DNA of 64,000 nt from Eledone cirrhosa (Eukaryota): positions 5,270,001 to 5,334,000 of the forward strand of contig OZ024750.1 of assembly GCA_964016885.1 (NCBI GenBank), written 5' to 3'. This document shows, piece after piece, positions 1 through 64,000 of this stretch. Every line of letters starts with the position of its first letter. Within the stretch, counting starts at the first letter, position 1. A model generated the notes under the pieces. That model did no database searches, was not told where the DNA came from, and saw only the letters and a list, made by a program, of their open reading frames with translations. Both the position numbers and the translations under genes were made by a program.

Positions 1-174
1 ACCTTTTGTTGTTAACAGGGGTAACAGAATCCATATGCAATATGCAGATCAGATAGGTTTCCAAAGTTTCCACCTTCCCAGTTTTACTCACATAGGATGG
101 GTTGACCCAAGTTTAAGGTAAATGGCAGTCACACAATAGGATTGAACATGTTACATCCACAACCAACCACATTA

Positions 175-1457
175 CACAGTGGTGTATACATATATTACAC
201 AGTGATATATACTTACATTTCACAGTGGTATATACATATATTTCACAGTGATATATACATATATTTCACAGTGGTATATACTTATATTTCACAGTGATAT
301 ATACATATATTTCACAGTGATATATACTTATATTTCACAGTGGTATATACTTATATTTCACAGTGATATATACTTACATTTCACAGTGATATATACTTAT
401 ATTTCACAGTGATATATACTTATATTTCACAGTGGTATATACATATATTTCACAGTGATATATACTTATATTTCACAGTGGTATATACATATATTTCACA
501 GTGATATATACTTACATTTCACAGTGGTATATACATATATTTCACAGTGATATATACATATATTTCACAGTGGTATATACTTATATTTCACAGTGATATA
601 TACATATATTTCACAGTGATATATACTTATATTTCACAGTGGTATATACTTATATTTCACAGTGATATATACTTACATTTCACAGTGATATATACTTATA
701 TTTCACAGTGATATATACTTATATTTCACAGTGGTATATACATATATTTCACAGTGATATATACTTATATTTCACAGTGGTATATACATATATTTCACAG
801 TGATATATACTTATATTTCACAGTGGTATATACATATATTTCACAGTGATATATACTTATATTTCACAGTGATATATACATATATTTCACAGTGGTATAT
901 ACATATAGTTCACAGTGATATATACTTATATTTCACAGTGATATATACTTATATTTCACAGTGATATATATATACTTATATTTCACAGTGGTATATACAT
1001 ATATTTCACAGTGATATATACATATATTTCACAGTGATATATATATACTTATATTTCACAGTGGTATATACATATATTTCACAGTGATATATACATATAT
1101 TTCACAGTGATATATACTTATATTTCACAGTGATATATACTTACATTTCACAGTGATATATACTTATATTTCACAGTGGTATATACATATATTTCACAGT
1201 GATATATACTTATATTTCACAGTGATATATACATATATTTCACAGTGATATATATATACTTATATTTCACAGTGGTATATACATATATTTCACAGTGGTA
1301 TATACATATATTTCACAGTGATATATACTTATATTTCACAGTGATATATACATATATTTCACAGTGATATATACATATATTACACAGTAATATATACATA
1401 TATTTCACAGTGATATATACATATATTTCACAGTGATATATACATATATTTCACAGT
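175..1457. repeat. 23-bp minisatellite (CACAGTGATATATACTTATATTT)n, about 55 copies, intronic
   Basis: CACAGT recurs at 23-bp spacing (175, 198, ...) with variants GGT/GAT and CAT/CTT. Confidence 0.95.
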
Positions 1458-1547
1458 TGTTACTGTCAAAAACCTTTGTGCAAATAACAGTATTTTTTTT
1501 TTTTTTTCATATAATAGAATGTCTTATAACTTGATTTTGAATTTTAG

Positions 1548-1675
1548 GTGAATTTGCAGCAGCTATCAAAGAAACTTCCATTCATTTTGGATTATACCAT
1601 TCCTTATTAGAATGGTTTCACCCACTCTACCTGCAGGATAAAGCTGCCAACTTTACAACACATAAATTTGCCCAG
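1548..1675 (+). CDS. FUCA: Alpha-L-fucosidase (GH29), internal exon; earlier exons lie upstream of the window
   Basis: ttttag| ... |gtact; translates (G)[42 protein letters not shown]; [13 protein letters not shown] is the FUCA1/FUCA2 motif. Confidence 0.93.
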
Positions 1676-2532
1676 GTACTTAAGGATAGATACTTTATTA
1701 ACTCCTTTATTTAACTCTTAACATCTTATAACAATTTAGCAGTCATGTTTGTTAAGTCAAATATTTATAGCATCTTTACAACTGGACAGATTGTTGTGAC
1801 AATTTGCAGTATTATAGTAAACTTTTTAATATTTAACCCTTTAATGACTGCATTTCTAATAAAATACACTCTATTTTAATTAATTAATGAAGAATTTCAA
1901 GGTATTTACTTAGATTATTAATTATTTCTCTCTCTCTCACTAAAGGTACAATTCAACTATTGACTCAACAAAGCTATACTACACTACAGAGCATATCATC
2001 ATCCTCATTTTACATCTGTTTCTGTATAGTTCAGCCAACCCTATGTAATATACAGATGTAAACAACTTGTCTTTATATACAATAGATAGTCAGACTATAT
2101 ACAATATATCATCATCATCATCACCATCATTATATCCGTTTTTCCACGCTTGCGTGGGTTGGGTGGGTTTTTCTCAGCTTAGCATCTCTCCACTCGTTGA
2201 GTTCCTTCATCATCCTCTCTGAGTTTCAGTGATTTGAGAACAGCTCTCACAAGTTTCAATCCTGTATTGGCATTTTATCACCAGCTGAGTGTGCCCCACC
2301 TTTAAAAAAAGTATCAGTTGATACTTGTGGAAATGTTTAGCTATTCCATCACCTTAGATTTGTTGTCATCTTGACTTGCCTCAAAAATAGTTTAGAGGGA
2401 AACACTAGCATTTTCTCTTCTAATTTAGTATAATCTAATGATTGAGATAAACTAACGTACTGTAAAAATACATAAATCTCTTTCTATTGTAATTTGAATT
2501 GATATACAGAAGCTATTAATTTTATTTGACAG

Positions 2533-2666
2533 ACAAAAGCAATGCCAGAATTGCATGAAATTGTGAATCAATACCATCCAGAAGTGATCTGGTCTGATGG
2601 TGATTGGGAATGTGATGACACTTACTGGAATGCTACACAATTCTTAGCTTGGTTGTATAATGAAAG
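2533..2666 (+). CDS. FUCA: Alpha-L-fucosidase exon containing the nucleophile motif WSDG
   Basis: gacag| ... |gttggt; [44 protein letters not shown]; phase 0 to 2. Confidence 0.95.
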
Positions 2667-2762
2667 GTTGGTTTCATTTTCTTCTGAACTAGTTTAACAG
2701 GACACGACTAAATCAAGAACCAGTTTAACAGTTAACCATGACATTAATGACTTGAAGATTTC

Positions 2763-3171
2763 TTAACCCTTTAACATTTACATTATTCTATGTATAGGGC
2801 GGTGGATTGGCAGTAGCGGTAGAGGGTCTAACGTCATGCTTTGCAGCAAAGAGTTACGACCCTTTATGGTCTGAGTTCAAATCCCGTTGAGGTTAACTTT
2901 GCCTTTCATCCTTACGAAGTCAATAAAATAAAGCACCAGTAATACACTGGGATAATTGCTGGCCTTGTGCCAAAAGTAAAAACAATTATTCTATATATAC
3001 CATTATATTTTCATGGTAAAGGCTTTATCTCACATAATATCGAATCAATTAGATTTTGATATTATTTATTTTGAGAACAATACCTTAACATCGGTATGAG
3101 AGGCCGGTTTGAACAGGAAGAGGTGAGAGAATTCTGGCCAGATACAGTTGGTTTAAATGCTAAAAGGTTAA
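2763..3171. mobile_element. TTAA-flanked non-autonomous DNA element (piggyBac-like MITE) with a SINE inserted at 2797-2985
   Basis: Ends TTAACCCTTTAACATTTA ... TAAATGCTAAAAGGTTAA are inverted. Related copies at about 22895-23096 and 58777-58976. The inserted SINE is flanked by TTATTCTAT(G/A)TATA direct repeats. Confidence 0.6.
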
Positions 3172-3373
3172 GTATTTTAATAAGGGTCCCAACCTTATGA
3201 ATGTGAATTGATGCCTCTGGCTCTAGAATATATATGATGATATATAATGATGTTGATAATCATCAACATCATTTTACGTCTGTTTACATTTTCATATGGA
3301 GGTGTATTAGTTGTAATTATATTTGCATAAAATTTACCTTAGTTAAATAAGAATATTCATCTTTGTTTTTCAG

Positions 3374-3471
3374 TCCTGTAAAAGATACTGTGTGTGTGAA
3401 TGACCGATGGGGTAAAAATATTCGATGCAAACATGGTGGATTTCTCAACTGTAATGACAGGTACAATCCAG
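3374..3471 (+). CDS. FUCA: Alpha-L-fucosidase exon
   Basis: tttcag| ... |gtaaga; (S)[32 protein letters not shown]; NDRWG motif; phase 2 to 1. Confidence 0.95.
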
Positions 3472-4257
3472 GTAAGACAGTATTTATGGAATAGTAGTAG
3501 TCCTAATCCACATAATCATCAATTTACATCTGCTTTCCATGCTGGAATAACATATGTAGGTTGTCATGGTCCAGGACTAAACAAGTCACAGAAACCTCTT
3601 GCTCATATGTTCCACATTTGGCATGGTTTCTATGGCAGAATGCCCTTGCTAACACCAACCACCTTACAGAGAATACTGGGTATATTTTTTCGAGACACTT
3701 TTATAGAGTGTATTGGGTGCATTTTATTGTGACACCAATGCTAGAGAGATTATCAGGTACTTGACTACGCCATCTACTCTGTGTTGTTTCTATCTATTTA
3801 CTCACTACTTTACATTTCATTGTGTCATTGGGAGTTGTCCCATTCCCTGCTGGCTGAAGGGGACCATTCCATGTAGTCTTTGATCTTTTTCCACCTTTAG
3901 CATAAAAATGATTGTATTAGTGGGTGGGAATTTTATAGAATGCTGTAAGTAATCCAGCACCTTAACCACTGAAATATTTAAGTTTGTAGTTCATAATTCT
4001 TTGGAATACACTAGAAAGTTTTACCTTCCTGGAATGGGTCGGGCTTTTGTAGAATGCCGATCACTTTACATAGTGTATTGGGTGCATTTTATTGTGACAC
4101 TAGCACTACCACCACCTTGTGAGGATACACCTCTCCGAAGATGCATTCCTGATAACAGGTATGGAGGAGGACTTCTTATTACGAAGTCGGTGGATTCGAT
4201 CTTAACCCCAAAGTCCTCCCATGGGCAACTTTGGACACCATTATTTGAAAATAATTG

Positions 4258-4446
4258 GGCGGTGGATTGGCAGTATCGGTAGAGGGTCGGACGCCATGCT
4301 TTCCAGCATAGTTACGTCCCTTTACGATCTGAGTTCAAATCCCGCCGAGGTTGACTTTGCCTTTCATCCTTACGGGGTCGATAAAATAAAGTACCAGTAA
4401 TACACTGGGTAATTGCTGGCCTTGTGCCTAAAGTAGAAACAATTAT
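4258..4446 (+). mobile_element. tRNA-derived SINE, family A (about 190 bp), representative full-length copy
   Basis: A-box-like TGGCAGTATCGG, B-box GAGTTCAAATCC, 3' end TTGCTGGCCTTGTGCCTAAAGTAGAAACAATTA. More than 20 copies or fragments in the window, e.g. + at 2797, 30457-31003, 38615, 43636, 61194, 61357; - at 7925, 12230, 16380, 21690, 26030, 31115, 33742, 38743, 43764, 52435, 52652, 52950. Confidence 0.9.
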
Positions 4447-4924
4447 TTGAAAATAATTAAGAATTCAGAGAAGTTAATTAATATAATTAATTTTCTCATT
4501 ATTAATCTTGTAATTGGAAATTAGCTTAACAAAAGTTCTTTCATAAAATTATGATAGAAGGTTTTTTTTAGATAAATATAAATAGAGCTGGTGCATCTAT
4601 TACACACTGTAAAGTTGATAGCATTAGGGAGAGCCTCTACTTGTAGAAACCCTGCAAAAATATAGTCCATATGAGCAAGATGTCGTTCTCTGACCCATCT
4701 AGTTATGGACCCTAATCATCTGTCCAACCAACCTATGCTAGTATGGAAGGTGGATGTAAAATGATGATGATGATAAATCTTTAAAATATAGTATTGTATC
4801 ATAGAACCAAGGGCAGTTAGAGGTAGGTTGTTATCAAAGGTTTTGTCTGATTTAGATTTAAACAAGGAAAATAACTGGTTTTATATTTTATAAGATCCTC
4901 ATTGATATTCTGCATTTTTTGTAG

Positions 4925-5057
4925 GTGTTCTTCAAAAGAAGAAGTGGGAAAATGCTATGACCATTGACAGATATTCTTGGGGTTATAGACGCAACATGGC
5001 GCTCCAAGATTTACTCAGCGTTGATCAACTCATTGAGGAACTTGCACAAACAGTCAG
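4925..5057 (+). CDS. FUCA: Alpha-L-fucosidase exon (KWE motif)
   Basis: ttgtag| ... |gttggt; (G)[43 protein letters not shown](S); phase 1 to 2. Confidence 0.95.
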
Positions 5058-5271
5058 GTTGGTAAAATTTGTGGAATTGGTTGAAGTTGGTGTGAGATTC
5101 TACATAAAATAAATATATTAGTCTCTACATGAAATATATATTTATACACACACACACACACACATATATATATCATCATCATCATCAGGTTTAGCGTCCG
5201 TGTTCCACGCTTGCATGGGTTTGGACGGGGGTTTTCCCACTTGAGGCAAGAGTGGTTGTCTTGCTCGCATA

Positions 5272-6396
5272 GGACTGTCTGGCGGGTTTTCTACAGCTGG
5301 ATGCCCTTCCTAACACCAACCACATTTACAGTGTGGGGCTGGGAGGTTTTTACCGTGTTGCCTACACGGCCACATTTACAGCGTGGACTGTCTGGCGGGT
5401 TTTCTACAGCTGGATGCCCTTCCTAACACCAACCACATTTACAGTGTGGGGCTGGGAGGTTTTTACCGTGTTGCCTACACGGCCACATTACAGCGTGGAC
5501 TGTCTGGCTGGTTTTCTACAGCTGGATGCCCTTCCTAACACCAACCACATTTACAGTGTGGGGCTGGGAGGTTTTTACCGTGTTGCCTACACGGCCACAT
5601 TACAGCGTGGACTGTCTGGCGGGTTTTCTACAGCTGGATGCCCTTCCTAACACCAACCACATTTACAGTGTGGGGCTGGGAGGTTTTTACCGTGTTGCCT
5701 ACACGGCCACATTTACAGCGTGGACTGTCTGGCGGGTTTTCTACAGCTGGATGCCCTTCCTAACACCAACCACATTTACAGTGTGGGGCTGGGAGGTTTT
5801 TACCGTGTTGCCTACACGGCCACATTTACAGCGTGGACTGTCTGGCGGGTTTTCTACAGCTGGATGCCCTTCCTAACACCAACCACATTTACAGTGTGGG
5901 GCTGGGAGCTTTTTACTGTGTTGCCTACACGGCCACATTACAGCGTGGACTGTCTGGCGGGTTTTCTACAGTTGGATGCCCTTCCTAACACCAACCACAT
6001 TTACAGTGTGGGGCTGGGAGGTTTTTACCGTGTTGCCTACACGGCCACATTACAGCGTGGACTGTCTGGCGGGTTTTCTACAGTTGGATGCCCTTCCTAA
6101 CACCAACCACATTTACAGTGTGGGGCTGGGAGGTTTTTACCGTGTTGCCTACACGGCCACATTACAGCGTGGACTGTCTGGCGGGTTTTCTACAGTTGGA
6201 TGCCCTTCCTAACACCAACCACATTTACAGTGTGGGGCTGGGAGGTTTTTACCGTGTTGCCTACACGGCCACATTTACAGCGTGGACTGTCTGGCGGGTT
6301 TTCTACAGCTGGATGCCCTTCCTAACACCAACCACATTTACAGTGTGGGTCTGGGAGGTTTTTACCGTGTTGCCTACACGGCCACATTTACAGCGT
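5272..6396. repeat. 112/113-bp tandem array, 10 units, expanded inside a (CAT)n-tailed dispersed repeat
   Basis: GGACTGTCTGGC unit starts at 5272, 5385, 5497, 5609, 5722, 5835, 5947, 6059, 6171, 6284. A single-unit version of the same element lies at about 49922-50170. Confidence 0.95.
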
Positions 6397-7156
6397 GGAC
6401 TGTGTGTTTTTTTGTCGTGACACCTACACGATCTCATTTGTTTCGGCCTGGATGGTGTGGGCCCAACATAACTTTACATTGAAAGGGGCGGTGTGGGTGG
6501 GGTGGAGGTGGTGGGACGGGGGTGTGTTTTGATAGAGATGCCTACTGACTGTAGTAGGTTTTTACTTTGTATTCATTAATTCAAAATATTTATAGTATCT
6601 TTACTAGAGAACAGATTTTTGTGAACATTTGCACCAAACACCAGCACAAACACATACAAGAAGGGTCCCTAAAATCACCACTCACCTCCAAGCAAACCAA
6701 ATTACCTGTAGTATATTTCCATTTAGTGTGGCAACTTTTCCTCTGCTCCAGTCTTCCAGCTGTAGAGGTCCACCAACAACACCATCACCAGATGGCAGCA
6801 GTGGTAGTGGTGGGCCAGGGTTGGTATTGCCCTCATCTGCTCTCCGTTGAGGTTCTGGCAACAAAGATCTTTCTAGGTTTGAACCAGAAACGGTTGTATC
6901 CATTTCAAATGCCTTCTCAAACTCTCTGAAGATTTCTTCGCGATCCAGTGCACAGATGTTAGCAGAAATGGATGCATTCTGGTGTGCAGAGCCAACATGG
7001 TGCACAATGTTGTTGGGTTGTATAATCTGTGCAGTGGTGTCGTGGTGCACAATATTGTTGACTGCAGTGTTGTCGTGATGCACAGTGTGTGCAGTGTTAT
7101 TGTGCATAATGGTAGGGCACGCTGTGTTCTGTGCAGTGTCCTGATGTAGAGCAGTG

Positions 7157-7213
<57 letters not shown>

Positions 7214-7479
7214 AATAGGTTGGTATGTAGATAGATAGTTTTATTGTCCGAAGAGAGTAAGATAGCTATAGTTGACAGCTGCTTGACTAATAACCATTTT
7301 GTCAACACTGAGAGAGGGAGGGAGATATCAAATTACCATTTCCTAAAGAAATCTTGCGCAAATTGGTTTTCCGTTAACACTTGTGTTTTATTATATAGAT
7401 ATATTCTTTGAATAATCTTATACTAATAGTAAATAAATTTAAAGAGATGTTTTTTTTTATTTCATTTATTTCTTTGCAG

Positions 7480-7650
7480 TTGTGGTGGCAATTTGCTTGT
7501 AAATGTTGGACCAACTCACGATGGCCGTATTCCACCAATTTTTGAGGAGCGCCTCTTACAGTTTGGACAATGGTTAAAACTTAATGGAGAAGCAATTTAT
7601 GCTTCCAAACCCTGGAGTCATCAAAATGATACAATTACTCCAAAAGTCTG
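7480..7650 (+). CDS. FUCA: Alpha-L-fucosidase exon
   Basis: ttgcag| ... |gtacgt; [56 protein letters not shown](W); phase 2 to 2. Confidence 0.96.
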
Positions 7651-7734
7651 GTACGTTAAAACAGCTAGTTCTTTCATTGCATTAAAACATGTAGATCAGT
7701 GTTTCTCAAGATGAGCCATGGCAATATTTTATAA

Positions 7735-8235
7735 TAATAATAATGAAATTATTGTGTACAGTGCTCAGGTGCACTACAACTCATCAAAGGTGCATGTATA
7801 GTTCATAGAATAATGTACAAATGTCAGGAAAGTGAACAGTGTATGAGTCATGATATAATGAAATTATTGTGTACAGTGCTCAAGTGCACTACAACTCATC
7901 AAAGGTGCATGTATAGTACATAGAATAATTGTTTCTACTTTTGGCACAAGGCCAGCAACTATCTTAGTACATTACTGGTACTTTATTTTATCGACCCTGT
8001 AAGGATAAAAGGCAAAGTTAACCTCAGCGGGATTTGAACTCAGATCATAAAGGGGCGTAATTCTATTCTGCAAAGCATGGCGTCCGACCCTCTACTGATA
8101 CTGCCAATCCACCACTACATAGAATAATGTACAAATGTCAGGAAAGTGAACAGTGTATGAGTCATGATATACACAGAGACATGCATGTGTATGAAGGGGG
8201 AATATCAGGTTAGTGTTGGCGAATTTCGGGAAGCA
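7735..8235 (-). mobile_element. 3' end fragments of the CR1-type LINE family (duplicated), interrupted by a family-A SINE
   Basis: ATAATGAAATTATTGTGTACAGTGCTCAGGTGCACTACAACTC matches the LINE 3' end at about 54530-54572. The SINE at about 7925-8114 is flanked by TACATAGAATAAT repeats. Confidence 0.8.
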
Positions 8236-8350
8236 GATGGGGTGTGACAATATTTTGATGAGGTGTGACAATATTTTGATGGGGTGTGGCTCAGGAATTC
8301 AGAATAAGTCATATATACTATGCTATAAGCATTGCTATACTATGAGGCCT

Positions 8351-9762
8351 TAACTGATATAAATTGTAGATCTAACTGATATAGATTATAGCTGTAACTG
8401 ATATAGATTATAGCTGTAACTGATATAAATTGTAGCTGTAACTGATATAAATTGTAGCTGTAACTGATATAGATTATAGCTGTAACTGATATAAATTATA
8501 GCTGTAACTGATATAGATTATAGCTGTAACTGATATAAATTGTAGCTGTAACTGATATAAATTGTAGATGTAACTGATATAAATTATAGCTGTAACTTAT
8601 ATAAATTATAGCTGTAACTGGTATAGATTATAGCTGTAACTGATATAAATTATAGATGTAACTGGTATAAATTGTAGATGTAACTGATATAAATTATAGC
8701 TGTAACTCATAAATTATAGCTGTAACTGGTATGAATTATAGCTGTAACTGGTATAAATTATAGATGTAACTGATATAAATTGTAGATGTAACTGGTATAA
8801 ATTGTAGATGTAACTTATATAAATCATAGCTGTAACTGGTATAAATTATAGATGTAACTGGTATAAATTGTAGATGTAACTTATATAAATTATAGCTGTA
8901 ACTGGTATAGATTGTAACTGTAACTGATATAAATTATAGCTGTAACTGGTATAGATTGTAACTGTAACTGATATGAATTATAGCTGTAACTGGTATAGAT
9001 TGTAACTGTAACTGATATAAATTATAGCTGTAACTGGTATAAATTATAGATGTAACTGATATAAATTATAGCTGTAACTCATATAAATTATAGCTGTAAC
9101 TGGTATGAATTATAGTTGTAACTGGTATAGATTGTAACTGTAACTGATATGAATTATAGTTGTAACTGATATAGATTATAGCTGTAACTGATATAGATTA
9201 TAGCTGTAACTGGTATAAATTATAGATGTAACTGATATAAATTATAGCTGTAACTGATATAGATTATAGCTGTAACTGATATAGATTATAGTTGTAACTG
9301 ATATAGATTATAGCTGTAACTGATATAGATTATAGCTGTAACTGATATAGATTATAGCTGTAACTGATATAGATTATAGTTGTAACTGATATAGATTATA
9401 GCTGTAACTGATATAGATTATAGCTGTAACTGGTATAAATTATAGCTGTAACTGATATAAATTATAGCTGTAACTGGTATAGATTGTAACTGTAACTGAT
9501 ATAAATTATAGCTGTAACTGGTATAGATTGTAACTGTAACTGATATGAATTATAGCTGTAACTGGTATAGATTGTAACTGTAACTGATATAAATTATAGC
9601 TGTAACTGGTATAAATTATAGATGTAACTGATATAAATTATAGCTGTAACTGGTATAGATTGTAGATGTAACTGATATAAATTATAGCTGTAACTGGTAT
9701 AAATTATAGCTGTAACTGGTATAAATTATAGCTGTAACTGGTATAGATTATAGCTGTAACTG
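8351..9762. repeat. 22-bp minisatellite (TAACTGATATAAATTATAGCTG)n, about 64 copies, intronic
   Basis: TAACTG recurs every 22 bp. Confidence 0.95.
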
Positions 9763-9920
9763 GAAGGTCCACCCTTGTCACATGGTTACGTATTAAGTCT
9801 GCTAAAGGATTTCATTAACCCTTTATTACCATATTTCTGATTAAATACACTGTTTCTTATTTCTTTCTACTCTAAATGTTTTCTTAACATCAGTTAAAAT
9901 CCTTTACCTGTCTTCTGTAG

Positions 9921-10173
9921 GTACACAACAAACAAAGTGAAGAATGGCACAGCTGTTTATGCTATAGTCCTTGAGAAACCAAAGCAACGTTTTATCCAGC
10001 TTGGGGCAATTCAGCATTCACCATCTATTAGTGTCTCTTTATTGGGTTATAAGGGAATCATCCAAATTAAAGAGATGCAATCAGGGATCATGTTATTGTT
10101 GCCAAGTATTGAGGTGAATCAGATGCCAAGTAAACGAGCTTGGGTATTTAGATTTATGGGAATTACATTCTAA
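9921..10173 (+). CDS. FUCA: Alpha-L-fucosidase terminal coding exon (C-terminal beta domain)
   Basis: ctgtag|; YTTNKVKNGTAVYAIVLEKP...KRAWVFRFMGITF, TAA at 10171-10173. Candidate poly(A) signal AATAAA at 11754. Confidence 0.92.
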
Positions 10174-10230
10174 CCAATATTCTTTAATTTAACTCTCTAT
10201 ACACGCGCACACACACACATACATACACAA

Positions 10231-10263
<33 letters not shown>

Positions 10264-10857
10264 AGGTTTGATAGTTTGCTTGTAGTGTTGTGGAGTCTGA
10301 AACTGAAAAGTCTGTGTGTATAGAAAACTGTGTCAATGCCAAGGTAATTTATAAACGGCCACTAAGAAGAAAAATCTTGTTTTATTTTTTTCTCAGAAGC
10401 TCTCCCTATGGCTCCACCCCTCTCCTTGATAATGGATTGTTAATCTGAAAGATTTGGGGAATAATAAATTGCTATGGTAATTTTCAATCATTATGTCTAA
10501 GATAGACGTTAAACGATGGTGATGATGATGGGCATGTGCTTAGAATGTCTCAGGTGAGAATCACTGGATAGATTTTATGGGCAAAACCAACTGGCAGGAG
10601 ATCCAAGGGAAGACCCCTGAGCAAGATGGTTGGATAACATCCATGAGCTCGGTTGGTCTTGCTTGGGGATCCAGCCAGATCAGTTGGAAATGGTTGTTTC
10701 ATTTTATATCTGTTTTCTATGCTGGTGTGAATTGGATGGGTTGTGACAGTCCAAGACAGGATGGGTCAGAAAATCACATTTTGTTCAGACTCCATTTCTG
10801 GCATGGTTTATAATGCTGCAGAGTGACTGGCATTACGTATGTGTATGTATATATATT

Positions 10858-10910
<53 letters not shown>

Positions 10911-12069
10911 TGCCTTGTATGATTTATACAGAAAACTTTTTTGGTAAAATTATTTTTGTAACAACTACTTAATTGATTAAATATCACAATATTGTTGACA
11001 TTGATTTTCTTGATGTATATGAGATGGACATTTTTATGTTTTTCCTTTCACAGAGCCTGTCTGAAGGGCCTTCACAGAGCCTGTGCCTGCAGGACTTTCA
11101 CAGTCTTTCAGACTGGTTGACTTAGATTAATTTTTTTTTTACTATTAATTATCTTATTTCCCTACAAGTTAGAGTGGAATAGATTTTGCAAATTTGTACA
11201 CTTGTTAGTGTTTTCTTACTACTAAATTACTTAATTTTAGGTGGTAGACTTAATCCATCATGTAGTTTAACACCACCATCTGACTCTTAGGTGCAAGCAT
11301 TTCTGACAGGTTTCTGGTTTGATGATATCTTTCTCGCTCCTTCACAGAAGAGTCATGGGGACTGCCCTTCTCTTCTTGGGTAAACAGTAAAAAAAGGGAG
11401 GTGAAATGTGAAGTAGTAATGTATGGTCAACAAGACAGTGAATCATGGAGAGAGTTGTATGTGTTTTATACAGGGTCAAATGGACATTAAATGTTGATAA
11501 AATTCCTGAGATTCAAATTAACTGCTTGAAAACACTTTTTATTTTATCAAATGACCTACAATTTCTGTTGCAGCATTTTTCTAACACATTCCATATTTTG
11601 TAGAAAGTACATGTTGGAAGTCTCTTTTGTAAGCAACTACATGAAACCATTTTCTTGTATATTAAGATGTCTGTTGTATTAGGAAGAAAACATTTTTTTC
11701 ATTATTTTTATAAAAGTATTTTGAGAAATATATTTGAGAATTTTTTCACTATGAATAAAATTAATCTTTAAAACCTGTAAAATTATGATTATTCATTTGT
11801 CTTGAAGGATGTTATTTGCTTGTAAATGGATGGTGCATTCTGAGTTGATATTGATAGGTAGGTGTAATAGAGGAATATTCAAGAATTAAGGTCAAACCTA
11901 GGAATATTTAATTGTGTATACAGGACGAAAACTAATTATGTTAGTGCTGCACACAGTAGTGGGGTGCAAGAAGCCATCAACCATCATCAAGTGGCTGCAC
12001 ATCCAGTTCCCCTCTTGGGTACAGAAAGTAGTCACCAATAGACTAACTCATCATCACTGTCAAGTAACA

Positions 12070-12670
12070 TATCTTGGAACTGCCACTCTTAACATAGGCA
12101 CTCTGTAAAACAAATTCGGGGAAATTGTGAAGACGAGTGGATGTATGTTGTACCCAAGGAGATTTAAGGTGACCTCAGCTAGACACCTCACTAGCAAACA
12201 GCATAGATATAAGTTCTTCTGGTTAGGAAATAATTGTTTCTACTTTTGGCACAAGGCCAACAATTATCTCAGTGCATTACTGGTACTTTATTTTATCGAC
12301 CCCCGTAAGGATGAAAGGCAAAGTTAACCTTGGCGGGATTTGAACTCAGAATGGCAAGGGCCGTAACTATATGCGTCAAAGCATGGCGTCGGACAGGTGG
12401 AGTAGGGATTTTACTTGTTTAGAAGTGGATAAATAAAATAATTAAGGTAGTTAGAGTAAATGATAGAAAAATCAAGCTCTGAAGAGTCATAAGCAAATGA
12501 ATGACAATTGTTATCTCTAATTATGCACCACAATCAGGACTAAGTAAAGAACAAAAGAACCATTTCTTTGAGGAACATGCTGACTATTGATATAGCTTCA
12601 GAAATAAAGAAGGGGCAAGGCTCCTGGAATTTAGTGATATGAATAACCTAACTATTTATAATACAACAAT
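12070..12670 (+). mobile_element. Decayed RTE-type LINE endonuclease remnant, split by a SINE
   Basis: Broken frames read TLNIGTL, RYKFFWLG, GGVGILL, VVRVNDR, ISNYAPQSGL, typical of the RTE APE domain; multiple stops. Confidence 0.6.
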
Positions 12671-13738
12671 TATCTCTCCCCATCCGGCCCTCTATTGGAT
12701 AAATCACTAAACAATAAAAAATAAAGGGGAACAACTTTATCATCAATTTATCTAGTTGCTTTACGTTTTACATGAGACTTAGGTGAGTTGATAAAGATTT
12801 ACTTTAAATTTGTTATAATGTAAGTAAATAATAGAATTATACCCCACTTGGACAATATAGTGATAATATAGGAATTTTTAAAAAATCAACGTAGGAGAAC
12901 AGGCAATCTTGTCCATTATGTGCCTACTTTAAATGATTTACGATGATGGAGCATGTAAAAAACAAATAAGTTTCATTTTATTATAGATACATGTAAATTA
13001 ACTAAATATTTAATTGTTTTGTAATACTCCTACTTCTAAAATAAATTTATTTGCAGTATCGTTACCTATAAATGTTTTTTTAAAGAAATGCTTAATGTTT
13101 TAAACGGGAGGCGGCGACTTATCGTTACAACGCCGAATAGAATGCTTTGCAGTATTGGTTCAAATGCTAGCGAGGTTAGTCTTACCTTTCCTCCTTTCGA
13201 GATCAATAAAAAAAGGTAGGGCGATATCCAATTTTACCGCCTGATTTGCTGCTGATGCTGCTTACTTGGTGACTTGCTGCTTGTTGCTTATGTTATTTCA
13301 CCTTTAATAATATCTGCATTGAAATGACCGGCAGGGAGCTAGTTATGCCAATTCGTGTAAAATACCCAAAGATTATGTATATTAATATAAGTTTCACTTT
13401 ATGAATTTCAGTTTAAAATCAATTATAAGATAATCACCGACAGAGGACTAATATAAGTGAGAAAGTGATACTTATAATTTTGGGTTATTTTCCACAATAA
13501 AGTGAAACTTATATTAATATACATAATCTTTGGGTATTTTCAACGAATTGGCGTAACTAGCTCCCTGCCGGTCATTTCAATGCAGATATTATTAAAGGTG
13601 AAATAACATAGTTCTGTTATCTTATAATTGATTTTAAACTGAAATTCATTCGTTCGAAAACATTCATTGAACACTGTACCACCAACCAGATTGCTGTTAT
13701 AAATTACAACCTTGTTTTGGAATTACTGAATAAAGAAA

Positions 13739-14562
13739 ATGCCTGGACGTCCACCTGCACCAATTTTCATTGTTGAAAATGTTAATTCATCACAGCAGAC
13801 GTTAAATATGGATTTGAAAATGACGGAACTGGCGATTTTAACTGCAAACAAACTCAGTATTATTGAATTTATGGCTCGGAACCGATTAGTTTCAAACACT
13901 ATGAACTGTCCTTCATGTAATATTTCCTGTTCGTTTGTAAGTTACAAAGAAGCAATCGACCAATTTCGATGGAAATGTAAGGTATGCAGTTTTACCAAAT
14001 CTGTCCGTTCTGGGTCATTTTTTTTTTGAAGCCACTTAGATTTACATCAAATGAGTTATATGATTTACTTCTGGTCAATTGGGTCCGAAAATATTCTTAT
14101 TGCTGACGAGATTCGGTGTAGTGAAAACACCATTACTGACTGGTGCAACTTTTTACGGGACGGGACGTGTGCAGTGAATGGGTGGAGCGAAACCCATCAA
14201 TACTCGGTGGAATGGATGATGCCGGGGTCCCAATAGTTGTACAAATCGATGAAAGTAAATACTTTCATCGAAAGTACGCTCGTGAGACCTGGCATGGAGG
14301 CCATTGTGTCATTGGTGGGATCGATACCAATAATCCCAGAAAAATTATTCTTGAAGAAGTCCCAGACCGCACTGCTGAGACCCTGCTACCCATTATTGAA
14401 AACCATGTGCTGAGTGGATCCATGATACATACGGACCGATGGCGTGCGTACAATCGCATACGACATATGCGTGGTAATCATTCACTAAATTTTGTTGATC
14501 CGGTATCAGGAACGCATACCCAACACATTGAAGGACTCTGGTCTCATGCCAAAAATAAATAA
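13739..14562 (+). pseudogene. Merlin/IS1595-family DDE transposase, frameshifted
   Basis: Zn ribbon CPSC...WKCKVC, SVRSGSFF, TITDWCNFLRD, VQIDESKYFHRKY, VPDRTAETLLPII, IHTDRWRAY, NHSLNFVDP, HTQHIEGLWSHAK. Frameshifts at the T-run near 14018-14027 and a 5-bp CGGGA duplication near 14156-14165; premature TAA at 14560. Confidence 0.9.
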
Positions 14563-14924
14563 ATGGCACTAGCCGACCCATGTTTCAGTCATATTTGAAT
14601 GAATTGATGTGGCGGTGGTGAAATGACAGCTTTATGAGTGGAGGCGGTAGATGTTTCTCAAAGATTTTAAACTGTATATCGGAACAATATATTGTTTAAA
14701 GAAATATTTTTTTTCTTTTTTATTGTTGCGATATAGTTTAAAATTTGCTTCCAAAAGTTCAAAAAGATATAAATCTTTAAAAAAATTATAATAATTCTTT
14801 ATTATTATTTTCTTTTTCTGTAAATAATTATTTTTCTATATATCTCAAACCCTGCCAAACACCACATCTGTCCATCTGTAAATTTAAATGACTGTTCTTT
14901 CATACTTATCCTCTTCAACTACAC

Positions 14925-15060
14925 ATGGATATTTGTCTTGCTGTGGAGAAGGAATTAGAAACAGTTTTATCAAAATTCACTGCTATTCGGGAACATACAA
15001 AGCGAACTTTGGGTGACATACCAACTTCTGTTGATAATATAAGGAAAGAAATCAGTGAAG
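14925..15060 (+). pseudogene. RMND5: Captured first coding exon of RMND5/GID2 (CTLH E3 ligase subunit), isolated fragment
   Basis: MDICLAVEKELETVLSKFTAIREHTKRTLGDIPTSVDNIRKEISE resembles the RMND5A N-terminus (MDQCVTVERELEKVLHKF..., recalled from memory) and ends at AG|GTATTT. No further RMND5 exons are seen in the window. Confidence 0.75.
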
Positions 15061-15147
15061 GTATTTATTATATTTTGATTGCATTTTTATTACAACCACT
15101 AATACTTACTATTATCGGTAGAGCGTCGGAGAGCAATGTTTGTGACA

Positions 15148-15900
15148 TATATTCTACAGAGGGCTGGTGGCTAGCAGGAGCGACGACACTCTTGGCGATT
15201 CCCTAGGCATGGAGGAAAATGAACTGGCCAGCCTGTTCGGTAGGACATTTGGCCCGGGACCCATGGACAACTTCCAGGGGTCCTTGGCCTGGCAGTTCTA
15301 CCGAGGGGCCCTGCCCGTTCGGGAAAGGCTCTACAGACACGGATTCCGGGACGGAAACCCCTTGGAAAAGAAATGTCCCAGATGCGTTTGCAACGAGGAA
15401 ACCGTTAAGCACGCATTAGTACAATGTCCTGGCATTGCCAATCTGTGGGGATATGTCGCTGGCCAACAAATTAATCCTCTTCTTCAGATACCACTTCGAA
15501 AGAAGGATCAAAGTGGAGAGAAAGGCACTCAGTCCCAGCCAATTCCATGAAAGATGGGTGAAAGTAGCAATAATGGCCCGTGTAAGTGGGCCATCTCTCT
15601 ATATCGGCTTGTACAGGTAAGAGAAGAAGGGAGCACCCCCTCTCTCTGTGCTCCCTGGCAGAAAGGTCGCACACTTTCTACGGGGGTGTGTGTGACCCCA
15701 AAAGGCTGCCTCTCTATTGAGGACTTAATTTTTTATATTCCTTTTTAATCACTCATTAAATGTTTGTACTTGATTTTTGTAAAAACTTCCCCCGCCTAAT
15801 GCCCCAGTGGCAAATAAATCGCCCCCAAAAAAAAAAAAAAAACGTGTCAAATAAAGAAATCTATGCCCCAGTGGCAAATAAATCGCAAAAAAAAAAAAAA
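15148..15900 (+). mobile_element. Tx1/L1-clade LINE 3' fragment (zf-RVT region) with poly(A) end, nested in the Merlin element
   Basis: LAWQFYRGALPVRERLYRHG...KKCPRCVCNEETVKHALVQCP; homologous to 29421-30062 with an internal deletion. Confidence 0.85.
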
Positions 15901-17279
15901 ACCAAGAAACTAATAAAAACGTTGCAAATAAATAAATCTATATTTCTTTTAATGGCTAAAAAAAAGGGAATGTAAATTTGTTGGAATAGCCTCATACAGT
16001 GAAGTAGGTAAGTAGCACAAGTTAAGCAACAAGCAGCAAGTCACCAAGTAAGCAGCAACTACAGCACGTAAGCATCAACAGCAGCAATTTGGGCGGTAAA
16101 ATTGGATATCGCCAAAAGTAGCAGTCCTGGGGGGAATATTCTTCCTATATATTCTTTTCTCTCCTCTAGAAGATATCGGCTATATTCAGACCTGGGGCTG
16201 GAGATTGGCCCCACCACGTGCTCAAGAGTGGGTGTACGATGGCCCTACCGCCCTATCAGGAGTTACGGTTTCCTATATATATATATATATGGTCACCCGA
16301 CCTGGCATTGCCCACAACAGGACAACCCGTCTAACCCATGCTAGCCTGGAAGAATGGACGTAAAACGGTGATGATGATAATAATTGTTTTTACCTTTTGA
16401 CACAAGCCCAGCGCATTACTGGTACTTTATTTTATCGACCCCGTAAGGATGAAAGGCAAAGTTAACCTCGGCGGGATTTGAACTCAGAATGGCAAGGGCC
16501 GTAACTCTATGTGTCAAAGCATGGCGTCCGACCCTCTACCGATACTGCCAATCCACATGTTTTAGCGGACAAAATTTATGCAGTTTAATATAGCATATTT
16601 AATCTACACATCCCTTGCGTTAGGTGGGAAATAATTGTCTTTCCTTGTTTTGTTTGTTTATTTGTTTTATTTATTTATTTATTTATTTGTGGGGTTTCTG
16701 GACCTCTTTGATTCTTGGAGTCGACTTTATTCCAGGACAAAAGAAACCGTAACCCTAAACATAAAAAAGTCAAGGAGTTGATGGGAGGGCTATAGTCGCC
16801 TAAGAGGAGGACTTCTTATGAAGTTAGCAGATGGTCTGCCAGAACACATTATTGCTTGTACCATAAGTGCAAGAAGAAGGACTTATTTCCTAGCTAAGCT
16901 TCATAAGTCTCCTTTGATTAGATGACGTATTTGACCACTTTATGGAATCAACAGGTCCTCTTGCCACACCAATCTCATACAGTTTATCAGTATAAAAAAT
17001 GGAGTATAATATCCACTGTTAAATCTCTACTTTTTAACTATCCTCTATATCTTATACTGTTTCTTTACTATTTCAGAATATAACATGACATGAGGGAATG
17101 TTTTACATCAGATATATCATCAATATTTGTCATCTTTTAAAGACTACAGGAAGATGTTGTACACAACAAATATAACCTGGTTTTATATAAATCAAGTAAA
17201 ATTATTGAGAAATATTTCTTATGAACTGAGATTTAGAGCAACATTTCTTGAGAACATGTATTGAGAAAGGAAAAGAATC

Positions 17280-19361
17280 ATGCAACACTGTGACCTGACT
17301 ACTCATGAGCATACCCATACAGGAGAGAAACCATATCACTGTGATATTTGTGGTAAACCTTTCTCTGTAGGAATTAGTTTAATAAGACACAAACATACTC
17401 ATACAGGAGAGAAACCTTATAACTGTGATATCTGTGGTAGATCATTCACTCAAAGAAGTACTTTAAATAATCATAAACGTATTCATACAGGAGAGAAACC
17501 ATACCACTGTGATATTTGTGGTAAATCTTTCTCTGAAATAAGTAGCTTATCAAAACACAGACGTACCCATACAGGAGAGAAACCATATCACTGTGATATC
17601 TGTGGTAAATCTTTCACTGAAAGAAGTAACGTAGCAAAACACAAACGTTCCCATACAGGAGAAAAACCATATCACTGTAATATTTGTGGTAAACCTTTCA
17701 CTGAAAAAAGTAGCTTAACAAATCACAAACTTACTCATACAGGAGAGAAACCATATCAGTGTGATATTTGTGGCAAATCTTTCTCTAGAGGAAATAACTT
17801 AACTTCTCACAAACGTACCCATTCAGGAGAGAAACCCTATCACTGTGATATCTGTGGGATATCATATTCTCAGAAAAGTTGCTTAACTGATCACAGACGT
17901 ACTCATACCGGAGAGGAACCCTATCACTGTGAAATATGTGGTAAATCTTTCTCTCGAAGAGGTACTTTATATGTTCACAAACGTATTCATATAGGAAAGA
18001 AACTCTATGAGTGTGATATCTGTGGTAAATCATTCTCTAAAATTTATCGTCTAAATAGCCACAAACAAATTCATACAGGAGAGAAACTATTTCACTGTGA
18101 TATCTGTGGTAAATCATTTTCTGTAGAAGGTCACTTAAATACTCATAAATCTACCCATACAGTAGAGAAACCATATCACTGTGATATTTGTGGTAAATCA
18201 TTTTCACACCAATGTAACCTCATTACTCATGAACGTACCCATACAGGAGAGAAACCATTTCACTGTGATATTTGTGGTAAATCTTTCCTTGGAGGAAGTA
18301 GCTTAACAAAACACAAACGTACTCATACAGGAGAGAAACCATATCACTGTGATATTTGTGGTAAATCATTTTCACACCAATGTAACCTCATTACTCATGA
18401 ACGTACCCATACAGGAGAGAAACCATTTCACTGTGATATTTGTGGTAAATCTTTCCTTGGAGGAAGTAGCTTAACAAAACACAAACGTACTCATACAGGA
18501 GAGAAACCATATCACTGTGATATTTGTGATAAATCTTTCTCTGTAGGAATTAGTTTAATAAGACACAAACGTGCTCATACAGGAGAGAAACCTTATAACT
18601 GTGATATCTGTGGTAGATCATTCACTCGAAGAGGTACCTTAAATAATCATAAACGTATTCATACAGGAGAGAAACCATATCACTGTGACATCTGTGGTAA
18701 ATCTTTCTCTGAAAAAAGTAGCTTAACAAAACACAAACGTACCCATACAGGAGAGAAACCATATCACTGTGACATCTGTGGTAAATCTTTCTCTGAAGTA
18801 AGTAGCTTAACAAAACACAAACGTACCCATACAGGAGAGAAACCATATCACTGTAATATTTGTGGTAAATCTTTCCTCGAAGGAAGTAGCTTAACGAATC
18901 ACAAACTTACTCATACAGGAGAGAAACCATATCAGTGTGATATTTGTGGCAAATCTTTCTCTAGAGGAAATAACTTAACTTCTCACAAACGTACCCATTC
19001 AGGAGAGAAACCCTATCACTGTGATATCTGTGGGATATCATATTCTCAGAAAAGTTGCTTAACTGATCACAGACGTACTCATACAGGAGAGGAACCGTAT
19101 CAGTGTGAAATATGTGGTAAATCTTTCTCTCGAAGAGGTACTTTATATGCTCACAAACGTATTCATATAGGAAAGAAACTATATGAGTGTGATATCTGTG
19201 GTAAATCATTCTCTAAAATTTGTCACCTAACTAGCCACAAACAAATTCATACAGGAGAGAAACTATTTCACTGCGATATCTGTGGTAAATCATTTTCTGT
19301 AGAAGGTCACTTAAATACTCATAAATGTACCCATACAGGAGAGAAAAACCTATCACTCTGA
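17280..19361 (+). CDS. Tandem C2H2 zinc-finger protein, 693 aa, 24 complete fingers, no effector domain seen
   Basis: 28-aa repeats CxxCxxxFx8Hx3H with TGEKP linkers. Upstream splice acceptor tttcag| at 17076/17077 implies a separate 5'UTR exon. Confidence 0.93.
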
Positions 19362-21056
19362 TATCTAGTAAATCTTTTTCCAAAGGAAGTAGCTTGATTA
19401 AACACAAACATATTCACACAGAAGAGAAACCATATCACTGTGATATCTGTGCTGAATCATTCTCTCAAAAAGTTCACTTAAGTATACATGTATGTATTCA
19501 TACAGAAAAGTGGCTACATTAATGACAAAATACATTCTCCAGAAAAAAATCTCTTGTATAGCATGATTTATTCACTCAAGAAATATATTACTGTATCCTA
19601 TATAGTTTCAACTTTATCTACATTAGTAAGATAACTTTATACAGTGATATTTTTAATAAAAGAATGTTTTCAAATTACCTCATTATTATCCTCATCACTG
19701 ATTAATTTCTATTTTCCATGCTTGTATGGAAAATACACACATCCAAAGTTTAACCCCCTCTTCCCTAATCTAACCCATGCCGGCATGGAAAGCTTCCCAA
19801 TACACTGCCAGATGCAACTCACACTCTCAATGGCCAGAGATGGTGCCATGATACACCCAGCCTAGTCTGTAAAATGGTAGTGCTGGTGCTCTGAAGAAAA
19901 GCACCAAGTCCACCCTGTATTGTGGTGGTGCTGGAGTCACGAAAAATGTTCCAAGTACATGCTGTAAAGTGGTTTTTGTTAGGAAGGGCTCCGAGCCGTA
20001 GCAAGCAAGACATTGTAAAGCAAAGCAACCAGCACTCGCGTAGCAAAACAACTCATGAAGACCATTGGAGTTAGAAATAAGAAAACAAAAAATATCTTGT
20101 CAGATCCATCCGTCTTGGCAACCATCACAGTTGATGCAGAAGTTTCCAGCATTTTCTGTTTCACTTCACACTTTTTTATTCAGACACTCTTCTTGTTTGT
20201 AAAAAGAAGTCTGTAAAAATACATGCTTTTGTTGTAAAAAATTATAAATAATTGAAAGCCCAAACAATGTGTATAAGGAATTAAAACTGATTTATTCAAA
20301 ATTTTCAGTCTTAAAATACTTTCAAGAAATCATCATAAGATAGGGTTTTTTTTCTTCTTGTTGGTTAAGGGTTGGACGGACTAAGTTGAAAGTTTTCAAA
20401 AATCATCCTAAAAGTTGTCAGAAGCTGAAGAAACATATTATATGTATTAGGTTACATTTTTCTCTTCTTTTCCCAAGTGTGAGATTTGAAAGGGAGAGAC
20501 TATATATATTTTCAAATAAATGTTAGTGTTGATTAACAGTGAAACAAGCCATAGCTGAAGTGAAATCCTGTGTACATCTTGGAAAATAAATCTACAAGAA
20601 TTCATGGGGCCGCAGAAATTGTACCCAATACACCCTGTAAGGTGGTTTACAATGGGAAGGGCATCCAGCTATAGACAATTTGCCAAAGAAAGAGTGAAGG
20701 GGATTTTCCAATTTTGTGAAGTGCACAACAAACTTCTCAAGTGTTGGTGACAGGATAAAACAGCTAGTTGTAAGGATCATATGCTCAATTTCCAGGCACA
20801 TGCAATAAAAATATAGATATTAAATCATTTCTGGCACTTTTATGTATAAATGCTATCATTTATTATACATATAAGAAAATCATCTCAGTTGCATTTCCAT
20901 TGGTTATTAATAAATTGTAACATGTCATATAGATTGGTCATCATTTCTTAGTGAAATTTCCACTGGGTCAGCTAGTATGTATATATGTGGAACATAATAA
21001 GGACGTAACAAAATACTGCTAGGAATTTCATCCTACGCTCTTCCAAGTCTGCCATA

Positions 21057-21550
21057 TCAGTGTTCTTTATAAGATTTAATAATGGAATCCCATCTTTTTT
21101 CAATTTCATCTCTTGGTTTCCTCCAAATCCTGTGAAGAAGAGGCCAACCAGTGGCAGCTGTGTCCAGTGGGTAATCATTTGTGCGGTCTTTTAGATAGGT
21201 GTACCAGCCAATTGCTAAAGACTGGGAAATGCGACTACATATTAACACATGCAAAGCATTACGTTCTGCTGCATTCATGTGAAATTCTGATAAATACCCA
21301 GATAAAATATATCCACCTACATCTATTGGATCAACTAATTTGTCCTTAATCATCATGTAACATATGGCTATAGCAACATCAAAAATAAAATATGAACAAC
21401 TGGCATCAGCAAAATCAATGATTCCTGATATAACAAAGTCTGACTTTGTCTTCTGTGCAGTTATATACTGATGATCGGAACTTGGTTCAGCAGTTGGAGT
21501 GCGTTCCTTAACTAAAACATTGAAATCATTGAGGTCACCATGGATTTGAC
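21057..21550 (-). CDS. HYKK: Hydroxylysine kinase-like (AGPHD1, APH/choline-kinase fold), terminal exon
   Basis: ttacag|; (G)QIHGDLNDFNVLV...SGIIDFADASCSYFIFDVAIAICYMM...SRISQSLAIG...NDYPLDTAATGWPLL; stop TGA at 21057. Confidence 0.9.
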
Positions 21551-22554
21551 CTGTAAGAAATAATTGGATGTTAGCTTGTATTTTAACATTAACAAAAGAA
21601 CAAAATTTGAAATAGAAAGGAAAGGAGCTGGTCCATTCAGATTAGACTAAACAAAAGAATGGTTCCTTTAGTCCTTTCATTGCTGATAATGATTTCTACT
21701 TTAGACACAAGGCCAGTAATTTAGGGAGAGGGGAAAGTCGATTAAATCGACCCCAGTGCATTACTGGTGTTTTATTTTATCGACCCCTGTAAGGATGAAA
21801 GGCAAAGCTAACCTCTGCAGGATTTGAACTCAGAACGCAAAGGGCCAAAACTATGCCACGAAGCATGGCGTCCGACGCTCTACCAATACTGTCAATCCAC
21901 CACCCTTCCATTGCTAATAATATAAATATGTTTATCAGATATTATGGCAGAAAAAAGAAGGATTTGAACTCAGAATGCATAGGGATAGCTCAGATAATGA
22001 CTTAATAATTCCACCACCCCTGGATTGCTATTTTTTTTATCAAATCCAAAAGGATGAGAAGCAAAGTTTACCTCAGAATTTGAATTAGTGTGCAAGGAAC
22101 CAAAACATGGAGGAATTTAATTTGATGCCCTAACAACTCTGCCATTTCACTGTTGTTTATGGTTTAGAAAGAGGAGGAGGTGCAGCAGCCATCAGTCTTT
22201 TAGGGACTTCCAAAACTGGAGAGGTTAAAGAGGAAGAAACTACGATACATAGCTTACTGTACAATGGACCTTCATCAGTTTCAATGATGAGTATTTTAAG
22301 GATTCAATCAATGGAACAGCCTGCTCATGAAATTAATGTGTAAGTGGCTGAGCATTCCACAAACGTGTAATTTAAGAGGTGAGAAAGTTTGCAGGAGCAG
22401 GAAGAAAGCTACTTAAAGGTTCCATTTGCTTTCCCAATGAGTCAACTATATCAATCTCTACAGACTTAGAAAGCCTTTTAAAATGTTTTGGGGGATTGTC
22501 ACTCATTTATTTGACTGACCTGCTAAAAAGTAAAGAAATATTTGGTAATTTTAC

Positions 22555-22732
22555 CCCTTTGAAAGTCTGGCATGGCAGGAATGATTTCTTCAATGAATGC
22601 ATCAACAACATCTTCAATCAGATTTCGGTTACTTTCGTCTTCAATGACAGCAGCATATTGTTTGACTCTTGGAACAGTATTTAAACTCCAACTGCTGGTA
22701 GAGACTTCATTGAAGAATGAATGATGAAAACC
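22555..22732 (-). CDS. HYKK: HYKK-like exon 4
   Basis: cctag| ... |gtaaaa; GFHHSFFNEVSTSSWSLNTVPRVKQYAAVIEDESNRNLIEDVVDAFIEEIIPAMPDFQR; phase 0 to 1. Confidence 0.88.
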
Positions 22733-23991
22733 CTAGGAACAGAAATATTCTGACTGTTTAGTTTGAAGTTTTGTCAATACTGACTTCTCGAAATGAGAGA
22801 ATCCAGTATTGGCAACACTTTGAAGTAAACAACCTCTCTTAATGGGTTCTGATTTAGACACAAAGCCAACAAATTTGAGGGAGGGGATAGTCAATTAACC
22901 TTTAACGCTTCAGCATTTAAACCGTCCGTATCCGGCTGTAACTGGTTGCTCATAGTGATGTTAAGGTATTGCTCTCCAAATGAATAACATCAAAATCTCG
23001 TAGATTCGATATTATATGAGATAATTATGTGGGATAAAGTGTTTACCGTGAAAATATAATAGTATATATAGAGTAATGTAAACGCTAAAGGGTTAAAATA
23101 GTCGGCGACAATAGAGTAATATCCCCTTGATTTATAATGCAGTGTCAAGGGACGCAATTCATAAAACAATTCAGAATGCTGAACGTTAAATTGACCCTTG
23201 TACTTTATAGTACTTTATGTTATCGACCCCGTAAGGCAAACCTAACATCAGCGGGATTTGAATTCAGAACGTAAAGGGCTGTAACTTTATGCCGTCATCA
23301 CTTACACACAATCCCTCGCACTACCAAGTGTATTTTATTGTGACACCAGAACTAGGGAGGTTGTCTTATCTTTGTTCAGGGTTGGACTCTTGAGGCCCTA
23401 AAGCTATATGAAATTTGTGGCTTGAGGCCCTTCTCTAAAAAAAAAATTTGATAAAAAAAATTATAATAATTTTACATAATAACTATTTTTTATATTAATT
23501 TGAATGATAAAGAACAAATAATATATAAATATATATAATACATTTTTGATGATTTAGTGTTAAAAACTAATGATAAAATAGACAGTGATGATGAGTGTGA
23601 TTCTAAACTATAGCTTATTTAGTTTATAGGTAAGTGTAGCACTGCCCTTAATGCAGCTGAAGAGTCCTCCAAACCCTTTGTTTGGCAGGTTTTTTATGGC
23701 TGGATGCCCCCCCTATCACCAAACGCTTCACAGAGTGTGCTGTGTATATCCATGTAATAACTGACCCTATAAATTTAACCTATAAAAATGGCTTAACTTT
23801 TACATGAGTAAATATATCATCATCATCATTGGCAGCTCAGTCTCAGAAGACCCTATTTAATGTGCCTGGAGTTATGTCTAGTCACAGGGATCGTCTGTTG
23901 TGACTGTACAGACCGATATGTGAGTGACAGTCCTTGTTACACTTGGTGCAGATACATGAGTAAGTATATATTTTAATGTAAAGAAACATAC

Positions 23992-24143
23992 CTTCAAAGA
24001 TTCATGCATGGAACCGATTACCTTCCCAAATTCATAAAGAAGAGATGGTACTAATGGAGCTTTACTAATCACCACTCCGGGAAGAAAAGTTTGAAGTATA
24101 ACCATGTGTTGTAAGGTTTCACTCTTTCCAAAGCTGTTCGTAT
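23992..24143 (-). CDS. HYKK: HYKK-like exon 3
   Basis: ttgtag| ... |gtatgt; (D)TNSFGKSETLQHMVILQTFLPGVVISKAPLVPSLLYEFGKVIGSMHESLK; phase 1 to 0. Confidence 0.88.
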
Positions 24144-24841
24144 CTACAATATAAAATTTGATAATGAGTACTATAGAGTAGACCATATAAAGCTCATACT
24201 CTTGTTATTTCTAGATTAAGGCCAACAACATTTTTACACAATAAAGGTATAGTTGTTTTGTTTTTTTTCATAAACCTTATTTTCTTATTTTTGCAGATTT
24301 TTTTTTTTTACCAGATACCTACAATGGATTATTCCTTCACTGAAAAAAAGCAAAATGATCTTGTTGGTATAAATGAACTAAAAGTGAAATAACATTTGAT
24401 AAAATATATATAAAGAAACTTTAGTTGTCTTCCTTTAGTATGTAAAAATGTTGTTAGGCTTCATCAACATATAAAAAGTATGTATTTATGGTCCCATAAT
24501 TCTTGAGGGAATTGTGGGGGTGTTGTATTGACATACGGCGTTTCATTATTTTAAACCTGGAAGAACCTATTTCCTTTCCAGGTTTGAATACAGCAGATTT
24601 CTTCCAGAAAAGGATGGAGAGAGTGAGAAAGGGATATAGAAGAAGAATCAACCCCAGTATTTGACTGGTACTTTTTTTTTTATTGATCTTGAATGGAAGA
24701 AAGACAAAACTGACCTTGGTGAGACAGCAGAGAGTTGAAACAAATACTACAAAGCATTCTATTCGACAGTCTAACGACTGACAATTCGCGTCTATTAAAA
24801 AATATGGTAATGAAAAGGTTAATAATTATCCTGATAAATAC

Positions 24842-24949
24842 CTGTTGATATTTTTTCCAGTGACATTAACTTGCCATTTAAGTTATGTATACGTTTTGGG
24901 GTTGGTACTCCTCTCTTGCAAACATAGTCACTTAACGTGTATAAACCAT
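24842..24949 (-). CDS. HYKK: HYKK-like exon 2
   Basis: tggcag| ... |gtattt; (D)GLYTLSDYVCKRGVPTPKRIHNLNGKLMSLEKIST; phase 1 to 1. Confidence 0.82.
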
Positions 24950-25487
24950 CTGCCAATACAAAAGAATCATCAATGTTATTTAGACTATGTAAAGAAAGGT
25001 TTGGTCTTATTCTTGTTATATATTTAGTATTGATTTCTAATTTAGGCACAAGGCCAGCAAATTTTGGAGAAGAGGGCAAAGTTGATTAAATCAGCCCCAG
25101 TACTTCACTGGTACTTAATTTTATCGACCCCAGAAGGTCGAAAGGTAAAGTTGATCTGAACTCAAAACATAAAGAGCCTGATGTTATATATTAATAAGCA
25201 TTAACTTTCTTGATTTTTGTACATTATTCTATGTACTATACATGCACCTTTAATGAGTTGTAGTGCACCTGAGCACTGTACACAATAATTTTCACTATTA
25301 CTATTATTTTAAACCAGCACTAGTTTCCTAGGATCCTACTATTTATTATATTCATTTCTTGTCAGCCATTTTCAATGTTCCCTGCATTAAATACATTAAC
25401 ACTAAAACAACAGACATCTCTGAATTATTATAGACAGCCAACAATTTATTAAAAAAATAAAAAGTGCAGATATATAAATAGTTCATA

Positions 25488-25646
25488 CATGTAAAATTCC
25501 ATTATAACGAATTTTTCAGTATAACGAAATTTTTTTCAATCCCCAGCCAAACGCTTAATGTGTTAGGTCGATCTCATTATAAAGATTTTTTCATTACAAC
25601 AAATTTTTTTGTACCCTGTGAATTTCGTTATAACGGAATTTGACTG
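25488..25646. mobile_element. Tigger/pogo-like MITE in HYKK intron
   Basis: TA-flanked inverted ends CATGTAAAATTCCATTATAACGAA ... TTCGTTATAACGGAATTTGACTG. Confidence 0.7.
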
Positions 25647-25661
25647 TATCAAGAATTTTAC

Positions 25662-25929
25662 CAAAATAATTTTCATCTTTCGAGAGTTCTGCATTGAAAA
25701 TTTTCAGCAGATATCCCTCCGGGTCAATTTCTTTTATGTAAGGATTGGTGTGTTCTTCAGTGACATGAACAAAGTAATTACGATCATCATAACTGATTAG
25801 TTCGGAAAAATCAATCAGTTCTATTCCATAAAGTTGTTTGAGCAAATGTGAAATATTATTTTTAGTCATTTTCATAGGTTTATAGTTGACTAGGTTAAAG
25901 TTGATACACTCTTCTGTTGGATTCGACAT
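25662..25929 (-). CDS. HYKK: HYKK-like first coding exon
   Basis: MSNPTEE...LYGIELIDFSELISYDDRNYFVHV...GYLLKIFN; donor |gtaaaa at 25661; acceptor ctccag| just before the ATG. A possible 5'UTR exon ends at the GTGAGT donor at 26973. The five exons sum to 1200 nt (399 aa + stop). Confidence 0.88.
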
Positions 25930-26324
25930 TCTGGAGAAAAAAATAAATTTAAAATATTTATAATTAGAAATTCAATGATTGAGTCGAAGAATCAATGGAT
26001 TGATAGATGTAAAAGTTGCTGGTTCAAATAATGGTTTCTTATATAGGCACAAGGCCAGCAACTTTGGGGGAGGGGAAAGTCGATTAAATCGACTCCAGTG
26101 CGTGACTGGTACTTTATTTATCGACCCTGTAAGGATGAAAGGCAAAGTTAACCTCGGCGGGATTTGAACTCAGATAATAAAGGGCCGTAACTCCATGCTG
26201 CAAAGCATGGCGTCCGACCCTCTACCGATACTGCTAATCCACCTATTGGTTCAAATAATTCAATTAGAAAGTCATTTCACTCACCATAAATAGTTATGCC
26301 TCTGTACCAACTTTTCCTCATAGG

Positions 26325-26636
26325 AAGGTATTCCGTCGGTTACGACGACGAGTGTTCCAGTTGATCCGATCAGCCAGCTCGTGAAATTAACGTGCAAGTG
26401 GCTGAGCATTCCACAAACACGTGTACCCTTAATGTAGTTCTCGGGGAGATTCGGCGTGACACAGTATGTGACAAGGCTGGGCTTTCGAATTAGAAGTACA
26501 ACTCATTTTTGCCAACTGAATGGACTGGAGCAACGTGAAATAAAGTGTCTTGCTCAAGGACACAACGCGCCGCTAGGAATCGAACTCACGACCTTACGAT
26601 CATGAGCCGAGTTCCCTAACCACAAAGCCACATGCT
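26325..26636 (-). mobile_element. tRNA-derived SINE, family B (about 310 bp)
   Basis: Minus strand reads TGGCTTTGTGGTTAGGG ... GAGTTCGATTCC then GCGTTGTGTCCTTGAGCAAGACACTT. Relatives at about 27755, 28772, 31836, 49290-49550, 53615-54085, 60220. Confidence 0.8.
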
Positions 26637-27319
26637 TTTTCCTCATAACAAACACACACACGACGAGAGGAGAGAGAGAGAGAGGCCAATAAACAATTTA
26701 TCAAATCTTTATCTTCGTCTGGTAAACAACGCTGTTGACGGGACACACGCAAACATATATACACACATTCACACACACACACCACGCACAGCACACACAT
26801 CACATGCACAGCACACTCACACACAGTACACAACAAGCAGACATTTGCGAAATAAACTATAAGATTCATGAAAACTGTTTTGTTTTCAAGACGTCTCAAA
26901 TCTGATAGATAAGTATGTCTATTAATATCACATCTAACCTTTACTCAGGTTTTAGCTTTTTCTCCAAACTCACGATGAGAAAGCAGACTTGTTCCGTATC
27001 AGCTCTTCAAACTTTTCTTACTGTGAACCACAGCAAGAGATGCACTTTGTATTGCGGCTCAATGTGCTTATAAAATCTCTTTAAAAAATTCTATTTTAAT
27101 ACTTTTTTTTTAATATAGCGATCCATTTTATTTATTTTGCGATCCACTAATGGTCTTCAATGGCGGCGAATTGGCAGAGTCGTTAGAACGTCTGATAGAA
27201 TGTCTAACGATGTTAGTTCTGGCTCTGAGACCAAATCCCACCGAGGTCAACTTTGATATTCATCCATTCAAGCGCGATAAAAAAAAGTATGAATCTATAC
27301 TGGGGTCGATTCTTCTTCG

Positions 27320-27380
<61 letters not shown>

Positions 27381-27894
27381 AAGAAGAAGAAGAAGAAGAA
27401 GAAGAAGAAGAAGAAGAAACCGTCTTTATTCAAACCTGGAGAAGAGATGTGATCTGCCAGGTTTAAAAAACCCCAGAAACACTATGTCAATACGATGCTC
27501 CTACGACTCCCTCATGAGTTACGGGACTAAAGAAATATGAAATGTTCTGGGACCCGCAGTTTGAAAAACCTTGTTCTATTATTATATTATGGCCTAATGT
27601 AAAGTCTTGAGCTCAACAATTGCACTTGATGACGTATTGTGTCCTTCGGGGTGTTGCTATATTGATTCACATATATGGACTACTCTGGTGAGCTCCTGTG
27701 TTAATAAATTGTGAAAGGAATAAATAAAGAGCCACATTCAGTAGAATACTTCTGTGTTGTGGCTTAGTGGTTAGGGTGTTCAGCTAATGGTCGTGCGTTG
27801 TGTCCTCGAGCAAGACATTTTATTTAACATTGTTCCAATCTACTCAGCTTGAGATAATGATAAATAAATAGTCAATGATTCTCCCTCCCCCCTC

Positions 27895-28000
<106 letters not shown>

Positions 28001-28436
28001 GATCGAAACCAGTGTTGCAGCATATGTACAAACTTTCAGCTCAGAATACAATCAAAGTGGCAGAGGCCCGGCAGTTCTTCGACATCTCGTCAGATATACG
28101 AGTTTATATCTGCAAAGTCACATAACTAACTCACACACATATATATATATATATATATCATAAAACATGTCTATAGAATCACTAGATAAAATATATACCG
28201 TTTCCTCTCCCAATTAGCATAATTAACCATATAAAAAATCAATTAGACCAAGCTATAAGAATAAAGGCTCCTATGAAGAAATCTCCGACAAATAACCGAA
28301 AGCAGCCCCTTCGCGGCGGTTACGACGGAGTATTTATCGAACATTTCGACACCATGTATAAATCGACCAGATACAGTCAACTAAACATAATTCGGTGTAA
28401 AATAAACTTGGAAGAAATGTGTACATATTTAATTAC

Positions 28437-28510
28437 CTCTACCATGGTTTCGTTCGTATTTTAAGACATCCGATAACAGGGGACATCTAGAGCTTCGGAT
28501 TCATCAGGAG
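28437..28510 (-). ncRNA. Type I hammerhead ribozyme-like motif, degenerate stem II
   Basis: Minus strand: CUC-CUGAUGA-(49 nt)-GAAA-CCAUGGU-A-GAG; stem III ACCAUGGU is a perfect palindrome; cleavage triplet GUA. Confidence 0.5.
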
Positions 28511-29132
28511 TTAGCTCAAATTTAGACAATTAATTTTCCAAAGTGATCGCGCCAACAATACATTCAAAAATAGCTAAGAATCGTGACGTGGCAGCGGTCA
28601 AGTTAGAAAGGATGTGATTAGTTGCTTACGGCTGGTAGGTTTATTGCTAGAAAGCGCAGCCCAATACAGCCAAATTGTATCTGAACCTAACGGGAGATTA
28701 TTACATATAAAGGTTTACATATATATAAATAAAGTCATAGATATATATGCATTTTGCATATATATATAGTGAAGGGGTGTGGCTGAGTGGTTAGAGAATT
28801 GGATTCACAATCTTGAGATTGTGAGTTAGATTCCTGGACCGGGCGATGCGTTATGTCTTTGAGCAAGACACTTTATTTCACGTTGCTCCTTCTACCTGGA
28901 GTTGCGACCGATAGATAGTACTAGCAATTGGAAAGACCAACGGAAACATTGTTCCCTCGGTCCGATTTGACGAAAGTCGATCGATCCTTTAATATATATA
29001 TTATCTATGATTTCTCCCGAATGAAACAGTTCTAGTCCTGTAGAAGCCATTTCTATATTAAATATATATCATCTATCTAGATATATTCCCCGCTCTCTCT
29101 CTCTATCTATCTATCTAGCTATCTATATACTA

Positions 29133-30301
29133 AGAAGATCCATCTGCTGCCAACACCCTTCTAACGGAGGGCTGGGGATGCCGTGGTTGACGATGCGCAA
29201 ACACGCGCTCAGGCTGCGGCATCTCTACGTATTCCTCACCGGACAACCGGTGTGGGCCCCGTTCGTGAGGCGAGCCTTCCCACGACTCGTCTCGCTGACC
29301 GAGCTGCAGTCCTGGGTCAAGCAGAGACCGAGGAAAATGGGCGACTGGCACATCGAATGTGCTCAGGCGCTCACAGCCCTCTGGCAGGCGGACCCGGCGA
29401 TCAGTGGAGACTCCACTTCGTCATTCTATAGAGGGTTGGTCCGCAGCAAGTGCGACGACGCGCTCGGTGAAACTCTGGGCGTGGAGGAAGATGAACTGGC
29501 CAGTCTGTTCGGTAGGACCTTCCGCCCGGGACCGATGGACAACTTCCAAAAGTCCCTGGCCTGGCAGTGCTACCGAGGAGCTCTACCAGTTCGAGACAAG
29601 CTCTACAGACATGGGCGCCCGGGCAGGGACCCTGCAAAAAAGATCTGTCCGAGGTGCGTGCGAGACGAAGAAACCGTCGCGCACGCATTCATACACTGCC
29701 CGGGCGTCACTGACCTGTGGGGCTATGTGGAACGACTATTGTCGCGGGTGGGACCAATCCAGTTGACCACCGAGTCCATTGTCATGATCAAACCGCCACC
29801 CTCCTTCAAAAACGAAGGAGAGGCGGTTTTCCTTTGTGTGATAGCTATGGCGAAAGAGGTTGTATGGTGGACAAGGTTGAAAGGGCTGAGGTCAGACACC
29901 TTTCTCTCCGGCCAACAACTGATTCTTTTTTTCAAATACCACTTTGGAAGAAGAATCAGGATGGAGAGAGAGGTGCTGTACCCCAGCAAGTTTTATGAAA
30001 GGTGGGTGAAAGTGGCGAGAATGGCCCGAGTGAATGGGCCTTCTCTCTATATCAGCCTGTAGGTTGAGGAAAAGGAGGAGGAGAGGAAAGGAGTACAAGC
30101 TCTTCGTACTCCTGGAGATGAGGGTTGCACATTTTTTTCGGGGGTCTGTGTTACCCATATAAACTGTCTCCCTCTATTGGGGAAAATCGACTAACTTTTA
30201 AATTCCATCTGTGATAACATTTTACACGTTTTTATTGTATGTAAACTTCCCCCTTTGTATTTGTCCCCTTCTTTTGTGCCCCTGTGGCTAATAAAGAAAT
30301 A
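29133..30301 (+). mobile_element. 5'-truncated Tx1/L1-clade LINE (C-terminal RT-associated and zf-RVT region)
   Basis: GC-rich open frame NGGLGMP...WQCYRGALPVRDKLYRHG...ICPRCVRDEETVAHAFIHCP to the stop at 30062, a 3'UTR ending AATAAAGAAATA, and a 13-bp TSD TATCTATATACTA at 29120-29132 and 30302-30314. Confidence 0.9.
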
Positions 30302-30456
30302 TATCTATATACTAGTTCAACATCTTCACCTCACCTTTCTTCTCAAATGTTTACACCACTCTTCTTAGGCATCCGCTTTCTACCAAATTAACCCATCAGA
30401 TTCAGTTTTTTCCCCGACTCATTTCTTCTCTCGTACAACAAAAACGGAACATTATA

Positions 30457-31003
30457 GGGTCGGACGCCATGCTTTCCAGCAGAGTTACGTCCCTTTACGA
30501 TCTGAGTTCAAATCCCGCCGAGGTTGACTTTGCCTTTCATCCTTACGGGGTCGATAAAATAAAGTACCAGTAATGCACTGGGTAATTGCTGGCCTTGTGC
30601 CTAAAGTAGAAACAATTATATTTGATGGATTGGCAGTATCGGTAGAGAGTCGGACGCCATGCTTTGACGCGTAGACTTACGGCCCTTGCCATTCTGAGTT
30701 CAAATCCCGCCGAGGTTAACTTTGCCTTTCATCCTTACGGGGTCGATAAAATAAAGTACCAGTAATGCACTGGGTAATTGCTGGCCTTGTGCCTAAAGTA
30801 GAAACAATTATATTTGATGGATTGGCAGTATCGGTAGAGAGTCGGACGCCATGCTTTGACGCGTAGACTTACGGCCCTTGCCATTCTGAGTTCAAATCCC
30901 GCCGAGGTTAACTTTGCCTTTCATCCTTACGGGGTCGATAAAATAAAGTACCAGTAATACACTGGGTTAATTGCTGGCCTTGTGCCAAAAGTAGAAACAA
31001 TTA
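30457..31003 (+). repeat. Head-to-tail triplet of family-A SINEs (192-bp period)
   Basis: Copies starting at about 30625 and 30817 are nearly identical and share the linker TATTTGATGGATTGGCAG. Confidence 0.85.
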
Positions 31004-31552
31004 TATTTATAGACTCTTTGTACACAATAAACATTTCTATTCTTCAGAACTATATACATCCTCAAGTTTAACTAACAAGTCAACAAAAAGATGGTCGCCG
31101 TTTGCAAATATTGCTTTTTTATATAAGCTCAAGGCCATCAATTTTTGGGGAGGGGAAAGTCGATTAAATCGACGCCAGTGCGTGACTGGTACTTTATTTT
31201 ATCGACCCCGTAAGGATGAAAGGCAAAGTTAACCTCGGCAGGATTTGAACTCAGATTTGCAAATATTACAATAAGAGTATATCTATTTCTCCCATGTGTG
31301 CTTACACACGTGTAAATAAAATGTATAAATACATATACTCAGAGACATGCACCACTCACTCATACATATATATATATATATATATATCAAATATAACACA
31401 CACACACACACGTACATACAAACATACACACACACACATAGAAGCACACACACACAGACACGTACATACAAACATACACAGACACACACATACATAGACG
31501 CACATACAATCATATAAACATACACACAGGTACATACATGCATGCATGTATG

Positions 31553-31636
<84 letters not shown>

Positions 31637-32086
31637 CATGCATGCATGTATGTACGTGTGTGTGTGTGTGTGATATTTGATATATACAATAACCTAGAAG
31701 CTAAGGAAAACTTATAAATGTTTAGATAAAGTTGAAACAGAGGAAGAAGGAGCAATAGAATCAAAGCAGAACTTTAGTTTAGCGACATAAACACCAAAAT
31801 AAGTGACATCAGCGGCTGTTGATATTTGGCGGGATCTCCATCGGTTACGACGAGTGTCTTCCAGTTGTTCGAAGAATCGAACAGTCTGTTTGTGAAATTA
31901 ACGTACAAGAGGCTGACCAATCCACAGACACGTGTACCCATAATCTAATTCTCAGGGAGATTCAGTGTGGCACAAGGCTGGCCCTTTTTTTTAAATTACA
32001 AATTCTTCCCTCCATTTCTTCTCATTTATGGCATTATTAGTCCTTTCTAATACTGCTTTCTGTTTCTGTATGTTTATATAATTCAA

Positions 32087-32831
32087 GAGAGGTTGCCCGG
32101 TACTTCTCGCGGCGCTGCTGTCGTTTGCTCTGGTGTTGGCTCCGTTGTTCACCCCTTTCCTTTACATTTTCTTCAATATCGCAACATTAAAAGGATATAT
32201 TTATAATGTTATCTAAGGATTTATAATGTTATTTATGTATATATTTAAAACATATTTGTTATGTTATTCTACTGTAAATTTATTTATATGCTTTGTATAA
32301 TAAATGTGAAAAGTGTATTGCTCTGTAAGACAACATTTTTAAAAAACTACGAAATAAAACTATATATTTAGTACAACTATTTTATTGTTTCATGTCCTCA
32401 TAGCCGGCACGGACTGGAATCGAATTCTGTCGATCGATTGGTTATTGATTAGGCGAAACCCGCTGATGAAGTCACATGAACCGCTTGTGCCTTGTTGCAT
32501 AATATGCAGACAGATGGTGCTGTGCACTCTACTGCTGCATTAAATGTGGCTGAAACTCGAGTTCGGGAATAATTGAAGTTTTTTTTTTAATATTTTCACA
32601 TTTATTATACAAAGCATATAAATAAATTTACAGTAGAATAACATAACAAATATGTTTTAAATATATACATAAATAACATTACAAATGTTTAGATAACATT
32701 ATAAATTGCTCGCGATTCTTTCAGAAGGACATATTCTTTTAATGTTGCAATATTAAAGAAAATGCAAAGGAAGGAGTGAACAACCGAGCCAACACCAGAG
32801 CAGCACCGCCAGGAGTACCGAGCAACCTCTC
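32087..32831. mobile_element. Foldback/MITE-like element with inverted arms of about 230 bp
   Basis: Left arm 32087-32312 (GAGAGGTTGCCCGGTACT...) is the reverse complement of right arm 32593-32831 (...AGTACCGAGCAACCTCTC), with small indels. No clear TSD. Confidence 0.85.
32459..32567 (+). ncRNA. Type I hammerhead ribozyme motif with long loop II insertion
   Basis: CCCG-CUGAUGA-AGUCACAU...AUGUGGCU-GAAA-CUCGAGU-U-CGGG; stems I and II pair; stem III ACUCGAGU is a perfect palindrome; triplet GUU. Confidence 0.72.
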
Positions 32832-33139
32832 TAATAATTTTTTAGGCAAGCCAGCACACTCGCAGCGTTGCCTCGGGTGATAGCGAGGCTAATGCGCGAG
32901 AACAACCAAGCGCCCTCGCGAGATTCGCCAGTTACCTCTATTAGGCGAGAGGTACCCGTTTACATGTGTTGTATTGAAGCGAGTAACTGTGTGTATACTC
33001 TGGAACTTTATTTAGCATTACCTATTGAGTACGCTGAGATGCAACCAGTCCTAGCAGTGATACCCATGCTAGTTCCGTCAACCTATTATATAGATAGATA
33101 GATATAGATAGAAATATGTGAATATCTGTGTGTGAGTAT

Positions 33140-33222
<83 letters not shown>

Positions 33223-33507
33223 GAGAATGTGATTATGCAAAGAAACAGGACTTACTTGAGCTGATGCCACGTATCGCGTTGGAAGTTGAGATAGAATTAA
33301 TCGTCTGCTTTTTGATAACAGCTAAAAAAATGAATGTAATAGTTTGACAACCTCTGTAATCACAAGTTTACAGATTATTTTTCACCGAATTTATCTAATT
33401 GAAAACAGTCGGAAATCTTACACGGCGTGTATAGCATGTGTGTTTCTCACGCGTACACAACCATGTACCCTAATACAGTGACAGTCGTGGCTTCAGCAGC
33501 AGTCGGC

Positions 33508-33570
<63 letters not shown>

Positions 33571-33572
<2 letters not shown>

Positions 33573-33649
33573 GGGTGTCCCCCCAAATATATACACACTT
33601 CAACAGCATTCTAATAAATATGTGTATACATTTTTGGGGACACCCTCTG
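33571..33649. mobile_element. Tiny Tc1/mariner-type MITE
   Basis: TA|CAGGGTGTCCCCC...ATATACACA ... TGTGTATACATTTTTGGGGACACCCT; related copy at about 52289-52385. Confidence 0.6.
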
Positions 33650-34350
33650 TGTGTGCGTATATATATATATTTTTTTTTTATATATATACGAACACGCATA
33701 TTTACTATAATTAAAATTTCATTCACTTAACATGTTATACTAAATAATTGTTTCTACTTTAGGCACAAGGCCAGCAATTATTCAGTGCATTACTGGTACT
33801 TTATTTTATCGACCCCGTAAGGATGAAAGGCAAAGTCAACCTCGGCGGGATTTGAACTCAGATCGTAAAGGGACGTAACTATGCTGGAAAGCATGGCGTC
33901 CGACCCTCTACCGATACTGCCAATCTACCGCCCTAACATGGCGTCCGACCCTCTACCAATACTGCCAATCCACCGCCCTTATACTAAATAATATATTATA
34001 TATATATATATGCAGGATATCCGCAGATAAAAAGCCAAAGAAAACAATGCTCAAGAGAGCTTATTTAGTATAAGGTCGCGCAAACATGTTAAGTGAATGA
34101 AATTTTAATTACACTAAATATGTGTGTGTGTATGTATGTATATATATATTGAGTAAAATGACAGGAGGCTGGACAGATTCAACACAAACGAAGATGGATG
34201 AGTTGCATTACGTCGAGTGCTTTTCCTAATATTACATCAAGGTTGACTACACGGAATGACCAGTTCTATCCAGCGTTGAACCAACTAACCTATATATATA
34301 ATTAAAAATCAACTAACCTATATATATATATATATATATATTATTATTAT

Positions 34351-34408
<58 letters not shown>

Positions 34409-34595
34409 AAACAAACACATCAAACAATCCTGATTAATGTGTTTCTTTTCTTTTATATATATATATTTCAATCGATTTTTAATTGAATGCTAATAAATGC
34501 TCGGATCTATCCCTTAGAATCTTTGAGCTTATTCTACAGAGGGTATGGCGCATGTTTCTCAGACGTGAGACATGATATCCTTAATCTAATTTTGG

Positions 34596-34666
<71 letters not shown>

Positions 34667-37336
34667 AATAGTAGAGAGAAAAGGGATTTTTTCAGTAGAA
34701 AATGCTGAAGAGATTCTTTCAGTATAATATCAAATATATTTATTTATAAAGTGGATATTTCCGCATTTAATAATGGTACCGGTTTCAGCATTATATGCTT
34801 TTTCAACTGCGGATATGCATGGTGTAGTTATGTTGCATATTTATACGAATAATAAAAAGGGGAAGAAAAATTATTAGTTTTTACATGCATATTTAGAGGG
34901 GAGAGTTCATATTTCTGTCCGTGTTCTCTGTTAGTAGGAAAAGATTCAGGACCCTGACGACTGAGCTCCGACCGTCTCGACAGCTAGATCCGAACTAAGT
35001 CACCAGTATTAGAACGGCGAGCATCTAGCTGAACTTATCAAGGGATATAGTTCATATATGGGCATGCAGTCAAAGCAAAAAAGCAAAAATATCTAAGAAC
35101 AGAAATCCTAAAAGTTAGTTATTTTTCTTGTCGGTCATTGGGAGTGATCAATGATCTGGGATGTCGTGTATTAGTTCAATACCTTCACAGCGGCGAGGGG
35201 CCTAAACAAGCCTGAAAAACAAAGGGGAAGGGGTAAGAAGGCAGTCTGACCAGAGGATGTCAAGACAGTCAGGTGTGCACACACGGCAGAGATTTAATCC
35301 TATACAAATCTTTCAAAGAGATAGGGAAAAAAACGAGAAAAGAATATAATTTCAGCGTGTAAGAATCAAAGGTGATAGTTAGAAAGTTTAAGTTAAGTTT
35401 GCCTAATCTAACACTTGACTAAAGAGCAAAGCATTTATATTTTAATACTAATTCACTTCTTGATAAAGAAATCTACTTATCAATTACTCTAAGGCACAGG
35501 AAGGACACCTCATACACTAATTTACTTGTTTTTTCTTTTATATTCAGACACCCAAATTTGTTCACTTTTGTTAAAATATACATACAACTCTATGGAACTG
35601 GCTGAACAGATAGCTATGACACCTTACTAGACAACCTGGTAGGATTGTCACAGTTATTGTAGAATTATTGACATTTCAGCGATATATATATATAAACACC
35701 TGACTGATAAAATGACAAGTCAGTCAATCATATTGGTGGCCTCCCCACAGCTCCGGTGGACAGAATGGAGAAGGTGTTTACCCGGAGGACGGCAAGGGAT
35801 TGATGTTTTGGGTGTCTGTACACACACACATACACATACATAAAAACATTGCAATATAGTTAGATGCAATAAAGGCATTCATACCGCATAATCTTTCACG
35901 CGGGATAAGAAGAAACGCGTTCAGGTTTTAAGTAAAGAGGTCTGCTCGAAAAATATATTGCAGTCTAACGATGCAAAATCTGTGGCTCTGGTATGTAGAT
36001 TTGGATAGAGGATGAAAACTCCACTCTTCAGGAGTGGTGCCAGAAAAGATTACACAAGCGAGAGTGGACATACTCACACGTCTCCGTCTGCCCGAATGTG
36101 TTATGGATTGGAACCCATTGGGAGGGAAGATTTGCCTCTTGAAGCTTCTGCTAAAAGAAAGGTCTCTGTGTATGTGGTGCAATTCCAAGGCTATGGGAAA
36201 TGATACTTTCCCAAAATGCCACGATCTAATAGTTGCATAGACGTGGCATGGTCAAACAGTTAACCATTCGGCTAGGCCGCATCCATGTGTGTGTGAAAGT
36301 GTGTATGCATGTATATGTTTAAATGTGTGTAGGGGTGCATGTGTGTGTGAGAGAGAGTGTATGTGTGCATGTACGTATGTATATGTATGTGTCCGTATGG
36401 TAATATCTATATACATTTTTTTAAATGAGAACTAAATGATTTTGTGTCAAAAAAGTACAAAATGAAATAAAACTGGAACAGGCAGACGATAGATTAAGTT
36501 CGCAACATTTCCGTTTTGGAAGAAAATTATCCAATTTTCACAATTGTCATCTAAACGACTGAGAACGCTTGATTTTATTTCTATTTTTTATTGTATGTTG
36601 TTTTACTGTTACAGACAGGAACCATTGTGTCTGAACACGTGATCAGAAATGGTGAGAAAACCAAATAGATGAGGCAACAGACAAAGCAGGGTATTACAGG
36701 GGCGGACCATTGAGTTATGTCCCTTTATGTTCTGTGTTCAAATCCCGCCGAAGTTAGCTTTGCTTTTTATCTTTACGGGGTTGATAAAATAAAATACCAG
36801 TTACACACTTGGGTCGATTTAAAAAGCGCTGAGTAGACTGAAGTGACGTGAAATAAACTGTTTTGCTCAGACACAACAATGGCGCTCAACCTTACTTATG
36901 TGCCTTCATATACATGTACCGAACAATCTCATTAGGAAATAAAATATCGTAAATAACAACTAGCAATATATCTGAGAAAATACGAGAAATATATCTTAAG
37001 GACATTTCAAATGAAGAAAATAAATCTAGGTTATTGTGGCAGCGTAAACAACTGTTTCTTGGCGAGTATGAAGAATATATATATATAGAGAGAGGAAGTT
37101 ATAGTTCACTTGAAGCATTGTGTAATGAGGTATAAACGTTTGTATTTGTAAAGCGAAAACAATGTAGGTATGGACATAGAATAAAAATGCAAATGCAAAA
37201 GATATAGTTGACAATTAGTCTTTTACCTTAAATTTATTTAAATGTCCTTAATTTTCGAGATAATATCTCTTCTTCGGAGGGAAGTAAAGCGGCTAAACCA
37301 GTGTTCTAAATAAGTTGACAAAAGTTTATATATATA

Positions 37337-37797
37337 TGTACAGCCACCAGAAATAACATCCGTGAAATATACAGCGCCATCTAACTGTTAGCTAGCTACC
37401 CCACCGTGAAACAAAAGAACCCTTAGAAACTAGCAGAATAAACGCCTACACAACGGCTAAACATCAAACGATTATTTCTGTATAAATAGAGTGGATACAA
37501 ACACTTCGACAGTCGACTTTTGGCAGAGTCAGCTAACACATCGGTGTTCCTTTACTCTCTCACTCACACACGCCTTATACCTCGTATCGTCGCTTCATGT
37601 GAAAATAAATAGCTGATCGAATTTACATCTCGCCTTGCTTCGTCCTTTCAACTTGTGCTTTCGTATGTCTATACTCAACAGTTCTTTTAAGGGCTATCTT
37701 CAGATCTGATCAGACCGTATGCGATAACAGTCCTTCTAAGGGCTATTCTCGGATCTGATCAGAAGTAGTGACCAGACTGACTAACCACGTCGCTACA
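37337..37797 (+). mobile_element. Solo LTR (about 461 bp), copy 1
   Basis: TGTA...TACA termini within TATA flanks, TATA box TATAAATA near 37481, AATAAA at 37604, an internal imperfect direct repeat of about 40 bp. Confidence 0.65.
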
Positions 37798-38347
37798 TAT
37801 ATATATATATTGTTAAAGTTTAAATTTAGGAAAATAATCAACAGTATAAATTTCATTCTTGATGTGCCAGCTAAATCCTTTAAATGTTACCCTCATAAAA
37901 CTCAGAAATGTTAATACACTTATAGAATTTATAAAACTAACATATAAATAACCAGCAAAAAAATCCCGAAATCTTGATTCTTCACCCTAAAATTATAAAT
38001 TAAATATTTTCAAAATTAACCGTTTAACTTTCGGGAAAAATCTCCTTCTGCATATATCACCCCCCCCCCCCCCTTTATCTTTCCCTCTCTATAAATCCTT
38101 TTCCAGTGGCTATCACTGGCTGTTATGATTCATGAGATGTTTTCCTAGATATATTGTAGTATCAAATTTTTTTTAAATCTCTATAACTGTTACATTAAGC
38201 AACGTTTTTCTTACTCACACATTCTCTATTGAATTTATTACGTTTTCGCATTTTCTCATAATTAGGGTATAAATGTTAAATTTTCTCTTAGGTTAATCAC
38301 TACCTTGATTAAATCTTAACCATTTAACATCTCAGGGTATGTCATGT

Positions 38348-38417
38348 ATCATTATATTTTGTCTGATGAGGACGTACTGTTTTACATCCGAAATATGTAT
38401 AATAAAATGTAATTGAT
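38348..38417 (+). ncRNA. Type I minimal hammerhead ribozyme (Penelope-type), copy 1
   Basis: UUAUAUUUUGU-CUGAUGA-GGACGUA cuguuu UACAUCC-GAAA-UAUGUAU-A-AUAAAAUGUAA; 11-bp stem I; self-complementary stem III AUAUGUAU; triplet AUA. Confidence 0.72.
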
Positions 38418-39351
38418 CAAAAGAACATCTATTTTATTAATATTTGTATTTTAATATCTATATATATATATATATATATTTCTGTTTTGTATAATAGGTA
38501 TTTTAATTGTTAAACTCAATTTATATATTATTATTCATCTACAATATTTACACACTAAGAATATATTAAGTTCATGTACGTGTTTCCACTTATGTAAATT
38601 CTCTCAGAATGTCTTTGGCAGTATCGGTAGAGAGTCGGACGCCATGCTTTCCAGCATAGTTACGTCCCTTTACGATCTGAGTTCAAATCCCGCCGAGGTT
38701 GACTTTGCCTTTCATCCTTACAGGGTCGATAAAACAAAGTACAAATAATTGTTTCTACTTTAGGCACAAGGCCAGCAATTACCCAGTGCATTACTGGTAC
38801 TTTATTTTATCGACCCCGTAAGGATGAAAGGCAAAGTCAACCTCGGCGGGATTTGAACTCAGATCGTAAAGGGACGTAACTATGCTGGAAAGCATGGCGT
38901 CCGACCCTCTACCGATACTGCCAATCTACCGCCCTAACATGGCGTCCGACCCTCTACCAATACTGCCAATCCACCGCCCTTATACTAAATAATATATTAT
39001 ATATATATATATGCAGGATATCCGCAGATAAAAAGCCAAAGAAAACAATGCTCAAGAGAGCTTATTTAGTATAAGGTCGCGCAAACATGTTAAGTGAATG
39101 AAATTTTAATTACACTAAATATGTGTGTGTGTATGTATGTATATATATATTGAGTAAAATGACAGGAGGCTGGACAGATTCAACACAAACGAAGATGGAT
39201 GAGTTGCATTACGTCGAGTGCTTTTCCTAATATTACATCAAGGTTGACTACACGGAATGACCAGTTCTATCCAGCGTTGAACCAACTAACCTATATATAT
39301 AATTAAAAATCAACTAACCTATATATATATATATATATATATTATTATTAT

Positions 39352-39423
<72 letters not shown>

Positions 39424-39610
39424 AAACAAACACATCAAACAATCCTGATTAATGTGTTTCTTTTCTTTTATATATATATATTTCAATCGATTTTTAATTG
39501 AATGCTAATAAATGCTCGGATCTATCCCTTAGAATCTTTGAGCTTATTCTACAGAGGGTATGGCGCATGTTTCTCAGACGTGAGACATGATATCCTTAAT
39601 CTAATTTTGG

Positions 39611-39689
<79 letters not shown>

Positions 39690-42359
39690 AATAGTAGAGA
39701 GAAAAGGGATTTTTTCAGTAGAAAATGCTGAAGAGATTCTTTCAGTATAATATCAAATATATTTATTTATAAAGTGGATATTTCCGCATTTAATAATGGT
39801 ACCGGTTTCAGCATTATATGCTTTTTCAACTGCGGATATGCATGGTGTAGTTATGTTGCATATTTATACGAATAATAAAAAGGGGAAGAAAAATTATTAG
39901 TTTTTACATGCATATTTAGAGGGGAGAGTTCATATTTCTGTCCGTGTTCTCTGTTAGTAGGAAAAGATTCAGGACCCTGACGACTGAGCTCCGACCGTCT
40001 CGACAGCTAGATCCGAACTAAGTCACCAGTATTAGAACGGCGAGCATCTAGCTGAACTTATCAAGGGATATAGTTCATATATGGGCATGCAGTCAAAGCA
40101 AAAAAGCAAAAATATCTAAGAACAGAAATCCTAAAAGTTAGTTATTTTTCTTGTCGGTCATTGGGAGTGATCAATGATCTGGGATGTCGTGTATTAGTTC
40201 AATACCTTCACAGCGGCGAGGGGCCTAAACAAGCCTGAAAAACAAAGGGGAAGGGGTAAGAAGGCAGTCTGACCAGAGGATGTCAAGACAGTCAGGTGTG
40301 CACACACGGCAGAGATTTAATCCTATACAAATCTTTCAAAGAGATAGGGAAAAAAACGAGAAAAGAATATAATTTCAGCGTGTAAGAATCAAAGGTGATA
40401 GTTAGAAAGTTTAAGTTAAGTTTGCCTAATCTAACACTTGACTAAAGAGCAAAGCATTTATATTTTAATACTAATTCACTTCTTGATAAAGAAATCTACT
40501 TATCAATTACTCTAAGGCACAGGAAGGACACCTCATACACTAATTTACTTGTTTTTTCTTTTATATTCAGACACCCAAATTTGTTCACTTTTGTTAAAAT
40601 ATACATACAACTCTATGGAACTGGCTGAACAGATAGCTATGACACCTTACTAGACAACCTGGTAGGATTGTCACAGTTATTGTAGAATTATTGACATTTC
40701 AGCGATATATATATATAAACACCTGACTGATAAAATGACAAGTCAGTCAATCATATTGGTGGCCTCCCCACAGCTCCGGTGGACAGAATGGAGAAGGTGT
40801 TTACCCGGAGGACGGCAAGGGATTGATGTTTTGGGTGTCTGTACACACACACATACACATACATAAAAACATTGCAATATAGTTAGATGCAATAAAGGCA
40901 TTCATACCGCATAATCTTTCACGCGGGATAAGAAGAAACGCGTTCAGGTTTTAAGTAAAGAGGTCTGCTCGAAAAATATATTGCAGTCTAACGATGCAAA
41001 ATCTGTGGCTCTGGTATGTAGATTTGGATAGAGGATGAAAACTCCACTCTTCAGGAGTGGTGCCAGAAAAGATTACACAAGCGAGAGTGGACATACTCAC
41101 ACGTCTCCGTCTGCCCGAATGTGTTATGGATTGGAACCCATTGGGAGGGAAGATTTGCCTCTTGAAGCTTCTGCTAAAAGAAAGGTCTCTGTGTATGTGG
41201 TGCAATTCCAAGGCTATGGGAAATGATACTTTCCCAAAATGCCACGATCTAATAGTTGCATAGACGTGGCATGGTCAAACAGTTAACCATTCGGCTAGGC
41301 CGCATCCATGTGTGTGTGAAAGTGTGTATGCATGTATATGTTTAAATGTGTGTAGGGGTGCATGTGTGTGTGAGAGAGAGTGTATGTGTGCATGTACGTA
41401 TGTATATGTATGTGTCCGTATGGTAATATCTATATACATTTTTTTAAATGAGAACTAAATGATTTTGTGTCAAAAAAGTACAAAATGAAATAAAACTGGA
41501 ACAGGCAGACGATAGATTAAGTTCGCAACATTTCCGTTTTGGAAGAAAATTATCCAATTTTCACAATTGTCATCTAAACGACTGAGAACGCTTGATTTTA
41601 TTTCTATTTTTTATTGTATGTTGTTTTACTGTTACAGACAGGAACCATTGTGTCTGAACACGTGATCAGAAATGGTGAGAAAACCAAATAGATGAGGCAA
41701 CAGACAAAGCAGGGTATTACAGGGGCGGACCATTGAGTTATGTCCCTTTATGTTCTGTGTTCAAATCCCGCCGAAGTTAGCTTTGCTTTTTATCTTTACG
41801 GGGTTGATAAAATAAAATACCAGTTACACACTTGGGTCGATTTAAAAAGCGCTGAGTAGACTGAAGTGACGTGAAATAAACTGTTTTGCTCAGACACAAC
41901 AATGGCGCTCAACCTTACTTATGTGCCTTCATATACATGTACCGAACAATCTCATTAGGAAATAAAATATCGTAAATAACAACTAGCAATATATCTGAGA
42001 AAATACGAGAAATATATCTTAAGGACATTTCAAATGAAGAAAATAAATCTAGGTTATTGTGGCAGCGTAAACAACTGTTTCTTGGCGAGTATGAAGAATA
42101 TATATATATAGAGAGAGGAAGTTATAGTTCACTTGAAGCATTGTGTAATGAGGTATAAACGTTTGTATTTGTAAAGCGAAAACAATGTAGGTATGGACAT
42201 AGAATAAAAATGCAAATGCAAAAGATATAGTTGACAATTAGTCTTTTACCTTAAATTTATTTAAATGTCCTTAATTTTCGAGATAATATCTCTTCTTCGG
42301 AGGGAAGTAAAGCGGCTAAACCAGTGTTCTAAATAAGTTGACAAAAGTTTATATATATA

Positions 42360-42820
42360 TGTACAGCCACCAGAAATAACATCCGTGAAATATACAGCGC
42401 CATCTAACTGTTAGCTAGCTACCCCACCGTGAAACAAAAGAACCCTTAGAAACTAGCAGAATAAACGCCTACACAACGGCTAAACATCAAACGATTATTT
42501 CTGTATAAATAGAGTGGATACAAACACTTCGACAGTCGACTTTTGGCAGAGTCAGCTAACACATCGGTGTTCCTTTACTCTCTCACTCACACACGCCTTA
42601 TACCTCGTATCGTCGCTTCATGTGAAAATAAATAGCTGATCGAATTTACATCTCGCCTTGCTTCGTCCTTTCAACTTGTGCTTTCGTATGTCTATACTCA
42701 ACAGTTCTTTTAAGGGCTATCTTCAGATCTGATCAGACCGTATGCGATAACAGTCCTTCTAAGGGCTATTCTCGGATCTGATCAGAAGTAGTGACCAGAC
42801 TGACTAACCACGTCGCTACA
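42360..42820 (+). mobile_element. Solo LTR, copy 2 (created by the 5-kb duplication)
   Basis: Identical to 37337-37797. Confidence 0.65.
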
Positions 42821-43368
42821 TATATATATATATTGTTAAAGTTTAAATTTAGGAAAATAATCAACAGTATAAATTTCATTCTTGATGTGCCAGCTAAATC
42901 CTTTAAATGTTACCCTCATAAAACTCAGAAATGTTAATACACTTATAGAATTTATAAAACTAACATATAAATAACCAGCAAAAAAATCCCGAAATCTTGA
43001 TTCTTCACCCTAAAATTATAAATTAAATATTTTCAAAATTAACCGTTTAACTTTCGGGAAAAATCTCCTTCTGCATATATCACCCCCCCCCCCCTTTATC
43101 TTTCCCTCTCTATAAATCCTTTTCCAGTGGCTATCACTGGCTGTTATGATTCATGAGATGTTTTCCTAGATATATTGTAGTATCAAATTTTTTTTAAATC
43201 TCTATAACTGTTACATTAAGCAACGTTTTTCTTACTCACACATTCTCTATTGAATTTATTACGTTTTCGCATTTTCTCATAATTAGGGTATAAATGTTAA
43301 ATTTTCTCTTAGGTTAATCACTACCTTGATTAAATCTTAACCATTTAACATCTCAGGGTATGTCATGT

Positions 43369-43438
43369 ATCATTATATTTTGTCTGATGAGGACGTACTG
43401 TTTTACATCCGAAATATGTATAATAAAATGTAATTGAT
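43369..43438 (+). ncRNA. Type I minimal hammerhead ribozyme, copy 2
   Basis: Identical to 38348-38417 at offset 5021. Confidence 0.72.
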
Positions 43439-45238
43439 CAAAAGAACATCTATTTTATTAATATTTGTATTTTAATATCTATATATATATATATATATAT
43501 TTCTGTTTTGTATAATAGGTATTTTAATTGTTAAACTCAATTTATATATTATTATTCATCTACAATATTTACACACTAAGAATATATTAAGTTCATGTAC
43601 GTGTTTCCACTTATGTAAATTCTCTCAGAATGTCTTTGGCAGTATCGGTAGAGAGTCGGACGCCATGCTTTCCAGCATAGTTACGTCCCTTTACGATCTG
43701 AGTTCAAATCCCGCCGAGGTTGACTTTGCCTTTCATCCTTACAGGGTCGATAAAACAAAGTACAAATAATTGTTTCTACTTTAGGCACAAGGCCAGCAAT
43801 TACCCAGTGCATTACTGGTACTTTATTTTATCGACCCCGTAAGGATGAAAGGCAAAGTCAACCTCGGCGGGATTTGAACTCAGATCGTAAAGGGACGTAA
43901 CTATGCTGGAAAGCATGGCGTCCGACTAATAATGCCTTGTGCCTAAAGTAGAAACAATTATTTGTTTAGATACGCCACACTATTATAAACAAATCGATTG
44001 CTCAATTAAGCAAAGAAAACTTTATCTAAAAGGATTGTAAGTATTTTTAAACCCCCCCCCCCCCCCATAGGATGGATGTGGTCACAATATGTAAACTAAA
44101 CTAATTTAAAAATAAATCAAGGGAGACAACCTAGAAACATTGCTGCCCGTTAAAGAAAAGGTTAAAACCATAACCAATATTTAAAGACAAAGGACATATC
44201 GTTTTCAACCTGCTTTTCATTTCTTACTGTTTTTTATTTTTTAATGGATTCTGATTTAGGCACCAGGCCAGCAATTTGGAGGGCTGGGGCAAGTCGATAA
44301 AATTAACCCTAGTGCGTTACTGGTACTTTATTTTATTGACACTGTAAGGATGAAAGGAAAAGCTAACCTCGGTAGGATTTGAAATCAGAACGCAAAGGGC
44401 CGTAACTCTGAGCATGTCCTACACTGCCAATTTAATGAGTGAGGTAAGTTCATCAAAGTTATTCACCTTTATATACTTATTCTCCCATAAAGGGAGATGG
44501 GTTGGAGAAAATTGAGATCCTATAACGCCAACTGGTCTATCCCTGACCATTGTCCTACAACCTGTTGTATAACCGAAATAGATAATTTGTAAACAAAAGA
44601 AAGAATTGGTGTGGAGTAGCATATCGAAGCTAATAAACTACCAGAGAGAGTGAGAGAGCATTTTAAAGCTGGTCTTTAAAAAAATACTACCAAGATTAGA
44701 GGTGCAATATATTGTCAAGGATCTGCCAAACTTTAAATCTTCCAACACACGGAGGCTACGAAACGATTTAACAGAAAGCTTTCTTTGTTTTTCACTTTTT
44801 CTTATTTTTGCCATTTTCTCTCTCGCGTTTTTGTTTCTTTCTTATAAGAGGCATTTAGATGCCTTTCTTAGTCTGTTACGGCTTACCAGCTTTACATGGA
44901 TGTTTCATTTATTTAAATAAATAAAATAGTTGTTGTAGAACACTTTTTGATGTAAGATGATAGGACTTAAGTGAAATAACTGCTCCCCTTATACTTTGTA
45001 CACTTCCTAGCTGGTCAGATATTTAAAGGTAAGAGGGAGTCATCTTTATTTCAATTAATTTCTCCATTTATTTCATGTTGGGATTGATTATAAGACTTCC
45101 TTTCCTAGTTCTTGATAACAATACCCAATCAATTAGCCGTCATCTTCTTATCTATGTGGATTGACATAGAGAATGACAACAGGACATACTGTAGACTAAG
45201 ACCTTTTCTAGTTTTTTGCTGACATTTCATCATGTTGT

Positions 45239-45790
45239 CCTAACTTCCAGTGTACAGGCATTAGCCCTAACTTTATAATGCTGACCTAACTTCCAGTGTA
45301 CAGGCAGTAGCCCTAACTTTATAATGCTGACCTAACTTCCAGTGTACAGGCAGTAGCCCTAACCTTATAATGCTGTCCTAACTTCCAGTGTACAGGCAGT
45401 AGCCCTAACCTTATAATGCTGTCCTAACTTCCAGTGTACAGGCAGTAGCCCTAACCTTATAATGCTGTCCTAACTTCCAGTGTACAGGCATTAGCCCTAA
45501 CTTTATAATGCTATCCTAACTTCCAGTGTACAGGCAGTAGCCCTAACCTTATAATGCTGTCCTAACTTCCAGTGTACAGGCAGTAGCCCTAACCTTATAA
45601 TGCTGTCCTAACTTCCAGTGTACAGGCAGTAGCCCTAACCTTATAATGCTGACCTAACTTCCAGTGTACAGGCATTAGCCCTAACCTTATAATGCTGTCC
45701 TAACTTCCAGTGTACAGGCATTAGCCCTAACTTTATAATGCTGTCCTAACTTCCAGTGTACAGGCATTAGCCCAAACTCTAGAATGGTAT
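45239..45790. repeat. 46-bp minisatellite, about 12 copies
   Basis: (CCTAACTTCCAGTGTACAGGCAGTAGCCCTAACCTTATAATGCTGT)n. Confidence 0.95.
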
Positions 45791-46366
45791 CCCAACTATC
45801 AATGTATAAAGCCCTAACTCTATAATATCTGCCAATGTCATAAATAACAATGCTTTAGTCTTAATCTGGAGTCCTGCACTTCTCAGCTGAGTCAGTGTTA
45901 TGAATTTCTTATGTATATTTAGAAGCAGTTCAATTTGTTCTGATGTTCAGTATATAGAGGCATCTCCTGCCTAAACTTTAGCATGGCATTCTGCTGCGAA
46001 AACATTTTAGCTTTTTCACAATTTCTATTGTTTCTCCTTACAGCTGTCTGTCATTTTAGTTCTTATCTTCCATTTGTTGGATTCCTTGGAGACAGAAAAC
46101 AACTGAGGGAAGGGTAATTGTCTAAGTTTTCCATATTTCATTACTAGAAATGTTTGTAGCCCTACAGTAGATATTTTATAATAGTTTTCTAATTCATGAT
46201 AAAATATAATCTTCCTGCATCAGATTTTGGATAATGTATCCTAAATGCATTCATTTTTCTTGTTTTTCTGCCTAGTCTTAGAAGTTCATTTAGCATCCAA
46301 TTGAGATTGTAATAACTTATTACTTATACCTCGGGTTTACCGAGATGTATTTCTATCACAGAATAC

Positions 46367-46676
46367 TCAGGATCTCGTACGTCTACTGAATAAATAATGA
46401 AGAGGTTTTGAAGAGAGTGTGGATGGAACGATACTTCTCACTATTAAAAAGAGACAACTAATGCTCCTAGGATATGACACCAGGAAAGACATGCTGCAAG
46501 ACCTTTCTATTAGCAGAAAAATTCCTGGAAAGCAATACCAGAGGTCGTCAAAGGAGGTCCTTTTTGACAATTTCAACATCAAAGCTGCAGAAGTATGAGA
46601 TCTTTCCCGAGATCGAACAGTGTGGAACGTCATGGTTCGTTAAACATTGATGCAGTGGTGGCACAAGAAGACTGAA
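46367..46676 (+). mobile_element. RTE-clade LINE 3' fragment
   Basis: Broken frames read LRISY, NNEEVLKRV, TIKKRQL, KIPGK, RGRQRR, SRDRTVWNVMV, typical of the RTE ORF C-terminus. Confidence 0.65.
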
Positions 46677-46780
46677 ACCAGTTAAATATTAATGGACATT
46701 CATAGATAAAAGACAACTTAATATGATTTTATTTGTTTAATAATAACAATAGAAAATGAATATGAAAACATCTACTTCCA

Positions 46781-46934
46781 TTATATATTAGAAACAGATT
46801 GCAGATTTCTCTCTGTAAAGAATCTGTGACGTTTGCGTTTTGGTCCTTTATCTGTTTTGGGAGAGAAAAATGTTAGCAATGATGCTGAACCAGCTCCAGG
46901 ATTCTCTTTATCATCTTCGTCATCATCATCTTCC
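46781..46934 (-). CDS. RNASEH2A: Ribonuclease H2 subunit A, terminal exon
   Basis: cattag|; (W)EDDDDEDDKENPGAGSASLLTFFSPKTDKGPKRKRHRFFTERNLQSVSNI, TAA at 46781; AATAAA (minus) at 46728-46733. Confidence 0.92.
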
Positions 46935-47058
46935 CTAATGGTGGCAGAAATAGGAAGAAAAAAAAAGAGAAAATTGAATCATTAATATACAAGCCATATT
47001 CCCCACTAAAACAGGGGTTAGCTTTCTAGGGCCCGTAATATAGCTGTGAGTAACTTAC

Positions 47059-47182
47059 CATTCGACAGCTACTGCATCTTTGTCTAAAATACTTGATGCT
47101 GTAGACCAGCTGAAGCGTACAATCTGTGGGAAACCAAACACTTTGTCCATGTGATCTTTTAGAAACTTCTTGGTGAGCGGAT
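47059..47182 (-). CDS. RNASEH2A: RNase H2A exon
   Basis: tttcag| ... |gtaagt; (D)[40 protein letters not shown](W). Confidence 0.95.
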
Positions 47183-47812
47183 CTGAAAATAGTTTTAAAA
47201 ATTAGACAACAAGTTGTAGGTATGTGATTATGTGGATTTCTAAACATAACAAATAAGATTGCATGGAGTAAAGGTAGACCAGGTCTTAGTAAGTTGTAGA
47301 GAAGGCAACCCATCTAGGAGAGCAGTTACTCTGAATAAATAAGATTGTGTGGGATAGACCCTTTACCATTTAAACCAGCTATATCTGGCCAGAATTCTCT
47401 CACCTCTTTCTGTTCAAACGAGCCATAACCAGCCACTCATAAGGTATTATTCTCAAAATAAATGACATCAAAATCTCATAAATTCGATATTATGTGAGTC
47501 TTTACCACAAAAATATAATAGTAAATATAGAGGAATGTACAGAATACCATCAAATCACATATACTGTCTCATTGGTATTACACTACACACTACTTACACA
47601 ATCATATCATCCTCTTACTGTCACACTGTCACATACTTCAATACATACAAGTAACAACAACCAACGAAGTGTCTCCCTAATATTACACACACACACAGTG
47701 TTTCACTAATATCATCCTTTCTAGCTTCAACATCTAACTATAGGTTGCACCTCAGCCAGCCCTAACCCTAACACACAACCACAGTGACATAAAATATACA
47801 AATATTGCTCAC

Positions 47813-47900
47813 CATTTGGGTAACCTGAGCCACAATCAGTAGCAGAAATATTAAAATCTTCTGTAAACTCCCAATCCTTTAATATTCGATCACGTGCAAC
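47813..47900 (-). CDS. RNASEH2A: RNase H2A exon (GSGYP motif)
   Basis: ataaag| ... |gtgagc; VARDRILKDWEFTEDFNISATDCGSGYPN. Confidence 0.95.
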
Positions 47901-48741
47901 CTTTATAATAAAAAAAAAGACAGACATTGTGTTAAATATACGAAACTAATTAGAGAGAGATGTGGCTGTGATTGCTGTGTAATCTCCAGCCAGTTCTAAT
48001 CAAACAGACCTAGGATCAAAGGCATTCCAGCCGTGACCATCTCACCTATACAGGCAGACCTATAATCAAAGGCATTTCAGCCATGACAATCTCATCATTT
48101 ACCCAGGACCACATTATCCAATATGCATTTTCCTTTTTAAGAGGGCAGAGATGATATTTGAGGAACATTTGGTTACTATATCTAGCAAGGCGAGTTACCA
48201 CGAAGAGACACCTTCTTTGAAAAGTTGATGAAATGTGAGATTACTCAAGTTGTTAAACAAATTTTTTCTTTTAAAATTCAACAGTAGCTTATAGAGTTAT
48301 CTCCCTTGAATCAATCTGCTAAAGCTGCTTCAACATAAAGTGACAAGAGGGTTAATCATCATCATCATCACGCTAGCATGGGTTAGACGGATTGTCCCAT
48401 TAGAGGCAAGTTTGGTCAGGTGACCGTGTCTTGCTCATATAGAACTGTTTCTGGCTAGGTTTCTACAGCTGGATGCCATTTCCTAATGCCAACCACATTT
48501 ACAGTGTAGGCTGGGTGCTTTTCATCGTGACACCTACACAACCACTTTACAGAGTGGTATCTAAGATAAGTGTCATTTGTCTTAGTCTTGGGACGACTCA
48601 CACCTTGTGAGTGAAACTGGTTAGACAGAGACTATCTGGAAGCCTGTTAGTGGAGGTGGTAGCAGCAGCAGTAGTAGAGGTGGTGGTGGTAATGATAATG
48701 GTGACAATAGTACTTTACCTTACTCCCCCAAAGTACTTTAC

Positions 48742-48879
48742 CTTAGCAAATATACTGGCGCCACTAACTATTGGGTATGTGGAATCAGCCTTTTTAGCGA
48801 CCGTGATGTCTATACCAGGGAACTGCTTCTCTAACTTCAGTTGGTATTTCCCAGCATCGCCAACTGTATCAACATAAAT
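48742..48879 (-). CDS. RNASEH2A: RNase H2A exon (VDTVG and KAD catalytic motifs)
   Basis: ttccag| ... |gtaaag; [46 protein letters not shown]. Confidence 0.96.
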
Positions 48880-49782
48880 CTGGAAAAATAAAACAATAAT
48901 AATAGTACTGATGTTTGGGTGAGGTGAGGCAGAATGGGGTGAGGTGGGTGGGGTGCCACACTAAAATGCTCCTAGTCAACATTGTAAAGTGGTAGTGCTG
49001 TTGCCACTAAAAATGGCACATAGTATACTGAGTAAAGTAGTAATGTTGGCTGGCGTCATGATAAAAGGCACCCAACCCACACTGTAAAGTGGTAGTTATA
49101 GTACCATGAAAAAGAAAACACCCAGTCCACCCTGTCAAGTGTTTGTGGTGGTGCCATGAGATAATGAACCCGAAGCAGTTGACGTAAGGTAATCAAGGAA
49201 AATAGATATAAAATGGTGATGAAGATGATACATATAAAATCCCCAATATATTTTGATATTAGGGTAACTGATAAAGTGAACATGGGATTTGCACCTAGAA
49301 AGTTCCCCTCCGAGGCACAAGTCCGGGCTAGGTTGTTTGTGGAAGACCAGCAGTCACCCATGTATACCAGCCTCCCCTCTCTACACCACTGATGTGGCCC
49401 ACATGAAAGTCAATGGACGATACAACTTGGCACCATTGACGTTGCAACTCATTTCTACAGCTGAGTAAACTGGGGCAACGTGAAATAAAGTGTCTTGTTC
49501 AAGAACACAACGCAAAGCCCAACACTCTAACCACTAAGCCATGCACCTTCACATATTTTGATATTAATATATCATATATTGTATTGTCTTTAGAAAGAAA
49601 TTATAACATAGTCATCTCTTAGAAGAGTTTTAGACAAGATACATTGTAATTTTATCTTTACTGCCATATTGATAAATAATTCAATTGTGAAGGGGACTAA
49701 ATGGAAAAGAAGATAATTAAAAATAGATTAGCAATGTAATCAATATTTGGCCTGCATAAGAAATCACAGAAAAATAACCTAC

Positions 49783-49870
49783 TTCGGTGACATTAACTCC
49801 AAGTGCCAAAACTTTTGTGATTAGACCAATGGCGCTGTCATGAGAGAGAGCATTGAGGTTGTATTTGGTT
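49783..49870 (-). CDS. RNASEH2A: RNase H2A exon
   Basis: ttacag| ... |gtaggt; (R)TKYNLNALSHDSAIGLITKVLALGVNVTE. Confidence 0.95.
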
Positions 49871-50780
49871 CTGTAATAAGAAAACATTACAATAAACACC
49901 ACAGATATTACTATACATATTAATCATCATCATCATCATTTAATGTCTATCATCCACGCTAGCATGGGTTAGACGGGAGTTGTCCCACTTAAGGCAAGAT
50001 TGGTTGGGTGACCGTGTCTCGCTCGTATAGGACTATCTGGCAGGTTTTCTATGGCTGGATGCCCTTCCTAACACCAACCACATTTACAGTGTGGACTGGG
50101 AACTTTTTACCATGTTACCTACACGGCCACATTACAGCGTGGACTGTGTGTTTTTTTTGTCGTGACACCATATATATTAGAAAGTCTATAATGGAGTATG
50201 ATGGATTAACCCATTAATCAAGTGGTTAAGGGTACAGACAACGAGTTTCCAGTTAATTTGTGTCTTTCAGTATACTAATCTCTACAGATCTTGCTATGCC
50301 AAATTTGGGATACAAAGTCTTATAATCATAATCATCATCATCAGCATTTAGCATCCATTTTCCATGCTTGCATGGGTTAGACGGGTCGTCCACGTCAAGA
50401 GACAAGTCTACCCAGAACTGGCTGTGGTGTACTTGTTTCGACAAGGACTCTAAATTTGGCTGGGGATTTTACAGCTGGCTGCCCTTCCTAACACCAACCA
50501 CATTTACAGTAATATCAACCAAAAGACACGAACTGAAAATGAACACAAAATAAACAAAGGCTGAGCCATAAAAATTGGCTATGTTTTTAGTTATATCTCA
50601 CATTCCCTCCATTCACACATGCACTAACACATACACATACACATAAATTCCTTTCAGAATTTTAAACTGAGAGTCAAGAGATTTATTTTGATTACCCTTT
50701 GACTCATATATCTCTATATCCTCTTGTTTATTTCTAAGAAATACAGCATGAAATGAAAGTAAATGACTTTCTCAACTTAC

Positions 50781-50910
50781 CTCTTTAACATACTATTTGA
50801 AATAAAAGTTGGTGAAAGAATATGGACCATCCAGCCAATTTCACCATTAGCGTCGGTTGTCATTTTTCCAAGAATACTCTCTCTCTTTTCTTCTGTTAGG
50901 GTTTTGGAAT
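50781..50910 (-). CDS. RNASEH2A: RNase H2A exon (DSK motif)
   Basis: ttttag| ... |gtaagt; (D)SKTLTEEKRESILGKMTTDANGEIGWMVHILSPTFISNSMLK(R). Confidence 0.95.
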
Positions 50911-51233
50911 CTAAAATTAATAAAACAATTAAAGAAGATTTTAGAACAGATACAAAGTTAAATAATATATAAAAATTATATATATCCTTATAATTTAGTT
51001 ATATATATCCTTATAATATTAGAAAGTGAACAACACAAAATATAACTATTCCATTACCAAAGGTTTCTGGATCCCAGACAATATCAATATACGTCTGGAT
51101 CGGTCATCAGACAGAGATGTTATTAAATATGGAGTAATTAAATAGCTCTATACATAGAGCACTCTTTTTTCCTATATCCTTATAATATATCAAAATTATA
51201 AGGATATATATAACTAAATTATAAGGATATATA

Positions 51234-51753
51234 CATGGTGATTGAAAAGTAACTCCCTATTGAATGCTGAAAAGTACCTCAGCGTGCTGCAAGATGAAAT
51301 CTGGCCAGTTATCAATACTTGGGAAAATATTGAAGATTTGATTTTCCTATTGTTGTTTGTAAATGTCTGAATGCCGACTTCCCTGGGAGATGGATGTGTC
51401 ATCATGGTACACAGGAGTGGCCAGCCAGAAGCCCTGACTTAACACCCTGTGACTTTTTTCTTTGGGATTGGTTCAAGGAGCAAGTCTACTCCACCAAAAC
51501 AACGACTTTGGAAGAACTTGAAAGGTGAATACGAGAAGTTATGTCTTCCATCCCACAAGAGTTCCTGGTGAAATCAGTTGATGTGGTTCCCGGGCAGCTT
51601 GAGAAGCTGGCTGCGAATTCTGGTGGCCATATTGAATTTTAAATAAAACTCCATGCTATACGCTTTCTTCTCATATTCATTTCTTGTGAAAATTATAGTT
51701 AGAAAATAAATTATAAGAATTTTAAAATAGGGAGTTACTTTTCAATCACCCTG
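51234..51753 (+). mobile_element. Internally deleted Tc1/mariner element
   Basis: TA-flanked TIRs CATGGTGATTGAAAAGTAACTCCCTATT / AATAGGGAGTTACTTTTCAATCACCCTG; transposase C-terminus remnant WPARSPDLTPCDFFLW...GGHIEF. Confidence 0.9.
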
Positions 51754-51779
51754 TATATATATATATAACTAAAACTTAC

Positions 51780-51851
51780 CAGCCAAACCAAGCTGCTTCA
51801 AAAGATCTTTCTCCTCAATAGGACTGTAACATGTCCCATATACCATTGGTC
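51780..51851 (-). CDS. RNASEH2A: RNase H2A 72-bp exon (second coding exon)
   Basis: ttacag| ... |gtaagt; (G)PMVYGTCYSPIEEKDLLKQLGLA. The preceding DEAGRGPVL exon was not found in the window. Confidence 0.93.
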
Positions 51852-51903
51852 CTGTAAAGATATAAGATATAAACCGATGAAAACATTACCTAATATATAT
51901 ATA

Positions 51904-52233
51904 CAGTTGTCCCCTGGTATTTGTGGGGGTAACATTCCTGGAGCACCCGCGAAGAGTGAAAAACCGCAAATATTGGACGTGGTCCATAAAAATGCCTATA
52001 ACCGTCAAAATATAATAAAAAAAAAGAGGGAGCGTCTTATGCAAAGGGGCGTCCAATAGGCCAGCAAATATGGTGTATTGTTATTAATAACTTAGCGGTA
52101 AAAAAATATATTGCCACGAAAAATGACATTTAAAAAATTCCACGAATATGCGGTGATTTCCATGAACAATTAATTAGGTTCTAAGGAAAATTCCACAAAT
52201 AACCAGGACCGCAAATGCTAGGGGTACACTCTG
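51904..52233. mobile_element. Tigger/pogo-like MITE
   Basis: TA|CAGTTGTCCCCTGGTATTTGTGG ... CCGCAAATGCTAGGGGTACACT, imperfect inverted ends. Confidence 0.55.
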
Positions 52234-54563
52234 TGTGTGTGTGTGTGTGTCATCATCATCATCGTTTAACGTTCATATATATATATATAGGATGTCCCAA
52301 AAGATGTATACACACTTTGATTACCTGTACAAGCAATACTTATTAGAATGCTGTTGAAGTGTGTATACATTTTTTGGCACACCAACAATTGTAACAACAT
52401 TCCAACTAGACAAACTTTACATGGTTGCTCCATTTTACTACTTTAGGCACAAGGCCAGCAATTTTGGGGTGCAGTCGATTAAATCGACCCCAGTGGGTGA
52501 CTGGTACTTTATTTTATTGACCACTTAAGGATGAAAGGCAAAGCTAGCCTCGGAGGGATTTTAAATCAGAATGTAAAGGGCCATAACTGTGCTGCTAAGC
52601 ATGGTGTCTGACGCTCTACCGATATTGCCAATCAATCGCCCTCGTTAGAGTAAATAATTGTTTCTCCTTTTGGCACAAGGCCAGCAATTATCCTAGTGTA
52701 TTACTGGTACTTTATTTTATCGACGCCGTAAGGGTGAAAGGCAAAGTTAACCTCGGCAGGATTTTAACCTAAAACGTAAAGGGACGTAACTCTATGCTGG
52801 AAAGTATGGTGTCCAATCCTCCACTGATACTGCCATTCCACCTCTGCTAAGAAAAAATATTTTTCTACTATTCCTTACACATACCCTTATTACATAATCT
52901 TAACAACAATTTATATAAATGTAGAATTCACACATAATAATAATGATAATAATAATTGTTTCTACTTTAAGCACAAGGCCAGCAATTACCCAGTGCATTA
53001 CTGGTACTTTATTCTATCGACCCTGTAAGGATGAAAGGCAAAGTCAACCTCGGCGGGATTTGAACTCAGATCGTAAAGGGACGTAACTATGATAATAATG
53101 AAATTATTGTGTCATGCTGAGGTACACTACAACAAACTGAAAAGGTTTACCGGGAACCCTACTCCCGACCAGGATCGAACTTCAGACCTGGCTTACCGCC
53201 GTCTATGATTCCTCCCACGAAGTCACTGAAACATGCTTTATATGAGCTCCAATCTCCCAAGAGAAGAAAAGAAACTTGCCTATTCAGAACTACAATTTGT
53301 ATAACAGGTAAAACAGCAAATTCATGGGAAAAGAGAAAGAAAAATATATAGAAGTAGTGTAACTATAAAAGCAAACAGAGATTGGCAGTTACAGTGTTTG
53401 TGAATTGAACAAAGACAGCATAGGGTTTCAGATGACGTTTCTGGCGTCATGATAAAATACACTCATTAAGATTGTCGGCGTCATGAAAGTCATTGAGTTG
53501 TAGAAACCACAACAATGTCAGTATGGAACATAATAAGCAAGACGAGGTCGCTCCAACCCATCTGGTCTTCAACCACAACAATTTATTCAACCCATGCCAG
53601 CATCCCACAGACACACCACACATACTCTCAACAGAATTCTCAGGGAGATTCAGCATGACACAATGTGTAACAAGGCTGATCCTTCGAATTGAATGGACTG
53701 GAGCAATATGAAATAAAGTATCTAGTTCATGGACCCAATGGATCACTGGGAATTGAACTGACAACCTTATGATTGTGAGCTGAACACCCTAACCACTAAG
53801 ACATGTATGTACCTGCTAACAAATATATCTAAGTCTAAAGTCTGTCTTAAGCCAAAGGCTCATTTGGCCGGTGCTTATCCCGGTTTCATGGCGTGAAATG
53901 ACTGAGAGTACAAGACTTCCCCCTGGACAGGAAGCCAGTCCATCGCAGGGTTAAACCCCCAGCTATTGCTGGTACTCATTTTCAGCTGAGTATACTGGAG
54001 CAATGTGAAATGAAGTGTTTTGCTCAAAAACACAACGCGCAACCCAGGAATCAAACCCACAACACCCTTACCACTAGGCCACATGCTAACAAATATATAC
54101 ATAGTGAAAATTTGTTGTGGCAAAATGCGTGATTCAATTTAATCCATAACACATTTCATCATACCTCAACACCAAATACGCAGTTGCTGTGGGTGTATGA
54201 TAGATAGATACATACATACATATATATATATATGCATGTGTATGTATAATATATATATATACACACACACACATACATGGGAGAGGGGATAACACACAAT
54301 TTGAGAAATACAATGCAACTTGTTTCCTTTTAAACTGGGAGCGGTGATACATATTTGTGAACGTGTGTGTATGTGCACATGTTCCTGTCTGTGTGTGTTT
54401 GTGTACACACACACACAAAAGAACATGGAATTAATTATATCTATGTTAAATATGATTATTATAGTTCTATAAAAAAGATTTGACAACTAAGAAGAAAACA
54501 GTGACACTTGGATATTAAAAATAATAATAATAATGAAATTATTGTGTAAAGTGCTCAGGTGCA

Positions 54564-57459
54564 CTACAACTCGTCAAAGGTGTATGTATAGTACATAGAA
54601 TAATACACAAATGTCAGGGAAGTACATGTGTGTATGTGTGAGCTGTAGTGTTGGCGGATCTCGGGAAGCATGGAGGCCTGAAAGGATGCAGTGTCTCGAC
54701 AGCTAACAACTGATGCAGGTAGTTTGTTCCATGCTTCAGCAACTCTGAGCGTGAAAAAATGTTTCCGAAAGTCATGGGAACTGTGCTGTTTTCTTACTTT
54801 GTGGGCATGTCCACATGTGTTAGACACATGGAAATCAAAAAGGTACTCAGGGTTGTTGTTGGCAACATGGTTAACAATTTTGTGGGTGTTTACCAAGTCA
54901 GTTGCCAGGCGTCGGAGCTTCAATGAATCCATGCCCAGGGAAGCAAGGCGCTCAGAGTATGGTAGATGCCTGATGGAGAGTATTCGCTTGGTTGCACGTC
55001 TCTGAACAGTTTCCAGGCGGTCAATGTTCTGAGCAAGATAGGGGTTCCAGACTGGTGATGCAAATTCTAAGTGTGGTCGCACCATAGCTGTATACAGCCT
55101 TAAATAGATATCTGGAGAGCGGCTGACAAAGGTCTTGCTGAGTGATGCTAAGACACCCTCGGCCCTCTTGACAATTTTAGAGACGTGCCTCGTCCAACGC
55201 AAATCGCTGCTGACCGTAATGCCCAGGTCACGTTCACAGGAAGACTTCTTGATATTAGTGCTGTGGAGGGAGTATGTGGACGCTGGGTTTTTACTCCCAA
55301 AATGCATGGTGGTGCACTTGTCCACAGCTAGCTTGAGTTGCCAGTCTGAGATCCATTGTTGCATTGTGTCCAGGTCAGACTGCAAGCAAGATCTATAGTG
55401 TTCAGGATTTGTCCTTTTTATCTCAAGGTACAGCTTGATGTCGTCTGCGTACTTTAGTACTGTGGCATTCCTTAAGTTGGCATCTATGTCATTAATATAT
55501 GCCACAAACAAAAGGGGGCCAAGAACAGATCCCTGTGGTACACCAGATGACATCTCATATGGTGAGGAATGCTGTCCCAGAACCGTGACTACCTCTCTTC
55601 GACTGAGAATGAAGGACTTCAACCAGTTAAAAAGATCATCCTTCACACCCATTGCAGAGAGTTTTGCCATAAGCCTTTTGTGTGGCACAGAATTGAAGGC
55701 CTTCGCAAAGTCAAGGTAAACAACATCCACCCATGAGCCGCCATCAGTGATCCGGGTGATGTCCTCAAGAAACTCTATAAGTTGATCACAGTAGCTGGAG
55801 TTGGGGATAAATCCAAATTGCGAGGACCGGATAAGTCTGTGAGAGCTCCAGAAGTTCCAAAGTGTTTCTCTGACACAGGATTCCATCAGTTTGGCGATGC
55901 AACTAGTAAGACTGACTGGATGATAGTTCACAGGTGATGTGCAGTCACCCTTTTTGAACAGAGGAATGACACTGGCAGTTTTCCACTGTTCTGGAGTAGC
56001 ACTGTTGTTCAGACAGAATTGGAAGAAGCGTGATAACTGGTGTAGAAGGAAGTACCCACCACATTTAAGAAGCAGGTACGTAACACCATCAAGACCAGGA
56101 GAGGCATGGTTGCGTTTATTTTTTAGGTGACGTCGCAGCATTGCAGGTGTAAATTCCATGGTTGTAATAGAATCCGGTGTCATAGGTGGTGGAGATGGTA
56201 CACTCTGGTCTTCAATAGTTAAAATGCCTGCATAGCATTCAGCAATGAGCTCTGCACATTCCTTGGGGTCATCAGTAACCTGGCTTGTGTGGGGATTGCG
56301 AAGAGGACCAACTGGAGAGTGAGGCCTCTGCTTTGAGTGAACATACTTCCAGAACACCTTACTGTCAGGGCTGGTTGCTATGCGCTGCTCAAATTGAAGC
56401 ACTGCCTTTTTTGTCACCTGTTTGAGGTGGTTGGATGATCTATTTCGCCTCTTCCTATTAATGTCTGATTTGTGAAGTTTGTACTCACGTTCAGCATTGC
56501 GCCGTTTTTTTCTGGCAAGACGGACTGCTGCAGTCTCCCAAATTGTGCTTTTGGGATGTTTTTTCCGCTTACGTGGCACCGATGCTGCACATGCTGTCCA
56601 TATTGAGCTCAGGATGTTCTGGAGTACAGTGTTGACATCTCCAGAGTCGTAGAACTCAAGCCAGTTTGGCCGTTGCAACTCGGTGCAGTAACAGTTCCAG
56701 TCTGCTTTATTCCAGTCAAAGTAAGCAGCTTGGAGATGGTTGTGGTTCTTGTTACTGCCCATGAGGGATAGATTGGCAATGATCATAGCATGATCAGAGT
56801 CACCTAAAGGTTCCTCAGCAGTAACACTAATGACCGTTTCAGGAGTAGTGGTGAAGAGTAGGTCCAAAGTGTTGTCACCTCTCGTTGGGGAGGTGACCAC
56901 CTGGGACCAACTCGAGTCCAGCACTAGCTCAAGGAATTCATTTGCACTTGGCAACCAACGAAAGGTTTCCCAGTCAATCTCAGGGTGATTGAAGTCACCT
57001 GCAATGAAAACATAAGTGGCTGTCTTCCTGGTAGCAGCTCTGAGGATATCACAAAGTTGAGTGTCCTGATGGTAATTTGGGGGACGGTAAACGACTCCAA
57101 GTAACAGTGTTGACATGGTCATACGTATATCGCAGAAAAAAAACTTCCTGCTGTGATTGGTTCAAATGAGCACAAGGAATTGCCGACCGAACGTAGACCA
57201 TTACACCACCACCACCACGATTAATGCGGTCTTTACGAAACAGGTTGTAGCCAGTCATGCTGAAAACCCCATCACAGAGTAAGGGATGTGCCCAAGTTTC
57301 TGTGACTGTAATGAAGTCAGGGTTGATACTTTTGACGTAGGAGTCAAAAAGATGAATCTTATTGCATAGACTACGTGCATTCAAGGACAACAATTTGTAC
57401 CTTGATTCCAGTCTATGATTATGTGCAGGGGATGGCAGGTTGTTCTGATTTAGTTTCCC
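54564..57459 (-). CDS. LINE ORF2: APE endonuclease + reverse transcriptase, with one +1 frameshift in an 8-T run (57136-57143)
   Basis: SLNARSL, VTETW, GVVYRPP, GDFNHP, PTRGDNTLDL, SDH (APE); YLDFAKAF, SGVPQGSVLGPLLF, KYADD (RT); RPHLEFASPVWNPY and FFTLRVAEAWNKLP (CR1-like C-terminus). Confidence 0.88.
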
Positions 57460-57880
57460 AGAGTTTTTTCAGTTTCTTTATTGTCAGTTGTTGTGGGTAC
57501 AGTGTTTTCAGACCAGCTGGTGTCTCTTTTCCATGATTCGCCAGCCTTAACAAACTTCCATATCTGCCCATCATCTCGTAGGCTGAAGCTTTCATGTTCT
57601 GCCGAGCTGCGGTTTAAGGAAGTTGCAGCACGCAACTTTGGGCGGACATCAGGTGGAAGACCAGGGCGTGTTCGGAAAGCAATCCGACTTTCACGCCTAG
57701 CTTTATCAGAGGCTACAAGGTATGAACGTGCCTCAGTTGAGTTTGAAAACGACAGTCTAATTAACCTGGGTTTCAGGCCTGGTCGGCCAAGGCGTAGAGC
57801 ATCCTTTGCGGGAGCACAGCCCAGGTCTTTGGATGAACTGGCAGCAAATGCCTGAAGATCAACTATGTCTTCTGGTACAC
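57450..57880 (-). CDS. LINE ORF1 C-terminal part (RRM/CTD-like)
   Basis: VPEDIVDL...ALRLGRPGLKPRLIRLSF...RTRPGLPPDVR...KTLGN*; pattern typical of CR1/L2 ORF1. Confidence 0.65.
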
Positions 57881-57960
57881 ATTTATGTAGCTTTCTTCTT
57901 TTATTATTGATTTTTAATGGAGAAAAGACATGTTTGAACAAAATTATTCACTGGAAAGTG

Positions 57961-58272
57961 ACAACATAGGTGAATCTGTTGACATGTTGACATGCCTCAC
58001 AACAGAGGTGAATCTGTTGACATGTTGACATGCCTCACAACAGAGGTGAATCTGTTGACATGTTGACATGCCTCACAACAGAGGTGAATCTGTTGACATG
58101 TTGACATGCCTCACAACAGAGGTGAATCTGTTGACATGTTGACATGCCTCACAACAGAGGTGAATCTGTTGACATGTTGACATGCCTCACAACAGAGGTG
58201 AACCTGTTGACATGTTGACATGCCTCACAACAGAGGTGAACCTGTTAACATGCCTCACAACAGAGGTGAACC
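57961..58272. repeat. 38-bp minisatellite, about 8 copies
   Basis: (ACAACAGAGGTGAATCTGTTGACATGTTGACATGCCTC)n. Confidence 0.92.
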
Positions 58273-58338
58273 TATTCTGGTTTCAAGTCCTAATGAATGT
58301 TCACAAAAACACTTGGTTTAACTCACCCTGGTGTCACT

Positions 58339-58632
58339 ATAAAATGCACCCAGTACACTCTGTAAAGTGGTAGTGCTGGTGTTACGATAAAATACACCCA
58401 GTACACTGTAAAGTGGTAGTGCTGGTGCTATGATAAAATACACTCAGTACACTCTGTAAAGTGGTAGTTCTGGTGCTATGATAAAATACACTCAGTACAC
58501 TCTGTAAAGTGGTAGTTCTGGTGCTATGATAAAATACACTCAGTACACTCTGTAAAGTGGTAGTTCTGGTGCTATGATAAAATACACCCAGTACACTCTG
58601 TAAAGTGGTAGTGCTGGTGTCACAATAAAATG
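58339..58632. repeat. 48-bp tandem repeat, about 6 copies, from the (CAT)n-tailed dispersed repeat family
   Basis: (ATAAAATACACTCAGTACACTCTGTAAAGTGGTAGTTCTGGTGCTATG)n; similar monomers at about 19850-19980 and 48960-49150. Confidence 0.9.
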
Positions 58633-59449
58633 CACTTGGAGAGGTCATAAAACACTTGACAAGACTATACATGAAATACAGATTAGCAATCTTAATGACT
58701 GAGACTTTCTCATTTTTATCTCTTAGCATTTAACTAGATTTTGCTGGCTCACAGGAGATTTTAGTGTCTTATGTCTTTAACCTTTTAATATTTACGTTAC
58801 TCTATATTTACAATGCTTTTGATCTCAAAGGCATAATTCAAATAATATTTAATCTAGGAGATTTTGATATTTATTTTGAGATCAATACAGTAACATTAGT
58901 ATAAGCGGTCTGTATGAACAGGAAGAGATAAGAGAATTCTGGACGGATGTGGTCAGTTGAAATGCTGAAGGGTTAATGTTGATTCATTTCTCATGATTCA
59001 GCCTACACACTATGGGAAATGTATGAAGTCTTATTATGTTCAAGGAAACATCTCGGTCGCAGTTTTAAAGAAAATTTATTTAAATGTCTTTTATCATTGG
59101 CAAGATATGACTTGTTGGTTAGTGCAGGAGAGATGTTGCGTATTTCCAGCTCCAGGGATTGGTATAAAGTATGATATATCCAAGTAGATAAAAATATTAA
59201 ACTACCTATAAAATTTAATTCAATGCAGGTGTTGCATTCTCTTAATTCACCTACCTTTTCAGAACAATTAGCAGGTCATCAAAAGATATTACCTGTGACA
59301 CACCTGCATTTAAACAAACCAATGAAGGAGCCACTACATATTTGCTTCCCCTGCTAGAAGTAGCAACCAAATATCCCTCAAATTATACTCTATTTTCTTG
59401 GATAATGTAATTCTAGATACAGCTCAAGAGCCCTAGATAGAGTCTTAAT

Positions 59450-60112
59450 TTGATATTTTCTACACCTGTACAAAACCATTTTGTGCAGGTAACTTGACAT
59501 TTAGTACATCTGTACAAAACCATTTTGTGCAGGTAACTTGACATTTTCTACACCTGTACAAAACCATTTTGTGCAGGTAACTTGACATTTTCTACACCTG
59601 TACAAAACCATTTTGTGCAGGTAACTTGACATTTTCTACACCTGTACAAAAGCATTTTGTGCAGGTAACTTGACATTTTCTACACCTGTACAAAACTATT
59701 TTGTGCAGGTAACTTGACATTTTCTACACCTGTACAAAACCATTTTGTGCAGGTAACTTGACATTTTCTACACCTGTACAAAACCATTTTGTGCAGGTAA
59801 CTTGACATTTTCTACACCTGTACAAAACCATTTTGTGCAGGTAACTTGACATTCAGTACACCTGTACAAAACCATTTTGTGCAGGTAACTTGACATTTAG
59901 TACACCTGTACAAAACCATTTTGTGCAGGTAACTTGACATTTTCTACACCTGTACAAAACCATTTTGTGCAGGTAACTTGACATTTAGTACACCTGTACA
60001 AAAGCATTTTGTGCAGGTAACTTGACATTTTCTACACCTGTACAAAACCATTTTGTGCAGGTAACTTGACATTTAGTACACCTGTACAAAACCATTTTGT
60101 GCATGTAACTTG
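59450..60112. repeat. 44-bp hairpin-forming minisatellite, about 15 copies
   Basis: (TTGACATTTTCTACACCTGTACAAAACCATTTTGTGCAGGTAAC)n. Confidence 0.95.
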
Positions 60113-63100
60113 ATACACCTGGTTGATAGTGAACTGACATTACTGGTTGGTAGACCTCTTGCAGAACCCTAGGGTTCCAGAGAACACCAGTTGAAAAACG
60201 CTGGGCTAAGCATTTACATAGGCACGTGTACCTTTAATATAGTTCTCAGGTAGATTCAGCATGACTGTGTGTAACAAGGCTGGCCCTATGAATTACAGGT
60301 ACAACTTATCTTTGTCTGCTGAGTGGACTGGAGCTATGTAAAATAAAGTGTCTTCCTAAAGGACACAACGTACTGCCAGGAATCGAACTAAAGATCCTAC
60401 CATTGGCATCAGGAAGGGCACCCCGCCGACCATAGACTATCCCTCGAAAAGGTCTTGTGAAACCCATGACAACATGAAAAAGTAGTCGGTAAAAACAATG
60501 ATGATAATATAATGATTTAATGAGCGTGTTTTAGTTCCAATTACAAACATCAACTGAAAAAGTATCCAATACATTTAAGTAACTAACAACCCTTTCGTTG
60601 GAAAAAATAGATTCGTCTTTGTAATCTCTCTCTCTCTCCCTCTCTCTGTGTGTGCGAAAACACAAGTGCAAACAAGAAAAAAAACACTCGTAAAATGGAC
60701 GGAGAGGGAGGGGCTGGACGATGAGGGGACGAATGGACGGAGGTAGAGAGAGAGAGATGGACAGAAGGGAAAGAGAGAGGGAGAAGGATTATTGCGTTTT
60801 AATTAATCCAACTCTGGAAAATCCAAATGAAAGTTGTTAAGACGAAAATAGTATCATAAAAGAATTGTATAGAATGGTAATTAAATTGTTTCCACGTACC
60901 TATCCTACAAACTATACACAAGTTCAAATAAAAATACACACACCTAATCTCTCCCTTATACAGAACTTGGGTTATACAATATCATGCATAACTAACAAAA
61001 ATTAAGTTTCACTTTATTTTACTGATAAGAATTAATGTCGAAATAACTAGTAGATATTCTACATTGATGCTAAACCATTCTCGTGGCGTCTTCCCCACAT
61101 TCTATTAACTATTTTTAACATTATGAGGTCGCTGTACACAATATCTAGGAATTTAACACTCCTCTCAATTAACTGACATTATTACTAGGAGTCCAAATCC
61201 CGCCGAGGTTGACTTTGCTTTTCATCCTTACGGGGTCGATAAATAAAGTACCAATAATGTACTGGGTAATTGCTGGCCTTGTGCCTAAAGTAGAAACAAT
61301 TATTACTAGGAGTCAACTAATCCAAATACACAGTTTTCGGTGTCGTAATAGTGCTACGTTCCTTTACGGTCTGAGTTCAAATCCCGCCGAGGTTAACTTT
61401 ACCTTTCATCCTTACGGGGTCGAGAAAATAAAGTACCAGTAATGCACTGGAATAATTGCTGGCCTTGTGCCAAAAGTAGAAACAATTATTACTAGGAGTA
61501 AACTGATCCAAATACACAGTTTTCGGTGTCGTAATAGTGCTAATACTAAGAATAATGCTCTATGAAATGAATATTTTTCAGATATTACGTACTAAATTTT
61601 AAATGCAAGAACGACGTTCACGTTTGACCAGAAATTTTGAAATTGGGGAGGAAAAAAAAGTTTTATTTTCTAATGTAAATAATAAAAGAGGGAAAAAAGG
61701 TAGCAGAAGGCATACTCAATCACACAAAAAGCGATAGAGTTTCCCCTCTACTGATTTTTAGGCAAGCTAACACGCGGCATTACTGCGGGCATTTGCTGAT
61801 ACCTCAGTAAAGCGAGCCGTTAACAATAATGACAATAACCTCAAATTACTTTATATGGATAAAAGTCCCCTTTGATTTGATTTTTTTAAATGTTACTATT
61901 TATTTCACTTTATCCTTGTATCTATTTTCGTTTTCTATATTTATTCCGGTTAAGTACTTAATTGGTTGATGTCATAGTCTCAGTAATTTCTCGTTGACTC
62001 CCACAGGAAATAATGACGTCCAGAATCTTCCGACAATAACATGAACAACGTAATTGAATAGGTGGCTCCTTCTCGTGTTTCTCAACTCATCTTAAGTATG
62101 CGGCACCGTGTCTACAACTAAACCATGGATAGCTCTATCTTCAAACATAATACAAACGTTAGCCATCGCTTGACTAACTATTGCGTCTTAAATAAACACT
62201 GAATATATAGTAAATTTATTCTTTGTCGAAGTAGAACTTTAGTAAAAGGTTCAAACAATAAAATCAAAAGCAGTAACGTTATTATAGCAGCCTAAGTACT
62301 TATAGATGGTAGGAATTTATATAATTATGTTTCAGAAAATTAAAGTCTGTTCCAAGTTCCAAGCCCGAAGGTTTAAGTCGGTGGTGTTTATCCTATCCAG
62401 CGAGTAAGAATACAACGCAACCATATGGGCAGGACGCCATTCACTTGCAGGGTTTACTCCCTGCTACTGAATATACTGGAACACCTAACCACTAGGCCAC
62501 GAGCCACGAAGACATTTTTTCGAAATTTTGTATAACAGGATATATGAATAGCCCCACTTAAAACAAAAAACAGGAATTTGAAAAATCATTTAAAATGTTG
62601 TCTATCATTTTATTTCTTCAGAAAACATGGCTTAAAACAATTCTATAGTCACGCCTTGTACTAGAACAAAAATTATAAATGATTTCAAAAAATAAATATT
62701 ACAGATATATGATGAATGAGTAAAATTGAAATTCTTTTGATGAGGTGAAAGCACCATAGTGAATCTTGCAAAACTTGGAGTGGTATCATATTTTTGTTCG
62801 TGGTATCATATTAATTGTTCATTGTAATTCATAGTACCATGCAACCTCCAAACAGGTCAATTACCGCTGTATAAACATATATACACGAGTCAATAGTTGT
62901 TTCATATTATATTGAGCATCATTGCATTACATTCTTATGTGTTTATTAAAACAATTAATTAACCCTTGTGTTACCATATTTCTAACAAAAGACACTGCCT
63001 ATGATTCTCAATTAATTCTGGAAATAATCAAATATTTGGGAAGATTTGGCTTATATAACTAACTTTTTTTTATTTAACAGAGGTTCTTACTAAAAATTAT

Positions 63101-64000
63101 GATAGAAAGTTTTTGAAGACCTACCTTCCCTTACATACAAAGTTAAACCTACAGTCAGTAGGCACCTCTTAACCAAATATACACCCCCAACCTCCCACCA
63201 ACACCACCCCTTTCTCTGTATTGGTACCACAGAACATCCAGTCCAAACTAAATAGGTTGTGTAGATGTCACGACAAAAAGCACCCAGTCTACACTGTAAA
63301 TGTGGTTGGTGTTAGGAAGGACATCCAGCCGAAGAAAACCTGACAGATAGTCCTATATGAGCGAGACACGGTCACTCGATCATTCTTGCCTCAAGTGGGA
63401 CAATTCCCATCTAACCCATGCTAGCGTGGAAGATAGACATTAAACGATGATGATAATCACTTTAAAACAAGCAGTTTTGTATAGTGAAACAGGGTCAGTT
63501 CCAAGCATTAGAAAATATTCAAACACCGCCACCACAACCATCGCTCTCTCTATCAGCATTTTCTTTCCATAAAGACGTGAGAACAATTTGTCTTTAATAA
63601 TAATTCTTTCTGACCTTAGAACAAGGCCAAAAATAGTTATATGGTGCCATAAACCCCAAAACGAAAGAATTGTTCATAGGTACAATTAAGGCATAAGAGA
63701 TGAATGAAAAAAGATTGAAAAAAAAAGTCAAAACAGAAAGCTTTTAAAATAAGAATGCTAGGACAGTGTAGAACATAATGTGTTTGATCCAAAACTCTGA
63801 CATTTCTTTAACAACTTTGTTTGTTTCTATATATACATGTATATATAGCATGTATGTATATATTTCTATATACATGTGATCTCTACGCATTTCAGTGTTT
63901 CCACAAATCATAGGTACAAAATTTGACCTTACCATCTTTTGTGTATTTTATGGAGATATCAACTTACTACATCACATTTTTACAATTGAAAAGGCATCCA

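Follow-up and report, generated by a model that had tools for sequence, protein, structure and literature searches.

The 64,000 nucleotides of Eledone cirrhosa DNA analyzed here (GCA_964016885.1, contig OZ024750.1, positions 5,270,001 to 5,334,000; hereafter the window) hold a cut-and-paste Merlin DNA transposon with what looks like the first coding exon of a host gene inside it. How did a piece of RMND5 come to lie between transposon ends, and is it a passenger or does it act on the host? The most probable answer (about 0.8) is that the window copy belongs to a Merlin family carrying a ~370 bp RMND5 5' end and a LINE tail after the transposase gene, and that this cargo has moved to dozens of sites with an exon that is likely a non-functional passenger.

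One Merlin Element Within a Host Repeat

The element is 2,894 bp long (13220–16113). Its terminal inverted repeats (TIRs) are perfect over exactly 22 bp, the left one at 13220–13241 on the forward strand and its partner at 16092–16113 on the reverse strand, and it is flanked by the 8-bp target-site duplications (TSDs) AAAGGTAG (13212–13219) and AAAAGTAG (16114–16121), which differ by one mismatch, as the initial annotation had stated. Merlin TIRs are defined as 24–462 bp long and beginning with 5'-GG; here the perfect 22 bp start with GG and are continued by imperfect subterminal repeats of 52 and 44 nt (on the left to ~13290), which extend the match to ~70–90 bp. The element interrupts a SINE-like repeat of the host, with the left TSD at that repeat's end. 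When both flanks are joined this repeat is re-formed, indicating a single insertion inside it, and the TIR-bounded unit recurs elsewhere with other TSDs. The two TIRs thus bound one unit, so that the proposed 2.9-kb element stands and the alternative of two independent insertions fails.

The left arm contains internal inverted repeats between 13289 and 13649 (13289–13402 with 13497–13610, 97%; 13401–13433 with 13617–13649, 100%). It is followed on the forward strand by a broken Merlin transposase gene (13739–14699) with a CxxC..CxxC N-terminal part. The D, D and E residues can be read directly in its translations, in QIDES, HTD and HIEG. The gene is damaged by stops at 14029 and 14562 and by a frameshift near 14140–14165; its old stop codon (14697–14699) was placed by eye from the C-terminus of a sister family. 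Pfam DDE_Tnp_IS1595 matched 14140–14559 (E 2.6e-13) and a second frame (E 5.8e-12), and together with the TIRs and TSDs this bears out the suspected IS1595-type transposase remnant and its Merlin identity. The N-terminal match to Zn_ribbon_IS1595/Zn_Tnp_IS1595 is weak in the window (E 0.0021, 18.5 bits vs. a cut-off of 25.4), and no N-terminal zinc domain was listed for the transposase frame of locus L042 at E 0.01. Merlin transposases usually have no N-terminal Zn_Tnp_IS1595 domain, with known exceptions.

The right part of the element begins, after the cargo, with a LINE 3' fragment (15151–15900, forward strand), possibly Tx1 as the initial annotation had it, that has a zf-RVT domain, an internal deletion, poly(A) and a duplicated tail. 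It was recognized both by its Pfam zf-RVT match (E 3.8e-7) and by identity to free LINE copies. In nearly every family member examined it is transposed along with the rest. The right arm proper (15901–16091, forward strand) consists of an AT-rich part and the subterminal repeats; for 15901–16020, comparison against shuffles favored neither a Merlin-arm nor a host-intron origin.

The Cargo and Its Parent Gene

By sequence comparison, the cargo (~14785–15150, ~370 bp) is derived from the 5' end of the single RMND5 gene of the host, on contig C5. On the forward strand it comprises ~140 nt of probable 5' UTR before the ATG (14785–14924), the first coding exon (14925–15060; 136 nt from ATG to a phase-1 donor, 45 codons plus 1 nt) and the first 90 nt of intron 1 (15061–15150). 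The parental copy lies at C5:79536166–79536556 (BLASTN match 86.6% including gaps), where the real exon 1 is followed downstream by six further exon matches. Exon 2 is single-copy (one match among 15 scored candidates). The captured exon matches host exon 1 in 38/45 residues, and the donor GAAG|GTATTT is identical. For full-length relatives of the 45-residue peptide, a short-word search, which is a weak test, gave none, and an HMMER search gave 77. Since the peptide alone matched human RMND5A in the PDB only weakly (E 0.22), it is identified by way of P0069, which serves as a bridge, and by the host locus. By this route the reading of the peptide as an RMND5 N-terminus, made by eye at first, holds, and the window exon is not exon 1 of the only RMND5 gene.

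The stretch described as intron-like proved to be genuine RMND5 intron 1 as far as 15150; it breaks off there inside a SINE, whose 5' part is in the cargo and which runs on in the host intron. Because the cargo retains the start of intron 1 and the beginning of this intronic SINE, it was captured at the DNA level rather than retrocopied, as had been suspected. The left junction falls within AT-rich DNA between ~14745 and 14785, where the exact base is not fixable, and immediately to its left lies a local fold-back (14664–14744, ~75% self-complementary). The fold-back on the left and a near-microhomology on the right would fit a template switch, made while the DNA was replicated or a gap was repaired, as the likely route; since these junction signals are only weak, we infer the mechanism rather than observe it.

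A Probable Single Capture and a Young Burst

The copy number had escaped the initial annotation, which had proposed collecting and scoring the copies. Intact ATG-to-donor exons are present in 65 copies at 46 loci on 13 contigs. The 45 exon loci other than the window include 28 with an enclosing TIR pair and 17 with no pair within 10 kb. Among the 28, the 8-bp TSD is perfect in 19, has one mismatch in five and at least three mismatches in four. Over 35 TIR pairings in total, it is perfect in 24, has one mismatch in five and is poor in six, and none fits 9 bp; Merlin elements are defined by TSDs of 8 or 9 bp. The family has therefore transposed repeatedly, each time with new 8-bp TSDs. Host sequence between TIRs, an identifiable parent, DNA-level duplication and multiple copies with distinct TSDs make it a Pack-TIR family.

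Among twenty-eight cargo copies the mutual divergence is 1.5%, compared to 6.9% against the host, and over 340 positions the copies share 20 near-fixed differences, which argues for a single capture followed by a later burst. Where transposase DNA matches at at least 87%, the cargo was present in 16 of the 17 loci fetched, the one exception being a fragment that stops short of it. It was found in 0/9 loci of the ~70% sister family. Same-family loci without an intact exon retain the LINE piece in 37/40 cases and an RMND5 piece in 15/40. The whole TIR family appears to descend from the cargo-bearing composite. Among the close transposase copies (40 of 187 candidates scored), none was a cargo-free progenitor sharing these TIRs; only the ~70% sister family, which has other TIRs, is free of cargo, and the capture junctions therefore rest on comparison with the host and that sister family.

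The capture would have happened once, in a transposase-bearing copy, and the composite may then have gone on transposing by means of its own family's transposase. A complete transposase frame was found in none of 13 family loci examined; the longest (286 aa) lacks the C-terminal part that is present in the 321-aa frame of the sister family.

Coding State of the Captured Exon

The exon was open in 15 of the 16 copies examined, with a stop in one. Mostly open exons with a donor are to be expected, since the burst is young. Every one of the six fixed changes in the exon is non-synonymous, which is compatible with neutrality (6:0, P = 0.23); positive selection on the cargo was dropped as unproven on these figures, and there was no sign of purifying selection in a divergence that looks neutral. 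The cargo has probably drifted without selection.

The initial annotation had suggested that the element could export a ready-made ATG exon. At the DNA level this is correct, given exon and donor at 46 loci. As a useful transcript fusion it is improbable from the anatomy: the 159 nt before the cargo ATG contain no AG and thus no upstream acceptor, the CCAAT-like and ETS-like (promoter-like) motifs of host RMND5 lie outside the captured piece, and the drift looks neutral. In the window, a predicted splice into the neighboring zinc-finger acceptor would give a 50-residue peptide with a stop five codons past the acceptor, and an RMND5–zinc-finger fusion protein is ruled out by stop codons.

The Zinc-Finger Neighborhood

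One could nevertheless consider a role in cis, in which the cargo of copies inserted 5' of zinc-finger genes would provide a mobile first exon or an upstream ORF: its donor would splice into the zinc-finger acceptor and alter the 5' UTR, start or translation of the gene, and palindromic copies (see below) would provide a sense exon in either orientation. The window element is on the same strand as, and 1 kb upstream of, a conserved acceptor (AG ending at 17076) and a C2H2 zinc-finger frame (17265–19361; together 17057–19361, forward strand), and its donor is host RMND5's own. A zinc-finger exon lies within 5 kb of 6/45 other exon loci, compared to 0/35 shifted controls (post hoc; Fisher p = 0.033) and 0/20 loci of distant Merlin families. 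Five of the six elements lie 5' of the conserved acceptor; the remaining one borders a short finger array on its 5' side. Chimeric transcripts are reported for Pack-TIRs (PMC8277862). However, the idea was formed after four of the six loci had been noticed, at two of the six the zinc-finger gene and the intact exon have opposite orientations, and the element carries neither promoter nor acceptor. Moreover, same-family loci without an intact exon also lie near zinc-finger exons (2/40) and are indistinguishable from exon-bearing ones (p = 0.27), so that the proximity is accounted for equally well by a family-wide bias in insertion or retention. A search for a conserved first exon of the neighboring zinc-finger gene found none.

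We therefore regard a cis-acting exon as unlikely, and prefer the passenger reading, although the zinc-finger proximity is not what passengers scattered purely at random would show. Should the bias hold, and should any copy be spliced, a transposon would be tied to the regulation of an expanded zinc-finger family.

Two smaller points concern the surrounding DNA. The segment 13100–13175, at first guessed to be the first exon of the zinc-finger gene, is a high-copy repeat and was discarded. A raised CpG content of the flanks disappeared once element-containing DNA was excluded.

Palindromic Derivatives

Besides internal deletion derivatives, the family includes many palindromes with two outward-facing exons, which the first inspection had overlooked. 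They are non-autonomous, 1.0–1.9 kb long, and carry the cargo in both arms; in those examined the arms are 89–98% identical over ~790–930 bp, and more than one intact exon is present at 17/46 loci. They probably arose at a later stage, when the sequence of one arm replaced that of its counterpart.

Plant Pack-MULE and Pack-TYPE elements can silence their parent genes through small RNAs. In the present family, read-through of the palindromes could yield a long hairpin RNA containing RMND5 exon 1, which would be diced or edited and would act in trans, dampening RMND5 mRNA or marking the family for silencing. The doubled exons and similar arms would suit such a role, as would the 200-bp hairpin into which the center of one palindrome folds and the identity of 82/340 21-mers of a typical cargo to host RMND5. 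Against it, these elements generally tend to duplicate their arms, with examples also among cargo-free sister copies and short cargo-less derivatives. The palindromes thus need no selective explanation, the central hairpin being a consequence of arm duplication itself, and we consider action in trans very unlikely. Both ideas could be combined into a two-way exon cassette, in which palindromes with an outward RMND5 start exon and donor on both strands would preferentially land or persist 5' of expanded C2H2 zinc-finger genes, supplying an alternative first exon or upstream ORF as well as hairpin small RNAs matching the mRNA of RMND5 (GID/CTLH E3 ligase); this is speculative, and we would not expect it to be right.

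It is extremely improbable that the Merlin copy was already dead when the RMND5 piece and LINE tail entered it, each by an event of its own that did not involve transposition, and that the copies are duplicated flanking DNA: most animal Pack-TIRs described originate by gap filling or segmental duplication (PMC8277862) and tandem or nested arrangements occur here at L067, L039 and L044, but the copies have differing flanks and their own 8-bp TSDs exactly at the TIRs, which refutes this origin for the spread, and the left flank of the window copy has no close second copy. A transposition-independent origin could apply to the first capture step only.

Relation to Known Captures

The initial annotation cited Pack-MULEs, CACTA and Helitrons as precedents, to which animal Pack-TIRs (Tan et al., 2021; PMC8277862) must be added as an earlier description of host-DNA capture by DNA transposons. 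This lowers the surprise of the present case, whereas the high copy number and palindromic derivatives raise it. Multicopy Pack-TIRs, such as Pack-hAT-N8_XT (with a piece of the CAPSL 5' UTR) and Ssk-FB4, likewise have a short host fragment of known parent between TIRs that spread with distinct TSDs; there, too, a 5' gene end was captured and a template-switch origin proposed (PMC8277862). They number four cases (1.4%), and the example given has three copies (PMC8277862), compared to 46 intact-exon loci in E. cirrhosa. Unlike these, the Merlin cargo lies beside a transposase gene and is doubled by palindromes; Ssk-FB4 carries nearly a whole expressed gene, whereas the Merlin cargo is one exon. 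The word Merlin is absent from the main text of that study, and in 12 supplementary files it is only a column head.

Merlin/IS1016 elements are abundant in Octopus bimaculoides (PMC8101967) and share GG-starting TIRs, 8-bp TSDs and DDE_Tnp_IS1595 with D, D and E. The CxxC..CxxC part of the window transposase, with its weak Zn_ribbon_IS1595 match, would be exceptional according to that paper, whose passages on Merlin do not mention host-gene cargo (the stem "captur" is confined to a single reference title). In the literature searched, mainly open-access articles and the supplements of PMC8277862, no Merlin element is reported to carry host cargo. Histone H3 in a hAT of Pseudocercospora fijiensis (PMC6710886) is similar as housekeeping-gene sequence in a transposase-bearing DNA transposon with many inert copies, and different in being a fungal, RIP-inactivated coding sequence in hundreds of copies. 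Plant Pack-MULE and Pack-TYPE elements (PMC8903248, PMC6431247) share DNA-level capture of gene fragments between TIRs and internal deletion series, but are described as non-autonomous and as belonging to other superfamilies.

Host-gene capture is hereby extended to the Merlin superfamily: in this animal an entire transposon family now carries the captured piece as a regular component, and the copy number is ten times that of the multicopy example in the literature (PMC8277862). The dated series of host gene, long copies, deletion derivatives and palindromes is a natural record of the capture and doubling of host DNA. It is also an annotation hazard, as the 65 exon copies will be mistaken for RMND5 fragments or, under repeat masking, will conceal the real exon 1.

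A single Merlin insertion with an RMND5 cargo

The 2,894-bp element at window 13220-16113 ends in perfect 22-bp TIRs and is bordered by the TSD AAAGGTAG / AAAAGTAG, as the initial annotation had described. A high-copy repeat forms its left flank, and four other copies of this repeat, read by eye beyond the junction, run into sequence resembling the right flank, most clearly at the fetched locus L062. The 2,894 bp therefore represent a single insertion and not two independent TIRs. The transposase remnant is of the proposed IS1595 type: it matches DDE_Tnp_IS1595 and has the D, D and E residues, with stops and a frameshift breaking the frame. Every Merlin feature that could be tested was found in the element. 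Transposases of this group also have an N-terminal CxxC..CxxC stretch (window 13895-13990 and the frame at locus L046) whose match to the IS1595 zinc ribbon is weak; such a ribbon is said to be rare in Merlin (PMC8101967).

At an E cut-off of 0.001, the 45-residue peptide encoded by the intact exon (14925-15060) had 77 relatives, and P0069, a full-length relative, matched human RMND5A with E 1.2e-79. A CTLH search and tblastn placed the host RMND5 gene at C5:79536336-79558761, where seven exons were matched, beginning with residues 1-45; exon 2 matched the genome once. The peptide is thus the RMND5 N-terminus, and the possibility that the window holds exon 1 of the only RMND5 gene is dismissed by the true gene on contig C5.

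Window 14771-15150 aligns with its parental sequence, C5:79536166-79536556, at 86.6% identity including gaps. The cargo begins about 140 nt before the ATG, takes in the exon together with the host's splice donor, and reaches 90 nt into the intron, ending in the start of a SINE that extends on in the host intron. Because intron and SINE start are retained, retrocopying is excluded and the claim of DNA-level capture stands. Host homology stops at 15150 and LINE homology starts at 15151 (LINE piece, 15151-15900), with GACAT common to both partners at this junction, at a 2-nt offset; free LINE copies are 83-88% identical. The left cargo junction lies in AT-rich DNA, directly after a fold-back at 14664-14744. 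The shared GACAT and the fold-back would fit template switching, without proving it. The observation is confirmed, and the interpretation given in the initial annotation is supported for origin and mechanism.

Spread of the cargo

In the 3.0-Gb assembly, where the window is C10:5270001-5334000, an exact-pattern search for the intact exon gave 66 matches. One is the host gene, and the other 65 are spread over 46 loci and 13 contigs, with more than one intact exon at 17 of the 46. Each of the 45 loci outside the window contained the LINE piece as well. At 28 of these 45, a TIR pair enclosed the exon within the fetched 10 kb, and 24 of the 28 had a TSD with at most one mismatch (19 perfect 8-bp, five with one mismatch, four poor). 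Partial RMND5 pieces occurred at 15 further fetched loci and at eight more from a separate search, bringing the cargo loci to at least about 69. Two exact TIR variants occurred 10 and 139 times.

Across 28 cargo copies from 25 fetched loci, the mean mutual difference was 1.5% and that from the host 6.9%, with 20 near-fixed differences shared, which argues for a single capture, a quiet period and a later burst. In a search for transposase DNA, with 40 of 187 candidates scored, 18 loci reached 87% or more, and the cargo was present at 16 of the 17 that were fetched. It was absent from the nine sister-family loci examined (about 70%). These have different TIRs and, wherever both ends were found, 8-bp TSDs of their own. 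Since the LINE piece persists at 37 of 40 same-family loci lacking an intact exon, the sampled family descends from the composite element. Segment 15116-15295 is retained in the window copy and three others (4 of 40 scored matches) and deleted in the rest, which places the window copy near the founding layout. In none of 13 family loci was the transposase frame complete.

Family members also lie nested in or beside one another (L039, L044, L005, L067), in several cases each with its own 8-bp TSD. Many other Merlin families, at about 50% protein identity, have open frames of about 330 codons without stops (e.g., C12:9010545, C28:35298662, C2:63552702), and judging from these frames they may have been recently active.

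Many derivatives are palindromes with the right arm in place of the left. In nine chosen elements the arms are 89-98% identical over 790-930 bp, and one 3.8-kb copy is wholly palindromic; the two exons in palindromes face outward. Sister elements without cargo show the same arm copying. Replacement of the left arm by an inverted right-arm copy is frequent (L041:2046-5873, L042, L054 and L055; sister copies L046 and L047), and at its extreme, the full palindrome, two transposase genes stand back to back.

Animal TIR transposons are known to capture host sequence: the consulted part of one survey reports 370 Pack-TIRs, mostly hAT and Tc/mariner and four of them multicopy, and names Merlin only as a table column (PMC8277862). 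In the fungus Pseudocercospora fijiensis, a hAT element multiplied histone H3, and its inert copies number in the hundreds (PMC6710886). For Octopus vulgaris, the examined passages of a repeat annotation describe two Merlin families as recently active and do not mention capture. Host sequence between TIRs is common to the animal Pack-TIRs and to our element, whose superfamily is Merlin. The kind of capture is already known; as far as our literature searches reach, the novelty lies in the Merlin superfamily, the copy number, the fixation of the cargo throughout the family and its doubling in palindromes.

Is the cargo used?

All six fixed exon changes are non-synonymous. They arose on the cargo branch, since the outgroup peptide P0002 shares the host residue at five of the six sites, and they are compatible with neutrality (P=0.23). 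Private exon changes in 16 copies comprise four synonymous and eight non-synonymous, including one stop. A CCAAT-like and an ETS-like motif upstream of host RMND5, putative promoter motifs, were left out of the cargo. There is no AG within the 159 nt before the cargo ATG, and the exon therefore cannot serve as an internal exon. Predicted splicing to an acceptor at 17076 would yield a peptide of 50 residues that terminates ahead of the zinc-finger frame, and three other pyrimidine-rich acceptors would yield 64-109 residues, repeat-derived.

Zinc-finger neighbors and genomic setting

Upstream of the element is the end of an alpha-L-fucosidase gene, and downstream of it a C2H2 zinc-finger frame (17265-19361; 698 codons with internal exact repeats); both are on the + strand. 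The acceptor region before this frame is conserved in many zinc-finger paralogues. After four exon-bearing loci had been noticed near zinc-finger matches, a post hoc test scored zinc-finger exons within a centered 10 kb, with control positions 7 Mb away for all but 10 of the loci. Such an exon was found at 6 of 45 exon loci vs 0 of 35 shifted controls (p=0.033), at 2 of 40 same-family loci without intact exon and at 0 of 20 distant-Merlin loci; the whole family vs all controls gave p=0.022. Exon and no-exon loci of the family did not differ significantly (p=0.27). The element was 5' of the zinc-finger exon at all six loci, the intact exon being antisense at two. Although post hoc, the bias appears genuine for the family; it cannot be attributed to the cargo.

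The last two coding exons of the fucosidase gene (7481-7651 and 9922-10173, + strand) match Pfam Alpha_L_fucos and Fucosidase_C, and a long tandem repeat occupies about 8350-9760 of the intron between them. A frame of 194 codons (21057-21641, - strand) matches a phosphotransferase (APH) and is probably the terminal exon of a gene resembling hydroxylysine kinase, the name being a guess. The window also holds a long frame for reverse transcriptase with further frames upstream of it (54564-57947, - strand), a LINE 3' frame akin to the LINE fragment within the element (29025-30062, + strand), and an array of long tandem repeats yielding repetitive open frames (5400-6420).
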